DNA from: Chiloscyllium plagiosum
Taxonomy: Eukaryota
DNA length: 64,000 nucleotides
Assembly: GCF_004010195.1 (NCBI RefSeq)
Contig: NC_057719.1
Location: 27,525,458 to 27,589,457, forward strand
Reading direction: 5' to 3'
In this document: positions 1 through 64,000 of the stretch, piece after piece
Position numbering within the stretch: position 1 is the first letter of the stretch
Layout: every line of letters starts with the position of its first letter
Notes under the pieces: generated by a model
Database searches by the model: none
Told to the model about the DNA's origin: nothing
The model's input: the letters and a program-made list of their open reading frames with translations, nothing else
Program-made: the position numbers and the translations under genes

Positions 1-225
1 TGGTGGCTGTGTGGAATGCTCTGCCCCAGAGGGCAGTGGAGGCCCAGTCTCTGGATTCATTTAAGAAAGAGTTGGCTAGAGCTCTCAAGGATAGTGGAAT
101 CAAGGGTTATGGAAATAAGGCAAGAACAGGATACTGGTTAAGGATGATCAGCCATGACCATATTGAATGGTGGTGCAGGCTCAAAGGGCAGAATGGCCTA
201 CTCCTGCACCTATTGTCTATTGTTA
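1..225 (+). mobile_element. CR1 (HER1-like) LINE 3' end
   Basis: ORF2 C-terminus VWNALPQRAVEAQSLDSFKKEL, 3'UTR gggcagaatggcctactcctgc and (tattgtc)n-like tail. Confidence 0.85.
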
Positions 226-1379
226 TGCATTTCATACCATGCTGTCTTTTCTGATAAATGTCATCACTGCTGCTATGAAACTCATTGCAATTACAGGGAT
301 GGAACATAAAAGTGAGCAAAAGTTATGAACAGATTATTTTAGTTCAATTTTTAAATGCACCTTTGAACTATGATACAAAATAAAGAATATGTTGTACTCC
401 CCCATTACAAAAAGAAAAAGAAAGTTGTCAATCAAGCAATATTTTCCTTTGCATGCAGCTGTTTCAACAGAGTATATAGTGTCTGAGGCCCCAAACCATA
501 CATATTTTAGGCTGAGAATTTGGCATCCATTAATCTGTTGAAACATCTGTGTTCAAGGAAAAAGTTGCTTAGTCTTTATTTTCGTTAAATCTATTTCTCA
601 AACACACAAATTTTATTTGTGCAAGATAAAGAGGTATAAAGTGCTTGCAATTTCTGCTATTAAAATTTTGAAGATCTGGTGATTGACAATTTTCTAAAGT
701 TACAGTGAAGGGAATTTTTAAAAGGTTTGCAAGAATTATTGTGTTTCTTAAGCTTTTTTCACAGAAGGCATTGTTACTAGCATATTAAGTAGCTCTGTAT
801 AGAGAATGTATTGTTGGATGACATAGGTTGGTATGGAATGTGTGGCCATGGGAATGATGGAAGGGAAAAGGAGGCATGGAAAGGGCCTAATATTAAATAA
901 AACACCTGGGATAACTCCCTGAGTATTGATGTGGGTCTTTCATGCAGTCTGCTTCTCTCTTCATAGATTTGTGGAAATCATTATCCCAGAGCATGCTGGG
1001 TACTGAGACATTGAGTAAATTTAAGGAGAAGATAGATTTTTAATGAGTAATGGGTTGAAGGGTTATGGAGAGTGGGCAGGAACATTGAAGTGAGATCGAA
1101 ATGAGATCAACCATCATCGTAGCAAATGACAGAGGAGACTCAAGGGACTGAATTCCCTAAACTTACTCCTAGTTCTTATTTTCTCATGAACTGTTTCCAG
1201 GGGTGGTGAGCACATAACTCCAGCACTCATCCAATTGCATCTCCTATTGTCATAATGAAAATCCTGCCGTTGCATTCTCTCAAAGTAGGCGTAACAAGCC
1301 AAGACATTCCCTTTACGATGAAAATCTGGCCCCAGATGTCTCTTCAGTATCCAATTGCAATGTTCATTTTTCCAATAAA

Positions 1380-2220
1380 GTCATAGAGTCATAGTCATAT
1401 ATAGGGTCAGACCCTCCAGTCAAACTAGTCCATGCCAATCATTTTCCCAAACCAAACCAGTCCCGCTTTCCTGCGTTTGGCCTATATCTCTCCAAACCTT
1501 TCCTATTCATGTACTTATCCAAATGTTTTTTAAATGTTGTAACTGTACCATTAATTCCTCTGGCAATTCATTCCACATACAAACCACTCTCTGCATAAAA
1601 TGTTTGCCCCTCATGTCATTTTTAAATATTTCTCCCTTCACCTTAAAAATACGTCCTCTAGTTTTGAACTCCTCAACCGTAGGGAAAAGACTCTTGCTAT
1701 TCACCTTATCAATGCCCCTCATGATTTAATAAACCTCTATAAGATCACCCCTCAGCCTACTATACTCCATGAAAGAAATCCCAGCCTGTCCAGCCTATTG
1801 TTATACTCAAACCTTCCATTCCTGGCAACATCCTGGTAAATCTTTTCTGAATCCTCTCCAGCTTAATAATATCCTTCCTATAGCAACACTGCACACAGTA
1901 TTCCAGAAGAGACCTCATCAATATTCTTTACAACCTGAAGATGATGTCCCAACTCCTATACTGAGGGTCTGAGCAATGAAGGCAAGTGTGGTAACCATCC
2001 TGTCTATATGTGTTGCAAATTTAAAAGCATTATGTACCTAAAGCTCTCGGTCTCTGTTCGACAACATTACCTGGAGCTGTACCATTAATTGTAAATGTCC
2101 TGCCCTTGTTGTTTTACCAAAATGCAATACCTTGCATTTATCCAAACTAAACTCTATCTGTCACTTCTCAGCCCATTGGCCAGTTGATCAAGATCTCTTT
2201 GTAATCTTAGATAACCTTCA
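1380..2220 (-). mobile_element. CR1 LINE, 5'-truncated, decayed
   Basis: Minus-strand ORF MRGIDKVNSKSLFPTVEEFKTRGRIFKVKG...RVVCMWNELPEE; (catagagt)n tail. Confidence 0.85.
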
Positions 2221-2564
2221 TGTTTTATATTTCCTTCAACAAAATTTGATTGTACTGCAATTTTTTGCTTTTCAAAAAGCTAAAAATGACTATCCATCAA
2301 CCAAAATTTCAATGGCCTTCACAGTATTCCAATGAATGATGTTGTTGCAGTAATGAGTGCTCACAATCACTTTCAGATAAATGCTAACTTTGTTTTTCTC
2401 TCCACATATACTGCCAGACCTGCTGGTTATCTCCAGTCTTTTATGTATTTATTTTAGATTTCTAAGTAGCCAGATTATTTTGCTCATACTGAAGATAACT
2501 TGTTCTTTGTTAAAATTTTGTTCTAAAGTAATAAGATTTTGCTACCTTAGAGAACAAAGGAACA

Positions 2565-2695
2565 AAGGCAGCACCTCTAATAGTACTGCACTGGAGCATC
2601 AACCTAGACGTTTATGCTCAAATCTTGGCACTGGGACTTGAACACAAAACCTCCTGACAGAGATAAGTGTGCTTCCAGCTGAGCCAGCACTGGAA
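2565..2695 (-). mobile_element. DeuSINE/SacSINE1-like SINE 5' fragment
   Basis: gtactgcactggagcatcaacctagac...gggacttgaacacaaaacctcctgac...gagccagc: tRNA-like head on the minus strand, same family as 14995-15415. Confidence 0.55.
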
Positions 2696-2799
2696 CAAAA
2701 ATAACAGAAAACAGCAGCTGGATCCTGAGTGATGTATCAGTGCTATGTTAGTCCCATTGCATTTATAACAACAGGAAATGTTGTCCTCATTGCCACCTA

Positions 2800-4900
2800 T
2801 ATCTTCTAAATATGTTGAGGTTTTAGGGGCTTACATGGTCTTATACATGCAGGGATAGGCACCTGCTGGTTCTCTTAAAACTTTAACTCCACAGCTTCCC
2901 ACTTCATCACCCCAGCCTTGCACAGCCCTCTTCTACCCTCTTGCCAAAATCCACAAACAACATAGCTCTGGCAGACCCATTGATTCAGTCTGATCCTGCC
3001 CCATAGAACTTACTGCTTCCTATTTTGTTTCCATTTTTCTCCCATTCATTGAGCCACTTCTCATCTTCATTTGTGATCCTTCCACAATTTCTAACTGTCC
3101 AGTCCCCAGCCATCTCCCGTTCATCATGGATATGTAATCCCTCACCACCAGGATGGTATGAAGGTTTCTGAAAAGTTTTAATCCACCAACACCCTCCTCC
3201 ACCTGGTTGAACTCATTTTAACTTTGAACAACTTCTCCTTTGTCATCTCACTTTTTCCAAGTGTGGCTATGAGCACAGACCCTAGATTTTGCTGATCTCT
3301 TTGAAGGTGAAACATTCTTTGTTCCATTCATAATCAGACTCCCTCCCACAACTCTCTCTTTCACATCGATGACTACATTGGTGCTGCTTCCTGCTCTTGT
3401 CCAGAATTGGAAAAATTAATCAGTTTTGCTTCCAACTTCCATCTTTCTCTTACATTCACTTGGTCCATCTCTGACTATTTTCATCCTTTCCTTAATCCTT
3501 GTGTTTCCAAATCTGGGGATAGGCTGTCCACCAATATCTATTACAAACCTACTCCTACAGTTACTGTGGCAAAGCTTCCTCACACATTGTTTCCTGCAGT
3601 GACTCCATTCCATTCTTCCAGTTGCTCCATCCAATCTAATTTGATAATACCAATTTCCACAGCGATATTGCTGTCATATCCTCCATTTTCCTCAACCAAG
3701 ACTATGGTTGACAAGGCCCTCAGCCACATCTGGCCCATTTAGCGCACTTCTGGCCTTGCACCTTTCCCTCCCTCTTTGTCTTCGTCGAAACATAGACACA
3801 GAAACATAGAAGCTAAGAACAGGAGTAAATCATTCAACCCCTTGAGCCTCCTCTGCCATTCGAAATAGTCATGGCTGATTATGAAGCTCAATATTTTATT
3901 GACAGTATATCCCCATATCCCTTAAACACTTTAGCCTCAAAAGCTAGATCTACCTCCTTCTTGAAAACACAATGTTTGCTGCAACCACTTTCTGTGGTCG
4001 TGAATTCCACAGGTTTGCCAGTCTGCGCATGAAGATTTCCTCATCTCAAACCTAAAAGCTTTAACCCTCATCCTTAAACTATAACTCCTGGGTTCTGGAC
4101 TACCAGACCATTGAGATCATCCTTCCTGTATCTAACCTGTTTAATTCTATTAGAATTTTATAAGTTTCTATGTGACCCCCTCCCCCCATCACCATTCTTC
4201 TAAACGCCAGTGAATAAAATCCTAATCAACTCAATCTCTCCTCATATGTCAGTCCTGCCATCCTCGGAATCAATTTGGTAAACCTGCACTGCTCTTCCTC
4301 TATAGCAAGAACATCCTTCCGCAGGTAAGGAGACCAAACTGCATACAATTTTCCTGCTGTGGCCTCACCAATACCCTGTACAACTGCAGCAAGATGTCCT
4401 TCTTCCTGTGCTTGTACTCTGTCACTATAAAGGCTAAAATACAGTTTGCCTTCTTTACTGCCTGCTGCACCTACGCGCTAACTTTCAGTGACTGGTGCAA
4501 CAGGTCGCTCAGGTTTCATTCAACATTTGCCTCTTTAACTCCACCCTCCCAGACCCCAAACACATTTTTCAGGGAAAGCAATTTCGTGTACATCTTTCTT
4601 TGGAATTTACTGTATTATCCACTCATAATGCAGTCACCACTACATTGGCAAAGCAAACATAGATTGGCTTTGCAGAACACCTCCACTCTGTAGACAAGAA
4701 CATCCCAGACCCTCCAGTTGCTTTCCATTTCAATAAAATATCATGCTATGCTATGCTTTTCTGTCCTAGGCATACTGCAGTCCTCCAGTGAAACCCAATA
4801 AGCTGGAATAATCGCACACCCTTTTCCAATTCAGCATGTCACAGTCTCTGGATACAACATTGAATTCAACAACCTCAGATTGTGAACTCTGTCCTCCATT
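2800..4900 (+). mobile_element. Penelope-like element (RT plus GIY-YIG), decayed, interrupted by a CR1
   Basis: FY-L-KIHK / GRP motifs at about 2930-2980, HIDD at about 3362, LISFASNFHLSLTFTWSIS...LSTNIYYKPT (ORF 3407-3742), YIG remnant at about 4640. Confidence 0.75.
3790..4530 (-). mobile_element. CR1 LINE fragment inserted in the Penelope-like element
   Basis: (catagaaa)-type tail at 3790 and CR1 ORF2 C-terminal sequence in reverse. Confidence 0.8.
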
Positions 4901-5744
4901 TTGCTTAGCCCCATTCTCCTGCCATGCTTTCTGTCCTTCTTTTGAAGTATTCTTCAGTGTTAAATGTTACAACAAAATATTTTGGGGTTCTTTGTTAGCA
5001 GCACGTGTTTTGTTGGCATTAGTCTTGCTAAATTAATTCTTCAGATTCTATGCTCATCAGCATTTGTGTACATTGCCATCCCCATCTTCCACTGCAATGG
5101 TTCTTTTGGGACTTACATAGTCTTTTGTTTGAGAGGGTAACCACCTTCTGGTCCAATAGGGAGAATCTTGGAAATATATGCAACTTATTACATTTCTGCA
5201 AATATTTGTAGGTAATGACAATATGCTGTACTTAACTGCAAAGACTGTTGAGAAGTTTAATCTTATGTTTGTCTCCTACATGTTCTTAGTTACTCTCGCA
5301 CCAAGTGCTCATCACATAACTATAATGGACACTGTTCGGTTATTAAACATTTCGGATCCATTTACACCAGGCAACCACAGAAGACATTAATTAGTGGATA
5401 GTTTAACATGGGTAGCTACATCAACTTCTACCATGTCCACAGTTTTAAAATATGATCTTTTGGTTAAAACATTCACTTTGGAGAATGAGCCATTTGTCTA
5501 ACATTTCAAAATTGACAAGGGCAAGTATAGTATCAGGCAAATGGCCAGAAATCTGCATTTAGTCCTGAAGCAGTATTTTTAGTCTGTATTGGTATCTGGC
5601 ACTATCAAGATGAAAAGTGACACTGGGTATCTATGAAAGCTGCCAGTGCCAGCAACAAGAGTGTTTGAAATTATCAGCCTATCGACAAGGCATCTGTATC
5701 AAATGGAATCAAAGATCAACTGGAAATTGTGTCAAATAAATTGA

Positions 5745-5826
5745 ATCATAGAATCCCTCCAGTGTGGAAATAGGCCATTTAGCCCAACAAGTCCACACCG
5801 ACCTTCTGAAGAGTAACCCACCCAGA
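5745..5826 (-). mobile_element. HE1 SINE 3' tail fragment
   Basis: cagtgtggaaataggccatttagcccaacaagtccacaccgacc matches the tails of the other HE1 copies (13408, 58401). Confidence 0.7.
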
Positions 5827-5839
5827 GCAGTAGTTGAGC

Positions 5840-8778
5840 AAGGGAGCCGTGGGTTACTGAAGAAGTTGAATCTCTTGTCAAGAGAAAGCTGAGCTTATGT
5901 TAAAATGAGATGTGAAGGCTCAATTAGGGTGCCTGAGAGTTACAAAGTTAGCCAGGAAAGACCTAAAGAATAACTTAAGAAGAGCCAGGGGGAGAAATTG
6001 TTGGCAGATAGGATCAAGGAAAACCCTAAAGCTTTCTATAAAAGAGTATTTAGAGAAAGATTAGGGCCAATCAAGGACAGTAGTGGGAAGATGAGCATAG
6101 AGTCCAAGGAGGTAAAAATAATGACTGCAGATGCTGGAAACCAGATTCTGGATTAGTGGTGCTGGAAGAGCACAGCAGTTCAGGCAGCATCCGAGGAGCA
6201 GTAAAATCAACTTTTTGGGCAAAAGCTCTTCATCAGGAATAAAGGCAGAGAGCCTGAAGCATGGAGAGATAAGCTAGAGGAGGTGGGGGTGGGGAGAAAG
6301 TAGCATAGGGTACAATAGGTGAGTGGGGGAGGGTAAAACTTTGATGGATGTGGAAGGCTCCTTTAGGGCCTTGGATGGAGGTGAGGGCGCAGGTTTTGCA
6401 GTTCCTGCGGTGGCAGGGGAAGGTGCCAAGATGCGGATTTGATCGTTATGTCGTTCATTGTCTACAGAAATAGTGCCAGAAGACTGGAGGATAGTAAATG
6501 TTGTCCTCTTGTTCAAGAAGGGGAGTAGAGACAATCCTGGTAATTATGGACCAGTAGGCCTTACTTCAGTTGTGGGTAAAGTGTTGGAAAAGGTGATAAG
6601 AGATAGGATTTTTAACCATCTAGAGAGGAATAAGTTGATTAGGGATAGTCAACTCAGTTTTTGTGAAGGGTAGGTCGCGCGTCACAAACATTATTGAATT
6701 CTTTGAGAAGGCGGCCAAACAGGTGGATGAGGATAAAGCAGTTGATATGGTGTATATACGTGTTTGATTAGGTTCCCCATGATAGACTATTGCACAAAAT
6801 ACAGAAGCATGGGATTGGGGTGATTTAGCGGTTTGGATCAGAAATAAGCTAGCTGAAAGAAGACAGAGGGTGATGGTTGATGGGAAATGTTCATTCTGGA
6901 GTTCAGTTACTAGTGGTGTACCGCAAGGATCTGTTTTGGGGCGACTACTGTTCGTCATTTTTTTAAAATGACCTGGATGATGGCAAAGAAGGATGAGTTA
7001 GTAAATTTGCAGATGACAATAAGGTCGGTGGAGTTATGGATGGGGCTGAAGAATGTTGCAGGTTACGGATGGACATTGCAGACAACACTAAAGTCGGTGG
7101 AGTAGTGGACAGTGTGGAAGAGTGTTACAGGTTGCAGGGAGACTTGGATAAACTGCAGAATTGGGCTGAGAGGTGGCAAATGGAGTTCAATACAGCTAAA
7201 TGTGAGGTGATGCATTTTGGGAAGAATAACAGGAAGGCAGAGTACTGGATCATTGGAAAGATTCTTGGGAGTGTGCATGTGCAGAGGGATCTTGGAGTCC
7301 ATGTACATAGATCCCTAAAAGTTGCCATCCAGGTGGACAGTGCTGTTAAGAAGGCATACAGTGTGTTAGGTTTCATTCGTAGAGGGATTGAGTTCCGGAG
7401 CCGCAATATCATGCTGCAACTATACAAAATGCTGGTGCTGCCACACTTGGAATATTGTGTACAGTTCTGGTCCCCATATTTCGGGGAAGGATGTGGAAGC
7501 ATTGGAAAAGGTGCAGAGGAGATTTACCAGGATGTTGCCTGGTCTGAAGGGAAGGTCTTATGAGTAAAGGCTGAGAGACTTGAACCTGTTCTCATTGGCA
7601 AGAAGAAGGCTTAGAGAGGATTTGATAGAGACATACAAGATGGTCAGAGGATTGAATCAGGTAGACAGTGAAAGTCTTTTTCCTAGGATGATAATGTCAG
7701 CTTGTACAAGGGGGCATAACTGCAAATTGAGGGGTGATAGATTTAAGACAGATGTCAGAGGCAGAGAGTGGTAAGGGCATGGAATGCACTACCTGCTAAT
7801 GTAGTCAACTCAGCCACATTAGGGAGATTTAAACAGTCCTTAGATAAGCACACGGATGATTTTGAGATAGTGTAGGGGGACGAGCTGAGAATAGTTCACA
7901 GGTCGGTGCAATTTCGACAGCCAAAGGACCTGTTCTGCGCTGTATTGTTCTATGTTCTATAAGTTGCAGAGCTGGGCTGAGCAATAGCAAATCAGGTTCA
8001 ATGTGTGAAAAAGTGTGAGGTGATTCACTTTGGAAGGAGTAAGAGGAATAAAGAGTACTGGGCTAATAGTAAGATTCTTTGCAGTGTAGATGAGCAGAAA
8101 GAACTTGGTGTCCATGTACATAGATCCCTGAAAGTCACCACCCAGGTTGATAGGTTGTTAAGGCATACAGTGTGTTAGCTTTTATTGGTAGATGGATTGA
8201 GTTTCGGAGCCACAAGGTCATGTTTCAGCTGTACAAAACTCTGGTGCGGCTGCACTTGGAGTATTGCATATTGTTCTGGTCACCGCATTATAGGAAGGAT
8301 GTGGAAGCTTTGGAAAGGGTTCAGAGGTGATTTATTGGGATGTTGCCTGGTATGGAGGGAAGGTCTTATGAGGAAATGCTGGGGGTGTTGAAGCTGTTTT
8401 TGTTGGAGAGAAGAAGATGAGCGGTGACTTAATAGAGACCTATAAGATAATCAGAGGGTTAGATAAGGTGGATAGGGAGAGGCTTTTTCCAAGTATGGTG
8501 ATGACTAGCATGAGGAGACATAGCTTTAAAATGAAAGGCAATAGATATAGGACAGATGTTAGAGGTAGTTTCTTTACTCAGAGTAGTAGGGACATGGAAC
8601 ACACTGCCTGTAACAGTAGTACACTTGCCAACTTTAAGGGCATTTAAATGATCATTGGATTAATATATGGATGAAAATGGAATAATGTAGGATAGATAGG
8701 CTTCAGATTAGTTCCACAGGTTGCTGCAACATCGAGGGCCGAACGGTCTGTACTGCGCTGTAATGTTCTATGTTCTAA
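5840..8778 (+). mobile_element. Long decayed CR1 LINE (RT region to 3' tail) hosting a Penelope fragment (6111-6437) and a second CR1 (about 7076-7960)
   Basis: VPEDWRIVNVVLLFKKGSRDNPGNY, GVPQGSVLG, FADD, QRDLGVHVHRSLKV, LEYCVQFWSP motifs; two separate (tgttcta)n tails at about 7945-7960 and 8764-8778. Confidence 0.9.
6111..6437 (-). mobile_element. Penelope-like element 3' end with degenerate hammerhead motif (6206-6237)
   Basis: Minus strand reads CCTGATGAAGAGCTTTTGCCCAAAAAGTTGA...GGATGCTGCCTGAACTGCTGTGCTCTTCCAGCACC...CCAGCATCTGCAGTC; same family as 18047-18212. Confidence 0.75.
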
Positions 8779-10621
8779 TAGATATATGTTTATTCAGACA
8801 GTGTAAAAAGCAACATATTCATATTGACATGGTGTTCCACACGGTAATAGGAGATACAAATGTTACTTTTCAAGCAGGGCTTTTTATTAATAGAAAAATG
8901 AAGAGATATCTTCTTTTGTAGTTCTACAAAATGTGATTGGATTTTTGAAAAGTTGACAACATAACTGCAATTCAAGTATCATCCTTTATTGTAATATATA
9001 AAAGTAAATACATTCGATTTACAATAAGCATGCAATATAGGTATTTTCCAAACCAGGTTATGCATAAAGATTAATATACATGCAAACTGCATTGAAATCT
9101 GTTTTCAAGACCATTAACTGCATACACCTGTAACAAGTACTATGGATTCTTGTTCACTAAATGGGAAAAATCGATCAGATGTGTATTTGACCTATTGACT
9201 GGTTTCATATTTCAGAACAGGAATTTTAAAAGCCATTTAGTCTCCCTGAAGAGACTAGAGCATGCTGAATTAGCCAAGAAATCGGAATTGATAGGTTCAT
9301 TGTTATGTTATATGTGACTGACACTAAAATGCTCACATTGCACAGATCAACAATATCCTCACAAGTGAAAGTATTGCTCCTATGATCTCACAATGGCAGC
9401 AGAACTTTATAAAATGCCATTGATTTTAGGATATTTCGGAACAATATAATTTTGAAACAAAATAACACTCCTTCAGCAATAATTTAGCAGGGCAGAGCAA
9501 ACATCTTTCATAGTCTCACTATGTCAGAAGACATACCTGATCTGAATAAAAGGTTTTGCTGTGGACAGAAGTGCATGACACATTTATCAGCCTGTTTAAT
9601 TAAAGCAGATTTTAATTAACTTATTTTTTTCTCTAACTTTCATCACACCAGTGATTACCTTGTGCACCACTTGGCTTTGTGAAAAGGACTGTGGACAATA
9701 TGTTTGTTAATCATTGCCTAAGTAAATGGTCAAGCAGTGCAACTAAACAATCAATTAACAAATCAGAAATGGCCAAGGTGACTCAATGATACTTGAATAT
9801 TTGAGGCAGTATGCTTTTTCTTCTGTATGAAAAGACAGGTGATCATACCATTGGTATTACCAAGATCAACACTCAAAATAATAGCAAGTAATAAATATCA
9901 TCAGGGAATACAGAACATAACTTTAAATTCTGATTCATTTTGGCATTAATTCCGTTTTTATATTTACCCTAATACCACACATTAATGATGAACTGAAGGA
10001 CAACAATTGGATATTAAAAACAAAATAAAAGGAAAATAATAAGCTCTGGTTTGATAATGTCTTTGTCTTTAAACCTGTACTAATGACAAGCAGCATGAAG
10101 GTTGTGGAATAAAAAATAAACACAAGTCATACAGAAAGTACAATGTATAGGGCATGTTTGTACATTATTACAAAGATACAATGACCAAGCAAGAATGCTG
10201 CCAAAGAACTCAAAGTGAACTACATTAAAATGCAAATATATCTTAGTTTGAATTTATTTCACTCCTTATCATGACGTAATGAAATAAATCAAGCTTTATT
10301 TATGGAGCTCTGAAATTCGCTTATGATTAATGCTTTCACAGGAAAAGTAAATGTGCTTAACTACTTAATTGAATCTCAGCTGCATTTCATTTCCCTTACT
10401 GTGCAACAACAATGGCCACAATCCAAGAGAGCATCCCTTCAACAAAAATTAGTTAATTGGGCTCACTGTAAACAGTCCTAACTAAGAACTGACACATTGG
10501 TTTGTAACTGGACAAGCTGCAGCAATGACTGGTTGACTCTGTGCTTAAGATAAGATGGTAAAGTATTTCCCTAGGGGGAGGGAGGGAAAAAACAAGCATA
10601 TACCACAGTGGGTCATATAAT

Positions 10622-10995
10622 AATAGCTTAGTGGCACAGTGTATTAGACACTGACCTTCAAATTCTTGGACCAACTATGAAATGCATCCTGAAATGATGG
10701 GTTGAAAATTCCTTTTGCTGGCTGTATGACATTCTCTATAAAATAATTTTAGTCAGTCCCTGGCCCTCTAGCACAACTTCAAATTCAATATTAATTTGTA
10801 ATTGTCCTTATACAGGCCAAAGGAGAATTGCATAGGAAATGGAAAGTAAGTGTAGTGTGGAAGCAAGTAGCTCATCGTATATGTTGGTAGGGCACAGCAA
10901 AAGGATAATTTGCAGTACCTAACTTCACCTCAGTTACTTGATAAAGAAAGTGTTCCATTTCCCTCAGTACTATTATCTCAGTTTGACAAGCATAA
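10622..10995 (+). mobile_element. Highly diverged tRNA-headed SINE, possibly LF-SINE-related
   Basis: A-box-like tagcttagtgg head, then tgctggctgt, cagtccct, tattaatttg, aggccaaagga and tgttggtagggca in the order I recall for LF-SINE consensus blocks. Recognition from memory only. Confidence 0.3.
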
Positions 10996-11629
10996 ATGTT
11001 TTCTAGAATGAATCAGTTTGCACCATTTGACATGCCTGATTCAAAGCACTACCAGCAAGGATCATGTACAGGCTGTTTTGGCCAAAGTGGTGCCTGGCAT
11101 TGCAAACTTAAAAAAAAGCTTTATAGTTGACTGAAGAAAGATTACTTCATTTGAAGCACAGCAGTCAATTGTACCAGTAATTTTAAAGTGGCGTTGTCAA
11201 CATTTGGAACACTAAGTCACTGTAAAAATTAAAATACACCATTTGAAAATTCAATTCGCATGGAAGGTACTCAAAGTACAGAAATTACCTCCCACAAGTA
11301 CCAATAATTTCCCTTTAAACAGTTTATTTAGGTTTGGGAGGAGGTTTACTATAATTGTACCAAGGATACAGAAGTTCTGGTTCATGGATTGAATAGAGAA
11401 GCTGTGGTTGTTCTAGTTGTGTTGAATTGTCGTGTTTGATTATGCAAGTCTGGTTATTATTGATGTTCTCTGTGCTTCGTTAGTTAAGCCTGGGTATGGA
11501 CTCAGAGAAATGTACTGTAAACAAATTGCAGAAAGAGTTGAAAGCCAGACCCCAAATGCATGATAGACATTTTAAAGCACTGTAAATAAAATCTGTTGAA
11601 ATCATAGAAGATGGTGTCATCTCTGCATA

Positions 11630-11715
11630 GATTTGATCTGATTTATTGTAGTCACGTGTACCTAAGTACAGTGAAAAGCTTTGATTGCAAGCAGTAGCAA
11701 GGACATACAGATCCA
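11630..11715 (-). mobile_element. Rex1/Babar LINE 3' tail fragment
   Basis: Reverse complement aagcttttcactgtacttaggtacacgtgactacaataaatc matches the 3' end of the Rex1 copy at 29018-29056 in this window. Confidence 0.75.
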
Positions 11716-11734
11716 TGATTTAATATGTACGACA

Positions 11735-12100
11735 TCAGAGCAGAGAAGATTAAGGGGAGGCTTAATTGAGGTCCATAAGATTATGAAGCATTTTGAGAGG
11801 GTTAATGATGAGAAATTATTTTTAGTGGCAGAAGAGTCAATAAACCGAGGATACAGATTTAGGATAACTGGCAGATGAAGCAAAGACCACAGGAATGACA
11901 AGTTGTGCAATGAGATACATTGATCTGGAATGCACTGACTGAAAGAGTGATGGAAGTAGATTCTACAAGAACTTCCAAAGCCAATTGGAGAAGTACTGGA
12001 GGGAAACAATAGAGGCAGAAGAGAGTTTCCAATTGGCTAGTTTTTCTGAACAATCAGCATAGACACAGTGGGCTAAATGGCCTCATTGTCTCATTCTGTG
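11735..12100 (+). mobile_element. Old CR1 3' fragment
   Basis: EQRRLRGGLIEVHKIMKHFERVNDEKLFLVAEESINRGYRFRI. Confidence 0.75.
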
Positions 12101-13407
12101 AACTAGCTTAATCAATCACTAGATTAATTAAATCTGAACGTATGTCCTATTTTTATTTCTTTCATTGGATATGGGTGTTGCTAGTTAGACCAGCACTTCT
12201 TGTCTGTTTCTGATTGCCCTTGAACTGAATGATTTGCCAAACCATTTCTGAGGGCAATTAAGTCTGTGAGTCTGCAGTCACATGTAGGCCACACCAGATG
12301 AGGATGGCAGATTTTGTTCCCTGAAGGAGATTAGTGAACCAAATGGATTTTCACAAAAATTGACAATGATTTCCTGGTTACCATCAGATTAACTAGGTTT
12401 CCAGATGACTTGCGTTTAATTTGAACCTGGTTTGAGTGTGTTCTCTTTTAATGTAAGACACAAGCCTGGCTTCAACATATAGAATATATAGTCTGCTCGC
12501 TCTATGGATTTTCAGTGTACATTTAAATGTTCATTGTTATGATAGATTGAAAAGTTCAAAACTGACAAAGAAGCACAATTTACTAGCTCAGAATTATTAA
12601 TTATTGATTCTAAGAAAAAAAATAAGCAGCATTGATCTGAAATATTACTGCTGAGTAGATAGCAGGCGATTAGTAATAGATGATGTTTACATCACCTTGC
12701 AACCCAGCAACTTTATTGACAAGTAGAAACGAAGCAGGGTCACAAATCATAATAAACTTAAACATGCTGTTATACCATTGTTGGCTTTTCTTTTTAACAG
12801 GCCATCACATTTCAATTTAGCAAAAATGTTTGAGCCCAATGCAAACACAATTGCGTATTCAGGCAATTGTAAGGATGGCTGAAGGAGAAAGATAGGAAAA
12901 ATAACAGGTCAAAATGTTAATGGCACAATTACCCTCTCTCCAAGCGTTTTGTACAAATATGCACAGATATGTATGAATTGCAAATAAAAATAACATAATG
13001 AAATTTGATATTAGGTTAGTAAAAAATGTTAGGCAACTTCTCAAATTCAGATTCCGGATGAATAGCTTGATAGTAAGAGGTTTCACTAGAGATAAATATC
13101 TAAAAACAAAATATTTCCGTGGCGTGAAAATTATTTCCCACTATCACTCATATATGTTTTGAGCATAGCTGAGTACAAGATTCTTTTTGATCTTTCTATT
13201 TAAAAAGGATGTTTTGTTCATTAATTTTCTTACCACCACCCTCTACCTCAACCCCACGAATGTTTTGAAGACGACTTGAATTGCAATTAAGTTGAATGGC
13301 TCAGCAATCAGAAGAACTTCTGTGGTATCCATTCACCTCACAAGCACAATTTTACTGTTCCCACTCGCTGGTTTGCAAGCCAGGAATTAGGGGTGACTGC
13401 CAATTCT

Positions 13408-13738
13408 GGGCGGCACAGTGGCTCAGTGGTCAGCACTGCTGCCTCACAGCACCAGGGACCCGAGTTCAATTCCCACCTTGGGCAGACTGTCTGCATGGAG
13501 TTTGCACATTCTCCCTGTGTCTGTGTGGGTTTCATCTGGGTGCTCTGGTTTCCTCCCACAATCCAAAGATGTGCAGGCTAGGTGAATTGGCTACGCTAAG
13601 TTGCCCATAGTGTCAGGTGCGTTAGCCAGGGGTAAATGTAGGGTAGGGGAAGGGCCTGGGTGAGTTACTCTTCAGAGGGTCAGTGTGGACTTGTTGGGTC
13701 GAAGGGCCTGTTTCCACACTGTAGGTAATCTATCTAAT
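13408..13738 (+). mobile_element. HE1 SINE (V-SINE superfamily), full length
   Basis: tRNA-like head ggcggcacagtggctcagtggtcagcactgctgcctcacagcaccagggacccgagttcaattccc, V-domain ggagtttgcacattctccctgtgtctgtgtgggttt, CR1-like tail gggtcgaagggcctgtttcc...tctaatc. Confidence 0.9.
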
Positions 13739-14994
13739 CAAATTCTTTGGATGGTCTTCCTACCAGCCCCAACTTTGTTGCAATTTCATGATGGACAGTC
13801 GAGGCCTAGACTGGCCCATCTTTATAAAAAACCACAATTGAAGCATTTGTTGCCAATCAATTACCACATAAAAGATATTTCCCACACACCCTCAATTTTC
13901 AGCTTCATGTAAGAAGCTTACAAAGTGAGACTTTTCAGGCTTGAGGTCAGGTTGGTATTCATCAATTATTTCTTTTCAACATTGAAAGCTGCCTTTGCTC
14001 CTACCAGCCCTGCCCTGGGCAGATGCTCGTTCTCTACCATCCCCCACCCTCGGGGCCTCACCAGCCAAGAGCTCACTGCCCCGGGCCTCACTGCCTGGAG
14101 CTGCCCAACAACAACAGGCCCTAGATTTCTTAGACCTAGACTCTGGGGACTGATTTCAATTACAGTCCTGCCTTCTGCACCTCCTGGTACTGCTGGGAGC
14201 CAATCTCTGAAATACAACTTCTTTCCTAGTGAGGACTCAAAGTTCCATTTCTGTGCAAGTAATGATTCTCAAGGCAACAAGTGGCTGCAGGCCAGCTCAT
14301 ACAAGCACCAATGCATTTCTCCATTGTCTCTTCAGGTGCCAGGTATAGAAAGGCCACCATCCCGAAAGTCCTGACATATATGTCCGTCATATCCCTCAGG
14401 GAGTAATGCCACAACACAAACACATAAACCCACCCGTTACTCTTTGATGCATTGATTCTGTTAACAATTTCATGAACAATTGGTTCATGGTAGTCACAGT
14501 TGATTGACTCCTGTTAACTGATTCGGATGCTCCAATCCATTCTGTTCTGCAGCCCCAACTGGTAACAAAAAGTAAATAAAACATAGCATGGCTCAAAGTG
14601 GAAGTGACCACAGTAACAGGTAGCAGCTGCCATACAGCTCACATTTTCAGCCATACAGCTCTACCCTCACCAACTCTCTGCTCAGGTGCAAGCTCCAGCC
14701 ACCTGCAATCTCCAAAGGATTCCCAGATCACATCTGCAGCTGCTCACAGATACTGTATGTGTGTACAAATTGCCAGTTCTGCAATTCCACATCCAACATG
14801 ACAACTTTTGCTTTACAAAAAGGCTAGGCAAAGTAATAAGAAGCCCTTAAGAGAAACTGCATAATGAATACAGAAAAAAGCAAGGACCCAGCAGCACAGA
14901 GAAGAAAGCTGACAGGAAAGACAAAAAGAGAAAATGAGGTTGAAAAATAATGCAATCGAAAAGCAGCAAAGGCTGCAACACAAAGAAAAGGCAG

Positions 14995-15415
14995 CCTTGC
15001 ATTTACACAACACATTTCATGGCCTTCTAACATCCAATAGCTCTTTACAGCAAGGAGGCACTTTTGAACAGTTGGGAGTGGTGAAAACATGGCAGGCAGT
15101 GTGCACAAAACAAACTCCCACAAAGAACAATACGATAATGCTTAAATAATCTGCTTTTGTCATGCTTGAGGGATAAATACTGGACATAATTCCTTTCCTT
15201 TTTTTATTGAAATAGTGGTTTGGGATCTGTTGCATCCACTGGAGAGGGGTAGAGGGATTTTAGATTTGATAAAGTATCCTACCATTGCTCTCCCTCAGTA
15301 CTACACAGGAACATCAGCCTTCAGCTTCCTTATCACCTCATGTCCTGGAGCAAGTTGGGAACTGACAATCATTTGACTCTGGGGCAAGAGTACAACCAAT
15401 TGAGCTACAACCAGC
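14995..15415 (-). mobile_element. DeuSINE/SacSINE1-like SINE, near full length, diverged
   Basis: ttgcatttacacaac...aactcccacaaag...gagggataaatactggac...gaaatagtggtttgggatct...ctccctcagtactacac...ccaattgagctac, in the order of the shark DeuSINE consensus as I recall it. Confidence 0.65.
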
Positions 15416-15719
15416 CCTACATAACAGATGCACAATTTGATTTAGTATACAGGCATCACAGGCTCAACCAGCAAGAGGAATTAGTAAATTAAAACCCTCT
15501 CACAACATGCTTTTGTGTGCAGGAGGTAAAAGAAAATAGAGGAAAGAGAAACGGAAAAACATGGGGTCAATAAGCATAAGGATTCTAGTGGTTCACTGCT
15601 GCAATTGTACAAGCATCTTGAATTTTAATCCATGAATTATTTTGTAGCAAACTTCATAATTCTCTTAAAAAAAGGAATACAAACATTTCTTAAAGAGGGG
15701 ATATTAAAAAAAGGTAAAC

Positions 15720-15935
15720 TCACTGTAGTCTTACATAGGGCTGCTCTCTCATTAGAGAGAGAGAAAAAAAAAGAGAGAAAGAGCTGGTACTGATTTAACC
15801 TGAGGGTCACCAATCCTCAGGCGAGGGGAAAGGTTGGGAAGGAGAGCTCTGCATGGAAACCTTAGCTGTGTGGGAACTGAACCCATGCTGTTGGTGTCAT
15901 GCTGCACCGCAAACCAGCTCTCCAGCTAATTGGTC
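15720..15935 (-). mobile_element. tRNA-derived SINE (third family; second copy at about 58080-58255)
   Basis: ctctctcattagagag...tttaacctgagggtcacc...gaactgaacccatgctgttggtgtc...aaccagctctccagctaa, repeated in diverged form at 58080-58255. Confidence 0.6.
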
Positions 15936-16406
15936 CCTATAATAAACAATACAGGATAATAACAAATGGAAAGTTCACAAAAGACTGTTTGGAATAGGAG
16001 TTCTATCAGGAAAAGGCCTGATGCACAGGTGGAGAATGGCATGGTCTGTTTCTCTGCTGCAACCTTCTACAAGCTCTGAGAAACTGGGTATCTTGTGACA
16101 TTTCCTCATTAATTTACCAAATATGAAACAGTTTGAAAAAAAAATCTTTTAGTACAAATATTATCCTCAATACATTTCATATTTAACTGACTTGTGTAGA
16201 GCCAAGGTGGATGCAGCCATGATACTGAGCTATCTAAAATGGATTGTGATTGCCCCTCTGAACTTAAACATTTCCACAGTTGGTTTCTTGATTTATACAA
16301 ATCAATGTGCCCTATCCAGATGACTTAAGGAAAAGAGTGCAATGTGCAAGGATAATTTTATAAGTTGCCAGTTGCAAACTCTCAGAAAATGAGAAGCAAC
16401 TCACAG

Positions 16407-16728
16407 ATAATGAGAGGCATAGATAGAGCCGATAGCCAGAGACTATTTCCCAGGGCAGAAATGGCTAACACGAGGGGTCATAGTTTTAAGCTGGTTGGAG
16501 GAAAGTATAGAGGGGGTGTCAGAGGCGGGTTCTTTACACAGAGAGTTGAGAGAGCATGGAATGCGTTGCTAGCAGCAGTTGTGGAAGCGAGGTCATTGGG
16601 GACATTTAAGAGACTGTTGGACATGCATATGGTCACAGAAATTAGAGGGTGCATACATGAGGATCAGTGGTCAGCACAACATCGTAGGCTGAAGGGCCTG
16701 TTCTGTGCTGTATTGTTCTATGTTCTAT
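16407..16728 (+). mobile_element. CR1 LINE 3' end (relatively young)
   Basis: IMRGIDRADSQRLFPRAEMANTRGHSFKLVGGKYRGGVRGGFFTQRVERAWNAL; (tgttcta)n tail. Confidence 0.9.
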
Positions 16729-17539
16729 CCAATGCAACCTTATTTGGCAATTCTTATTTTTAGATGTCCAAGCAGAGAAACAGTCACATTTTATTTTCAA
16801 CTGAATCATGATGCCAAGCGCAGCAGTCAGAGTCATAGAGATGTACAGTATGGAAACAGACCCTTCGGTCCAACTCGTCTATGCCGACCAGATATCCCAA
16901 CTCATTCTAGTCCCACCTGCCAGCACCCGGCCCATATCCCTCCAAACCCTTCCTATTCATATACCCATCCAAATGCCTCTTAAATGTTGCAATTGTAGCA
17001 GACTCCGCCACATCCTCTGGCAGTTCATTCCATACACGGACCACACTCTGTAAAAAGGTTGCCCCTTAGGTCTCTTTTATATCTTTCCCCTCTCACCCTA
17101 AACCTATGCCCTCTAGTTCTGGACTCACCGACCCCAGGGAAAAGACTTTGCCTATTTACCTTCTCCATGCCCCTCATAATTTTATAATCCTCTAAAAGGT
17201 CACCACTCAGGTTCCCACGCTCCAGGGAAAACAGCCCCAGTCTGTTCAGCATTTCCCTATAGCTCAAATTCTCCAACCCTGGCAACATCCTTGTAAATCT
17301 TTTCTGAACCCTTTCAAGTTTCACAACAACGTTCCGATAGGAAGGAGACCAGAATTGCACACAATATTCCAAAAGTGGCCAAACCAATATCCTGGGTACA
17401 GCCGCAACATAAACTCCCAACTCCTGTACTCAATACTCTGACCAATAAAGGAAAGCATACCAAACGCCTTCTTCACTATCCTATCTACCTGCGACTCCAC
17501 TTTCAAGGAGCTATGAACCTGCACTCCAAGGTCTCTTTG

Positions 17540-18046
17540 NNNNNNNNNNNNNNNNNNNNNNNNNNNNNNNNNNNNNNNNNNNNNNNNNNNNNNNNNNNNN
17601 NNNNNNNNNNNNNNNNNNNNNNNNNNNNNNNNNNNNNNNNNNNNNNNNNNNNNNNNNNNNNNNNNNNNNNNNNNNNNNNNNNNNNNNNNNNNNNNNNNNN
17701 NNNNNNNNNNNNNNNNNNNNNNNNNNNNNNNNNNNNNNNNNNNNNNNNNNNNNNNNNNNNNNNNNNNNNNNNNNNNNNNNNNNNNNNNNNNNNNNNNNNN
17801 NNNNNNNNNNNNNNNNNNNNNNNNNNNNNNNNNNNNNNNNNNNNNNNNNNNNNNNNNNNNNNNNNNNNNNNNNNNNNNNNNNNNNNNNNNNNNNNNNNNN
17901 NNNNNNNNNNNNNNNNNNNNNNNNNNNNNNNNNNNNNNNNNNNNNNNNNNNNNNNNNNNNNNNNNNNNNNNNNNNNNNNNNNNNNNNNNNNNNNNNNNNN
18001 NNNNNNNNNNNNNNNNNNNNNNNNNNNNNNNNNNNNNNNNNNNNNN
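17540..18046. other. Assembly gap (507 N)
   Basis: Run of N inside a CR1 copy, directly abutting a perfect inverted repeat. Confidence 0.99.
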
Positions 18047-18212
18047 TGGATCAGTGGTGCTGGAAGAGCACAGCAATTCAGGCAGCATCCGAAAAGCTTT
18101 TGCCCGAAACGTAGATTTTGCCTGTCTTCGGATGCTGCCTGAATTGCTGTGCTCTTCCAGCACCACTGATCCAGAATCTGGTTTCCAGCATCTGCAGTCA
18201 TTGTTTTTACCT
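18047..18212. mobile_element. Penelope-derived fold-back element (perfect 47-bp arms 18047-18093 / 18127-18173)
   Basis: Arms are exact reverse complements. The loop contains the 3' half of a hammerhead motif (gcttttgcccGAAACGTA). Confidence 0.8.
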
Positions 18213-19021
18213 TTTTATCTCAGCAAGAGGCCCAGCAATCACTTCTCTAGCTTCCCACAGAGTTCTAGGGTACACTTGATCAGCCCTGGGGATTTATTCA
18301 CATTTACCCGTTTCAAGACATCCAGCACTTCCACCTCTGTAATATGGACATTTTGAATGATGTCACCATTTGTTTCCCTACAGTCTATATCTTCCATATC
18401 CTTTTCCACAGTAAATACTGATGCAAAATACTCATTTAGTATCTCCCCATTTTCTGCGGCTCCACACAAAGGCTGCCTTGCTGATCTGTGAGGGGCCCGA
18501 TTCTCTCCCTAGTTACCCTTTTGTCCTTAAGATAGTGAGTGGCTTGAGGGGTATTTTCAGGTTTTGGTTCTTTGCCATGGCACATAACCGCAATACTCCT
18601 GTTGTGCCAATTATAAATAATCTGGATAATTTTCTTGCTTGCTGTCCAGCTATTCTTGACCTTCCTATACATGAACCCATCTACTTCTGTGTGTGCCCTT
18701 AGCAAAATCTCTCCACAAAATACCACAAATGTCCCAATGTACATGGGCCTTTAGCACTCCATTCTCTACACTTCTGTAGCTCCTCATCTGCTCCACTTTC
18801 GGTGCTCTGTTAACCCTTACCTGGTTCTGAAGATTTAAGAATAAAAAGTTCAAAATGTTTACTGACAGGGGCAACCACAAATAACATACAATTTGTGGAA
18901 AATGCCCTCGATGATGTGTATTGATGTACTCATCCCTGCAATGAGAACTTTGTAATAATTCACAGCTAGTTTAAGGCTCCTTTTGAGAATGCCCACTTGG
19001 AATATGCTGGGGAAGAAACAT

Positions 19022-19091
19022 TTTATTGAGCCATTTTACTTACTGATTCACTTTGAATGATGCTGTTCATTTTCTTCACTCTGGATTTATT
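19022..19091 (-). terminator. Candidate proximal polyadenylation signals for syt16 (AATAAA at 19086-19091 and 19022-19027)
   Basis: Two tttatt hexamers on the plus strand about 500-570 nt downstream of the stop codon. No transcript evidence available. Confidence 0.3.
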
Positions 19092-19593
19092 GGTTACTAA
19101 ACTTGTTTTTAAGCAGCATTAGTTTGTAGCTTTAGTTGTCAGTAAATTATAGACTGAAGAAAGCTGTTCTGTACGAAGACAGTGTTTGAAAAGCCAATTC
19201 ATTTCTGCATGCACGGTGCTGCAATAAGTATTGACCATTTAAAGATTTAAATGACATGCATTTATAGCTATGGCAACAGTGATTCCTTTGTACTATCTGC
19301 TCATCCTCAATACTGATTTGTTGTCATTGTTGATGTCATATCAAAGTGACACAATAATGCACCTCCACAGGCACTGAGCTAATGTAAATAGCTTTTAAAT
19401 CCCTGAAAGAATTCCTTATGTTGGCTAAGCAATTTGCTGTTCACTAAAGATATTCTTTAATGATTTGGCTATTTTAAGATTTTAAGGAAGGGCATGAATG
19501 TTGAAGTACAATAGAAGCCTGTTGCACTGGTGAAAATGTTCAGGATGTCTGGATAAAAGGCCACTAAGCTGTCTTTAATTAGCGATACTGTGT

Positions 19594-19907
19594 TTATGAT
19601 TCCAGTAATGTGTGCCATCTGCAAACTTGATGGCTTTTGGATTCCTTCATCTCCAGCCAGTGATTTTGCTCCTCATTGCCACTGCTGTTTTGACCCATGG
19701 AGATCCATCCAATCATTTCCTTGCGCTTCATGCTACGTCGGTTGTATATTGAGATCATTAATGTGACTTCAGAGAGCTGGAAAAGAGCCACCTGAAAGAT
19801 GAAAGTCTCCTTGTAAACTGGGTTGGGCTGACCACGCCGAATGGAAGTCTTGCACCGAGACATTTCCTGTCCGACTGAGTTAAGGAGAGAGAGCTTCGCA
19901 TAGGTGT
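19594..19907 (-). CDS. syt16: Synaptotagmin-16, last coding exon (314 nt including TAA; C2B domain)
   Basis: Acceptor attctacag|AC. Encodes (D)[103 protein letters not shown], the characteristic SYT14/16 C-terminus. Confidence 0.97.
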
Positions 19908-20126
19908 CTGTAGAATTTTAACCAAAAAGAGGAGATCTTAGTTTTACATTGAATTTAGGAATTCAGGCAGCATCTATTTTCAAGGTCACTTGCAGTAGCA
20001 TGTTGTAAAAATCTAAAAGAAATTATTTAACTTTTGAAACAGGCACAAATACAAAGCAAGATTAGGCTGCCTTTATCTGTCAGTTTTACACTGATTAATG
20101 ACAATAAATAAATGACAAACAAAAAT

Positions 20127-20305
20127 AGAAATTGATGAAAGAGCTCAGCAGGTCTGGCAGCATCTGTGGAGAGAAATCAGTTAATGTTTTAGGTCAGTGA
20201 CATTTCCTCAGAACTCAGATTTCTCTCCACAGATGCTGCTGGACCTGCTGAGCTCTTTCATCAATTTCTGGTTCCTTTCTGATTTCCAGCATCCACAGAT
20301 CTTTT
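20127..20305. mobile_element. Penelope-derived fold-back element (52-bp arms 20127-20178 / 20218-20269)
   Basis: Arms are reverse-complementary with 2 mismatches. Loop on the minus strand reads TTCTGAGGAAATGTCACTGACCTAAAACATTAAC (degenerate hammerhead). Tail tctgatttccagcatcc. Confidence 0.75.
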
Positions 20306-21114
20306 GATTTTTATTCACATTAAATAATTTGTTTTAGACAATATTTATTAGTGCTGCTTAGTTGTTGTACATGTTAAGCTGAGATGCTTCTATTGGTAGA
20401 ATGTTATGCCCATGACTGACAAACTGAATATGACCAAGAGCCAGGTTCTAGGGATTGAACTTACAATAGCTTGAATCAACAGCAGATTCAGCTTCTCATT
20501 TAGAATAATTGCAATCCAGCAAACCAGGTAGATAGAAGCAGGAGACTAAAAAAAACCTTAGCATTTATTTGTAAGCAAGATTACAAAAAGTTGCCTCACG
20601 TTAATGTAAAAAGATGCAAACGTCATCTACACATTGTCAAAACGAAGCTTGAGCAATTGTCACAGAGTTAATGGCAGTTGTGAGGGTAGGGAGGTTAACT
20701 TTCCTCTGCATCACAGGACAATAATCTGGTGCAACAATTTAAGCCAGTGTACAACAGCGGAGTGACTGCGGAGGTCACTGCTCTATCAGATAAACATCCT
20801 GATACTGGAAACATAAACCACCCCCAAACTTGAGGGAACTATTTGTGGAGAAATAAAAAAGTGAAAGAAAACTGCAGTGATTCAGAGCATAGAGAGACTC
20901 TGTCCCATCACTCGAAACAACATTTTAAGGTTTGCTGTTGTGTTTACTTCAGAATTTTTCAAGCTTAACAATATTATAATATGATATACATATAGCTCAT
21001 CCACTGACACTGTGAGAAAGTCACATAGCTTATATCATGTGTGTTTTCTAGCTGTCTTCTTCTAGAGGATTTCAGTTCTTGTAACTTTACTCTCAATAGT
21101 GAGCTCTATCTCCC

Positions 21115-21277
21115 AAACAGTGTGGAAACAGGCCCTTCGGCCCAACAAGTCCACACCGACCCTCCGAAGAGCAGTCCACCCAGACCCATTCTCCTACAAT
21201 TACAGTTGCCTGAGGCGGGAATTGAACCTGGGTCTCTGGTGCTGTGAGGCAGAAGTGCTAACCACTGTGCCCAGCAC
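21115..21277 (-). mobile_element. HE1 SINE with the central domain deleted
   Basis: Tail cagtgtggaaacaggcccttcggcccaacaagtccacaccgacc joined directly to head gcctgaggcgggaattgaacctgggtctctggtgctgtgaggcagaagtgctaaccactgtgcc. Confidence 0.85.
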
Positions 21278-22049
21278 ATTTGGAATCATTTAGCAAGTGC
21301 TACCCAATTACAGAATCACATGTGCAGCAAACAATTTGGTGCGAGTTCTACAAGTTTTGTCTGGTTGAGAATGGTCTGGATTCTGATTACTACAAACAAC
21401 CAGAGATACAAGATGTCCAATTTGGTCAGCCGATTGTTGGCGTTCATACTTTCATATTTATTTACAACAGCTCGTTCCACTCAACTCTGAGTAGGCAATT
21501 TCTTTTTAAAGCTACACTGCTAAGCTAACTCTCCACATCATTGTTTATTTTTCTTTAATTTCCTATCGGTATGGCAAAAACAATATTGCATTTTACTTAG
21601 GTTTTCAAACTGGACAAGTTCTCAGATGTTCAAAATAGTCTGTACTGTCCTTCCCTAATTCAGAGAGAATGCGCACTTATATTCCAGAAAGAAGTCACAA
21701 GAACTCCTGGATTTTGAAAAGTTCTTCAGTGGATTAGTTGATTTAATTGACTAAGATATTCAGACAGCAAAATTTACAGCAAATGATTATTTTCTCCAGT
21801 CCGATGCATGACAATGTTTTGAAAGATGCTTTGTGCAGGAATTGAAAACTGAACATGTTCCTTTGTCAGGGCTATTAAAATCTTAAATGGAGACCCATTT
21901 TTCCAAATTTGTAGAAAAGTTATTAACATCTGACTATTTTCACTTACTATGGAACAGAAATGCATATTTCAACTGGCTTAGCATTGGCAAAATCATAAGA
22001 GTTTATAATCAGTCACATGTGACACAGGGCAGCAAAAGTCCTATAAATT

Positions 22050-22200
22050 GGAAAACGGCTCAGTGGTTAGCACTGTTGCTTCACAGCACCAGGGATTCAG
22101 GTTCTATTCCAGCCTCGGGTAACTGTGTGTGAAGTTTGGATGTTCTCCCCATGTCTACATGGGTCCCCTCCAAGTGCTCTGTTTTCTTCTCACAGTCCAG
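22050..22200 (+). mobile_element. HE1 SINE 5' half, truncated at a Penelope hairpin
   Basis: ggctcagtggttagcactgttgcttcacagcaccagggattcaggttctattccagcctcgggtaactgtgtgtgaagtttgg. Confidence 0.8.
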
Positions 22201-22205
22201 AGAAA

Positions 22206-22410
22206 TACAAAGTTAAAAATCACACAACACCAGGTTATAGTCCAACAGGTTTAATTGGAAGCACACTAGCTTTCGGAGCGACGCTCCTTCATCAGGTGAT
22301 TGTCGTTCCAAAAGCTAGTGTGCTTCCAATTAAACCTGTTGGACTATAACCTGGTGTTGTGTGATTTTTAACTTTGTACACCCCAGTCCAACACTGGCAT
22401 CTCCAAATCC
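22206..22410. mobile_element. Penelope-derived fold-back element (77-bp arms 22206-22282 / 22302-22378)
   Basis: Arms are reverse-complementary with 2 CpG-type transitions, followed by tail caccccagtccaacactggcatctccaaatc. Confidence 0.8.
22264..22298 (-). ncRNA. Minimal type I hammerhead ribozyme motif with intact core
   Basis: Minus strand CAC-CUGAUGA-A-GGAGC-GUC-GCUCC-GAAA-GCUA-GUG: conserved CUGAUGA/GAAA/UH core, 5-bp helix II, palindromic AGCU helix III, CAC/GUG helix I. Confidence 0.7.
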
Positions 22411-24469
22411 CAAATAATTTATTATTTTAAGTTGGGATGAAGTACAGAATCCAGCCCTTGTGAAGCCCATCCCAATGGCCTGAGCCAAAATAAGGACACG
22501 CACCCTCTGCAAAGGAGGCAGGATCAAAAATTCAAATGGTGGGTATTGGATGACTTTCCTGCCAAGCACCACAACCAGATTATAGACTGTTCTTGGAGGC
22601 AGCCCTACAAATTCCATGGGGAAACCTCAGCTTATTGCTTGTCAATCTAAGCAGACCCCATGCCTGCTGTAGGTGAGAGTTTTGTTTTAGACCTGCGTAA
22701 GGTGTCAGCCTAGGGGTCCAAATGAAGTCAAAACAGGTGGGCAGGACTTTAGTTGCTGAAAAGAATTTCTGCCTCCACTCTGAAAAACAGCACAAAACAA
22801 TGACCTGTGAGGGTGACACATGTATGGGAAAATGGTCACCTGCAAGTTCCCCTCCAGCATTGCACTGCCATTTATCAACACTGACAGCTTCTGGTTGCAC
22901 TTAATCCAATAGGCCTACCTTACAGAGGCAACATTGAGCATCAACACACTCCATCAAAAAGCGCCTAAGGGTTTTTGGTTCAATTTCTAAATGCAACAGG
23001 TTGCACCCAAAGTCAGGTATGGTGGGTGAACCTTCACTGCATTAAGAGATTTTATGTAGTGTGGTAATTAGAGATCTTTTCTTAGTGACTGCAGAAACCA
23101 TGGAGCCCAATGTCACTGTACCTCTTGAAAGAATGAACCTTTTGTTCTGAAAATAATCTGTCCAGAAGCATCAAATTACTGACATTTTAAATTGAAGGTG
23201 TCTCTTTGTGTTGTCAAGTTAGGACAGAAGCTGCTCAATAACAATATGCAGCATCTCTTTCACTGTAGCAAATGGGAACCTTAGCTTCCTGCTCCTAAAG
23301 GCATGACACCTGAATCAGCCACCATTAAAATGTCTCATCATAGTCAGGTTAATGTCAGCTAACAATTCCAGTTTTTATGCTGGGAATATATTCAATGTTG
23401 CCCTCCAGGTCTGACCTCACTAAATGATTAATGAAAGGACCATTCATTTACATGGGACCAGCATACACAAGCTCATCTCAACTTTCAGCCACCTGCACCT
23501 ATAGTCACCCTTCCCTGCAATACAGCCAGAGATTGCCCAGGTCCTAACACAGACCAAGGACCTGTCAACTCTCTTGTACATGTAACCAATGTTTTAGAGA
23601 ACCTCTTTCTTTGAGGAGACCCAGTGAGACCCACATTCAGTTTTCTGAAGGCTTCCAGGAACCCTTAGTCAAAGGAGCTTTTACCCCAGGCACAACCTCA
23701 GATACGAGGATTTCTCCTCCTCTTACAAGATATCTAGGAAACCCATGGAAGTGGTCACGGTCTGAACTCTGCTATTTTGAGAGTAGACTGGGATACAGGC
23801 AGGCTTGTGGTGAGACCAGACTATTTTGGCTAATATGTTTAGGAAAGCTGAGAAGCAACTGATGTTGACATCACGGGAACAAAACACGAGTAGTCACTAT
23901 ACCACTGACCAGGTTTTGTGTCAATCAAACTAACTAAGGTGGAATTTTGTTCCCACATCCCCATACAAGATTTTACTTTGTTCATGGGATGTGGGTATCA
24001 CTGACTGGGCCAACATTTATTGCCTTTCCTTAATTTCCCAGACACTACTTTTGCTGTGGGTCTGGATTCGCATGTAGGTCAGACCAGGTAAGGATGGCAG
24101 ATTTCTTTCCCTAAAAGATATGGGTGAATCAGGTAAGTTTTTATGTCAATTGGCAGAGGTTACAAATGGTAGAAATTAACATCCTTTCTAATCTTCTGTA
24201 CCAAGATTAGCAAGCAATATAAACTGCATAACAGAATTTGAAAAGTAATCAGTAATAAGCAAAGATACAATGCAGCTGGCAAATGTCTGGGAAGGGAAAT
24301 AATGGTCAGTATTGGAATGTGGTCAATAAGTTGTATCATAAGTGCCCAAGGACAGGTGATAGAGGCTCTGGCAAACATCACAAGATGACGGAAGGCCTAG
24401 GATTGACCATGAAATTGTCCATCATTGATCGTGTATTCACAGGATTGGATGTGTAGGTCAGAGGGGATG

Positions 24470-25328
24470 TGACATGCGCTGATCCTGGAACATCTGCTGT
24501 TCATCGTCTATATAAATGATTTGGAGAAAACGTGGCTGGTCTAATTTATAAGTCTGTTGACAATACAGTTGATGGAGTTGTGGATAGTGAGGAGGATTGT
24601 TAGAGGATACAGGAGGATATGCAGAAAAATGGAAAGTCAAGTACAGGTGGAAATTATACAGCAAATGGTAGAATTGTTCAAGAAGGCATTTGATATCATT
24701 GCGTTTATTGGTCAGTGTATTAACTTTATGGGTTGGGAAGTCATGTTGCTGCTTTACAGGACATTGGATAGGCCATTTTTGAAATGCTGCATTAATTTCT
24801 GGTCTCCCTGCTATAGCAACAATGTTGTTAAACTTGAAAGGGTTCTGAAAAGATTTACATGGATGTTGCCAGGGTTGCAGGATTTGAGCTAGAGGGAGAG
24901 GCTGAATAGGCTGGGGCTATTTTCCCTGGAGCTTCAGAGGCTAAGGAGTGACCTTTTAGAAATTTATAAAATCATGAGGGGCATGGATATGATGAATAGT
25001 CAAGGTCTTTTCCCTCGGGTGGGGGAGTCCAGAACTAGAGGGCATCAGTTTAAGGTGAGGGGGGAAAGGTTTAAAAGGGACCTACGGGGCAATGTTTTCT
25101 CACAGAGGGTGGTGCATGTATGGAATGAACTGCCAGAGGAAGCGGTGGAAGCTGGTACAATTACAACATTCAAAAGGCATCTGGATGGTTATATGAATAG
25201 GAAGGGTTTAAGAGGGATATGGACCAAATGCTGACAAATGGGACTAGATTGATTTAGGATATCTGGTTGGCATGGATGCGTTGGTCCGAAGGGTCTGCTT
25301 CCATATTCTACAGCTTTATGATTCTAAC
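24470..25328 (+). mobile_element. CR1 LINE, 5'-truncated
   Basis: KKAFDIIAFIGQCI...LERVLKRFTWMLPG; RGHQFKVRGERFKRDLRGNVFSQRVVHVWNELPEE. Confidence 0.9.
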
Positions 25329-26289
25329 TACCCTCAGGCAAACACTTAAGTGTAAAGTGAATGCAGTGGTAAAAGCTCTACAGACATTGCAATGACAGTC
25401 ATTTCTGTGGATCATTTCTCACTTATTTCTTTATCAGTCTAGCATTGTTTGATCAAATTAACACCTACAACCTGGACCGTCATCTCATGCAAGTATTGAT
25501 TTCTTAGAGGCAGCAACAGAAACAAAATTTGAAAAAGTTGATTTATAGCTATATCATTTTCCTATTCTATAATTTTCTATCCCAAATTAAATGAGATAGA
25601 AATTTCATCAGGTGTATTTTACATTTAGAGTACTCCACTAGACATTTATTCTCCTTTACAGAAATAAATAAAACTGCTCCCTGAAGCTGCGTCTCCATTC
25701 CTGAGGGGCTTGCACAGTGACAGTAATTCTGGGGAATTTTCTATGAAAAACTATTGTAAACAATTGGGGTTTGAGCTTCATGCCATCTTGTAACCAGCAC
25801 TGAAAATCTACAATCTACAGTGACACTCAGAGTAGGACAGAATATGAATGGCTCAAGAGGCAGCTTGAAACTACAGGCTTTACTATGAGCTGTTGGGATG
25901 CTGCACCTAATTAATGTTACTGAGAATTCCCCAGATCTACAAGATTAACATTTTTAGGAAAAACTTTAAAGAGATTTCAAATATAATTTATTCCTATAAA
26001 AGGAGGGAGGGGTGTAATACCTTCAACAATAAAGTGTCTTCCACTGTAACGGAAGCAGATTAATTTGCAGTGAACATTCATTAAACCAGCAGTTACTGTC
26101 TGGGGTCTTCCTGCTGAAGTTAACTGGGGGTCCATTCAGTTATTGGATCCTCCTGGTGCTCAAATGCATGTAAATATAGTAATGTACAAGTAAGAGATAT
26201 GCCTTTGGTTTGTTTGTTGGTTAGAATCAAAGTTCAATGTAGTTCATTTTCTTCATATGCTATTATACAGAACCAAACTGTTATTATAA

Positions 26290-26335
26290 TTATGTGTGTT
26301 TATATACACACATACATATATACGTATTTATATAG
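26290..26335. repeat. Degenerate (TG/TA/CA)n low-complexity tract
   Basis: tatgtgtgtttatatacacacatacatatatacgtatttatatag. Confidence 0.6.
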
Positions 26336-26739
26336 AAAGGTTTCTTATGAATAAGGCACATTTTTGAAATAAAACAAGGTAAGCACTCTAATTTTAACAT
26401 TATCAAATATTAAAGAATAATCTGTACAATTTAGCTTTTAGAAAACATGTTACTTCTAGGTTTGGATCTGACAGTTTTAATTCAGACAATTATATCCAAA
26501 TAGAAGATATCTAGAAATTATTAAGTTGAAACTTCTTATGGACACCCTATCATGGTAAACTGAAAACTGGCTGAACATCCATAGAGTGAAAATTGCTGAG
26601 GAGGACAGATTTGGATGCAATCGGAGATTAATTGCAAGTGGCCAGTGTTAGGACTTTTGTTATTGACTTTTTTTTTAATTATCTAAATGGCAGTGGATAA
26701 TAATCTTAAAGCTTGAAACAGTACCAACATTTATGCAAA

Positions 26740-27390
26740 AGTTGGACTTTGGGATGCTTGACCACTACAAGCAGATCAAGGTGTACTTGTATTTGGCAAA
26801 CAAGGTTCAATTTAAAAAGGTGCAGCAACATGCGTATGAGAAATTCAAACATGCAAATAGTCTATAGTGAGGAGAATTAAAGTCACTGGCTGATCTATGG
26901 TAAATGCTAGATTTAAATCAAATAACGTTGTAGGGTGTATTCTGCAAGGTTATTCACTATAAGGCAAGACATGTCATCATGCCCTTGTGTGCAAGACCTT
27001 GGTGAGCCCAATTTGGTAAACCTTTCGTCAAAATTTGGCCTCTAACAACCTGGGAATATTGAGCCTTCGGAAAGAGTGCAGAAGAGGTCTACTCAACAAA
27101 TTCCAAGTTCAAAACATCTTACTCAGCCAGATAGGTTCAATGAGTTTTATCTCTATTTTAAACACACTATAGACTTATGAGTGGTTTGTTTAATGTTTAT
27201 AAAACAAAGGGACTAGATGTGTTTATACGGGCCAATTAGGTAACTGATAGAGGAAAAGGGCTCACTGTTAATCATTAGGATGTTAGACAGTTCTTCTTTG
27301 CCCAGAGATGAATGGAGTTATGAAACAGGTTTCTGAATTATGCAGTAAACATTGAGTCAATTAATTCACACACAAAAATAGAGATAGACT
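26740..27390 (+). mobile_element. Very old CR1-like LINE remnant
   Basis: Degenerate accttggtgagcccaattt, gaaagagtgcagaagagg and gacagttcttctttgcccagag motifs in CR1 ORF2 order. Confidence 0.5.
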
Positions 27391-27394
27391 TGTT

Positions 27395-29070
27395 TGTGGC
27401 TGTCGCAGAGATTACTTAAATTACTGCCAAGGACCAGCACATCCCTCCCAGATCGTCTCAATGCCATCTATGCTCGCTTTGAGCAGAACTTCGGCGGAGA
27501 GGTAACACCTATTCCGACAAGTCCTGACGAACCTATCCCAACAGTCACTGTATCAGAGGTCGGGTCAGTTTTCCTTTGTGTGAATCCAAGGAAAGCGATG
27601 GGACCAGATGGAGTACCAGGCCATGCACTCAGAGCATGCACAGGTCAACTGGCAGAGGTCTTCTCGGACATCTTCAACATGTCCCTGCAGCAGGCAAATG
27701 TTCCTGCCTGTTTCAAGAGGCCAACATCATCCCTGTGCCTAAGAAAGCTCATGCAGCATGTCTCAATGACTACTGCCCTGTGGCCCTAACTTCAGTGGTC
27801 ATGAAGTGCTTTGAAAGGCTGGTCATAGCATTAATCAACTCCAGCCTCCCCACTACTCTTGACCCAATCCAATTTGCCTATTGGACCAACAGATCCATGT
27901 CAGATGCCATATCACTTGCCCTTCACTCCTCCCTAGAACATGTTGTCACCAAGAACAGCTACATAAGAATCCTACTCATTGACTACAGTTCAGCTTTCAA
28001 CACTGTTATCCCCTTGATATTGAGTACTAAACTTAGTGATCTCGGACTAAGCCCCACTCTCTGCAACTGGATCCTCATTTTCCTGACCGACAGGCCACAA
28101 TCAGTGAAGAGTGGGGACAATATTTCATCCTCATTAACACTCAACACTGGAGCCCCCCAGGCGTGTGTACTCAGCCCCCTACTGTACTTGCTGTATACCC
28201 ATGGCTGCATTGCAAAATACCAGACTAATGCCATTTGCAATTTCACTGATAACACCACCATAGTCGGTCAAATCTCAGATGGCAACAAAACAGACTACAG
28301 ACCTGGTGGAAGACCTGGAAAAATGGTGCACTGAGAACAACCTAGCTCTCAATGCCAGCAAAACCAAGAAACTCATTATTGACTTTTGGCAGGATGATAC
28401 TCATGCCCCCCTACACACTAACAGCACAGAGGTGGAACAAGTGGAGAGTGTCAAGCTCCTGGGAGCGGTCATCCACAACAAGCTTTCTTGGACTCTTCAT
28501 GTGGACGCACTGGTTACAAAGGCCCAACAACGTCTCTTCTTCCTAGGCAGCTGAGAAAATTTGACATGATGGCGAATACCCTTGGCAACTTTTATAGGTG
28601 CGCCATCAAGAGCATCCTGTCTGGATGTATCACTACCTGGTATGGCAACTGTACCATTCAAGATCAGAGATGGTTACAGAGAGTAACTTGGCCACAATCA
28701 CAAAGGCCAATCTCCCAGCTATAGAATCCATCTACCAGGCCCACGGTCAAGGAAAGGCCGCCAGCATTCTCAAAGACCCATCCCACCCTGGTAATGCTTT
28801 TCTACAACCTCTACCATCAGGGAGAAGGTACAGAAACCTGAACACATGTACCAGCCGGTTTCATAATCGTTTCTACCCCACTGTTGTTAGAATACTGAAG
28901 GACTCACAGAGTCTTAACATTGCCCTGTACCTGTGTTTTTGTTTTGCCGCTGTTTACTTATTATTTACTTATCTATGCTATTTACCTATGTGATCTGCCT
29001 GTATTGCTCACAAGATAAAGCTTTTCACTGTGCCTCGGTATACGTGACAATAAATTAAATTCAATTCAAT
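27395..29070 (+). mobile_element. Rex1/Babar-clade LINE, 5'-truncated, few frameshifts
   Basis: LNAIYARFEQ...[42 protein letters not shown]...[22 protein letters not shown]...LDPIQFAY...[16 protein letters not shown]...[32 protein letters not shown]...LPSGRRYR; tail caataaattaaattcaattcaatt. Confidence 0.9.
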
Positions 29071-29239
29071 TTATAGTACAGAACCTACGTGGTATCCTGA
29101 ACTAAGGAGAGGAAAGTTGAGGGAAAACACAAAGGAATTTTCCATTTCTCTCCCCGAATTGACCTGGCTTGTCAGTGTACATTCCATGTATTATCATGCC
29201 TCAGACATTACAACTGTGTGGGACAGGAAGGACAGACTA

Positions 29240-29460
29240 CAGGTAGTTCTTCTATGATGCAATGCGTGCGTTCTTGTGCAAACCCGCGTTATAGAAAAAT
29301 CAAGCTTTAGAAACAGTGCTTAAGGTGTTGGCAATGCAATCGCGTTACAGCCAACACATGTTTTAAAAGTTCGCACTTTAGAAACAGTGTACCTAATTTG
29401 TCAATCGTGTTATAGCGAATTTGTGTGAATGAAAGCAGAACATTATAGCAGAACGACCTG
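29240..29460. mobile_element. Non-autonomous Tc1/mariner (Tigger/pogo-like) MITE, 221 bp
   Basis: TA|caggtagttcttctatgatg ... cattatagcagaacgacctg|TA: 20-bp imperfect TIRs beginning CAG and a TA target-site duplication. Internal direct repeat ctttagaaacagtg x2. Confidence 0.8.
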
Positions 29461-29676
29461 TAATGAGTATATTTAATCTTCAATGTTAATTGGTTCACAT
29501 ATACCCAAACTCTAAAGGTCTTGGAATGAGATTTTAGTCATGGTGAAAGTATGTGCTTGCATTCTTGAAGGGAGAATGGGGAAATGTGAAAGTAATTGTG
29601 AAAGGGACTATATGAGCAAACATTTCATTGAATATACCACAACTGTTCTGTTGTAATAAAGATTTATTTCACTAAC

Positions 29677-29866
29677 CAGGTGGTCTGTTCAGAGCCAAGT
29701 TTCGGAAGTGACTGCCTTTGATTACTTCAACAGAAAGTCTTCCTGTCGTGGCATTGTAAGATAATCCAACAAGTAGTTCTGGTGTTCCACCATGTGAAAG
29801 CGACTGTGTAGACGAAGCACTGTCACTGTGAGAGATGGCAGACAGGCTGATCTGTGAATCTCCACT
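29677..29866 (-). CDS. syt16: Synaptotagmin-16, coding exon 5 (190 nt; linker and start of C2B); not in the ORF track
   Basis: Acceptor tgctgtccgacag|AGT, donor CCT G|gttagt. Hand translation [63 protein letters not shown]. Phase 0/1. Confidence 0.96.
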
Positions 29867-31142
29867 CTGTCGGACAGCAAAACATTACCTTTAACCTGAA
29901 ATACTCAATTAACATTTCTCCAAATACTCAGGTTCAGTATTTCAACAGGTAGTCAGAAATATCATCAGTTCAGTCTGCAGTGGATCGTAAGATAGTAACA
30001 GAGGTGACATGATTCATCAGTGCAATATCTAAATTAACTAATATGTTTCCTGTCTTTAAGTAGAAGGCACTCACAGCAGTATGTATCAGGAAATTGTGGG
30101 TGTGCAGACTGTCATTTTCCATCTCCCTTAAAGGACACGATCATGTTCAGGAAGGATTGCCCAAAAACAAAATCATTCTGTTAGCAAGACGACTGAATAT
30201 CCTGTGGCAGGGCCCACAGTTGTCCTCTGAACTATCATTATTATCTTGGTGTTGCTGTTTTTTTTCCCTGGATGTCTTGCCTGTTCTGACCTCTCTTTTA
30301 AAAATACTTTTCCATTATCTCTGTCTTACTGTTGTTTCTGCCTTTTGGTCCGTCCATCCAGCTGCAAACTATATAATCATGGGAATGGTCGGAAAAGCAG
30401 ACACTGACAGCTGTGGGCTCCACTTTCCAATGGGCAAAGTGGAAATTGCAGCTCCTAGCAGATCGCTTCTTACTCTCTCTCCTTGTACACTCTCATCACA
30501 TCCTTCACCTATTCAGTTAAATCAGTCCTTTTTAAGCCAGTCCCTCAGTCACATTGCCAACCCCAATCACTTTCATCACTCACCCTACCTCTCTTTGGTT
30601 GATCTGCTAAACTGCTAAATATTTGCTATACCTTCCTTCTACCTCGCTCTATACTCACTGAGTTCATTTTATGTCCACCTTTCTCCAATTCCCCCCAAAG
30701 AGACAAATAGCAAATGAGGTGGGATATCATTACCTTAACCTTTTTCATTCAGTCCAAGCGCTTCCAAAAACATTGCTTTTTTTCAAAATAACTCAAAGTA
30801 AGAGGAGATTAGACACTCCTTGTGTTTCTTTCTCTCACACAGGTGACAAATCAGTAGAAACTGTACATTTTTCACACCAAAAGTATGATAAGTGAATAAT
30901 TTCCATTGCTTGAAAAGAACATTGATAAATTAAGAAGACAACACCGCAGCTTAAAATGGTTACTGATTTTCATAGAGCACCAAAAAAAAACAACAGTTTT
31001 GTGATCAGTACAGTCTGTAAAAACTTCTCACTTACACAAATGTACGTGTAGCTTGTGTTAAAGAAACTCAATGAGAACTACATCTGGAAAAAGAGCTTCT
31101 GAAATTTGACTTCCAGTTTTCCTTCTAAATCAATTGAGCATC

Positions 31143-31423
31143 TAGGGTGGGGGAGTCCAAAACTAGAGGGTATAGGTTTAAAGTGAGAGGGGAAAGGTTT
31201 CTAAAGGACCTGAAGGGTAACGTTTGCCACACAGAGGGTGGTGCATGTATGGAATGATCTGCCAGAGGAAGTGGTGGAAGCAGGTACAATTACAGCATTT
31301 AAAAGACATGGGTATTTGAAATAGGAAGGATTTAGAGGGAAATGGGCCAAATGCTGGCAAATGGGACTAAGTCAGAGCTGGACCAAAGCGTCTGTTTCCG
31401 TGCTATATGACTCCATGACTTTA
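31143..31423 (+). mobile_element. CR1 LINE 3' end
   Basis: ggggagtccaaaactagagggtataggtttaaagtgagagggg...gtatggaatgatctgccagaggaagtggtgg...tatgactccatgact. Confidence 0.85.
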
Positions 31424-31604
31424 TGGTGAAGGCCAAAGGACAACATCTCTACAATAATTAGCGATGTATCATAGAAGCTTAGCTAATGTATACACACTAA
31501 GACTGCATCGTTCAACTAAAAAAGACAAGAACAGCCAAGATATTTTAAAACAAATTCAGTGCGTATTCGATGAAACCCTCAACAATGTCTTTAGAAAACA
31601 CAAT

Positions 31605-31938
31605 GGGGCAGCACGGGGTCACAGTGGTGACATTGCTGCCTTACAGCACCAGGGACCTAGACTCTCTTCCAGTCTCAGGTAACTGTGTGGAGTTTGCATT
31701 TTCTCTCTGTGTCTGTGTTTCTACTGGGTGCTCCAGTTTCCTCCCACAGTTCAAAGATATGCAGGTTAGGTTAATTGGCCACTCTAAATTGCCGAAACTA
31801 GGTGGGTTAACTATGATAAATGCAGGGTTACAGAGAAAGCGTAGGTGGCTGGGAAGGGGTGGGATGCTCTTTAGAGAGTCAGTGCAGATTCAATAGGTCG
31901 AACAGCTTCTTTCTGTTCTGTAGGGATTATTTGATTCT
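31605..31938 (+). mobile_element. HE1 SINE, diverged
   Basis: ggcagcacggggtcacagtggtgacattgctgccttacagcaccagggacc...ggagtttgcattttctc...caaagatatgcaggttagg. Confidence 0.85.
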
Positions 31939-32115
31939 GTAAAAAGCTCAAATTTTGTCATTGTGATACATGTATCATCTCATTTCATTTTTGGTTAGAT
32001 TGTTATTTCAGGCGTTCAAACTTTCAATTGCTAAGAAATAAAGGGTGGATTTTTTTTTCTGAAAACATTTGGTGGGACGGTTGAACTTGGGGGGAGAATA
32101 GACGACCCTATGTTA

Positions 32116-32661
32116 TAGAACATAGAACATAGAACAATACAGCACAGAACAGGCCCTTCAGCCCACGATGTTGTGCCGAACATTTGTCCTAGCTTAAGCA
32201 CCCATCCATGTACCTATTCAATTGCCACTTAAAGGTCACCAAAGATTCTGACTCTACCACTCCCACAGGCAGTGCATTCCATGCCCCCATCACTCTCTGG
32301 GTAAAGAACCCACCCCTGACATCTCCCCTATACCTTCCACCCTTCACCGTAAATTTATGTCCCCTTGTAACACTCGGTTGTGCCCGGGGAAAAAGTTTCT
32401 GACTGTCTACTCTATCTATTCCTCTGATCATCTTATAAACCTCTATCAAGTCACCCCTCATCCTTCACCGTTCCAACGAGAAAAGGCCTAGCACTCTCAA
32501 CCTATCCTCGCATGACCTATTCTCCATTCCAGGCAACATCCTGGTAAATCTTCTCTGCAACCTCTCCAAAGCTCCCACATCTTTCCTAAAGTGAGGCGAC
32601 CAGAACTGCACACAGTACTCCAAATGTGGCCTAACCAAAGTCCTGTACAGCTGCAACATCA
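32116..32661 (-). mobile_element. Young CR1 LINE, 5'-truncated, with (CATAGAA)n tail
   Basis: ORFs 32189-32461 and 32465-32788 (LMLQLYRTLVRPHLEYCVQFWSPHFRKDV; RGDLIEVYKMIRGIDRVDSQKLFP); many CpGs retained. Confidence 0.92.
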
Positions 32662-32810
32662 AACTTTTCACATTTCTGACAACAGTGGGAATAGTAGGCT
32701 TCATGTCTAGTGCGTTACCCCAATGAGTTGTGTCAGGAACAATAATAACAATTGCTTTCATAATAACGTCAGTTGGGTGTTTTAACAATTAAGCTTCATG
32801 GCATAACAAT

Positions 32811-33900
32811 CTCTCAACCTATCCTCGTACGACGTATTCTCCATTCCAGGCAACATCCTGGTAAATCTTCTCTGCACCCTCTCCAAAGTTTCCACATCTT
32901 TCCTAAAGTGAGGCGACCAGAACTGCACACAGTACTTCAACTGTGGCCTAACCAAAGTCCTGTACAGCTGTAACATCACTTCACGACTCTTGAATTCAAT
33001 CCCTCTGCTAATGAACGATAATACTCCATAGGCCTTCTTACAAACTCTATCCACCTGAGTGGCAACCTTCAAAGATCTATGTACATAGACCCCAAGATCC
33101 CTCTGTTCCTCCACCTCACTAAGAACCCTACCGTTAACCCTGTATTCCGCATTCTTATTTATCCTTCCAAAATGGACAACCTCACACTTGGCAGGGTTGA
33201 ACTCCATCTGCCACTCCTCAGCCCAGCTCTGCATCATATCTAAGTCTCTTTGCAGCCAACAACGCCCCTCCTCACTATCCACAACTCCACCAATCTTCGT
33301 ATCATCTGCAAATTTACTGACCCACCCTTCGACTCCCTCTTCCAAGTCATTAATATAAATTACAAACAGCAGAGGACCCAGAACTGATCCCTGCGGGACT
33401 CCACTTTTAACTGGGCTCCAGGCTGAATATTTGCCATCTACCACCACTCTCTGACTTCGACCGGTTAGCCAGTTTTCTATCCAATTGGCCAAATTTCCCT
33501 CTATCCCATGCCTCCTGACTTTCCGCATAAGCCTACCATGGGGAACTTTATCAAATGCGTTACTAAAATCCATGTATACTACATCCACTGCTCTACCCTC
33601 ATCCACATGCTTGGTCACCTCCTCAAAGAATTCAATAAGACTTGTAAGGCAAGACCGACCCTTCACAAATCTGAGCTGGCTGTCCCTAATCAAGCAACGT
33701 CTTTCCAGATACTCATAAATCCTATCCCTCAGTACCCTTTCCATTACTTTGCCTACCACCGAAGTAAGACTAACTGGCCTGTAATTCCCGGGGTTATCCC
33801 TATTCCCTTTTTTGAACAGGGGCACAACATTCGCCACTCTCCAGTCCCCTGGTACCACCCCCGTTGACAGTGAAGACGAAAAGATCATTGCCAACGGTAC
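32811..33900 (-). mobile_element. Young CR1 internal fragment with an uninterrupted RT domain but no 3' end
   Basis: Open frame through VPGDWRVANVVPLFKKG...PGNYRPVSLTS...YMDFSNAFDKVPH...GVPQGSVLGP...KFADDTK...LERVQRRFTRMLPG (ORF 32782-33939). Confidence 0.92.
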
Positions 33901-34667
33901 TGTGGTTATGATGTAATGGAACAAATCAAAAGTCCACACTAGAAGTTAGGGTGCCACCCATTGGTGTAGCAGGAAAACATAACACCTCTATGTTAAAGGC
34001 AATAGTGAAAGGTTAATTGAGATCTTCACAATCATTTAAATAACCATTCTGAATGATGCCCATGCAAGCAATGTAGGAATGAAAAGTTGTTCTACCATAA
34101 CTTTACTAATAATTAACTAAACTTCTCGCTACTATCTTTATGAACTGTCAATTCTGTCCAATCAGCAATTTTGGAACTATTAAATCATTTAATTTATATT
34201 TGCTGACTATAGTGTAATTAAAGGCCCTTCAATCAGACTGGACAATTACATTCTCAGAGGAAAACAGTAAGAAAATTTCAGATAAACCAGCAATGGCCCT
34301 TCAATGGTTAACAGGTCACTCATTTTTATTAACCTGCCTGCTTTTGAAAAAGAGAGGATTTTTCTGAATGTTGACATTTTAGATGGAACAGGTTTACTAC
34401 AACTATTGAATTTATCCATTTAGATTCATCTAAAATAAAAGCGGGGTGAGACGAAGATGTTTCCTTTGAATAGCTGAAGATGAAAAGCATCATGGGGAAA
34501 GTGCAAGGGAGTGGAACTGGAAGGACAACTCTTTACAGGAGTTAGCATCAACACTATGGGCAGGATGGCCTACTTTTATGTTGTTTGGTCAATGCTGCCA
34601 TCTCCCACAACTATAATTATGTTTCAGCAAAATGTTTGTTTAATTTGTTTCTCATCATCGTACTTAC

Positions 34668-35111
34668 TGTTATGTTACTCCTTGGCTCTAGAACTAGTGA
34701 AACTTCCATTTCTCCCTCCTGGTTTAGATTCCTGAGGTAAAACAACTTCTCCCCCATCATTTTCACTCGATTCATCTTCCTCACTGCATACAGGCGAAAG
34801 CGGAGAGCATGATTATGCAGGTCCTCTGGCTCCACCTTATTAAACCTAAAAGTCTCGTTGAAGACTGGCATAGGTCCCCGCTGTACATTGGTTTTGGAAC
34901 GCTGCTTCTTGCCCGGCAAGAGGACCGTATGAACTTGCCAAAAATTTGCCCCACTGCGGTCCTTATCTGGGATGTTTTTAGCTGTAACTATTGTAACAGC
35001 CAGTTTGTGGTTGGAGGGTTTGTAATTGAATGTGAGGTAGAGGTCTCCACATTTTGAAATTGGCTCAGGTGGGTCCTGTTGCTGAGGAACTGTTGGCTTT
35101 CCCTCTGTCTC
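34668..35111 (-). CDS. syt16: Synaptotagmin-16, coding exon 4 (444 nt; C2A domain)
   Basis: Acceptor catttttag|GAG, donor ATA ACA|gtaagt. Encodes ETEGKPTVPQQQDPPEPISKCGDLYLTFNYKPSNHKLAVTIVTAKNIPDKDRSGANFWQVHTVLLPGKKQRSKTNVQRGPMPVFNETF...RFRLYAVRKMNRVKMMGEKLFYL...LVLEPRSNIT. EPISKCGDL, PDKDRSG and LEPRSNI are SYT16-type. Phase 0/0. Confidence 0.96.
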
Positions 35112-37107
35112 CTAAAAATGATCAAAGTCTTGTGGTTAATATTTGTCTTAAGTAGAAAACATTCCATCATGCTGAGAAATTGTTTCAACATAAATTACTT
35201 GTAGTCATTTTGTTATAATCATTACATTTCTACTGGAGTCTGGCAGAGATGTCCAAGATCCAATGGAACAATTGAGCAGGGAATGTTCATAGATTAATTA
35301 AAGGATTAAAACTGGAAACAACAAATTAGTGGGATATGGATTTGTGATCATGGAGTAGAATTAAGATTCTGATGAGAAAACTACATTATTGATCACTGTC
35401 TAAGCAACATTTAACCTCTGGTCTTTATCACACTATATACAATATAACCATTAAATATAATTTGAACTTCTTTCTTTAGATGCATTAAAAATGTGGAATA
35501 TGCAGCTCTCTAAATACACAAAGTTAGGAAGTACTGAGGAAAGTTCAACATTTCAACGAATCAATGCTGGATTAGCCAATTTCAGTCAATGTGACAGTGG
35601 AGATGCTGCAAATGGACTCCTAAGCAGAGGATTAAACAAGTGGCCCTCAGACTCCAGCCGAAAACATGAGCATGTGTGCCCATAGGAACGACAGAGCTAT
35701 TGCATTAGAAGTGGATGTCCATCCACAAATGATGTACGACTTAATAATGCAAAGCAAATCAAATAGGAGGGGGTGAAAACAAACATAACTGCTACACAGG
35801 AAGTAATGAACTGAGAACATGTTGAAAAACAACCTACTTCAATAATGTATACAGTGACCTGGAAGAGAGTTAAAAACTGGAATTAAAGTGCTGGAACACA
35901 TTGTTCCTATGACCCTTTGTAGCAGTCAGTAAGAGGAAGCCTTCATTTCATTTTCTTCTGGCTTTGATTCAAAAGCCAAGGAATCGAGAGATGAAGTATG
36001 AGTGCACTGTTTTAAATCACTACTCAACATTAGCTTCGTCCTCCTCCCCCAATTTACTGCACTTAATACCTCAATCACAGAATGGTATTTTTCTAGTGTG
36101 CTCCAAATTGCTATTGTTCAGCATCTTGGCACAAGATCAAGGCTGCATTTGGAATTAAAAGATGAAGAATTCACCCTTTGTACTTTTTTAAAAAACTATT
36201 GCTTCTACGACAATGATCAAGGATCTATCCCTATAAATAGGTTTATAGAAGTAATTAGATCAAGAGCCTTGAAACCATGCATCAGACAGGCATCCAGTTA
36301 CTCGACTGAAACATAAAAAATGTGAAGACAGCTTGACAGAGGGGGGACAAAAATGTGATCAAATAACACAAGAAACTCAGAACAGCTAATCCAGTGTATG
36401 AGGTTACATAGCCTCCCCAAACATTGTAGAGCTGTTAGATTTAGCAATACTTTGTTCACCAGTTCTCACACAGATTCATTCCCTTCTTTCTTTGAAACTA
36501 AGAAAAACATGAAGCAGTATTGTAATATAATTCAAGCAAATAAAGGAGATGTTTCTTTGCACGCGTAATTTTTAAACAGAGGGTATACAATAACTATATT
36601 TCCGTGTTGTATGAGGATTTAGAAGTTCTGGAATGGCCTTTACCTGCTGGCCCTGATTTCTAAGTCAGTAATAGGACAATGACTGGTCAACAAGCCATGG
36701 ACAACCTGCTGTGGGTGGGCAGGAACACTCCGCCTCTGTCTACACTGAGGCTAGCAAGAATCCACTGTATGGAACAAGAATAGCAGAGTTTTCCTTTTTA
36801 ACGCAACACACCATGATACTGAATTACATTTAAACTTGCAATTTCCTGAACATGGGAATTTAATTGGATAGCTCTTTTAAAAAAAGAGTTTCTTCTGCGG
36901 TATATGAATTTTCCTTACTCATTCATGGGCTATGGGCATTGCCAGCTGGGGCAGCATTTATTACCTATCCCTAGCCAATTTTGAGGAGGTGGTGGCAAGC
37001 TGCCCTTTTGAACCACTGCAGTCCATTTGGTATAAGCACATTCACAATACTACAGGGAAGGAGATCAAGTATTTTGACCCAGAGACACTGAAGGAACAGT
37101 GATATGG

Positions 37108-38205
37108 TCATAATAAGACCATAAAAATACAGGAACAGGAGTAGACCATTCTGGCCTGCTCTGCCATTCAACAGGATCCTGGCTGATCTGACACTCCTCA
37201 TGTCCACACTCCTGTCACTCTTGATTCCCCTACTAATCAAAAAGCCATCTATCTCAGCTTAAATATATACAGAGACTGCCCCCACAGCTCTCTCTGGCAA
37301 GGAATTCAAAGACTCTCAATCCTCTGAAATAAGAAAATTCTCCTTGTCTCAGTCTTAAATTGGTACACCTTTATTCTGAGACTATACCCTCTGGTCCTAG
37401 ACTCTCCCATGAGGGGAAACATCCTGTCAGCATTTACCCTGTCAAGCCCCTTAAGAATCCTATATGTTTCAATGAGGTCACTTTTCATTCATCTAAACTC
37501 CAGTGAGTAGAGTCTCAACATGTTTAATCTGTGCTCACAAGACAATCTTTCCATAAGGATCATCCTGGTGAACCTTCGCTGAACTGCATCCAATAAAGTA
37601 ATGTCTTTCCTTAAATAAGGGAACCAAAACTGCTCACAGTCTCCAGATGTGATCGCATCAACACCCTGCAGAGTTACAGTAAGACTTCTCTACTCTTATA
37701 ATCCAACTCCCTTGAAATAAAGGCCACCATTTCATTAGCCTTCCTGATTACCTGTGAGCTAACTTTCCATGTTTCATGTACAAGCATCCCTTTGTGTTGC
37801 AGCTTTCTGCAGTATTTCTCCATTTAAATAATATTGTTCTTTTTCTCTCCGTTGCAAAATAAACAACTTCACATTTTTGCACATTATACTCCATTTGCCA
37901 ACTTTTTGCCCATTTAACCAATAAACATCTCTCTGCAAACTGTTTGTATCCCTCTCACAATCGGCCTTTCCACCTATTTTCGTGCTGTCTGCAAATTTGG
38001 CTGCAGTACATTCATTTCCTTCCTCTAAGTCATTAATATATAAACAGTTATGGTCCCAGCACCAATCCTTGTGAAACTTCACTGATTACAGGTCACCAAC
38101 CGGAAAAAGAACCCTTATCCCTATGTGCTGTTTCCTGCCCATTAGCCAATTCTCTATCTGTGCCAATATACTACCTCCAACACCGTGGGCTCTTAGCTTA
38201 ACCTT
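37108..38205 (-). mobile_element. CR1 LINE inserted in the second LINE family
   Basis: YINDLEEG...KFADSTKIGG; DLIETYRILKGLDRVNADRMFPLMGESRTRG; tail cataataagaccataa. Confidence 0.88.
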
Positions 38206-38837
38206 ACGTTTGGTACATTGTCAAAAGTCTATGTTTCCAAATCACGATGGCAAGTGGTTTGAAGGGAACTTGCAGATGTTGGTGCTTCCATGTATCAGCT
38301 GCTCTTGTCCTTCCAGGTGAAAGTGATTGTGGATTTGGAAAGAGCGGTCTGAACAGCCTTGGTGAGTTTCTGTAGTTTATCTTATGGATGGTACACATTG
38401 CTTCTACTAAGTATGAGTGGTGGACGGAGTGGATGCTTGTGGATATGGTGCCAATTAAGTGTGCTGCTTTGCCCTGAATGATGTCAAGCTTCTTCACTGC
38501 GACTGAAGCTACATTCATCCAGGCAAATGGGGAGTGTTCCATCACACTCCTAACTGTACCTCATGAATGGTAGGCAGGCATTGGAGGTTAAGAGGTGAGT
38601 TACACACTAAACTTCCTAGCCTATGATCCATGTTGTAGCCACAGTATTTATATGGCTAGTCCAGTTCAGCTCTGGTCAACTTTAACCCCCAGGAATTTGA
38701 CAGTGGAGGATTCAGTGATGGTGATGCCATTGAATGTCAAGGGCTGATGGTTAGATTCTCTCTTGTTAGAGATAGCCATTGACCGGCATTTGTGTGGCAA
38801 GAATCTTACTTACCATTTGTCAACCCAAGCCTGGATA

Positions 38838-40635
38838 CTGAACTCATCTCCACATACCTTGACACCGCCCTATTACCCCTGGTCCAGGAACTCCCCACAT
38901 ACGTCTGGAACACCACCCATGCCCTCCAGTTCCTCCATGACTTTCGTTTCCCCGGTCCCCAAGTCCCCAATGCCTCATCTTCACCATGGACATCCAGTCC
39001 GTATACACGTCTATCTGCCATGACAAGGACCCTCTGTTTCTTCCTCTCCCAACATCCCCACCAGTACCTTTCCACTGACATTCTCATTTGTTTGGCTGAA
39101 CTCGTCCTCACCATCAATAATTTTTCCTTTGAATTCTCCCACTTCCTCCAGACCAAAGGGGTAGCTGTGGGCACTCACATGGGCCTCAGCTATGCCTGTC
39201 TCATCGTCGGGTACATGGAACAGTCCCATCTTCCGCAGCTACACCAGCACCATTCCCCACCTTTTCCTCTGCTACATTGATGATGTATTGGTGCCATCTC
39301 ATGCTCTCACAAGGAGGTTGAGCAGTTTATCAATTTCACTAAGACATTTCACCCCAACCTTATTTCCACCTGGACCATCTTGGACACCTCCCTCCCCTTC
39401 CTGGATCTCTCTATATCGATTAGCTGTAACTGACTCAACATGGACATCTACTACAAACCCAACAGCTCCCACTGCTACCTGGACTACATCTCTTCCCACC
39501 CGGTCTCCTGTAAAAATGCTATTTCTTATTCCGAATTCCTCTGCCTCTGCCACATTTGCTCCCAGGACGACCAATTCCACCACAGAACATACCAGATGGC
39601 CTCCTTCTTTCTTCTCCCACGTGGTCAATGATGCCCTCCAGTACATCTCCTCCACTTCCCGCACCTCTGCCCTCAAACCTCATCCATCCAACTGCAACAA
39701 GGACATAACCCACCTGCCCTCACCTTCCATCCTACCAACCTCTGGATGCATCGTATCATCCTCCAGCATTTCCACCACCTACAAACAGACCCCACCACAG
39801 GGATATATTTCCCTCCCCACCCCTATCCACTTTTGGCGACTGTCTTGTCAGGTCCACGCCCCTCCACCAACCACACCCCACTCCCGGTACCTTCCCTTGC
39901 CACCACACAGGAATTGTAAAACCTGCGCCAAACCTCCCCCCTCACCTCTGTCCAAGGCCCAAAGGAGCCTTCTATATCTGTCAGAGATTTACCTGCATTT
40001 CCACACACATATCATTACTGTTGTGTCCGTTGTTCCCGATGTGGTTTCCTCTACATTGGGGAGACAGGATGCCTACTTGTGGAACGCTTCAGAGAACATC
40101 TCTGAGACACACGCACTGAACAACCCCACCATCCCTCAGCCAAACACTTTAAGCCCCCCTCCGACTGCCCCAAGGACATGCAGGTCCTGAGCCTCCTCCA
40201 TTGCCAAACGCTTAACAACTGACATCTTCTGCCTTGGGATGATCCAAACACACGGGATCAATGTGGATTTCACCAGTTTCCTCATTTTCCGTCCCTCCAC
40301 CTTATCCCAGAACCAACCTTCCAACTGAGCACAGCCCTCTTCATCTGACATACCTGTCAATCTTCTTTCATACCAATTTGCTCCACCCTTGTCTCTGACC
40401 TATCGCCTTCACCCCTACCTTCATCTACCTATCACATTTTCAGCTACCTTCCCCCTGGCCCCACCCCCCTCCCATTTATCTCTCAGCCCCCTTGGCCCAC
40501 TAGCCTCATTCCTAATGAAGGGCTTGTGTTTGAAACATTGATCTTCCTGCTCTTCAGATGCTGCCTGACCAGCTGTGCTTTTCCAGCACCACACTATCAA
40601 CTCTGATCTCCAACATCTGCAGTCCTCACCCTCTC
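38838..40635 (+). mobile_element. Penelope-like element (RT plus GIY-YIG plus 3' end with mutated hammerhead), 5'-truncated, with target-site duplication
   Basis: LISTYLD...LVQELPTYV; NNFSF...QTKGVAVGTHMGLSYACL; YIDD at about 39273; DIYYKP; CSRCGFLYIGETG...ERFREHL at about 40030-40100; cctAATGAagggcttgtgtttGAAAcattga at 40511-40541. TSD cctggata at 38830-38837 and 40636-40643. Confidence 0.9.
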
Positions 40636-41652
40636 CCTGGATATTGTTCATGTCATATTGCATTTGGATGTGGACTGTTTCAGTATCTGAGGAGTCAAGA
40701 ATGGTGCTGATCATTGCACAATCATTGGCAAACATTCCCATCTTGACCTTATGATGGAGGGAAGGTGGTTGAAGCAGCAGCTAAAGATGATCAGGCCGAG
40801 GATAACACCAGGAGTACTTTAAAAGATGTCCTTGAGAGCTGAGACGACTAAACCAATCACTGCAACCACCTTCCTATATGCTGGCTATGAGTGTAACCAG
40901 TGGAGAACTATCCCCCGATTTCCATGCAGTAACTGGTCGCATAGAGAGTCATCATTCATCAAATTCAAACTTAAATATTTGAATCTAGGGTGCAACAGAG
41001 GAAGCTTTCTTAATCTGTGTAGACGAGTTTGCATTCAAGAGTAGGTATCTCTGTTAGTTTTTCCAGTCTCTAACATCAGGATAAAGATTAAGTAACCTGA
41101 AGTTAGAGACTGTGACTGAGATGAGTTGAGACTCTCGAGCTGAAATTAATGTCCTTTGCTTCATTCATGGAATATTGACGACACTGACTGGGCAAGCAAT
41201 TAGATCCATCTTTAACTGGCCTGGAGAAGGTAGTAGTGACCGCTTTCTTGAACATTCATCTGGGACAACAGAGGGTACGCTTTCAAAAACAAACTCTTCG
41301 ATTTTCCATTCCTTTAAAAACATCATTATCTAGACTTGATCCCACACTGACACACATTTCGGCATCTAGAACTGGTTCAAAGGTTGCTATTTATGTGTTT
41401 CCATTTGGAGGGCCATAATTACAAGATACAAATGACATTTACCACGATGCACAGCTTTAGCAAAACGTTTGTTCAAGTGTTGAAGGAAAACAATACAACC
41501 TTTCTCAGGCACAATTTGAAACTATGACAAAAAGAAGTATTGGATATGTTTATAATTTAAATTCTAGCGCAGTTTCAAAATGCAGGTATTACCTCAAAGT
41601 GAATAATTATCAAATTTAATTTTCCCTCTCATTTAAGACTGTTATAATGCAA

Positions 41653-41722
41653 AGTTTGTGAAAAGATTTGTAGCTCGGGTGCTCGTTGTTGTGGTTCTGT
41701 TCGCCGAGCTGGGAATTTGTGT
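41653..41722. mobile_element. 70-bp Penelope-like terminal fragment flanked by a 13-bp direct repeat
   Basis: tgttataatgcaa at 41640-41652 and 41723-41735 flanks CpG-rich agtttgtgaaaagatttgtagctcgggtgctcgttgttgtggttctgttcgccgagctgggaatttgtgt. The family call is from memory of shark repeats. Confidence 0.65.
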
Positions 41723-41800
41723 TGTTATAATGCAATCTGTGCAATTTAAGCAGACACTATGTCCAACTATTTACTTGTTATGTTCAGGGTAAATAAGACA

Positions 41801-41981
41801 GAGCTGAAAAATATGTTGCTGGAAAAGCGCCAAGGACCAGGAGAATCGACGTTTTGGGCATAAGCCCTTCTTCAGGAAAGCCTCCTGCTCCTTGGATGCT
41901 GCCTGACCTGCTGTGCTTTTCCAGCAACACATTTTTCAGCTCTGATCTCCAGCATCTGCAGTCCTCACTTTCTCCTAGTTG
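41801..41981. mobile_element. Penelope-derived fold-back element with 9-bp TSD and near-intact hammerhead (41846-41877, minus)
   Basis: TSD aataagaca at 41792-41800 and 41982-41990. Arms gagctgaaaaatatgttgctggaaaagc / gcttttccagcaacacatttttcagctc. Minus strand CCTGAAGAAGGGCTTATGCCCAAAACGTCGA. Confidence 0.82.
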
Positions 41982-42146
41982 AATAAGACAAAGGGCAACT
42001 AAGTTGGAATAAGAGAAAGGTGATTTATACTGAATTACAGAAGTTAATTCTATACTCTAGTATTTTTTTGCGTAAACATTAAAATCTGTGATAAAGGTAA
42101 CATTTGACATGTAGCATTGGAATGAGTTGAATTCATAATGTATTAC

Positions 42147-42403
42147 CTCTGGGCTCCATGCTGATGAACTATCTGTTTGGTCATTTCCTTCATAGGCCTG
42201 GTTGTCAAAGTTGGTCTCTTGATCGGGACTTCCCTCATCAGTTTGCTGTTTCCCATGATTCTTATCCAGAGTTCCAGCTGTTTCATCTGAAGCCCTTGGA
42301 TGACCTGTTCCACCCTCAGACGCAGTGCCTGAACCCATGGATAACTGATCTTCTTGATAAGAACAATTACCTTGGATGCTAAACTGATGCTGTTTATCTG
42401 TAT
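42147..42403 (-). CDS. syt16: Synaptotagmin-16, coding exon 3 (257 nt)
   Basis: Acceptor cctgtttag|AT, donor CCA GAG|gtaata. Encodes (D)TDKQHQFSIQGNCSYQEDQ...TDEGSPDQETNFDNQAYEGNDQTDSSSAWSPE, compare SYT16 ...TEGSLEMETAFNSRGFEDSYATDSSSMWSPE. Phase 1/0. Confidence 0.9.
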
Positions 42404-42872
42404 CTAAACAGGCAAATGTGAGACATTTTTAAAGCATCATGAAGCAAAAAGCAAAGCACAATGAATATAACAATATGGGGAGGAGTCTGTTGCATCACCT
42501 TTTAATCAGTATTAGCTCACAACATGGAACATAATAATTAAAGACATGCTTAAACAATTTACATGAAGTATTTCTCAGTTTCATAGGTTGCGATTCAGTT
42601 AGAACTAAACCGCAACATAAAAAGGGACTGGTTAACTCATGTAAACATGATAGAATTGCTATTGCTTTTATTAACATTAGCAACGATTTCATGCAGCCCA
42701 GGCTGTATTTTTCACTGCCCTTATGCAATATGTGTCTGAAGCTAGAAAGGCAAATTGCAGGAATGAAATAAATATGAGAATAAAAAGGAAAACACATTCA
42801 AGGTTGCAAGCTGCAAAGGAAACCAGAAAATGGTTTAGACTATCTAGTAATCCTACAAGCCATGCATGGTAC

Positions 42873-43085
42873 CTTCGACTTCAGAGGCCTCTGTGCTGTA
42901 CTCTTCGTGATTCGAAGGTAAACGATTAAATTTCTGCCTACGCTCTAAACCCGCCTGCGTCACCTTTTCTGACACTGTAGAGCGGAAACTCTGGGACCTT
43001 GACACAGAGAATTCAAACTGTTTGATCACTTCCTCATCGCTGTCTGTAGATGTAGTCAACTCCTCATCATCCCCATAGCTGTTCA
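42873..43085 (-). CDS. syt16: Synaptotagmin-16, coding exon 2 (213 nt)
   Basis: Acceptor tttctctccccag|TG, donor GAA G|gtacca. Encodes (V)NSYGDDEELTTSTDSDEEVIKQFEFSVSRSQSFRSTVSEK..., close to SYT16 VNSFGDDEELSTSSDSDEEVIKQFEISVSRSQSFRS. Phase 1/1. Confidence 0.95.
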
Positions 43086-45662
43086 CTGGGGAGAGAAACA
43101 GAATATAGGCCATGGACATTTTTCAGATGAACAGACAGTTCTTTGATGGGAACAAAGATCTATATGACTGCAGTCTCAAAAGAGTTGTTTGATGGACCAT
43201 ATAATATTTTTGGCAACTTACTTGTTTATAGAACGATGCGTATCAGACTGAAAAGGAAGCGGTTTTTCAGTTGAGTTGTTAGTGGAACGCATCGTTAGAA
43301 CTTTACAGGATGCTGGGTTTTTTTTCAAAAGATTAACAGCAAAATAATATCACTAGGGACAAATTCCCTCCCTTAAATGCTTCTTTTAGGGGCACAGTAC
43401 AGCTTTTTGTTAATTACCTGGGGACAGGTGGCACTTTGTTCAATTTTATCATTGAAGATCAAAAATGCCTTGTGGTGCAGTGGCACAGATTAACATCAGA
43501 GACTATGAGCTATGAACCCTTTGGCCAGAATCCTGCTAGTCCAGAGGAGTTCTATAATACATTCAACCAGGTTGATTAAAGTGAAGTGCATTGAAAAGTG
43601 CCACAAGTTACAGATTCAGCAGCTACAACATCAGTGAGTCAAAATAGCATGAGCAGCAATACTACCTGGGAAAAAAAACATTTTTCCTCCAGGTTAGCCT
43701 GAAGATTATGGAGGATTACATTTTTTCCCTTTCTAAATCAGCTGTTTATCAGAGAAGATAAATGTTTTGTTTATTGTTCTCACTGTCTAAGAAGATGGGC
43801 TAACCAGTTTTGGTTTCAAAATGGCTTGGGCATCACAGCTGCTCTGTCCTATTGTGGGCATGACTTGAAATGGCCGTCAATGTGTTTGAGGGAGGTGTCC
43901 CCAAGTGATAGTCATGCCACTACATATTTACTTAACACCTCTCTTCCTTGCAAGGAATCTATACAACTATAACTATATTCCCAAAACTAAATATCCATGT
44001 ATGCTTCCAGACAAATGTCTTGTTCCTTTTTGAAACATGGTATAGCTGTCTATGCTAACACCTGTCCTGGCAGTTCTTTTACATTGTTGACCACAAATAT
44101 TTTCTAAAGACGTAGAATTGAGGGACTAAGATAGCACCGTGGCTAACATGACACCTTTCTGTGTCACGCCTTCTGAAAAACAGCAAAATAATTTGTTTAT
44201 TTTCTTATTGCTTGAGAATATTGGACTGATGGGTAAGTGTTTTCCTACCAATATTCCGTAATCTCTCTCTTGCGGTGGGTTCTTACTCTGCTCATGTCCG
44301 GTATTATACTTTGCAAATGGTTCCAACCATAACCTCAGTGTCTTCAAGTCTTTCTGAATTTACACACTGATGCTTCTACATTTGCTGTTGCTCCTGTTTG
44401 ACAATATTTGTAAACTTAAAGCTGCTTTGATTTGACTGAACATTTCGGAATGAGTTTTAATCTATAATCTGTGCTTTCTTGCTTTAGGCATTTTGTGTTC
44501 CATACAATGAGACAATGATACTGTTTGGAAACTCCCCCCAGTAGTTACTCTTTTTTACACAGCTAAGCTGAAGTGGTCTCAGTCCCATCCCCACTGACTG
44601 CAGTATACCTCAAAACAGCCAGCGCCCAATCACACCTCTTCCTTTTACTTTAATTTTCCATTCAGAGATGCTACCATTCAACTCTACACTTTTTTTATCA
44701 CCACCAAATCATCTGTGTTACTAATTAAAAGAACAATTTATCACAACTTCCTGATTACTCTGCGTAGTGTTTTCAGCTGCTCATCGTTTTAACTGTCATT
44801 GTGATTCCAGCTACCCCATAATTTTGGTCTTGTCCATTAATTCTGCCTATGCAACTATGTGAAACTCTTTCTTAAAATCCAGCTCAATATTTCCTCTTTT
44901 ACCCTTATCCAATGGTCAACAGATGCATCCAATATAACTTCAAAGAGCAGTCAAACCTCATACCCATGATTCTCCAACTAATCAATGCCCTACAGTCAAT
45001 TCTCATACCCGTCTCAAATCAGTCTCCCCAAGTCATTGTGAGACTTTCACATTAATTATCTCCAGTTTTCCATTTGTGAAGACGGGAGTTACATTTGCAA
45101 TGTTTCAGTGCTACGAGAGTTGTCCTGCATCTATTGAGTGATGGAAAGTGCTTAATGGGAACCACAATCAATTAGCTATCCACTTCCTGCAATTCCCAAC
45201 AGGGAAGAGTTCTGTTACCAAGTGCCTGACTAATCTGTGATCTAATTCATGTTTGCTCTTTTATACATAAAAAACTCTGAAAACATACTTCCTCATTTCT
45301 TCAGTAAACATTATTGCAAAGTTATAGCCTAATTCCTCACTTTATTTGCATCTGAAAGACTTGAAAGTTGCAAGGGCTGTGTTATATATTTGCTGGTCTA
45401 ATGTGTTAATTGGGCCTTTTTTTGCAGCCCCACATTCTAATATTTTTTAACTGTTCCATTTCGCCCTTCTTAGCTTTCATCGGATAATAGTTCTTGAACA
45501 GACTGAAGGGGTTTTCCTTAACATCTTCCTCATCTTACAAAAATTAAATAGGTTTTATTCTACTTCAATTAATTTTGGCTTGGACTTTGTGAAACTATGT
45601 GATGGTAAACTGTCAGCATTTGTCCATCGCTACGCTTCCAAATCTGACCATAACGTCAGGAA

Positions 45663-46156
45663 ACATTAATAGAGGGATCGTGTTCCAGAACCACGAGGTT
45701 ATGCTGCAGCTGCACGTGGAGTATTGTGTACAGTTCTGGTCACCGCATTATAAGAAGGATGTGGAAGCTTTGGAAAGGGTGCAGGGGAGATTTACTAGGA
45801 TGTTGCCTGTTATGGAGAGAAGGTCTTATGAGGAAAGGCTGTTTTCGTTAGAGAAAGAAGGTTGAGAGGTGACTTAATAGAGACATATAAGATAATCAGA
45901 GGGTTAGATAGGGTGGACAGGGAGAGCCTTTTTCCAAGTATGGTGAAGAGGTAGTTTCTTTACTCAGAGATTAGTAAGGGTATGGAATGTTTTGCCTGCA
46001 AAGGTAGTAGATTCACCAACTTTAAGTACATTTAAGTCGTCATTGGACAAGCATATGGACGTACATGGAATAGCATAGGTTAGATGGGCTTCAGATTGGT
46101 ATGACAGGTCAGCGCAACATGGAGGGCCGAAGCGTACTGCACTGTAATGTTCTATA
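45663..46156 (+). mobile_element. CR1 LINE 3' part with internal deletions
   Basis: INRGIVFQNHEVMLQLHVEYCVQFWSPHYKKDVEALERVQGRFTRMLP; tail ctgtaatgttcta. Confidence 0.88.
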
Positions 46157-47234
46157 AACATTAATATGGAAATTCAGAACTATGATCTGTTACTGTACCA
46201 CCACAGGCTGCAATATCCCCAACATGCCATACCCAGAGCCAGTTATCACTGAAATCAATTGATATGCCCAAAACTTTTGCTTTTCCACTCTTTCCTTACA
46301 GTTGCATACCGACAAAAAGGTTACACCATCTTCACTTGGAGATAATTAAATTTTACAGAGTGACATAACTAATGCTAAACACCTGATCCAGGCCTGAAAA
46401 ATATAATTTTACATTTGTGGAGTATTCGAAATGTATTCATGATTAACTACCAACGTTTACAAAGAGTTTTTCTGTGATATTTTTGGGAAAAAGGTTTCTT
46501 TCATGATACAGCAGCATTTGCCTTCACCCGTGTGTGTGTATCCCAATTTATATTTCACTCCATGCAAAGATTTTAATAAGTGATTTGATTCTGATATTTT
46601 TCATTTCTTGGTTGGCTGTGTGTGAGAATTCTTTAAGGTGATTGTTTATTTTGGCAGCTTCAAAGTCATAATTGCTACTCCATACTTGGTATTCCCAGGA
46701 AACAGCTGTCTCTCCTTCACTGCCAGTCGATGATAATGTTCTCACCACAGATATCACTGAACCTCTCAGCAATGCTTTCTTCATGGGAAACAGAAGCAGT
46801 TTTGCTTTCCATTGGCCACAAACTGACCAAAATTACATCGAAAGTCGGAGTTTGAGGACACAACTGTTCCTTTCATTATAGCTTCCTGATTTATTGTTTC
46901 ACTTGTTTTCATGTAAGCTTCAACTCACAAAATTTATAATTTATGCCCTACTGCATGCTACTGAGGTTAGAAGATTTCAGTAGAAATTGATACCAGAAAA
47001 AACAGGGACACGACTGGCCATAATTTGGGACATACCTTCAAGATTGTGCCACACACAGAAAATTTCATCTCTCTAAGCAAAAAAAGTATTTTACCAGCTT
47101 GTCCACTGCTTCAACTGGAGTAGCGAGTAGTGTATAGTTTTTTTTAGTAAAACTCAGCTAATCCTGGAGGAGAAAGGTGCAGGCAGTGTTGCTCTCATTA
47201 ATTTTGCAGCCCTTACTTTTCTAGTTAGCATGTT

Positions 47235-48440
47235 CATGGATTTGGAAGGTGCTGTCTAAGGAGCCTTGGTTAGTTGGAATGCATCTTGTACACAGCACAC
47301 ACTGATGCCAGTGTGCTTCAGTGATGGAAACAAACAAATAGGCTGCTTTGTCCTGAATGGTGTCATGAGTGTTGTTGGAGGCGCATTTATCCAGACAAGT
47401 GGATAGCATTCCACAGCCTTGTGTCTTATACCTGGTAGAGTTATTGAGGAGTCAAGAGTTCAGTTACCCATCTCAGGATTCCTAGCCTCCTACCTACTCT
47501 TACAGCCACAGTAGTTATGTAGCTAGTCCACTTCAGTTTCTCATCAATGACACCCACCAGGATGTTGATAGAGGAGGATTCAGCAATAGTAATGCCATTA
47601 AATATCAGAGGACAATGGTTAGATTCTCCGTGGTTGAAAATGGCTTTTACCTGACATCAATGCGGCACAAATATTCCTTGAGACTTTGCACAAACTTGAA
47701 TATTATATTGCTGCATTTGGACACAGACTACTTCTGTATCTGAGGAGTCACGAATGACACTGAGCACTGTACAATTGTCAATGAATATCTTCACTTCTGA
47801 TAGTATAATGTGGAAATGTCATTGATGATGCAGCCGAAGATGGTTGGACCTAAGACGTTACCCTGAGGAACTCCTGCAGAGATGTTCCAGAGCTGAGATG
47901 TCTGACCTCCAACAACCACAACTATCTTCCTTTGTGAAAGGTATGAATCTAACCAGTGGAGAGCACAGCTCTCAAATCTCACCCACTTTACTTTTGCTAT
48001 GGTTCCTTCATGCCATACTCGGTCAAATGCTGCCGTAATGTCAAGAGCAGTCATTTTCGCTTCACCTCTGCAGTTCTGCTCTTTTGTCCATGTTTCGACT
48101 AAGGCTATAATGAAGTCAGGAGCTGAGTTGCCCTGGTAGAACCCAAACTGAGCATTAGTGAGCACGTTATTGCTAAACAAGTGCTGCTTGATTGCATTGT
48201 TGATGATAATTTTTGATAATGTGGTAACTGGGTAGATTAGATAGGGCAAACCTAGGCAATTTTCCACATTGTGTGTAGCTGTCAGGATGCTAGCATTGCA
48301 TAATTCTGGAGTCTTCAGAACTTGTAGGAATTTTGTCAGAGCCCATAGCTTTTGCCACATTGAGTGCCTTCAGCCATTTCTTGACATTACATGGAGTGAA
48401 TCGAATTGACTAAAGACAGGTATCTGTGATGCTGGTACCC
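47235..48440 (-). mobile_element. Second LINE family (CR1/L2 group), RT and 3' region, decayed
   Basis: NNAIKQHLFSNNVLTNAQFGFYQGNSAPD...TALDITAAFDRVWHEG...WLDSYLSQRKIVVVVGGQ...SAGVPQGNVLGPTIFGCIIND (ORF 47791-48360). Confidence 0.85.
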
Positions 48441-49224
48441 TTAGGCAGAGTTTATGTATACAAATTACTTGAACACTGCTTTTTATGAGATTTTTCATAT
48501 TGTTGGAAACACTTCAATCCCTTGATGCCCAGACCTTGCTTCACAATTATTCTTTAAATAAGGCAAAATTGTTCTTATATCATTAAAGTCTGCTATAAAA
48601 ATGCCTGAGACACCACTAGAAAGGCTGGTCTTGTAGTTGCTGTGGTAACAACTGAATAGATATTATCATTGTCCCTCACTTCATTGTTTTCTCACAATCA
48701 TTGCAACATTTCAAAGCACTATTGTTGCCTTAGAGGTTTTTACATGCATTCCAAGTACGCAGATGATTTCATCTAAAATGGATTTTTAAAAAGTCTTACT
48801 CTTCAGTGGCTGACTCACGAAATACAATGGCACCCAGGAGATTTGATCCAACACTTCTCCTTTAACATGAGAATCAAAAGAATTTTACAGCTAAGTAATA
48901 TCTTATGAAATTTGCTTCAAAGTGAATTTGACAAAACAAGCAAATGGAATTTACTCTCCTCAACTAGAGTTTTTAAAATATAGTATTTGAATGTTCAGTT
49001 TTAAAATGACCTGCAAGTTTCTCTGATTGTCTGCCCACTTAGCCAGAGATTATGATCTCTTGGGAATCTCTATTGCTGACATAATCTTAACATTCTTACA
49101 CTGCTTTAAGGGAGGTGCTAATATGTTTAAAGCAAAATACAGGCCAGAAACTGATCACATAACTTTGTTAAGAATGTGTCTACTACAAGTCCTCAACCCC
49201 CTTCTTTAATTCAAATTCAGTGTG

Positions 49225-49400
49225 AGCAAGTGTGGCAGCAAACTTTCAGACAATAAGCTCCCACAAACAGCAATAGCATAAGAGGTTAGACAATCTGTGT
49301 GATTGAGGGTAAATATTGACCTGGATATTGCTGAGAACTTTGAAATACACAGAAGTAAAAAATGCAGCAAGATCCTCCAACAGCACAGTATTTGAGAAAG
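49225..49400 (-). mobile_element. DeuSINE/SacSINE1-like fragment
   Basis: aagctcccacaaacagcaat...gattgagggtaaatattgacctggatattgctgagaac, homologous to 15110-15190. Confidence 0.55.
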
Positions 49401-52400
49401 GCGAGCAGGATTCATTCATAGATGTGTTCTTCAGAATTTTGTTTCTTGCAGTTTTGTTGCAAACTCTTAACAATATAGTCTTGGATAATAACTTAGTGAG
49501 ATCCAATTCCTCATGCAGTCTCAACTGGCACATACAAGTGGCTTATTTAAAAAAGAAAGGGCCTATATCTTATGATTTTTAGTTAATTGTCTGTTTCGTC
49601 AAGTTTCATTGTGGGTCCCTCTCCACAAGGCCTCTTTGCGTATGTTACCAAACCTGCCTCATTAACTACCTATCTGGTCCCTATGGCATCCCTTTCATCC
49701 AATTCCAGGCCCATTCTATCACTTGCTGTACCCAGAACAATGCACCTCTATCAAGATATCCTGGAATTGACTGGCATCACTACCCCAGGTCATCTTTGGA
49801 CGAAATGTGAGGTGAACTTGCCTGGTACCTATCCTGACTTCCACATCAAGAATTCACTCCTGTGGGTGGGAGGATAGGAAGCTGAATCTAATGAAGTGAG
49901 ATTTGCAGTCAATAAGGTTATTAACAGCAATAATTCCCCTTAATAGGCAACTTGCAGCTATCTCTTCAGAATTTTGCCTCAATGCTTAGAACTTCATTAA
50001 ATGATGCTGAAAGTTGCTCCCAATGATGAGATAGGCCTTGCTGGACTTCTTCCACTGTTCTCTCACATTTCTCACTACAGCCCATGTCATTCAGACCCCA
50101 AGAAACTGTTAAATAAATCAGTTTCCAAGTTATTTATGAATCGTATTTGATGTTAAAGCAGGCCTTTTGAAGAGAACTGCAGAGTTGATCTAATGGATAA
50201 AGGGTCACTTCTTGCAGCATTTATATCCTATAAAACATAAGACTTGGATGATTTGAGAACCTTTTACAAATATCAACAGGTCCCAATTCTGGGATCTCAG
50301 TCCCATGCTTTCCTGTTTTCAGAAGTGCAATCAAAGGATGTAGTTTAATTTGGATTATAAACCTTCACACAGTTCTCCAATCTAACCAGCAGATAAGAAC
50401 ATCCAACTCCTTTGCAAATCTCACAAAGTCAGACCAGCATTTTAGAGATTCCTGGCTCACGGTATCTCAGAGGTGTTAGAACCATTGTGTGCACGAGGGA
50501 ATCTCATGAAAGGCAAAGTTCACTTCATGGTCCCAGGCCAAGCTAAACACCTCCACCCAGCTCGATGTTGCTTCAATGTCCAATGTCCACCTGAGTGACG
50601 GATGTCTAGGCCACATTTATAGAGTGGAACCATGCAGAGGACATAAATAACACCAATAGTTTTTGAAATATTTCCTGTTGAACACAAAGCCTAAATCAAA
50701 TTGAATGCACATTTGGCCTCCTCGTTTAATCTAATAGTTTTTAAACTACACATTTATCTCTGCCTCATGAGACAGCAATTCTTACCAAACCCTGATCTTG
50801 TTTTTCCTGCTCATTAGTTTTCATACAACTAACATTCTCTTGTAATGAATCCCTATTAGTTTCCTGCAACTGTTCCTTTGAATTGATTTATTCCTCTCTT
50901 ATTCCTCTCATGCTGCTCTCAGCAAAAACCAAGACCCTTTTCAGCTTTAGAGAATACAATGAGTTCACAACATCCTTAGTAATCCTGTCTTGAAATTCCT
51001 GTCATTTCCTCTGTAACCCAAGTGACCAGGCTTTCAATTATACAGTAAATGACAATGATTTGTTTACTGGTACACCTGTTGTTTCATGCACCTGCAAATA
51101 TCCCATTTTTAATCAATTTTATTCTAGATATAAAAGCATTAGGAAGTCCAGATGGCAATAGCCTGCATTTGGTCTGCTATGCCTTGGAACACGAGTTTGC
51201 ATGGACACAATTAGAAAACTAAAACCTCATTGGGAAATTCGTCAAAGACATTGCAGCAATGTCTTTGGCAACGTTACATGAAATCAAAACTCTGCATGTA
51301 CTTGGCCAATGCAAACAAAAACAATCACAAAAGGATTCATAGACATTGACAGTTTCAAAGGAGGTCATTCAGGCCATCATGTCTGCACCAAAGATCTGAC
51401 TAAACTAATCCCATTTTCTGAGTCTTGGCCAATAGCCTGGGAGGTTACTGCATCACAAATGAATATCTAAATGCTCCTTAAATGTTCAGAGTTTCTGACT
51501 CAACTTTTGTCTTGGGAGGGTGGAGCTGAGCAATGTTGAGATTGTGGCAGGGTCAAAGAATTTAAATTATTTGCGGACCATTGAGGTCCCATAACATTGT
51601 TACCTTCTGACAAATTTTAATTTAAAACATGCCTTTGAGGGAAAATGAAAACAACTGTCAAAATCTGTGCTGGTGAATATGTGACAACTAATTTTCTTTC
51701 TCAGCAGCAAAAGCAAATTTGAATTCAAAATAATTATTTATCCGTAATAATGGCTTCCGTGTTATAGTTGGAGTTTAACACGTAAACTCCAGTCAGTGTC
51801 TGAAGTACGGCATTCCACTTCAGATATTGAAGTTAACAACTTATGTCTAGACTTCTTTCCTTTGTTGATTTCTTTCCTTTACTGTAGTTTCAATTTCTTA
51901 TTTGAGATGGTATTTCATGCCTTTCTACCTGATTCTTTCTTTATTTTACTGTTTTGGGACTTTTGTTTCTCAGTTTGGTCTTCCTATCCCAATTTTAATT
52001 CATTTCAATCAATTCTTAAGCCCTGAAATGTTACCACCATTTCCCAAGTCTTTCATTTTGTTGCACTCTAATTTATTTCTAAGTTTCCCAGTATTATCTA
52101 GCTGGTTTCAATTCCTTTACCAGCAGTATTTCAATTCCGTGAGCATTTCCTGAGACAATAATCCCCAGGTTTCTTCAAGTGCCATTTATCTGCTCACTTG
52201 AAAACGTGAAATGTGAAAGTGATGCACCAATCCATTGCCAAATCAGATAAAACTAAAATATTTACATGTTAAAGACATCCATTAAATGTATGAATTTTTC
52301 AGAAAGGCCTCAGTCTGAAAGAAACTCGTCATCATCATTCAGAAGTGCAGTCACTTCCAAGTGGTCTTTCTGATTTTGCCCTGTAGTTCTGGCCACGGAA

Positions 52401-52439
52401 CTTTGTTTGGTACCTTCAATCCTAACGAAGAATATCAGA

Positions 52440-52900
52440 AGATAGCCTCTGAAAAGGGGCAGGGAGAGGATAAAATGGATACAAGATTGGTTTAGTGACA
52501 GGAAGCAAAGTGTAACGTTCAGCAAGTGTTTTTTTGTGACTGCAAGGCTGTTTCCATGGAATTCTGCACGGTTCTATATTGGGTTCCCCACTTCTTATAG
52601 TATATTTCAATAATTTGAAGTCAAGTGCAGGAGACACAATTAAGAGGTTTGCAAATGATTCAAAAATTGGCTGCGATGAGAAAGAAAATTGCTGACTACA
52701 AGAAAATGTGAGCAAAGAAGTGGCAAATGCACTTCAATCCAGAGAACAGTGAGGGAGAGTACATTTGTGGAAGGAAATCAAGGGATACAAGGAATACAAT
52801 CTAAATAGTACAAACTATGGAGGAATAGATGTTCTTAGTTAGCAATTTTATACTATTTAGAATGCATTCCCTGAAGGCAGAAGATAGCAGGACAAGTGAA
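52440..52900 (+). mobile_element. Old CR1 RT fragment
   Basis: tggatacaagattggtttagtgacaggaagcaaagtgta...ggttctatattggg...tttgcaaatgattcaaaaattgg (WI--WL--RKQ, QGS-LG, FADD remnants). Confidence 0.6.
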
Positions 52901-53691
52901 TTTTCATGAGCATGGTCTCCAACTTAGCCAATTCCACAAGTTCTCGTCTGAACATGGCACCCAGCATTTTTGCCAGTGGGGAATGAGGGAATGTAAACGT
53001 GTGCCTGCCTTCAGTCAAATCCAATTTTCATCACCCCAGCTTTCTGAAATATGCCTCATGGCCTTTATACTTTTCAGAGATAGCTCCATTTGTGGAGTTC
53101 TTTCAAGTGGTAATGGATGCTTTAGGATGGGTCCAGGAATGTTTTTGGATGAGGTATTTAAGAAAGAATAATCACTTGATATATCACCCCATCTGTTGAT
53201 ATAAGTGTGAGCTAATACAGTTAGTGCTGTGACTCATTTCACAGCCTCTCTTTATCAGTGGGGTGTCTGTCAGTTCACGATTTGATTGAAAGCTCCAAGT
53301 CAATCATTATCTTTGCTGTGGAACTACTAATACAAATGCTTATCCTTAATCCTCAATTCTCTTCCTCTACATCACCTCCAGAATGACATTCAATAAGCAT
53401 GAGACATCAAATAGTGCCAGTTTCCTCTCCATCATATCAATTTTCTGGTCTTCATATCAGCAGGATTAAAGTGTACCTCTCTACATCTCTTGACAGTAGA
53501 CAGTCTTTATCATCCATCTGTTAGGTTTACCAAACATACTGAGCCCTATAGCATCAATTTATTTTGACTCACTATTAACAACTGGTCATAGGCAATCACC
53601 CTATCAATGAGTCCCACTATGCTGAGCTCCTAACACCTAGACAAATAGGGGCAAAGGGCTCATTCAGATTCATAAATCTGAGCTCTCAAAA

Positions 53692-53992
53692 GGGTGGCAC
53701 GGTGGCTAGCATTGCAGCCTCACAACGCCAGGGACCCAGGTTCGATTCCAGCCTCGGGCAACTGTCTGTGTGGAGTTTGCACATTCTCCCAGTGTCTGTG
53801 TGGGTTTCCTCCAGGTGCTCCGGTTTCCTCCCACAATCCAAAGATGTGTAGATCAGGTGGATTGGCCATGCTAAATTGCCTATAGTGCTTTGTGCATTAG
53901 TCAGAGGGATGTGGGTGGGTTGGTCTTCGGAGAGGCGGTGTGGACTTGTTGGGCCAAAGGACCTGTTTCCACACCGTAGGGAATCTAATCTT
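53692..53992 (+). mobile_element. HE1 SINE, full length
   Basis: gggtggcacggtggctagcattgcagcctcacaacgccagggacccaggttcgattccagcctcgggcaactgtctgtgtggagtttgcacattctcccc...gaatctaatct. Confidence 0.92.
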
Positions 53993-55845
53993 AAAAAAAA
54001 ATCAGACCAAGCTAACAGATTTGAACAAACCAGACGCTTACATTGTCCATTAAGATTTCAACCCACTAAACATAGATATTATGAGGCAACAGCACAGCTT
54101 TCAGAAATCTGATCCTTATACGTTCACTCACTGTGATTCCATTGATTAATTTCCCTTTAGAACTTGCAGTACCTGAATGTGTTTTCCATTGTAAAAAGTC
54201 AATGAAAAAATTAAGCATCATTAAAGTTCAGCACACAAATGTAATTCGCAAAAGGGAGGCAACATTTGCATCCAGAAAACATAAGTGGAAACGGACTACG
54301 GACAATAAAGCATGGATTAGCTGCACTGTATTAACAGAGAAACCCAGCAAAAACTTCAGGATAATCTGATTTCCAGTAACTTTTTGTTTGAAAGTGCCAA
54401 CTCTTAGAAATAATAGAGGGGAGAAATAACATTTTTTAAAGAACCAAATAGCGTATTAGTTGGACAAAACAAAGATGACAAAACTAGATTGGATTTTCTA
54501 ATTGGTATTATTCTAATGTGAGCAGGTAGCCCATTTAAAATTGACTTTAAAGTAATGTTGAATGGATATGAAGGGTCCAGACGCAGTAGAACCTTATTAC
54601 TTGTGCAAGAAAGTGAGCCGTTGACTCAGTTGTGCCAATTCTGCTACAGAACTGAAATATGAAGGGCTTTAATATTTTTATAACTCCACTGCAAATATCG
54701 ACTAGAATGTTAGGTAAAATTGGTCCCATCCAATCATACAAAGGGAGTTGAGGGAATTGGTGTCAACGGGAAAAATAAATCAGCCACAGTATGAAAAGGG
54801 AGGACCATTTGCTACAAGGCCATTCTGCTCTTACTATCATCCTCTCTAAATAATGATGCGCAATGGAGATATTTTTACAATATGAATATCACATAGAACA
54901 TAAATGGTAGGTTGGGTTCTTTGGCCTTGGATACAGCCGACAGAGGAGAAGGTGTTTCTAAGATATAAAAAAAAGTTGAAAAAGTCAATGGGAAATCACT
55001 TTAGCCACTCTTGACTATAAAGTAGCTCAAGAATCTTATGTGGGTGGGACGTGAGTTAGGAATTGTCCTGGTGGACTATACAATGGACTGATCAACCTAC
55101 ATACTGTTATGGAAGGGTTAATGTGTGGTGGGAATCAGTGAAATCATTATGGGTCTGAAATTTTATGTACAATGTGGATGTTATGGATCAGAGTATAAAA
55201 CTTTGCAGTCCTTGTTTCTTGTCCACCACCCAAAGCTTTTACAACTTCCATTAGCACTTCTAACTTAAAAAGAACATCTATACCCAAATTCAAATCCAGC
55301 TAAAAAGCAACTCATCTTTGTGTTTAATATTTTGGATTTGTTTGCTCTGGGCTTTATCAGACCAGTCTTCCTCCTTGATCCTAATGCAGGAAACATTAGG
55401 GAGCTGTAATATTAAAATCTGTTGGCAGGTGCTAATGGAACGGAGGATGTGTGACAGGTACTTTCTATCTGTGTTAAGAAGCCCTATGATCATAATTGAA
55501 TGTGTTTTTCTTAACTATTTATAAAACCTAGTCAGACTGGGCAAATATTTTAGATACAGAAATTGAAAAATTTTGGGGCGATGGACAAGAAACAAGGATT
55601 GCGAAATTTCATATTTTTAATCCATAACTTTCACATCCCACGTAAACTTTCACACTCTTAATGATTTCACCAGCTCCCAATACAGCTAAACAGCATTCAG
55701 ATTTAAAGTATTCTCATTACAACTCATTAGCTTTCACTTCACCACACTTACAATTTAATGTTAATTATATTTTAAACACCTAACCAAGATTAAAATCTGT
55801 ACAAAGTAATATCCAATTCTGTACAATCTGACTGAAAAAGGAGGA

Positions 55846-56220
55846 GCTGGTGTCACAGTGGCGATGTTATTGGACTGGGAATCCAAAAGGTCCAAAATAA
55901 TGGTTTGAGGACATGAGTTCAAATTCCACTATGGCTGCTGGTGCAATTTAACTTTCAGTTACTAAAGCTGGAGTTAAAAGCTAGTCACAGGAATGGTGAC
56001 CATGTACCAATTGTTATGAAAACCCGCCTTGACCATAACTATCTTTTCGGAAACGTAAATGGGAAATTTCCTTAGGCTGTCCTTACCTAGCCTACGTGAC
56101 CCATGGCAATGCCCTCGAAAATAATAAGCAAGCCACTTAGGCTGAGGGCAATTAAAGATAGGTAGCAAACATTGAGTTTGCCAGTAACACCAAAATTCCA
56201 AGAAAGAATAAAAGAAAAAA
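55846..56220 (+). mobile_element. tRNA-headed SINE sharing its 3' tail with the second LINE family (other copies about 12160-12400 -, 23980-24160 -, 61545-62010 +)
   Basis: Head gtcacagtggcgatgttattggactgggaatcc...gagttcaaattccactatggc; tail gggcaattaaagataggtagcaaacattg...gccagtaacacc plus A-rich end. The reverse complement of the tail resembles 36915-36990. Confidence 0.6.
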
Positions 56221-56374
56221 CTTCTTAAAAACCTTGTATCATCCCAAACATTGACTCAAACATGAGTGAAGATGACACCCCAGGACCTCAGTATGAACTG
56301 ATAAGTGATGTAAAGATGGACAAAAGTGCAAGTTATCTCCATACTTATTGGGGAGCTTTTCCTTTACATCTTAC

Positions 56375-57005
56375 CTGCCTGAAACTTCACATCAGTTTCA
56401 TTATAATCTGCTTCACACTTCACATTGGCATAGTTATGATCAGATCCGACTTCAGGATTGAGGTTTTCTGCTTCTTCTTCTGGAATAGCAGTCAGATAAT
56501 TCAGGCGCTCGTTGTCATAAAAATCGGCACTGCTATACATACTGGCCTTTACAACAGTTACATCTGTTGAATCTATCCCATTGTATGAAATTGAAGTGAC
56601 TTGTCCCATGTCTTCACCTTGAAAATCATATGCATCTGGCTGAAGTCTATCAATTGCACTTGCGTTATCGTGCAATCCCATTTCAGCAGCTTGGTATTCT
56701 GAAGATTCCAACCCTGTGACAGTTTCAGGCTGTAGATCAATTTCTGCGCCCGGGGAACCATCATCAGAGGCTAAAACGGAGTCAGTTTTCAGGGTTCGGT
56801 CTTGTTCCTGATCCTCTGGCCCTGCATTTGTTGAGGGATTTGAAACCACAGAGTTTGACGTTTGAGTGGATGCACCTTGACGAAGATTTAGAAAGCTGTT
56901 GGAAATGGAACTCCCAGCTTGTTGGAATGATTCAGATATCTGCGACATCCAATCGGAGAAGGACTGCGTGAATGGACCCTTCCTCAGAAGTTCTTCAGAA
57001 GCCAT
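56375..57005 (-). CDS. syt16: Synaptotagmin-16, coding exon 1 (631 nt; acidic N-terminal region, no TM helix)
   Basis: ORF MASEELLRKGPFTQSFSDWMSQISESFQQAGSSISNSFLNL... resembles the mammalian SYT16 N-terminus (MASQDVQNFFQPFSSWISRVYEALQQAG), and LTAIPEEE resembles LSSIAEEE. Kozak context gtcATGg with upstream in-frame stops. Donor CAG GCA G|gtaaga at 56375/56374 (phase 1). Likely 5'UTR acceptor ttctgtag| at 57086. Confidence 0.88.
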
Positions 57006-57051
57006 GACTAATTGATTGCAGAATGCTTGATTGTGTAAAGATCCAGACGTT

Positions 57052-57066
57052 TTAATCTGTCAACAT
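57052..57066 (-). promoter_or_regulatory. Short upstream ORF (ATG TTG ACA GAT TAA; MLTD*) in the putative 5'UTR part of syt16 coding exon 1
   Basis: Read directly on the minus strand between the predicted acceptor (57086) and the main ATG (57005). Out of frame with the CDS. Confidence 0.45.
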
Positions 57067-57276
57067 GCCAGTTACTTTGTTCTGAGCTACAGAATGAGGA
57101 TTATAATCAATTAAAATCATTCACTTCCAGGAAGCAGCCACTGACACTGCAAGTGGCAAAAGACATTGTGACAGAGCACTAGACCAAGGGAAAAACAAGC
57201 CAATCCACAGTCAAAGAAACATATACAAAAAATGAGGAGTTACTCATCTCTTAAGATCTATCTAGGTAAGATAGAA

Positions 57277-57908
57277 TAGAGTTCAATGCAGCTAAATGTG
57301 AGGTGATGCACTTTGGGGAGAATAACAGGAATGCAGAGAACTGGGTCAATGGAAAGATTCTTGGCAGTGTGGATGTGCAGAGGGATCTTGGAGTCCATGC
57401 ACATCGATCCCTGAAAGTTGTCACCCAGGTGGATAGTACTGTTAAGAAGGCATACGGTGTGTTAGGTTTCAGTCGTAGAGGGATTGAGTTCCGGAGCCGC
57501 AATATCATGCTGCAACTATATATAATGCTAGTGCGGCCACACTTGGAATATTGTGTACAGTCCTGGTCGCCATATTTCGGGAAGGATGTGGAAGCATTGG
57601 AAAAGGTGCAGAGGAGATTTACCAGGATGTTGCCTGGTCTGAAGGGAAGGTCTTATGAGAAAGGCTGAGAGACTTGAACCTGTTCTCATTGGCAAGAAGA
57701 AGGCTAAGAGGGGATTTGATAGAGACATAGAAGATGATCAGAGGATTAGATCGGGTAGACAGTGAAAGTCCTTTTCCTAGGATGATGACGTCAGCACATG
57801 GATGATGATGGGATAGTGTAGGGGGGCGAGCTGAGAATAGTTCACAGGTTGGCGCAACATCCAGGGCTGAAGGGCCTGTTCTGCGCTGTATTGTTTTATG
57901 CTCTATGT
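57277..57908 (+). mobile_element. CR1 LINE 3' part, same subfamily as the nested copy at 7076-7960, with an internal deletion near 57795
   Basis: Near-identical blocks (cgcaatatcatgctgcaactata, ccatatttcgggaaggatgtggaagcattggaaaagg, gagctgagaatagttcacagg) in both copies. Confidence 0.9.
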
Positions 57909-58400
57909 ATTAATTTTGGAAAGTTGCTTTCCAGAATTCACACATTATTTATGAAAGAGAAAGTAGCAGGATGTTCTGGAAAGTTGACTAAAATATGAAT
58001 TCGATAGCATTGATTTCATTTACAATCTTAAACAATCACAAGAAATGGAACATAAAAGTGAACGTGGTCTTAATTCCAGAGGACTGTGGGCTCCTATCTC
58101 ATTAGAGAGATAACTAATAGTGAGTTTAATTTAAGGATTAAGAAGATGGGAAATTCAGGGTGACCTCTGCCAGTGAGTGGGGGGTTGAATCTGCAGTGTT
58201 CATATCATTCTGTATTGCTAACCAGCTATCTAGCCAAGCAAGCTGTCTGAGCAACAAAGCAACTTGATATCCTTTTCCTCACTATTTATGGCGACACCTA
58301 CATTCAGAATTTTACTGATACAACATTATTAGAGTACAGCTCTCTCTCCTTCATGAAATTGCTGCTCAGAACACAACTCCTTGACTAAGCATTTGGCCAC

Positions 58401-58726
58401 TACTTAGATTACTTAGATTCCCTACAGTGTGGAAACAGGCCCTTCGGCCCAACAAGTCCACACCGACCCTCCGAAGCCCAACCCACCCAGACCCATTCCC
58501 CTACATTTACCTCTTCACCTAAGACTAGGGACAATTTAGCATGCCCAATTCACCTAACCTGCACAATTTTGGACTGTGGAAGGAAACCGGAGCACCCGGA
58601 GGAAACCCACACAAACACGGGGAGAATGTGCAAACTCCACACAGACAGTCACCTGAGGCGGGAAATGAACCCGGGTCTCTGGCGTTGTGAGGCAGCAGTG
58701 CTAACCACTGTGCCAACGTGCCGCCC
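58401..58726 (-). mobile_element. HE1 SINE, full length, young
   Basis: Minus strand gggcggcacgttggcacagtggttagcactgctgcctcacaacgccagagacccgggttc...; tail (tctaagtaa)n. Confidence 0.93.
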
Positions 58727-58727
58727 A

Positions 58728-59550
58728 CAATATCTTTCCCCTTTCACCCTAAACCTATGCCCTCTAGATCTGGACTCCCCCACCTCAGGGAAAAGACTTT
58801 GTCTATTTATCCTATTCATGCCTCTCATAATTTTGTAAATCTCTATAAGGTCACCCCTCAGCCTCCGACGCTCCAGGGAAAACAGCCCCAGCCAGTTCAG
58901 CCTCTCCCTGTAGCTCAAATCCTCCAACCCTGACAACATCCTTGTAAATCTTTTCTGAACCCTTTCAAGTTTCACAACATCTTTCCGATAGGAAGGAGAC
59001 CAGAATTGCACGCAATATTCCAACAGTGGCCTAACCAATGTCCTGTACAGCCGCAACATGACCTCCCAACTCCTGTACTCAATCCTCTGACCAATAAAGG
59101 AAAGCATACCAAAGGCCTTCTTCACAATCCTACCTACCTGCAACTCTATTTTCAAGCAGTTATGAACCTGCATTCCAAGGTCTCTTTGTTCAGCAACACT
59201 CCCTAGGACCTTACCATTAACTGTATAAGCCCTGCTAAGGTTTGCTTTCCCAAAATGCAGCACCTCACATTTATCGAAATTAAACTCCATCTGCCACTTC
59301 TCAGCCCACTGGCCCAGCTGATCAAGATCCCGTTGTAATCTGAGGTAACCTTCTTCGCTGTCCACTACACTTCCAAATTTTGGTGTCATTAGCAAACTTA
59401 CAAACTATATCTCTTATTCTCACATCCAGACCATTTATATAAATGATGAAAAGTAGTGGATCCAGCAATGATTCTTGTGGCACTCTACTGGTCACAGGCC
59501 TCCAGCCTGAAAAACAACCCTCCACCACCAACCTCTGTCTTCTACTTTCA
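58728..59550 (-). mobile_element. CR1 LINE fragment whose 3' end is replaced by the HE1 SINE
   Basis: ORF 58649-59395: VVDSEEGYLRLQRDLDQLGQWAEKWQMEFN...RGHRFRVKGERY, then reads straight into the SINE head. Confidence 0.9.
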
Positions 59551-61723
59551 ATGGGATCAAGGTAAAACATTCAAATAGTCAAAGTCATTCTTCAAAATTT
59601 GGCAAAGAAAAGGAAGTTGGCATCATTAGAAGTCAATTCTCCCAGATGCTGCATGAGCTCCTCAATAATCTGCCCTTCATCAATCCATCTTCATCAATAA
59701 CCTTCCATCCATCAGTGTTAGATGTAGGACTCAATGATGATTGGCTCCATGCCCACATGCAGAAAAGTCTGGACAACATCCAGCTTCAAATTGCAACTAA
59801 CAATTGGCCACACTGACTACTCCTAATAGTTTCCACAAAGCGGCCTGGGACCTTTCTAAGTTAGAGACTCAATACAAATCCCAGCTTTTTATTCCAAATA
59901 GTGAAAGGCAAGAATTAGAAACAATTCTGACTTTTAAATTCTCTACAGAGAGCTTGTCGAGTCCCAACAATGATATCCCAACAACTCTCTTGTTCTTTTT
60001 GCCCTTGTCTTTGTTTTTCTGCAGGTGTTGTCATTCTAGTTACAGCTCCACAGCTAGTGGTAATTCTCCAGCATCTCACAGCGACATGTGTGCTCCCTGT
60101 TAACTCAAATTCGGAACAGGACAAGCAGCAGATCCGACAATTATCCTCAGTCACATTTCATTTTCTTTACTTACATTATAAGACATCCAGAGAAGTGGCT
60201 GCAATTTCACAGTGACAGCCATGATGGAATATTGAGGTGTATAATCTCAAACCACTTTGTTGCCAGGTTTTTAACATACTAGGTGTCAAGGTCAGTGGCA
60301 GCCTCAGCAAAAGTTATGCACTTCCATAATTTTTTGAGCTATACCACCAAACCTGTTGGTTTTGTTATAGGTTACAATTCAATCCATTGTGTATTCCTGT
60401 ACACCCACTTTCCATGTAAAATTGTACCTACGGACTAGGAAAAATACATTTTAATTTTTGGAACTATTGCAATTCAAAATTACTTTTCATTGACAGGAAA
60501 TAATATAAATGAAATATATTCTGTACCAAACAACATCTAACAGCAGTAAGGAGCTTCATTCTTGGTCTCATTCTTGGCCTGTTGGTCTCACCAATTCTAC
60601 TACCCACAGTCAGGAGAGCACTCATACCACATTCCATAGGCCTCTGTCAGTCCCGGTCTAAAGTAGAAGTCAAAGATATGCATGAAATCAAACTCAATTG
60701 ACTGGCTCTCTCATTTTCCCTGCCCTTCCACTCAGAAAAGGAGTGCCCATCATTCTCCAACATTCTTTCTAATTGCAGTGCTAAGATCAGACATTCACCA
60801 CATGGGGAACAGCAAACCCAACCATCACTTATCTGCAGGGTCTCCCTGCACAATCCATTCCCCTGCACCTTTCAATTTACTGTGATGGCTGGATAGTATA
60901 AACTACAATAAACAACTACATCCAATGATGCATGATTGTACACAGAAAGAGGCCATTCTGCCTAACTGGTCCACTGACAAAATTTATGCTGTACGAATGC
61001 TAATACAGATCCTCGCAAACTTGGCCTTTCAACACAGCATAATAATTCTATCTTCTGGGTCATTATCACATTCCCTCTCAAATGTGTCCAACACTCACTT
61101 GGTCACAAGCCTCATAACTTAAGAAGAAAAAAGTTACTCCTGATATTGAACTAGTTTATGGTCTCCAATTGGGGTAACCCAACAAGTGGAAACATCTCCT
61201 CTATGTCAAAGTCCAAAGGCCACAGTCAAAACCATCTCTCCACCCTGTCTCTTTGTGAGAAGAGCCCCAGGCTGTCTATCTTTCTAGGTAAGTTTGAGCT
61301 TTCAGTTCTTATATCATTCAGGTAAATTACCTTTCCACCATCTTCAATGAGTTTATATTCTTGATACAAGGATATGGAATGCTTCACAGAAAGCCTGACA
61401 GCTTGGGGAGGAGATGATGGCAGGAATAATCCAACAGGCAGACATCCAGCCGCCATCCATCCCCAGAGCTGTCTGAACTACTGCAGAATGGTAGCCATGA
61501 CCTATAGTACGATTGCTTAACACTTAATCTATAAACCCCATGAAACATTCTGGGGACACGGGTTTAAATCCCACCATTGCAGATGGTGGAACTTGAATAC
61601 AGTAAACGATAAATCTGGAACTAAGAGTCTAATGGTGATCATGAAACTGTTGTCTATTGTTAAGAAAAGACATCTGATTTAGTAACATTCCTTAGGGAAG
61701 GAAGCTACCATCCTTACCTGGTC

Positions 61724-61881
61724 TGTGGAGTGATAGTAACCATAGTATGACCAGATTAACAGACCCAATCAGGAAGCCCTGGCTGACAGATAAGAACAAG
61801 AGTGTCAGACATCCTGCTCACTCATGAGTAAATAAAGAGTGACTTGGTGATGGGATACCAGCCTCCTTGGAGTTATTTTCG
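61724..61881 (+). mobile_element. Probable short solo LTR remnant (Gypsy-like) inserted in a SINE
   Basis: Starts TG; contains CCAAT, a gataagaa TATA-like box and AATAAA, and ends gtgacttggtgatgggataccagcctccttggagttatttt. Interrupts the host SINE between ccttacctggtct and catgtgactcc. Confidence 0.45.
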
Positions 61882-62644
61882 TATGATGTGCATGTGACTC
61901 CAAACCCATAGAAATGTGGTTGACTCTTAACTGCCTCTGAGCAACCTGGGATGGGTAATAAATGCTGCCTGAGATAGCTATACCCATATCCTGTGAATGA
62001 ATGAAAAAAAGCAAACAGGGTGAGGTGATGACAGCCCACAAGGCCTTGAGACCACTATAAGTGGCCATTTAATGCCTATTGAAGGCCTCCCACCCTGTCA
62101 CTTGTATTTTACCAGTGGCAGGGGAAGGCCTATGCCAGTGCTGGAAGCCACACAGTACCTGCTGTACAGGATCTTGTTAGACAAGAGGAGTGAGGAAGTC
62201 TGATTTTCAGTACCCTTAAGCCCATCAGAGGCACCTCTCCCCTGTAATAGTTATTCCCCAGTGTAGCCCTGCTGTTTGCTTCATTACCTTACTCTCTGTA
62301 CCTCCATTCACTGAGACCACAGAACCCAAGGCTTCTTGGAATGGTCGGACAGTCGGTAATTTCATTAAAATGATTCATTCTGCTCCCGGCGTTAAACTGC
62401 TGCTGGGCAAGCCATTATGATAATAGGTAGGCTTTCGCCCACAACGCTTCCTGAACAACAACGCCCCTTAAAATCCAACTTAATGTGAGCTCGAGGTATC
62501 AGAATCTGTTTACTGTAATTTCTATCCTTTCCATTTCTATTCCTCTCCAAATGGACAGAACTTTGTTTGCTTTTTTACAACTTTACTAACCTCCTTGGCT
62601 ACTTTCAGCAATTTTTGCTTCTCCAAATCCTTTCTCCCCAAATC

Positions 62645-63385
62645 GTTCATGCCGACAAAATATCCTAACCTAATCTAGTCCCATTTGCCAGCATTTGGCC
62701 CATATCCTTCTAAACCCTTCCTATTTATATACCCATCCAGATGCCTTTTAAAAGTTGTAACTGTACCAGCCTCCACGACTTCCTCTGGCAGCTCATTCCA
62801 TATATACACCACTTTCTGTGTGAATAAAGTGCCCGTTAGATTCCTTTTAAATCTTTCCTCTCTCCTTTAAACCTATGCATTATAGTTCTTGCCTCCCCAC
62901 CCCGGGGAAAAGACTTGTCTATTTATCCTATCCATGTCCTCATGATTTTATAAACTTCGATCAGGTCACCTCTTAGCCTCCAACACTCCAGGGGAAATAG
63001 CCCCAGCCTATTCAACCTTTCCCTATAGCTTAAACCCTCCAACCCTGGCAACATCTTTATAAGTCTTTTCTGAATTCTTTCAAGTTTCACAACATCCTTC
63101 CTATAGTAGGGAGACCAGAATTGTACACAGTATTCCAATAATGGCCGAACTAATGTCTTCTACAGTTGCAATATGACCTCCCAACTCCTATACTAATGCA
63201 CTGACCAATAAAGGCAAGCATACCAAATGCCTTCTTCATTATCCTATCTAGCTGTGACTCCATTTTCAAGGAAGTATGAACCTGCACTCCAAGGTCTCTT
63301 TGTTCAGCAACACTCCTCAGGACCTTACCATTAAGTGTATAAGTCTGCCCTGATTTGCCTTTTCAAAATGCAGCACTTCACATTC
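62645..63385 (-). mobile_element. CR1 LINE 3' part
   Basis: EYCVQFWSPYYRKDVVKLERIQKRLIKMLPGLEGLSYRERLNRLGLFPLE. Confidence 0.9.
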
Positions 63386-63777
63386 CTGTATTTTGTCACA
63401 AGCCCCTGTGAATTAACTACATCTGGTGTTGTGTACTAACTTTGCACTAGCTGTTTTGATTTCCAATTCCCAAATATGAACAATGGTGGTCCCTTGTAAT
63501 AATCCTTGGGGAATGCAACTTCCCACCTTTTTGCCAATCTGGGTAATTTTCTTTAACCCTGACTCTTTAATTTCTGCTTTGTAGTCAGCTTGATATTCAA
63601 CCGGTTATCTATCCCCTAACTTCTACATGTTTTAACTTTATCAAAGGCATTTGTGAAAATACAAATATATTATTCCTACTGCATTACCATTGTCTACCCT
63701 TTCTATTATTTCTTCTAAATATTTAATAAGTTTGGTCAGCATTTCCATCCATTTTAAAATCCATTGAGACATGATCA

Positions 63778-64000
63778 CCTCACAGCACCAGCGACGTGGG
63801 TTCAATTCCACCCTCAGGCAACTATCTGTATGGAGATTGCACATTCTCCCCAGGTCTGTGTGAATTTATTTCGGGTGCTCCAGTTTCCTCCCACAGTCCA
63901 AAAGATGTGCAGGTTAGATGGGTTGTCCATGCTATTTGCCTATAGTGTCCAGGGATATGCAGGCTAGGTGGGTTAGCCATGGGAAATACATGGTTACAGG
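63778..64000 (+). mobile_element. HE1 SINE (5'-truncated, runs off the window end)
   Basis: cctcacagcaccagcgacgtgggttcaattcc...ggagattgcacattctcccc...cagtttcctcccacagtccaaaagatgtgcaggttag. Confidence 0.85.

Follow-up and report, generated by a model that had tools for sequence, protein, structure and literature searches.

The question raised by this locus is whether a hammerhead ribozyme motif with an intact core, lying in a fold-back within an intron and sense to the host transcript, acts on the gene that harbours it or has only been carried there. Our answer, to which we give a probability of about 0.88, is that the element (22206-22409) is an insertion, young and dead on arrival, of a Penelope-like retrotransposon (PLE) of high copy number, and that its hammerhead is a passenger, blocked by the hairpin. 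Positions are those of the window, that is, the whole 64-kb stretch of DNA that was analysed.

The exons of the host gene encode C2 domains; the gene is putatively syt16, the name given to it in the preliminary description of this DNA. The same description placed the element in the last intron, and it does lie in the last coding one:

19908..29676, minus strand: the last coding intron of the host, a syt16-like gene with two C2 domains; 9.8 kb

The element is 2.3 kb from the 3' splice site of this intron (29676-19908). At 21598, in the intron flank, species B carries 15 inserted bases that the window lacks.

The motif, a minimal type I hammerhead with an intact core, reads CAC CUGAUGA A GGAGC GUC GCUCC GAAA GC UA GUG from 22298 to 22264 on the minus strand, exactly the letters, core and helices I and II that had been described. 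Its parts are:

22298-22296/22266-22264, minus strand: helix I, 3 bp
22295-22289, minus strand: CUGAUGA core
22288, minus strand: extra unpaired A, between the core and helix II
22287-22283/22279-22275, minus strand: helix II, a perfect 5 bp with a 3-nt loop
22274-22271, minus strand: GAAA
22270-22267, minus strand: GC-UA
22267/22266, minus strand: cut predicted from the sequence, between these two bases

Helix III consists of nothing but the palindromic AGCU, A15.1-G-C-U16.1 (22271-22268), for which closure within a monomer is impossible. The assignment to the minimal, dimer-type hammerheads stands, with the core, the extra A and the palindromic 15.2-16.2 all present. A strict descriptor finds the motif once in the 64-kb window and not at all in 8 Mb of order-2 Markov sequence, both strands being searched; no antisense (plus-strand) hammerhead was found. 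A check with the Rfam covariance models, proposed in the preliminary description, was run and gave no hammerhead: none was among the eight matches in the window at E<=5, and the single match to the isolated motif at E<=10 was to something else. The lack of such a match is one of the three signs by which the preliminary description would have its idea refuted. Rfam returned nothing but generic hairpin matches; the one to MIR860 was rejected, its 45.2 bits falling below the gathering score of 89.

Six hammerhead-bearing PLE remnants were found in the window and only the motif at 22298-22264 has an intact core, as the preliminary description had claimed. The other five belong to other PLE families, and no second copy of the family of the 22206-22409 element was found in the window. 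PLE-like sequence elsewhere in the window comprises:

18047-18215: PLE fold-back of another family, decayed/truncated hammerhead in the loop; borders an N gap
20127-20320: PLE fold-back of another family, decayed/truncated hammerhead in the loop
41799-41980: PLE fold-back of another family, decayed/truncated hammerhead in the loop
38783-40640, plus strand: decayed long PLE-like copy, its pLTR with a G5A hammerhead near 40512
6110-6304, minus strand: remnant of a pLTR, its hammerhead (near 6236) carrying G12A
3311-3742, plus strand: PLE-RT-like frame, judged by eye

In all three fold-backs (18047, 20127 and 41799) the second arm is followed on its right by a tail-like stretch. Pfam does not recognise the window's PLE-like ORFs, and no RT or GIY-YIG endonuclease ORF of the element's own family was found at the locus.

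The element itself is a pair of 5'-truncated pLTR copies of one sequence, placed head to head, 204 bp in all and without an ORF:

22206..22303, minus strand: pLTR copy A, 5'-truncated at 22303, tailless, with the whole motif, sense to the host pre-mRNA
22302..22378, plus strand: pLTR copy B, inverted, 5'-truncated inside loop II, with changes at 22306 and 22310 (G12A)
22379..22409, plus strand: PLE tail, 31 bp, on this arm only, with one CpG change at 22395
22057..22203, plus strand: older SINE-like repeat, cut at the left end of the element, its 3' part absent on the right

The two copies overlap by 2 nt (GT). They form the 77-bp inverted repeat 22206-22282/22302-22378 of the preliminary description, which was recovered at those positions with 75 of 77 sites complementary and two different; its statement that the right-arm copy has lost the core also holds, in that this copy carries G12A at 22310 and has no CUGANGA. 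The limits of copy A are set by other family copies, whose upstream continuation departs from it in sequence behind 22298-22303 and whose ends fall at 22206-22212. Among the loose ends listed, RNA reads of run X21 likewise show a different continuation upstream of 22298-22303. The 31-bp tail matches the family loose-end consensus before 22206/22207 in contig runs X5, X9 and X13, and the family ends listed either pass into that 31-base tail or pass, at 22209-22212, into AT-rich sequence without a consensus. No target-site duplication was seen at the element; the flanks differ, and the 3' part of the SINE is missing. The SINE-like repeat has at least six other matches in the window and has drifted further from the majority sequence of its family than the PLE arm has from its own.

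An inverted 5'-truncated pLTR pair with a 31-bp tail is the published PLE pattern, which upholds the PLE origin proposed earlier. Steps taken from the literature would account for it. The element's enzyme would have nicked an AT-rich site beside the SINE; only the RNA's 3' end would have been copied, and this in two rounds, one beginning at the tail start site and the other at an inner start site; and the two short copies would have been joined head to head at the 2-nt overlap. The hammerhead would then be a passenger of the pLTR, found in the loop because the truncation happened to fall at that place.

One might suppose instead that the fold-back is an artefact, two repeat copies having been joined in a short-read assembly. 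Of the contigs listed, none reaches across the whole stretch; those on the flank break off within the SINE, in species B at 22087; and there is the N gap beside another fold-back of the window. Such an artefact is nevertheless extremely unlikely. The arms differ at two of 77 sites in the manner of CpG decay, one run contains 0.93 of the words of 21400-23400 (though this is possibly the source sample), and fold-backs of this kind are typical of the element's family.

How large that family is can be judged from sequencing runs. The stretch is present in eight runs of species A and six of species B, and small shares of it occur in four RNA-like runs (organisms C and D) and one of species A. Four of the 24 listed runs, three contig runs and one RNA run (X21), were mapped onto 21500-22325. 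The three contig runs contributed 57,632, 76,154 and 63,391 mapped contigs, SINE and PLE parts taken together, and their summed depth reaches the millions on the arm and 7-30 on the unique flank. Such depth does not measure copy number; even allowing for up to 31-fold overcounting, these figures suggest that the family has thousands of copies or more. Opposite-strand joints predominate among those listed (14 of 15, between 22242-22265 and 22294-22304), which implies that both species have many fold-backs around the hammerhead. At the level of the family, opposite-strand joints also pile up at 22263-22265, near the predicted cut. The cleavage site may be where inverted copies start; but a common 2-nt deletion at 22262 would also break alignments there, and the pile was left out of the argument for this reason.

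Against this background the meaning that the preliminary description had suggested for an intact core is not supported. G12, which belongs to the single core CpG seen among the variants listed, is kept in about 88-92% of the family's mapped depth in the three contig runs, a summed contig depth and not a count of copies. On the same scale G12A makes up 8.8, 12.0 and 11.1% of depth in these runs and 7.8% of RNA reads, while C11.1U, at the other base of the CpG, makes up 10.6, 14.0 and 13.1% of depth and 19.7% of RNA reads. G12 is lost about as fast as its CpG partner, and an intact core is the family norm. The earlier proposal that genome-wide loss of core nucleotides at the neutral rate would mark an inert relic can be followed at the one core CpG visible, where the near equality of G12A and C11.1U speaks for neutral decay.

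This particular copy differs from the family majority at three of 204 sites (about 1.5%), two of them at CpG, and all three changes lie outside copy A. The chance that three changes would spare the motif is 0.57, or 0.17 with CpG weighting. The flanks of species A and B differ by 15 substitutions in 607 bases, and the divergence of the copy is about that of one lineage in the A-B comparison. Youth alone suffices, the time since insertion having been too short for the core to decay; selection is not needed, though it would also predict changes outside copy A.

Could the ribozyme nonetheless cleave? Transcription of the host strand reaches the right arm before it reaches the ribozyme. In predicted folding, helix II has a probability of 0.41 when it is just complete and of 0.02 three bases on, during synthesis of the GAAA. 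The competition between hairpin and ribozyme that the preliminary description anticipated is thus real in the model, and it is one-sided: in the full RNA the hairpin is predicted to be more stable than the hammerhead fold by 28.8 kcal/mol, whether or not flanks are included. Isolated from the arm, the active dimer is predicted at -17.7 kcal/mol, as against -21.0 for two monomers and -33.1 for a duplex through helix II. Nearest-neighbour energies of this kind ignore help from proteins and Mg-dependent tertiary structure. In the host pre-mRNA the antisense arm would emerge first and pair with the 3' half of the ribozyme as it is made, with the predicted consequence that no cleavage follows. The earlier notion of the hairpin as a switch fits poorly with a competing arm that is made first and with a helix II that is predicted to be gone before the GAAA is finished; the hairpin appears to be a lock and not a switch, and most likely keeps the hammerhead permanently off.

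The preliminary description had entertained a live intronic ribozyme regulating the pre-mRNA, silenced by the hairpin or activated in trans by a partner, and this we regard as highly improbable. The core is complete, family RNA is abundant and so partners in trans exist, PLE hammerheads cleave weakly as dimers (PMC4209133) or with the help of protein (PMC11167929), and domesticated intronic hammerheads are found in amniotes (PMC6155905). What weighs more is the predicted block of 28.8 kcal/mol by the upstream arm, in force from synthesis onward, together with a helix I of only 3 bp and an active dimer that the model disfavours. Minimal hammerheads are described as having no activity as monomers and weak activity as dimers (PMC4209133); the Anolis PLE hammerhead needs its protein for cleavage, and no cleavage-site reads were reported for it in RNA-seq (PMC11167929); and eight of nine Xenopus dimer elements showed no cleavage in a 2026 preprint (bioRxiv 10.64898/2026.07.22.740005). 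Run X21 has no site at which many molecules begin or end, although its poly(A) library is ill suited to reveal one and would not retain a cleaved product of 30 nt.

The fold-back might also be imagined to supply the missing helix III, making a monomeric type III hammerhead that would cut the upstream arm after 22312. The topology is possible on paper, with A15.1 (22271) paired to U 22313 and one helix I pair made by the change at 22310. Its probability is negligible, since it needs a U.C mismatch at 1.1-2.1 and leaves the GAAA zipped up by the U run of the arm. It was rejected at a predicted 15.1 kcal/mol above the hairpin, for a modelled Boltzmann fraction of about 7e-12.

The same pLTR has a second feature on the 3' side of the predicted cut:

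22250..22255, minus strand: AUUAAA polyadenylation signal (AAUAAA in the common 22254 A>T variant), 11 nt from the predicted cut on its 3' side
22235..22238, minus strand: poly(A) addition sites of family transcripts, from X21 reads, followed by a GU/U-rich stretch

X21 is a poly(A) single-cell run, of which 2 in 100 were sampled. Among its 2,799 mapped reads, 994 have poly-T loose ends at these sites, 545 before 22235 and 449 before 22238; these reads may be copies of few molecules or loci. The ends lie 12-15 nt after AUUAAA at a place with no genomic A-run. A polyadenylation signal that works thus lies in the pLTR of the family, 11 nt beyond the predicted cut on the 3' side. None of the 2,799 reads falls on the unique flank or in the junction bin 22312-22325, so they stem from other copies of the family. 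We found no description of a hammerhead with an adjacent polyadenylation signal in PLEs in the open papers searched.

With such a signal sense to the gene, the element might act as an intronic polyadenylation site, yielding a transcript without the last C2-domain exon whenever the hairpin is opened or edited. Family transcripts do end at 22235/22238, and the AUUAAA and GU-rich stretch are intact in the copy. At the element, however, signal and site are both buried in the 77-bp duplex, no X21 read comes from the locus (in 2 of 100 parts of that run), and the host intron has 18 AATAAA/ATTAAA hexamers on this strand in any case, all of which makes such a role quite improbable. A bolder proposal, and a long shot, would join the two features. 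The pLTR would be a coupled 3'-end module in which the hammerhead cut strips off the poly(A) tail, and at this locus it would provide a hairpin-gated alternative end of the syt16-like transcript, opened by editing, by helicases or by an element protein and costing most of the second C2 domain. Polyadenylation of the family, as observed in one run, is the factual part; the effect on the host gene is proposal. If the coupled module were real, a very abundant repeat would give host introns conditional transcript ends, and what PLE hammerheads do would have a testable answer, namely removal of the poly(A) tail.

For the preferred reading, that of a passenger hammerhead in a dead insertion, the consequence is a caution. 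The element is one of probably thousands of similar remnants, and motif scans should expect an intact hammerhead in a hairpin as what PLE insertion yields by default in this genome.

The motif also turns up outside this genome. Its pattern has two matches in metagenome contigs, L001 and L002, and none in viral contigs. Both (L001:966-1001 and L002:1330-1365) are identical to the element's motif at 34 of 36 positions, the remaining sequence being unrelated, and in both AATAAA follows shortly after the motif. In L001 the motif lies near an RT fragment, to which the RT-like frame 38783-39280 (plus strand) of the window is 34% identical, and helix I has 5 bp as against 3 bp at the element. In L002, which carries a marine label, a GIY-YIG-like ORF lies upstream of the motif at a distance of about 750 bp; the call has an Atlas score of 0.97, family on 23-34% of members, with no Pfam match, and PDB matches were uninformative. 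A CxxxCxxC linker, described as a trait of the Neptune/Nematis type, is also present in this ORF.

The closest relatives in the literature are the minimal hammerheads of PLEs described by Cervera and De la Pena in 2014 (PMC4209133). The element shares with them the type I CUGANGA/GAAA/UH core, the unpaired nucleotide between 9 and 10.1 (A 22288), the G10.1-C11.1 pair (G22287-C22275) and the palindromic 15.2-16.2 (AGCU, 22271-22268) without a monomeric helix III. Helix I, 3 bp here, has 4-5 bp in Schistosoma and 2 bp in D. virilis and is thus within the published spread; helix II has 5 bp here and 7-8 bp in Schistosoma. These hammerheads are mostly single copies in truncated PLEs, with thousands per genome in coelacanth and Xenopus. 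No shark example was found in the portions of that paper and its supplement that were searched, and nothing relevant on a shark PLE hammerhead was found in the open papers searched.

The architecture of the insertion is that of endonuclease-positive PLEs (PMC8557442, PMC3846280): a head-to-head inverted 5'-truncated pLTR copy, a tail at one end (30-40 bp published, 31 bp here, some family ends being tailless), a microhomology junction, an AT-rich target and many interspersed copies. Target duplication is optional there, insertions without one having been described, and the tail has been explained by two internal reverse-transcription start sites (PMC11167929). Unlike full endonuclease-positive PLEs, the element is reduced to 204 bp without an ORF.

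Two other classes resemble it less. Like the domesticated amniote intronic hammerheads of RECK and other genes (PMC6155905), it is type I, sense and intronic, but those are conserved in amniotes and have tertiary contacts, whereas the element is a young high-copy repeat of minimal type, buried in a duplex; the canonical helices foldable in a monomer, a RECK-type feature, are absent from it in predicted folding. Like the non-LTR retrozymes, of which one chondrichthyan example is reported (bioRxiv 10.64898/2026.07.22.740005), it is pLTR-derived with a type I hammerhead, but retrozymes are tandem arrays and the element is one inverted pair with no direct repeat of the unit. Compared by way of PMC6155905, PMC6765202 and PMC8969392, it was rejected both as a retrozyme array and as a monomeric domesticated hammerhead. 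To judge by its sequence features, it is a PLE minimal hammerhead in an inverted-pLTR-plus-tail insertion.
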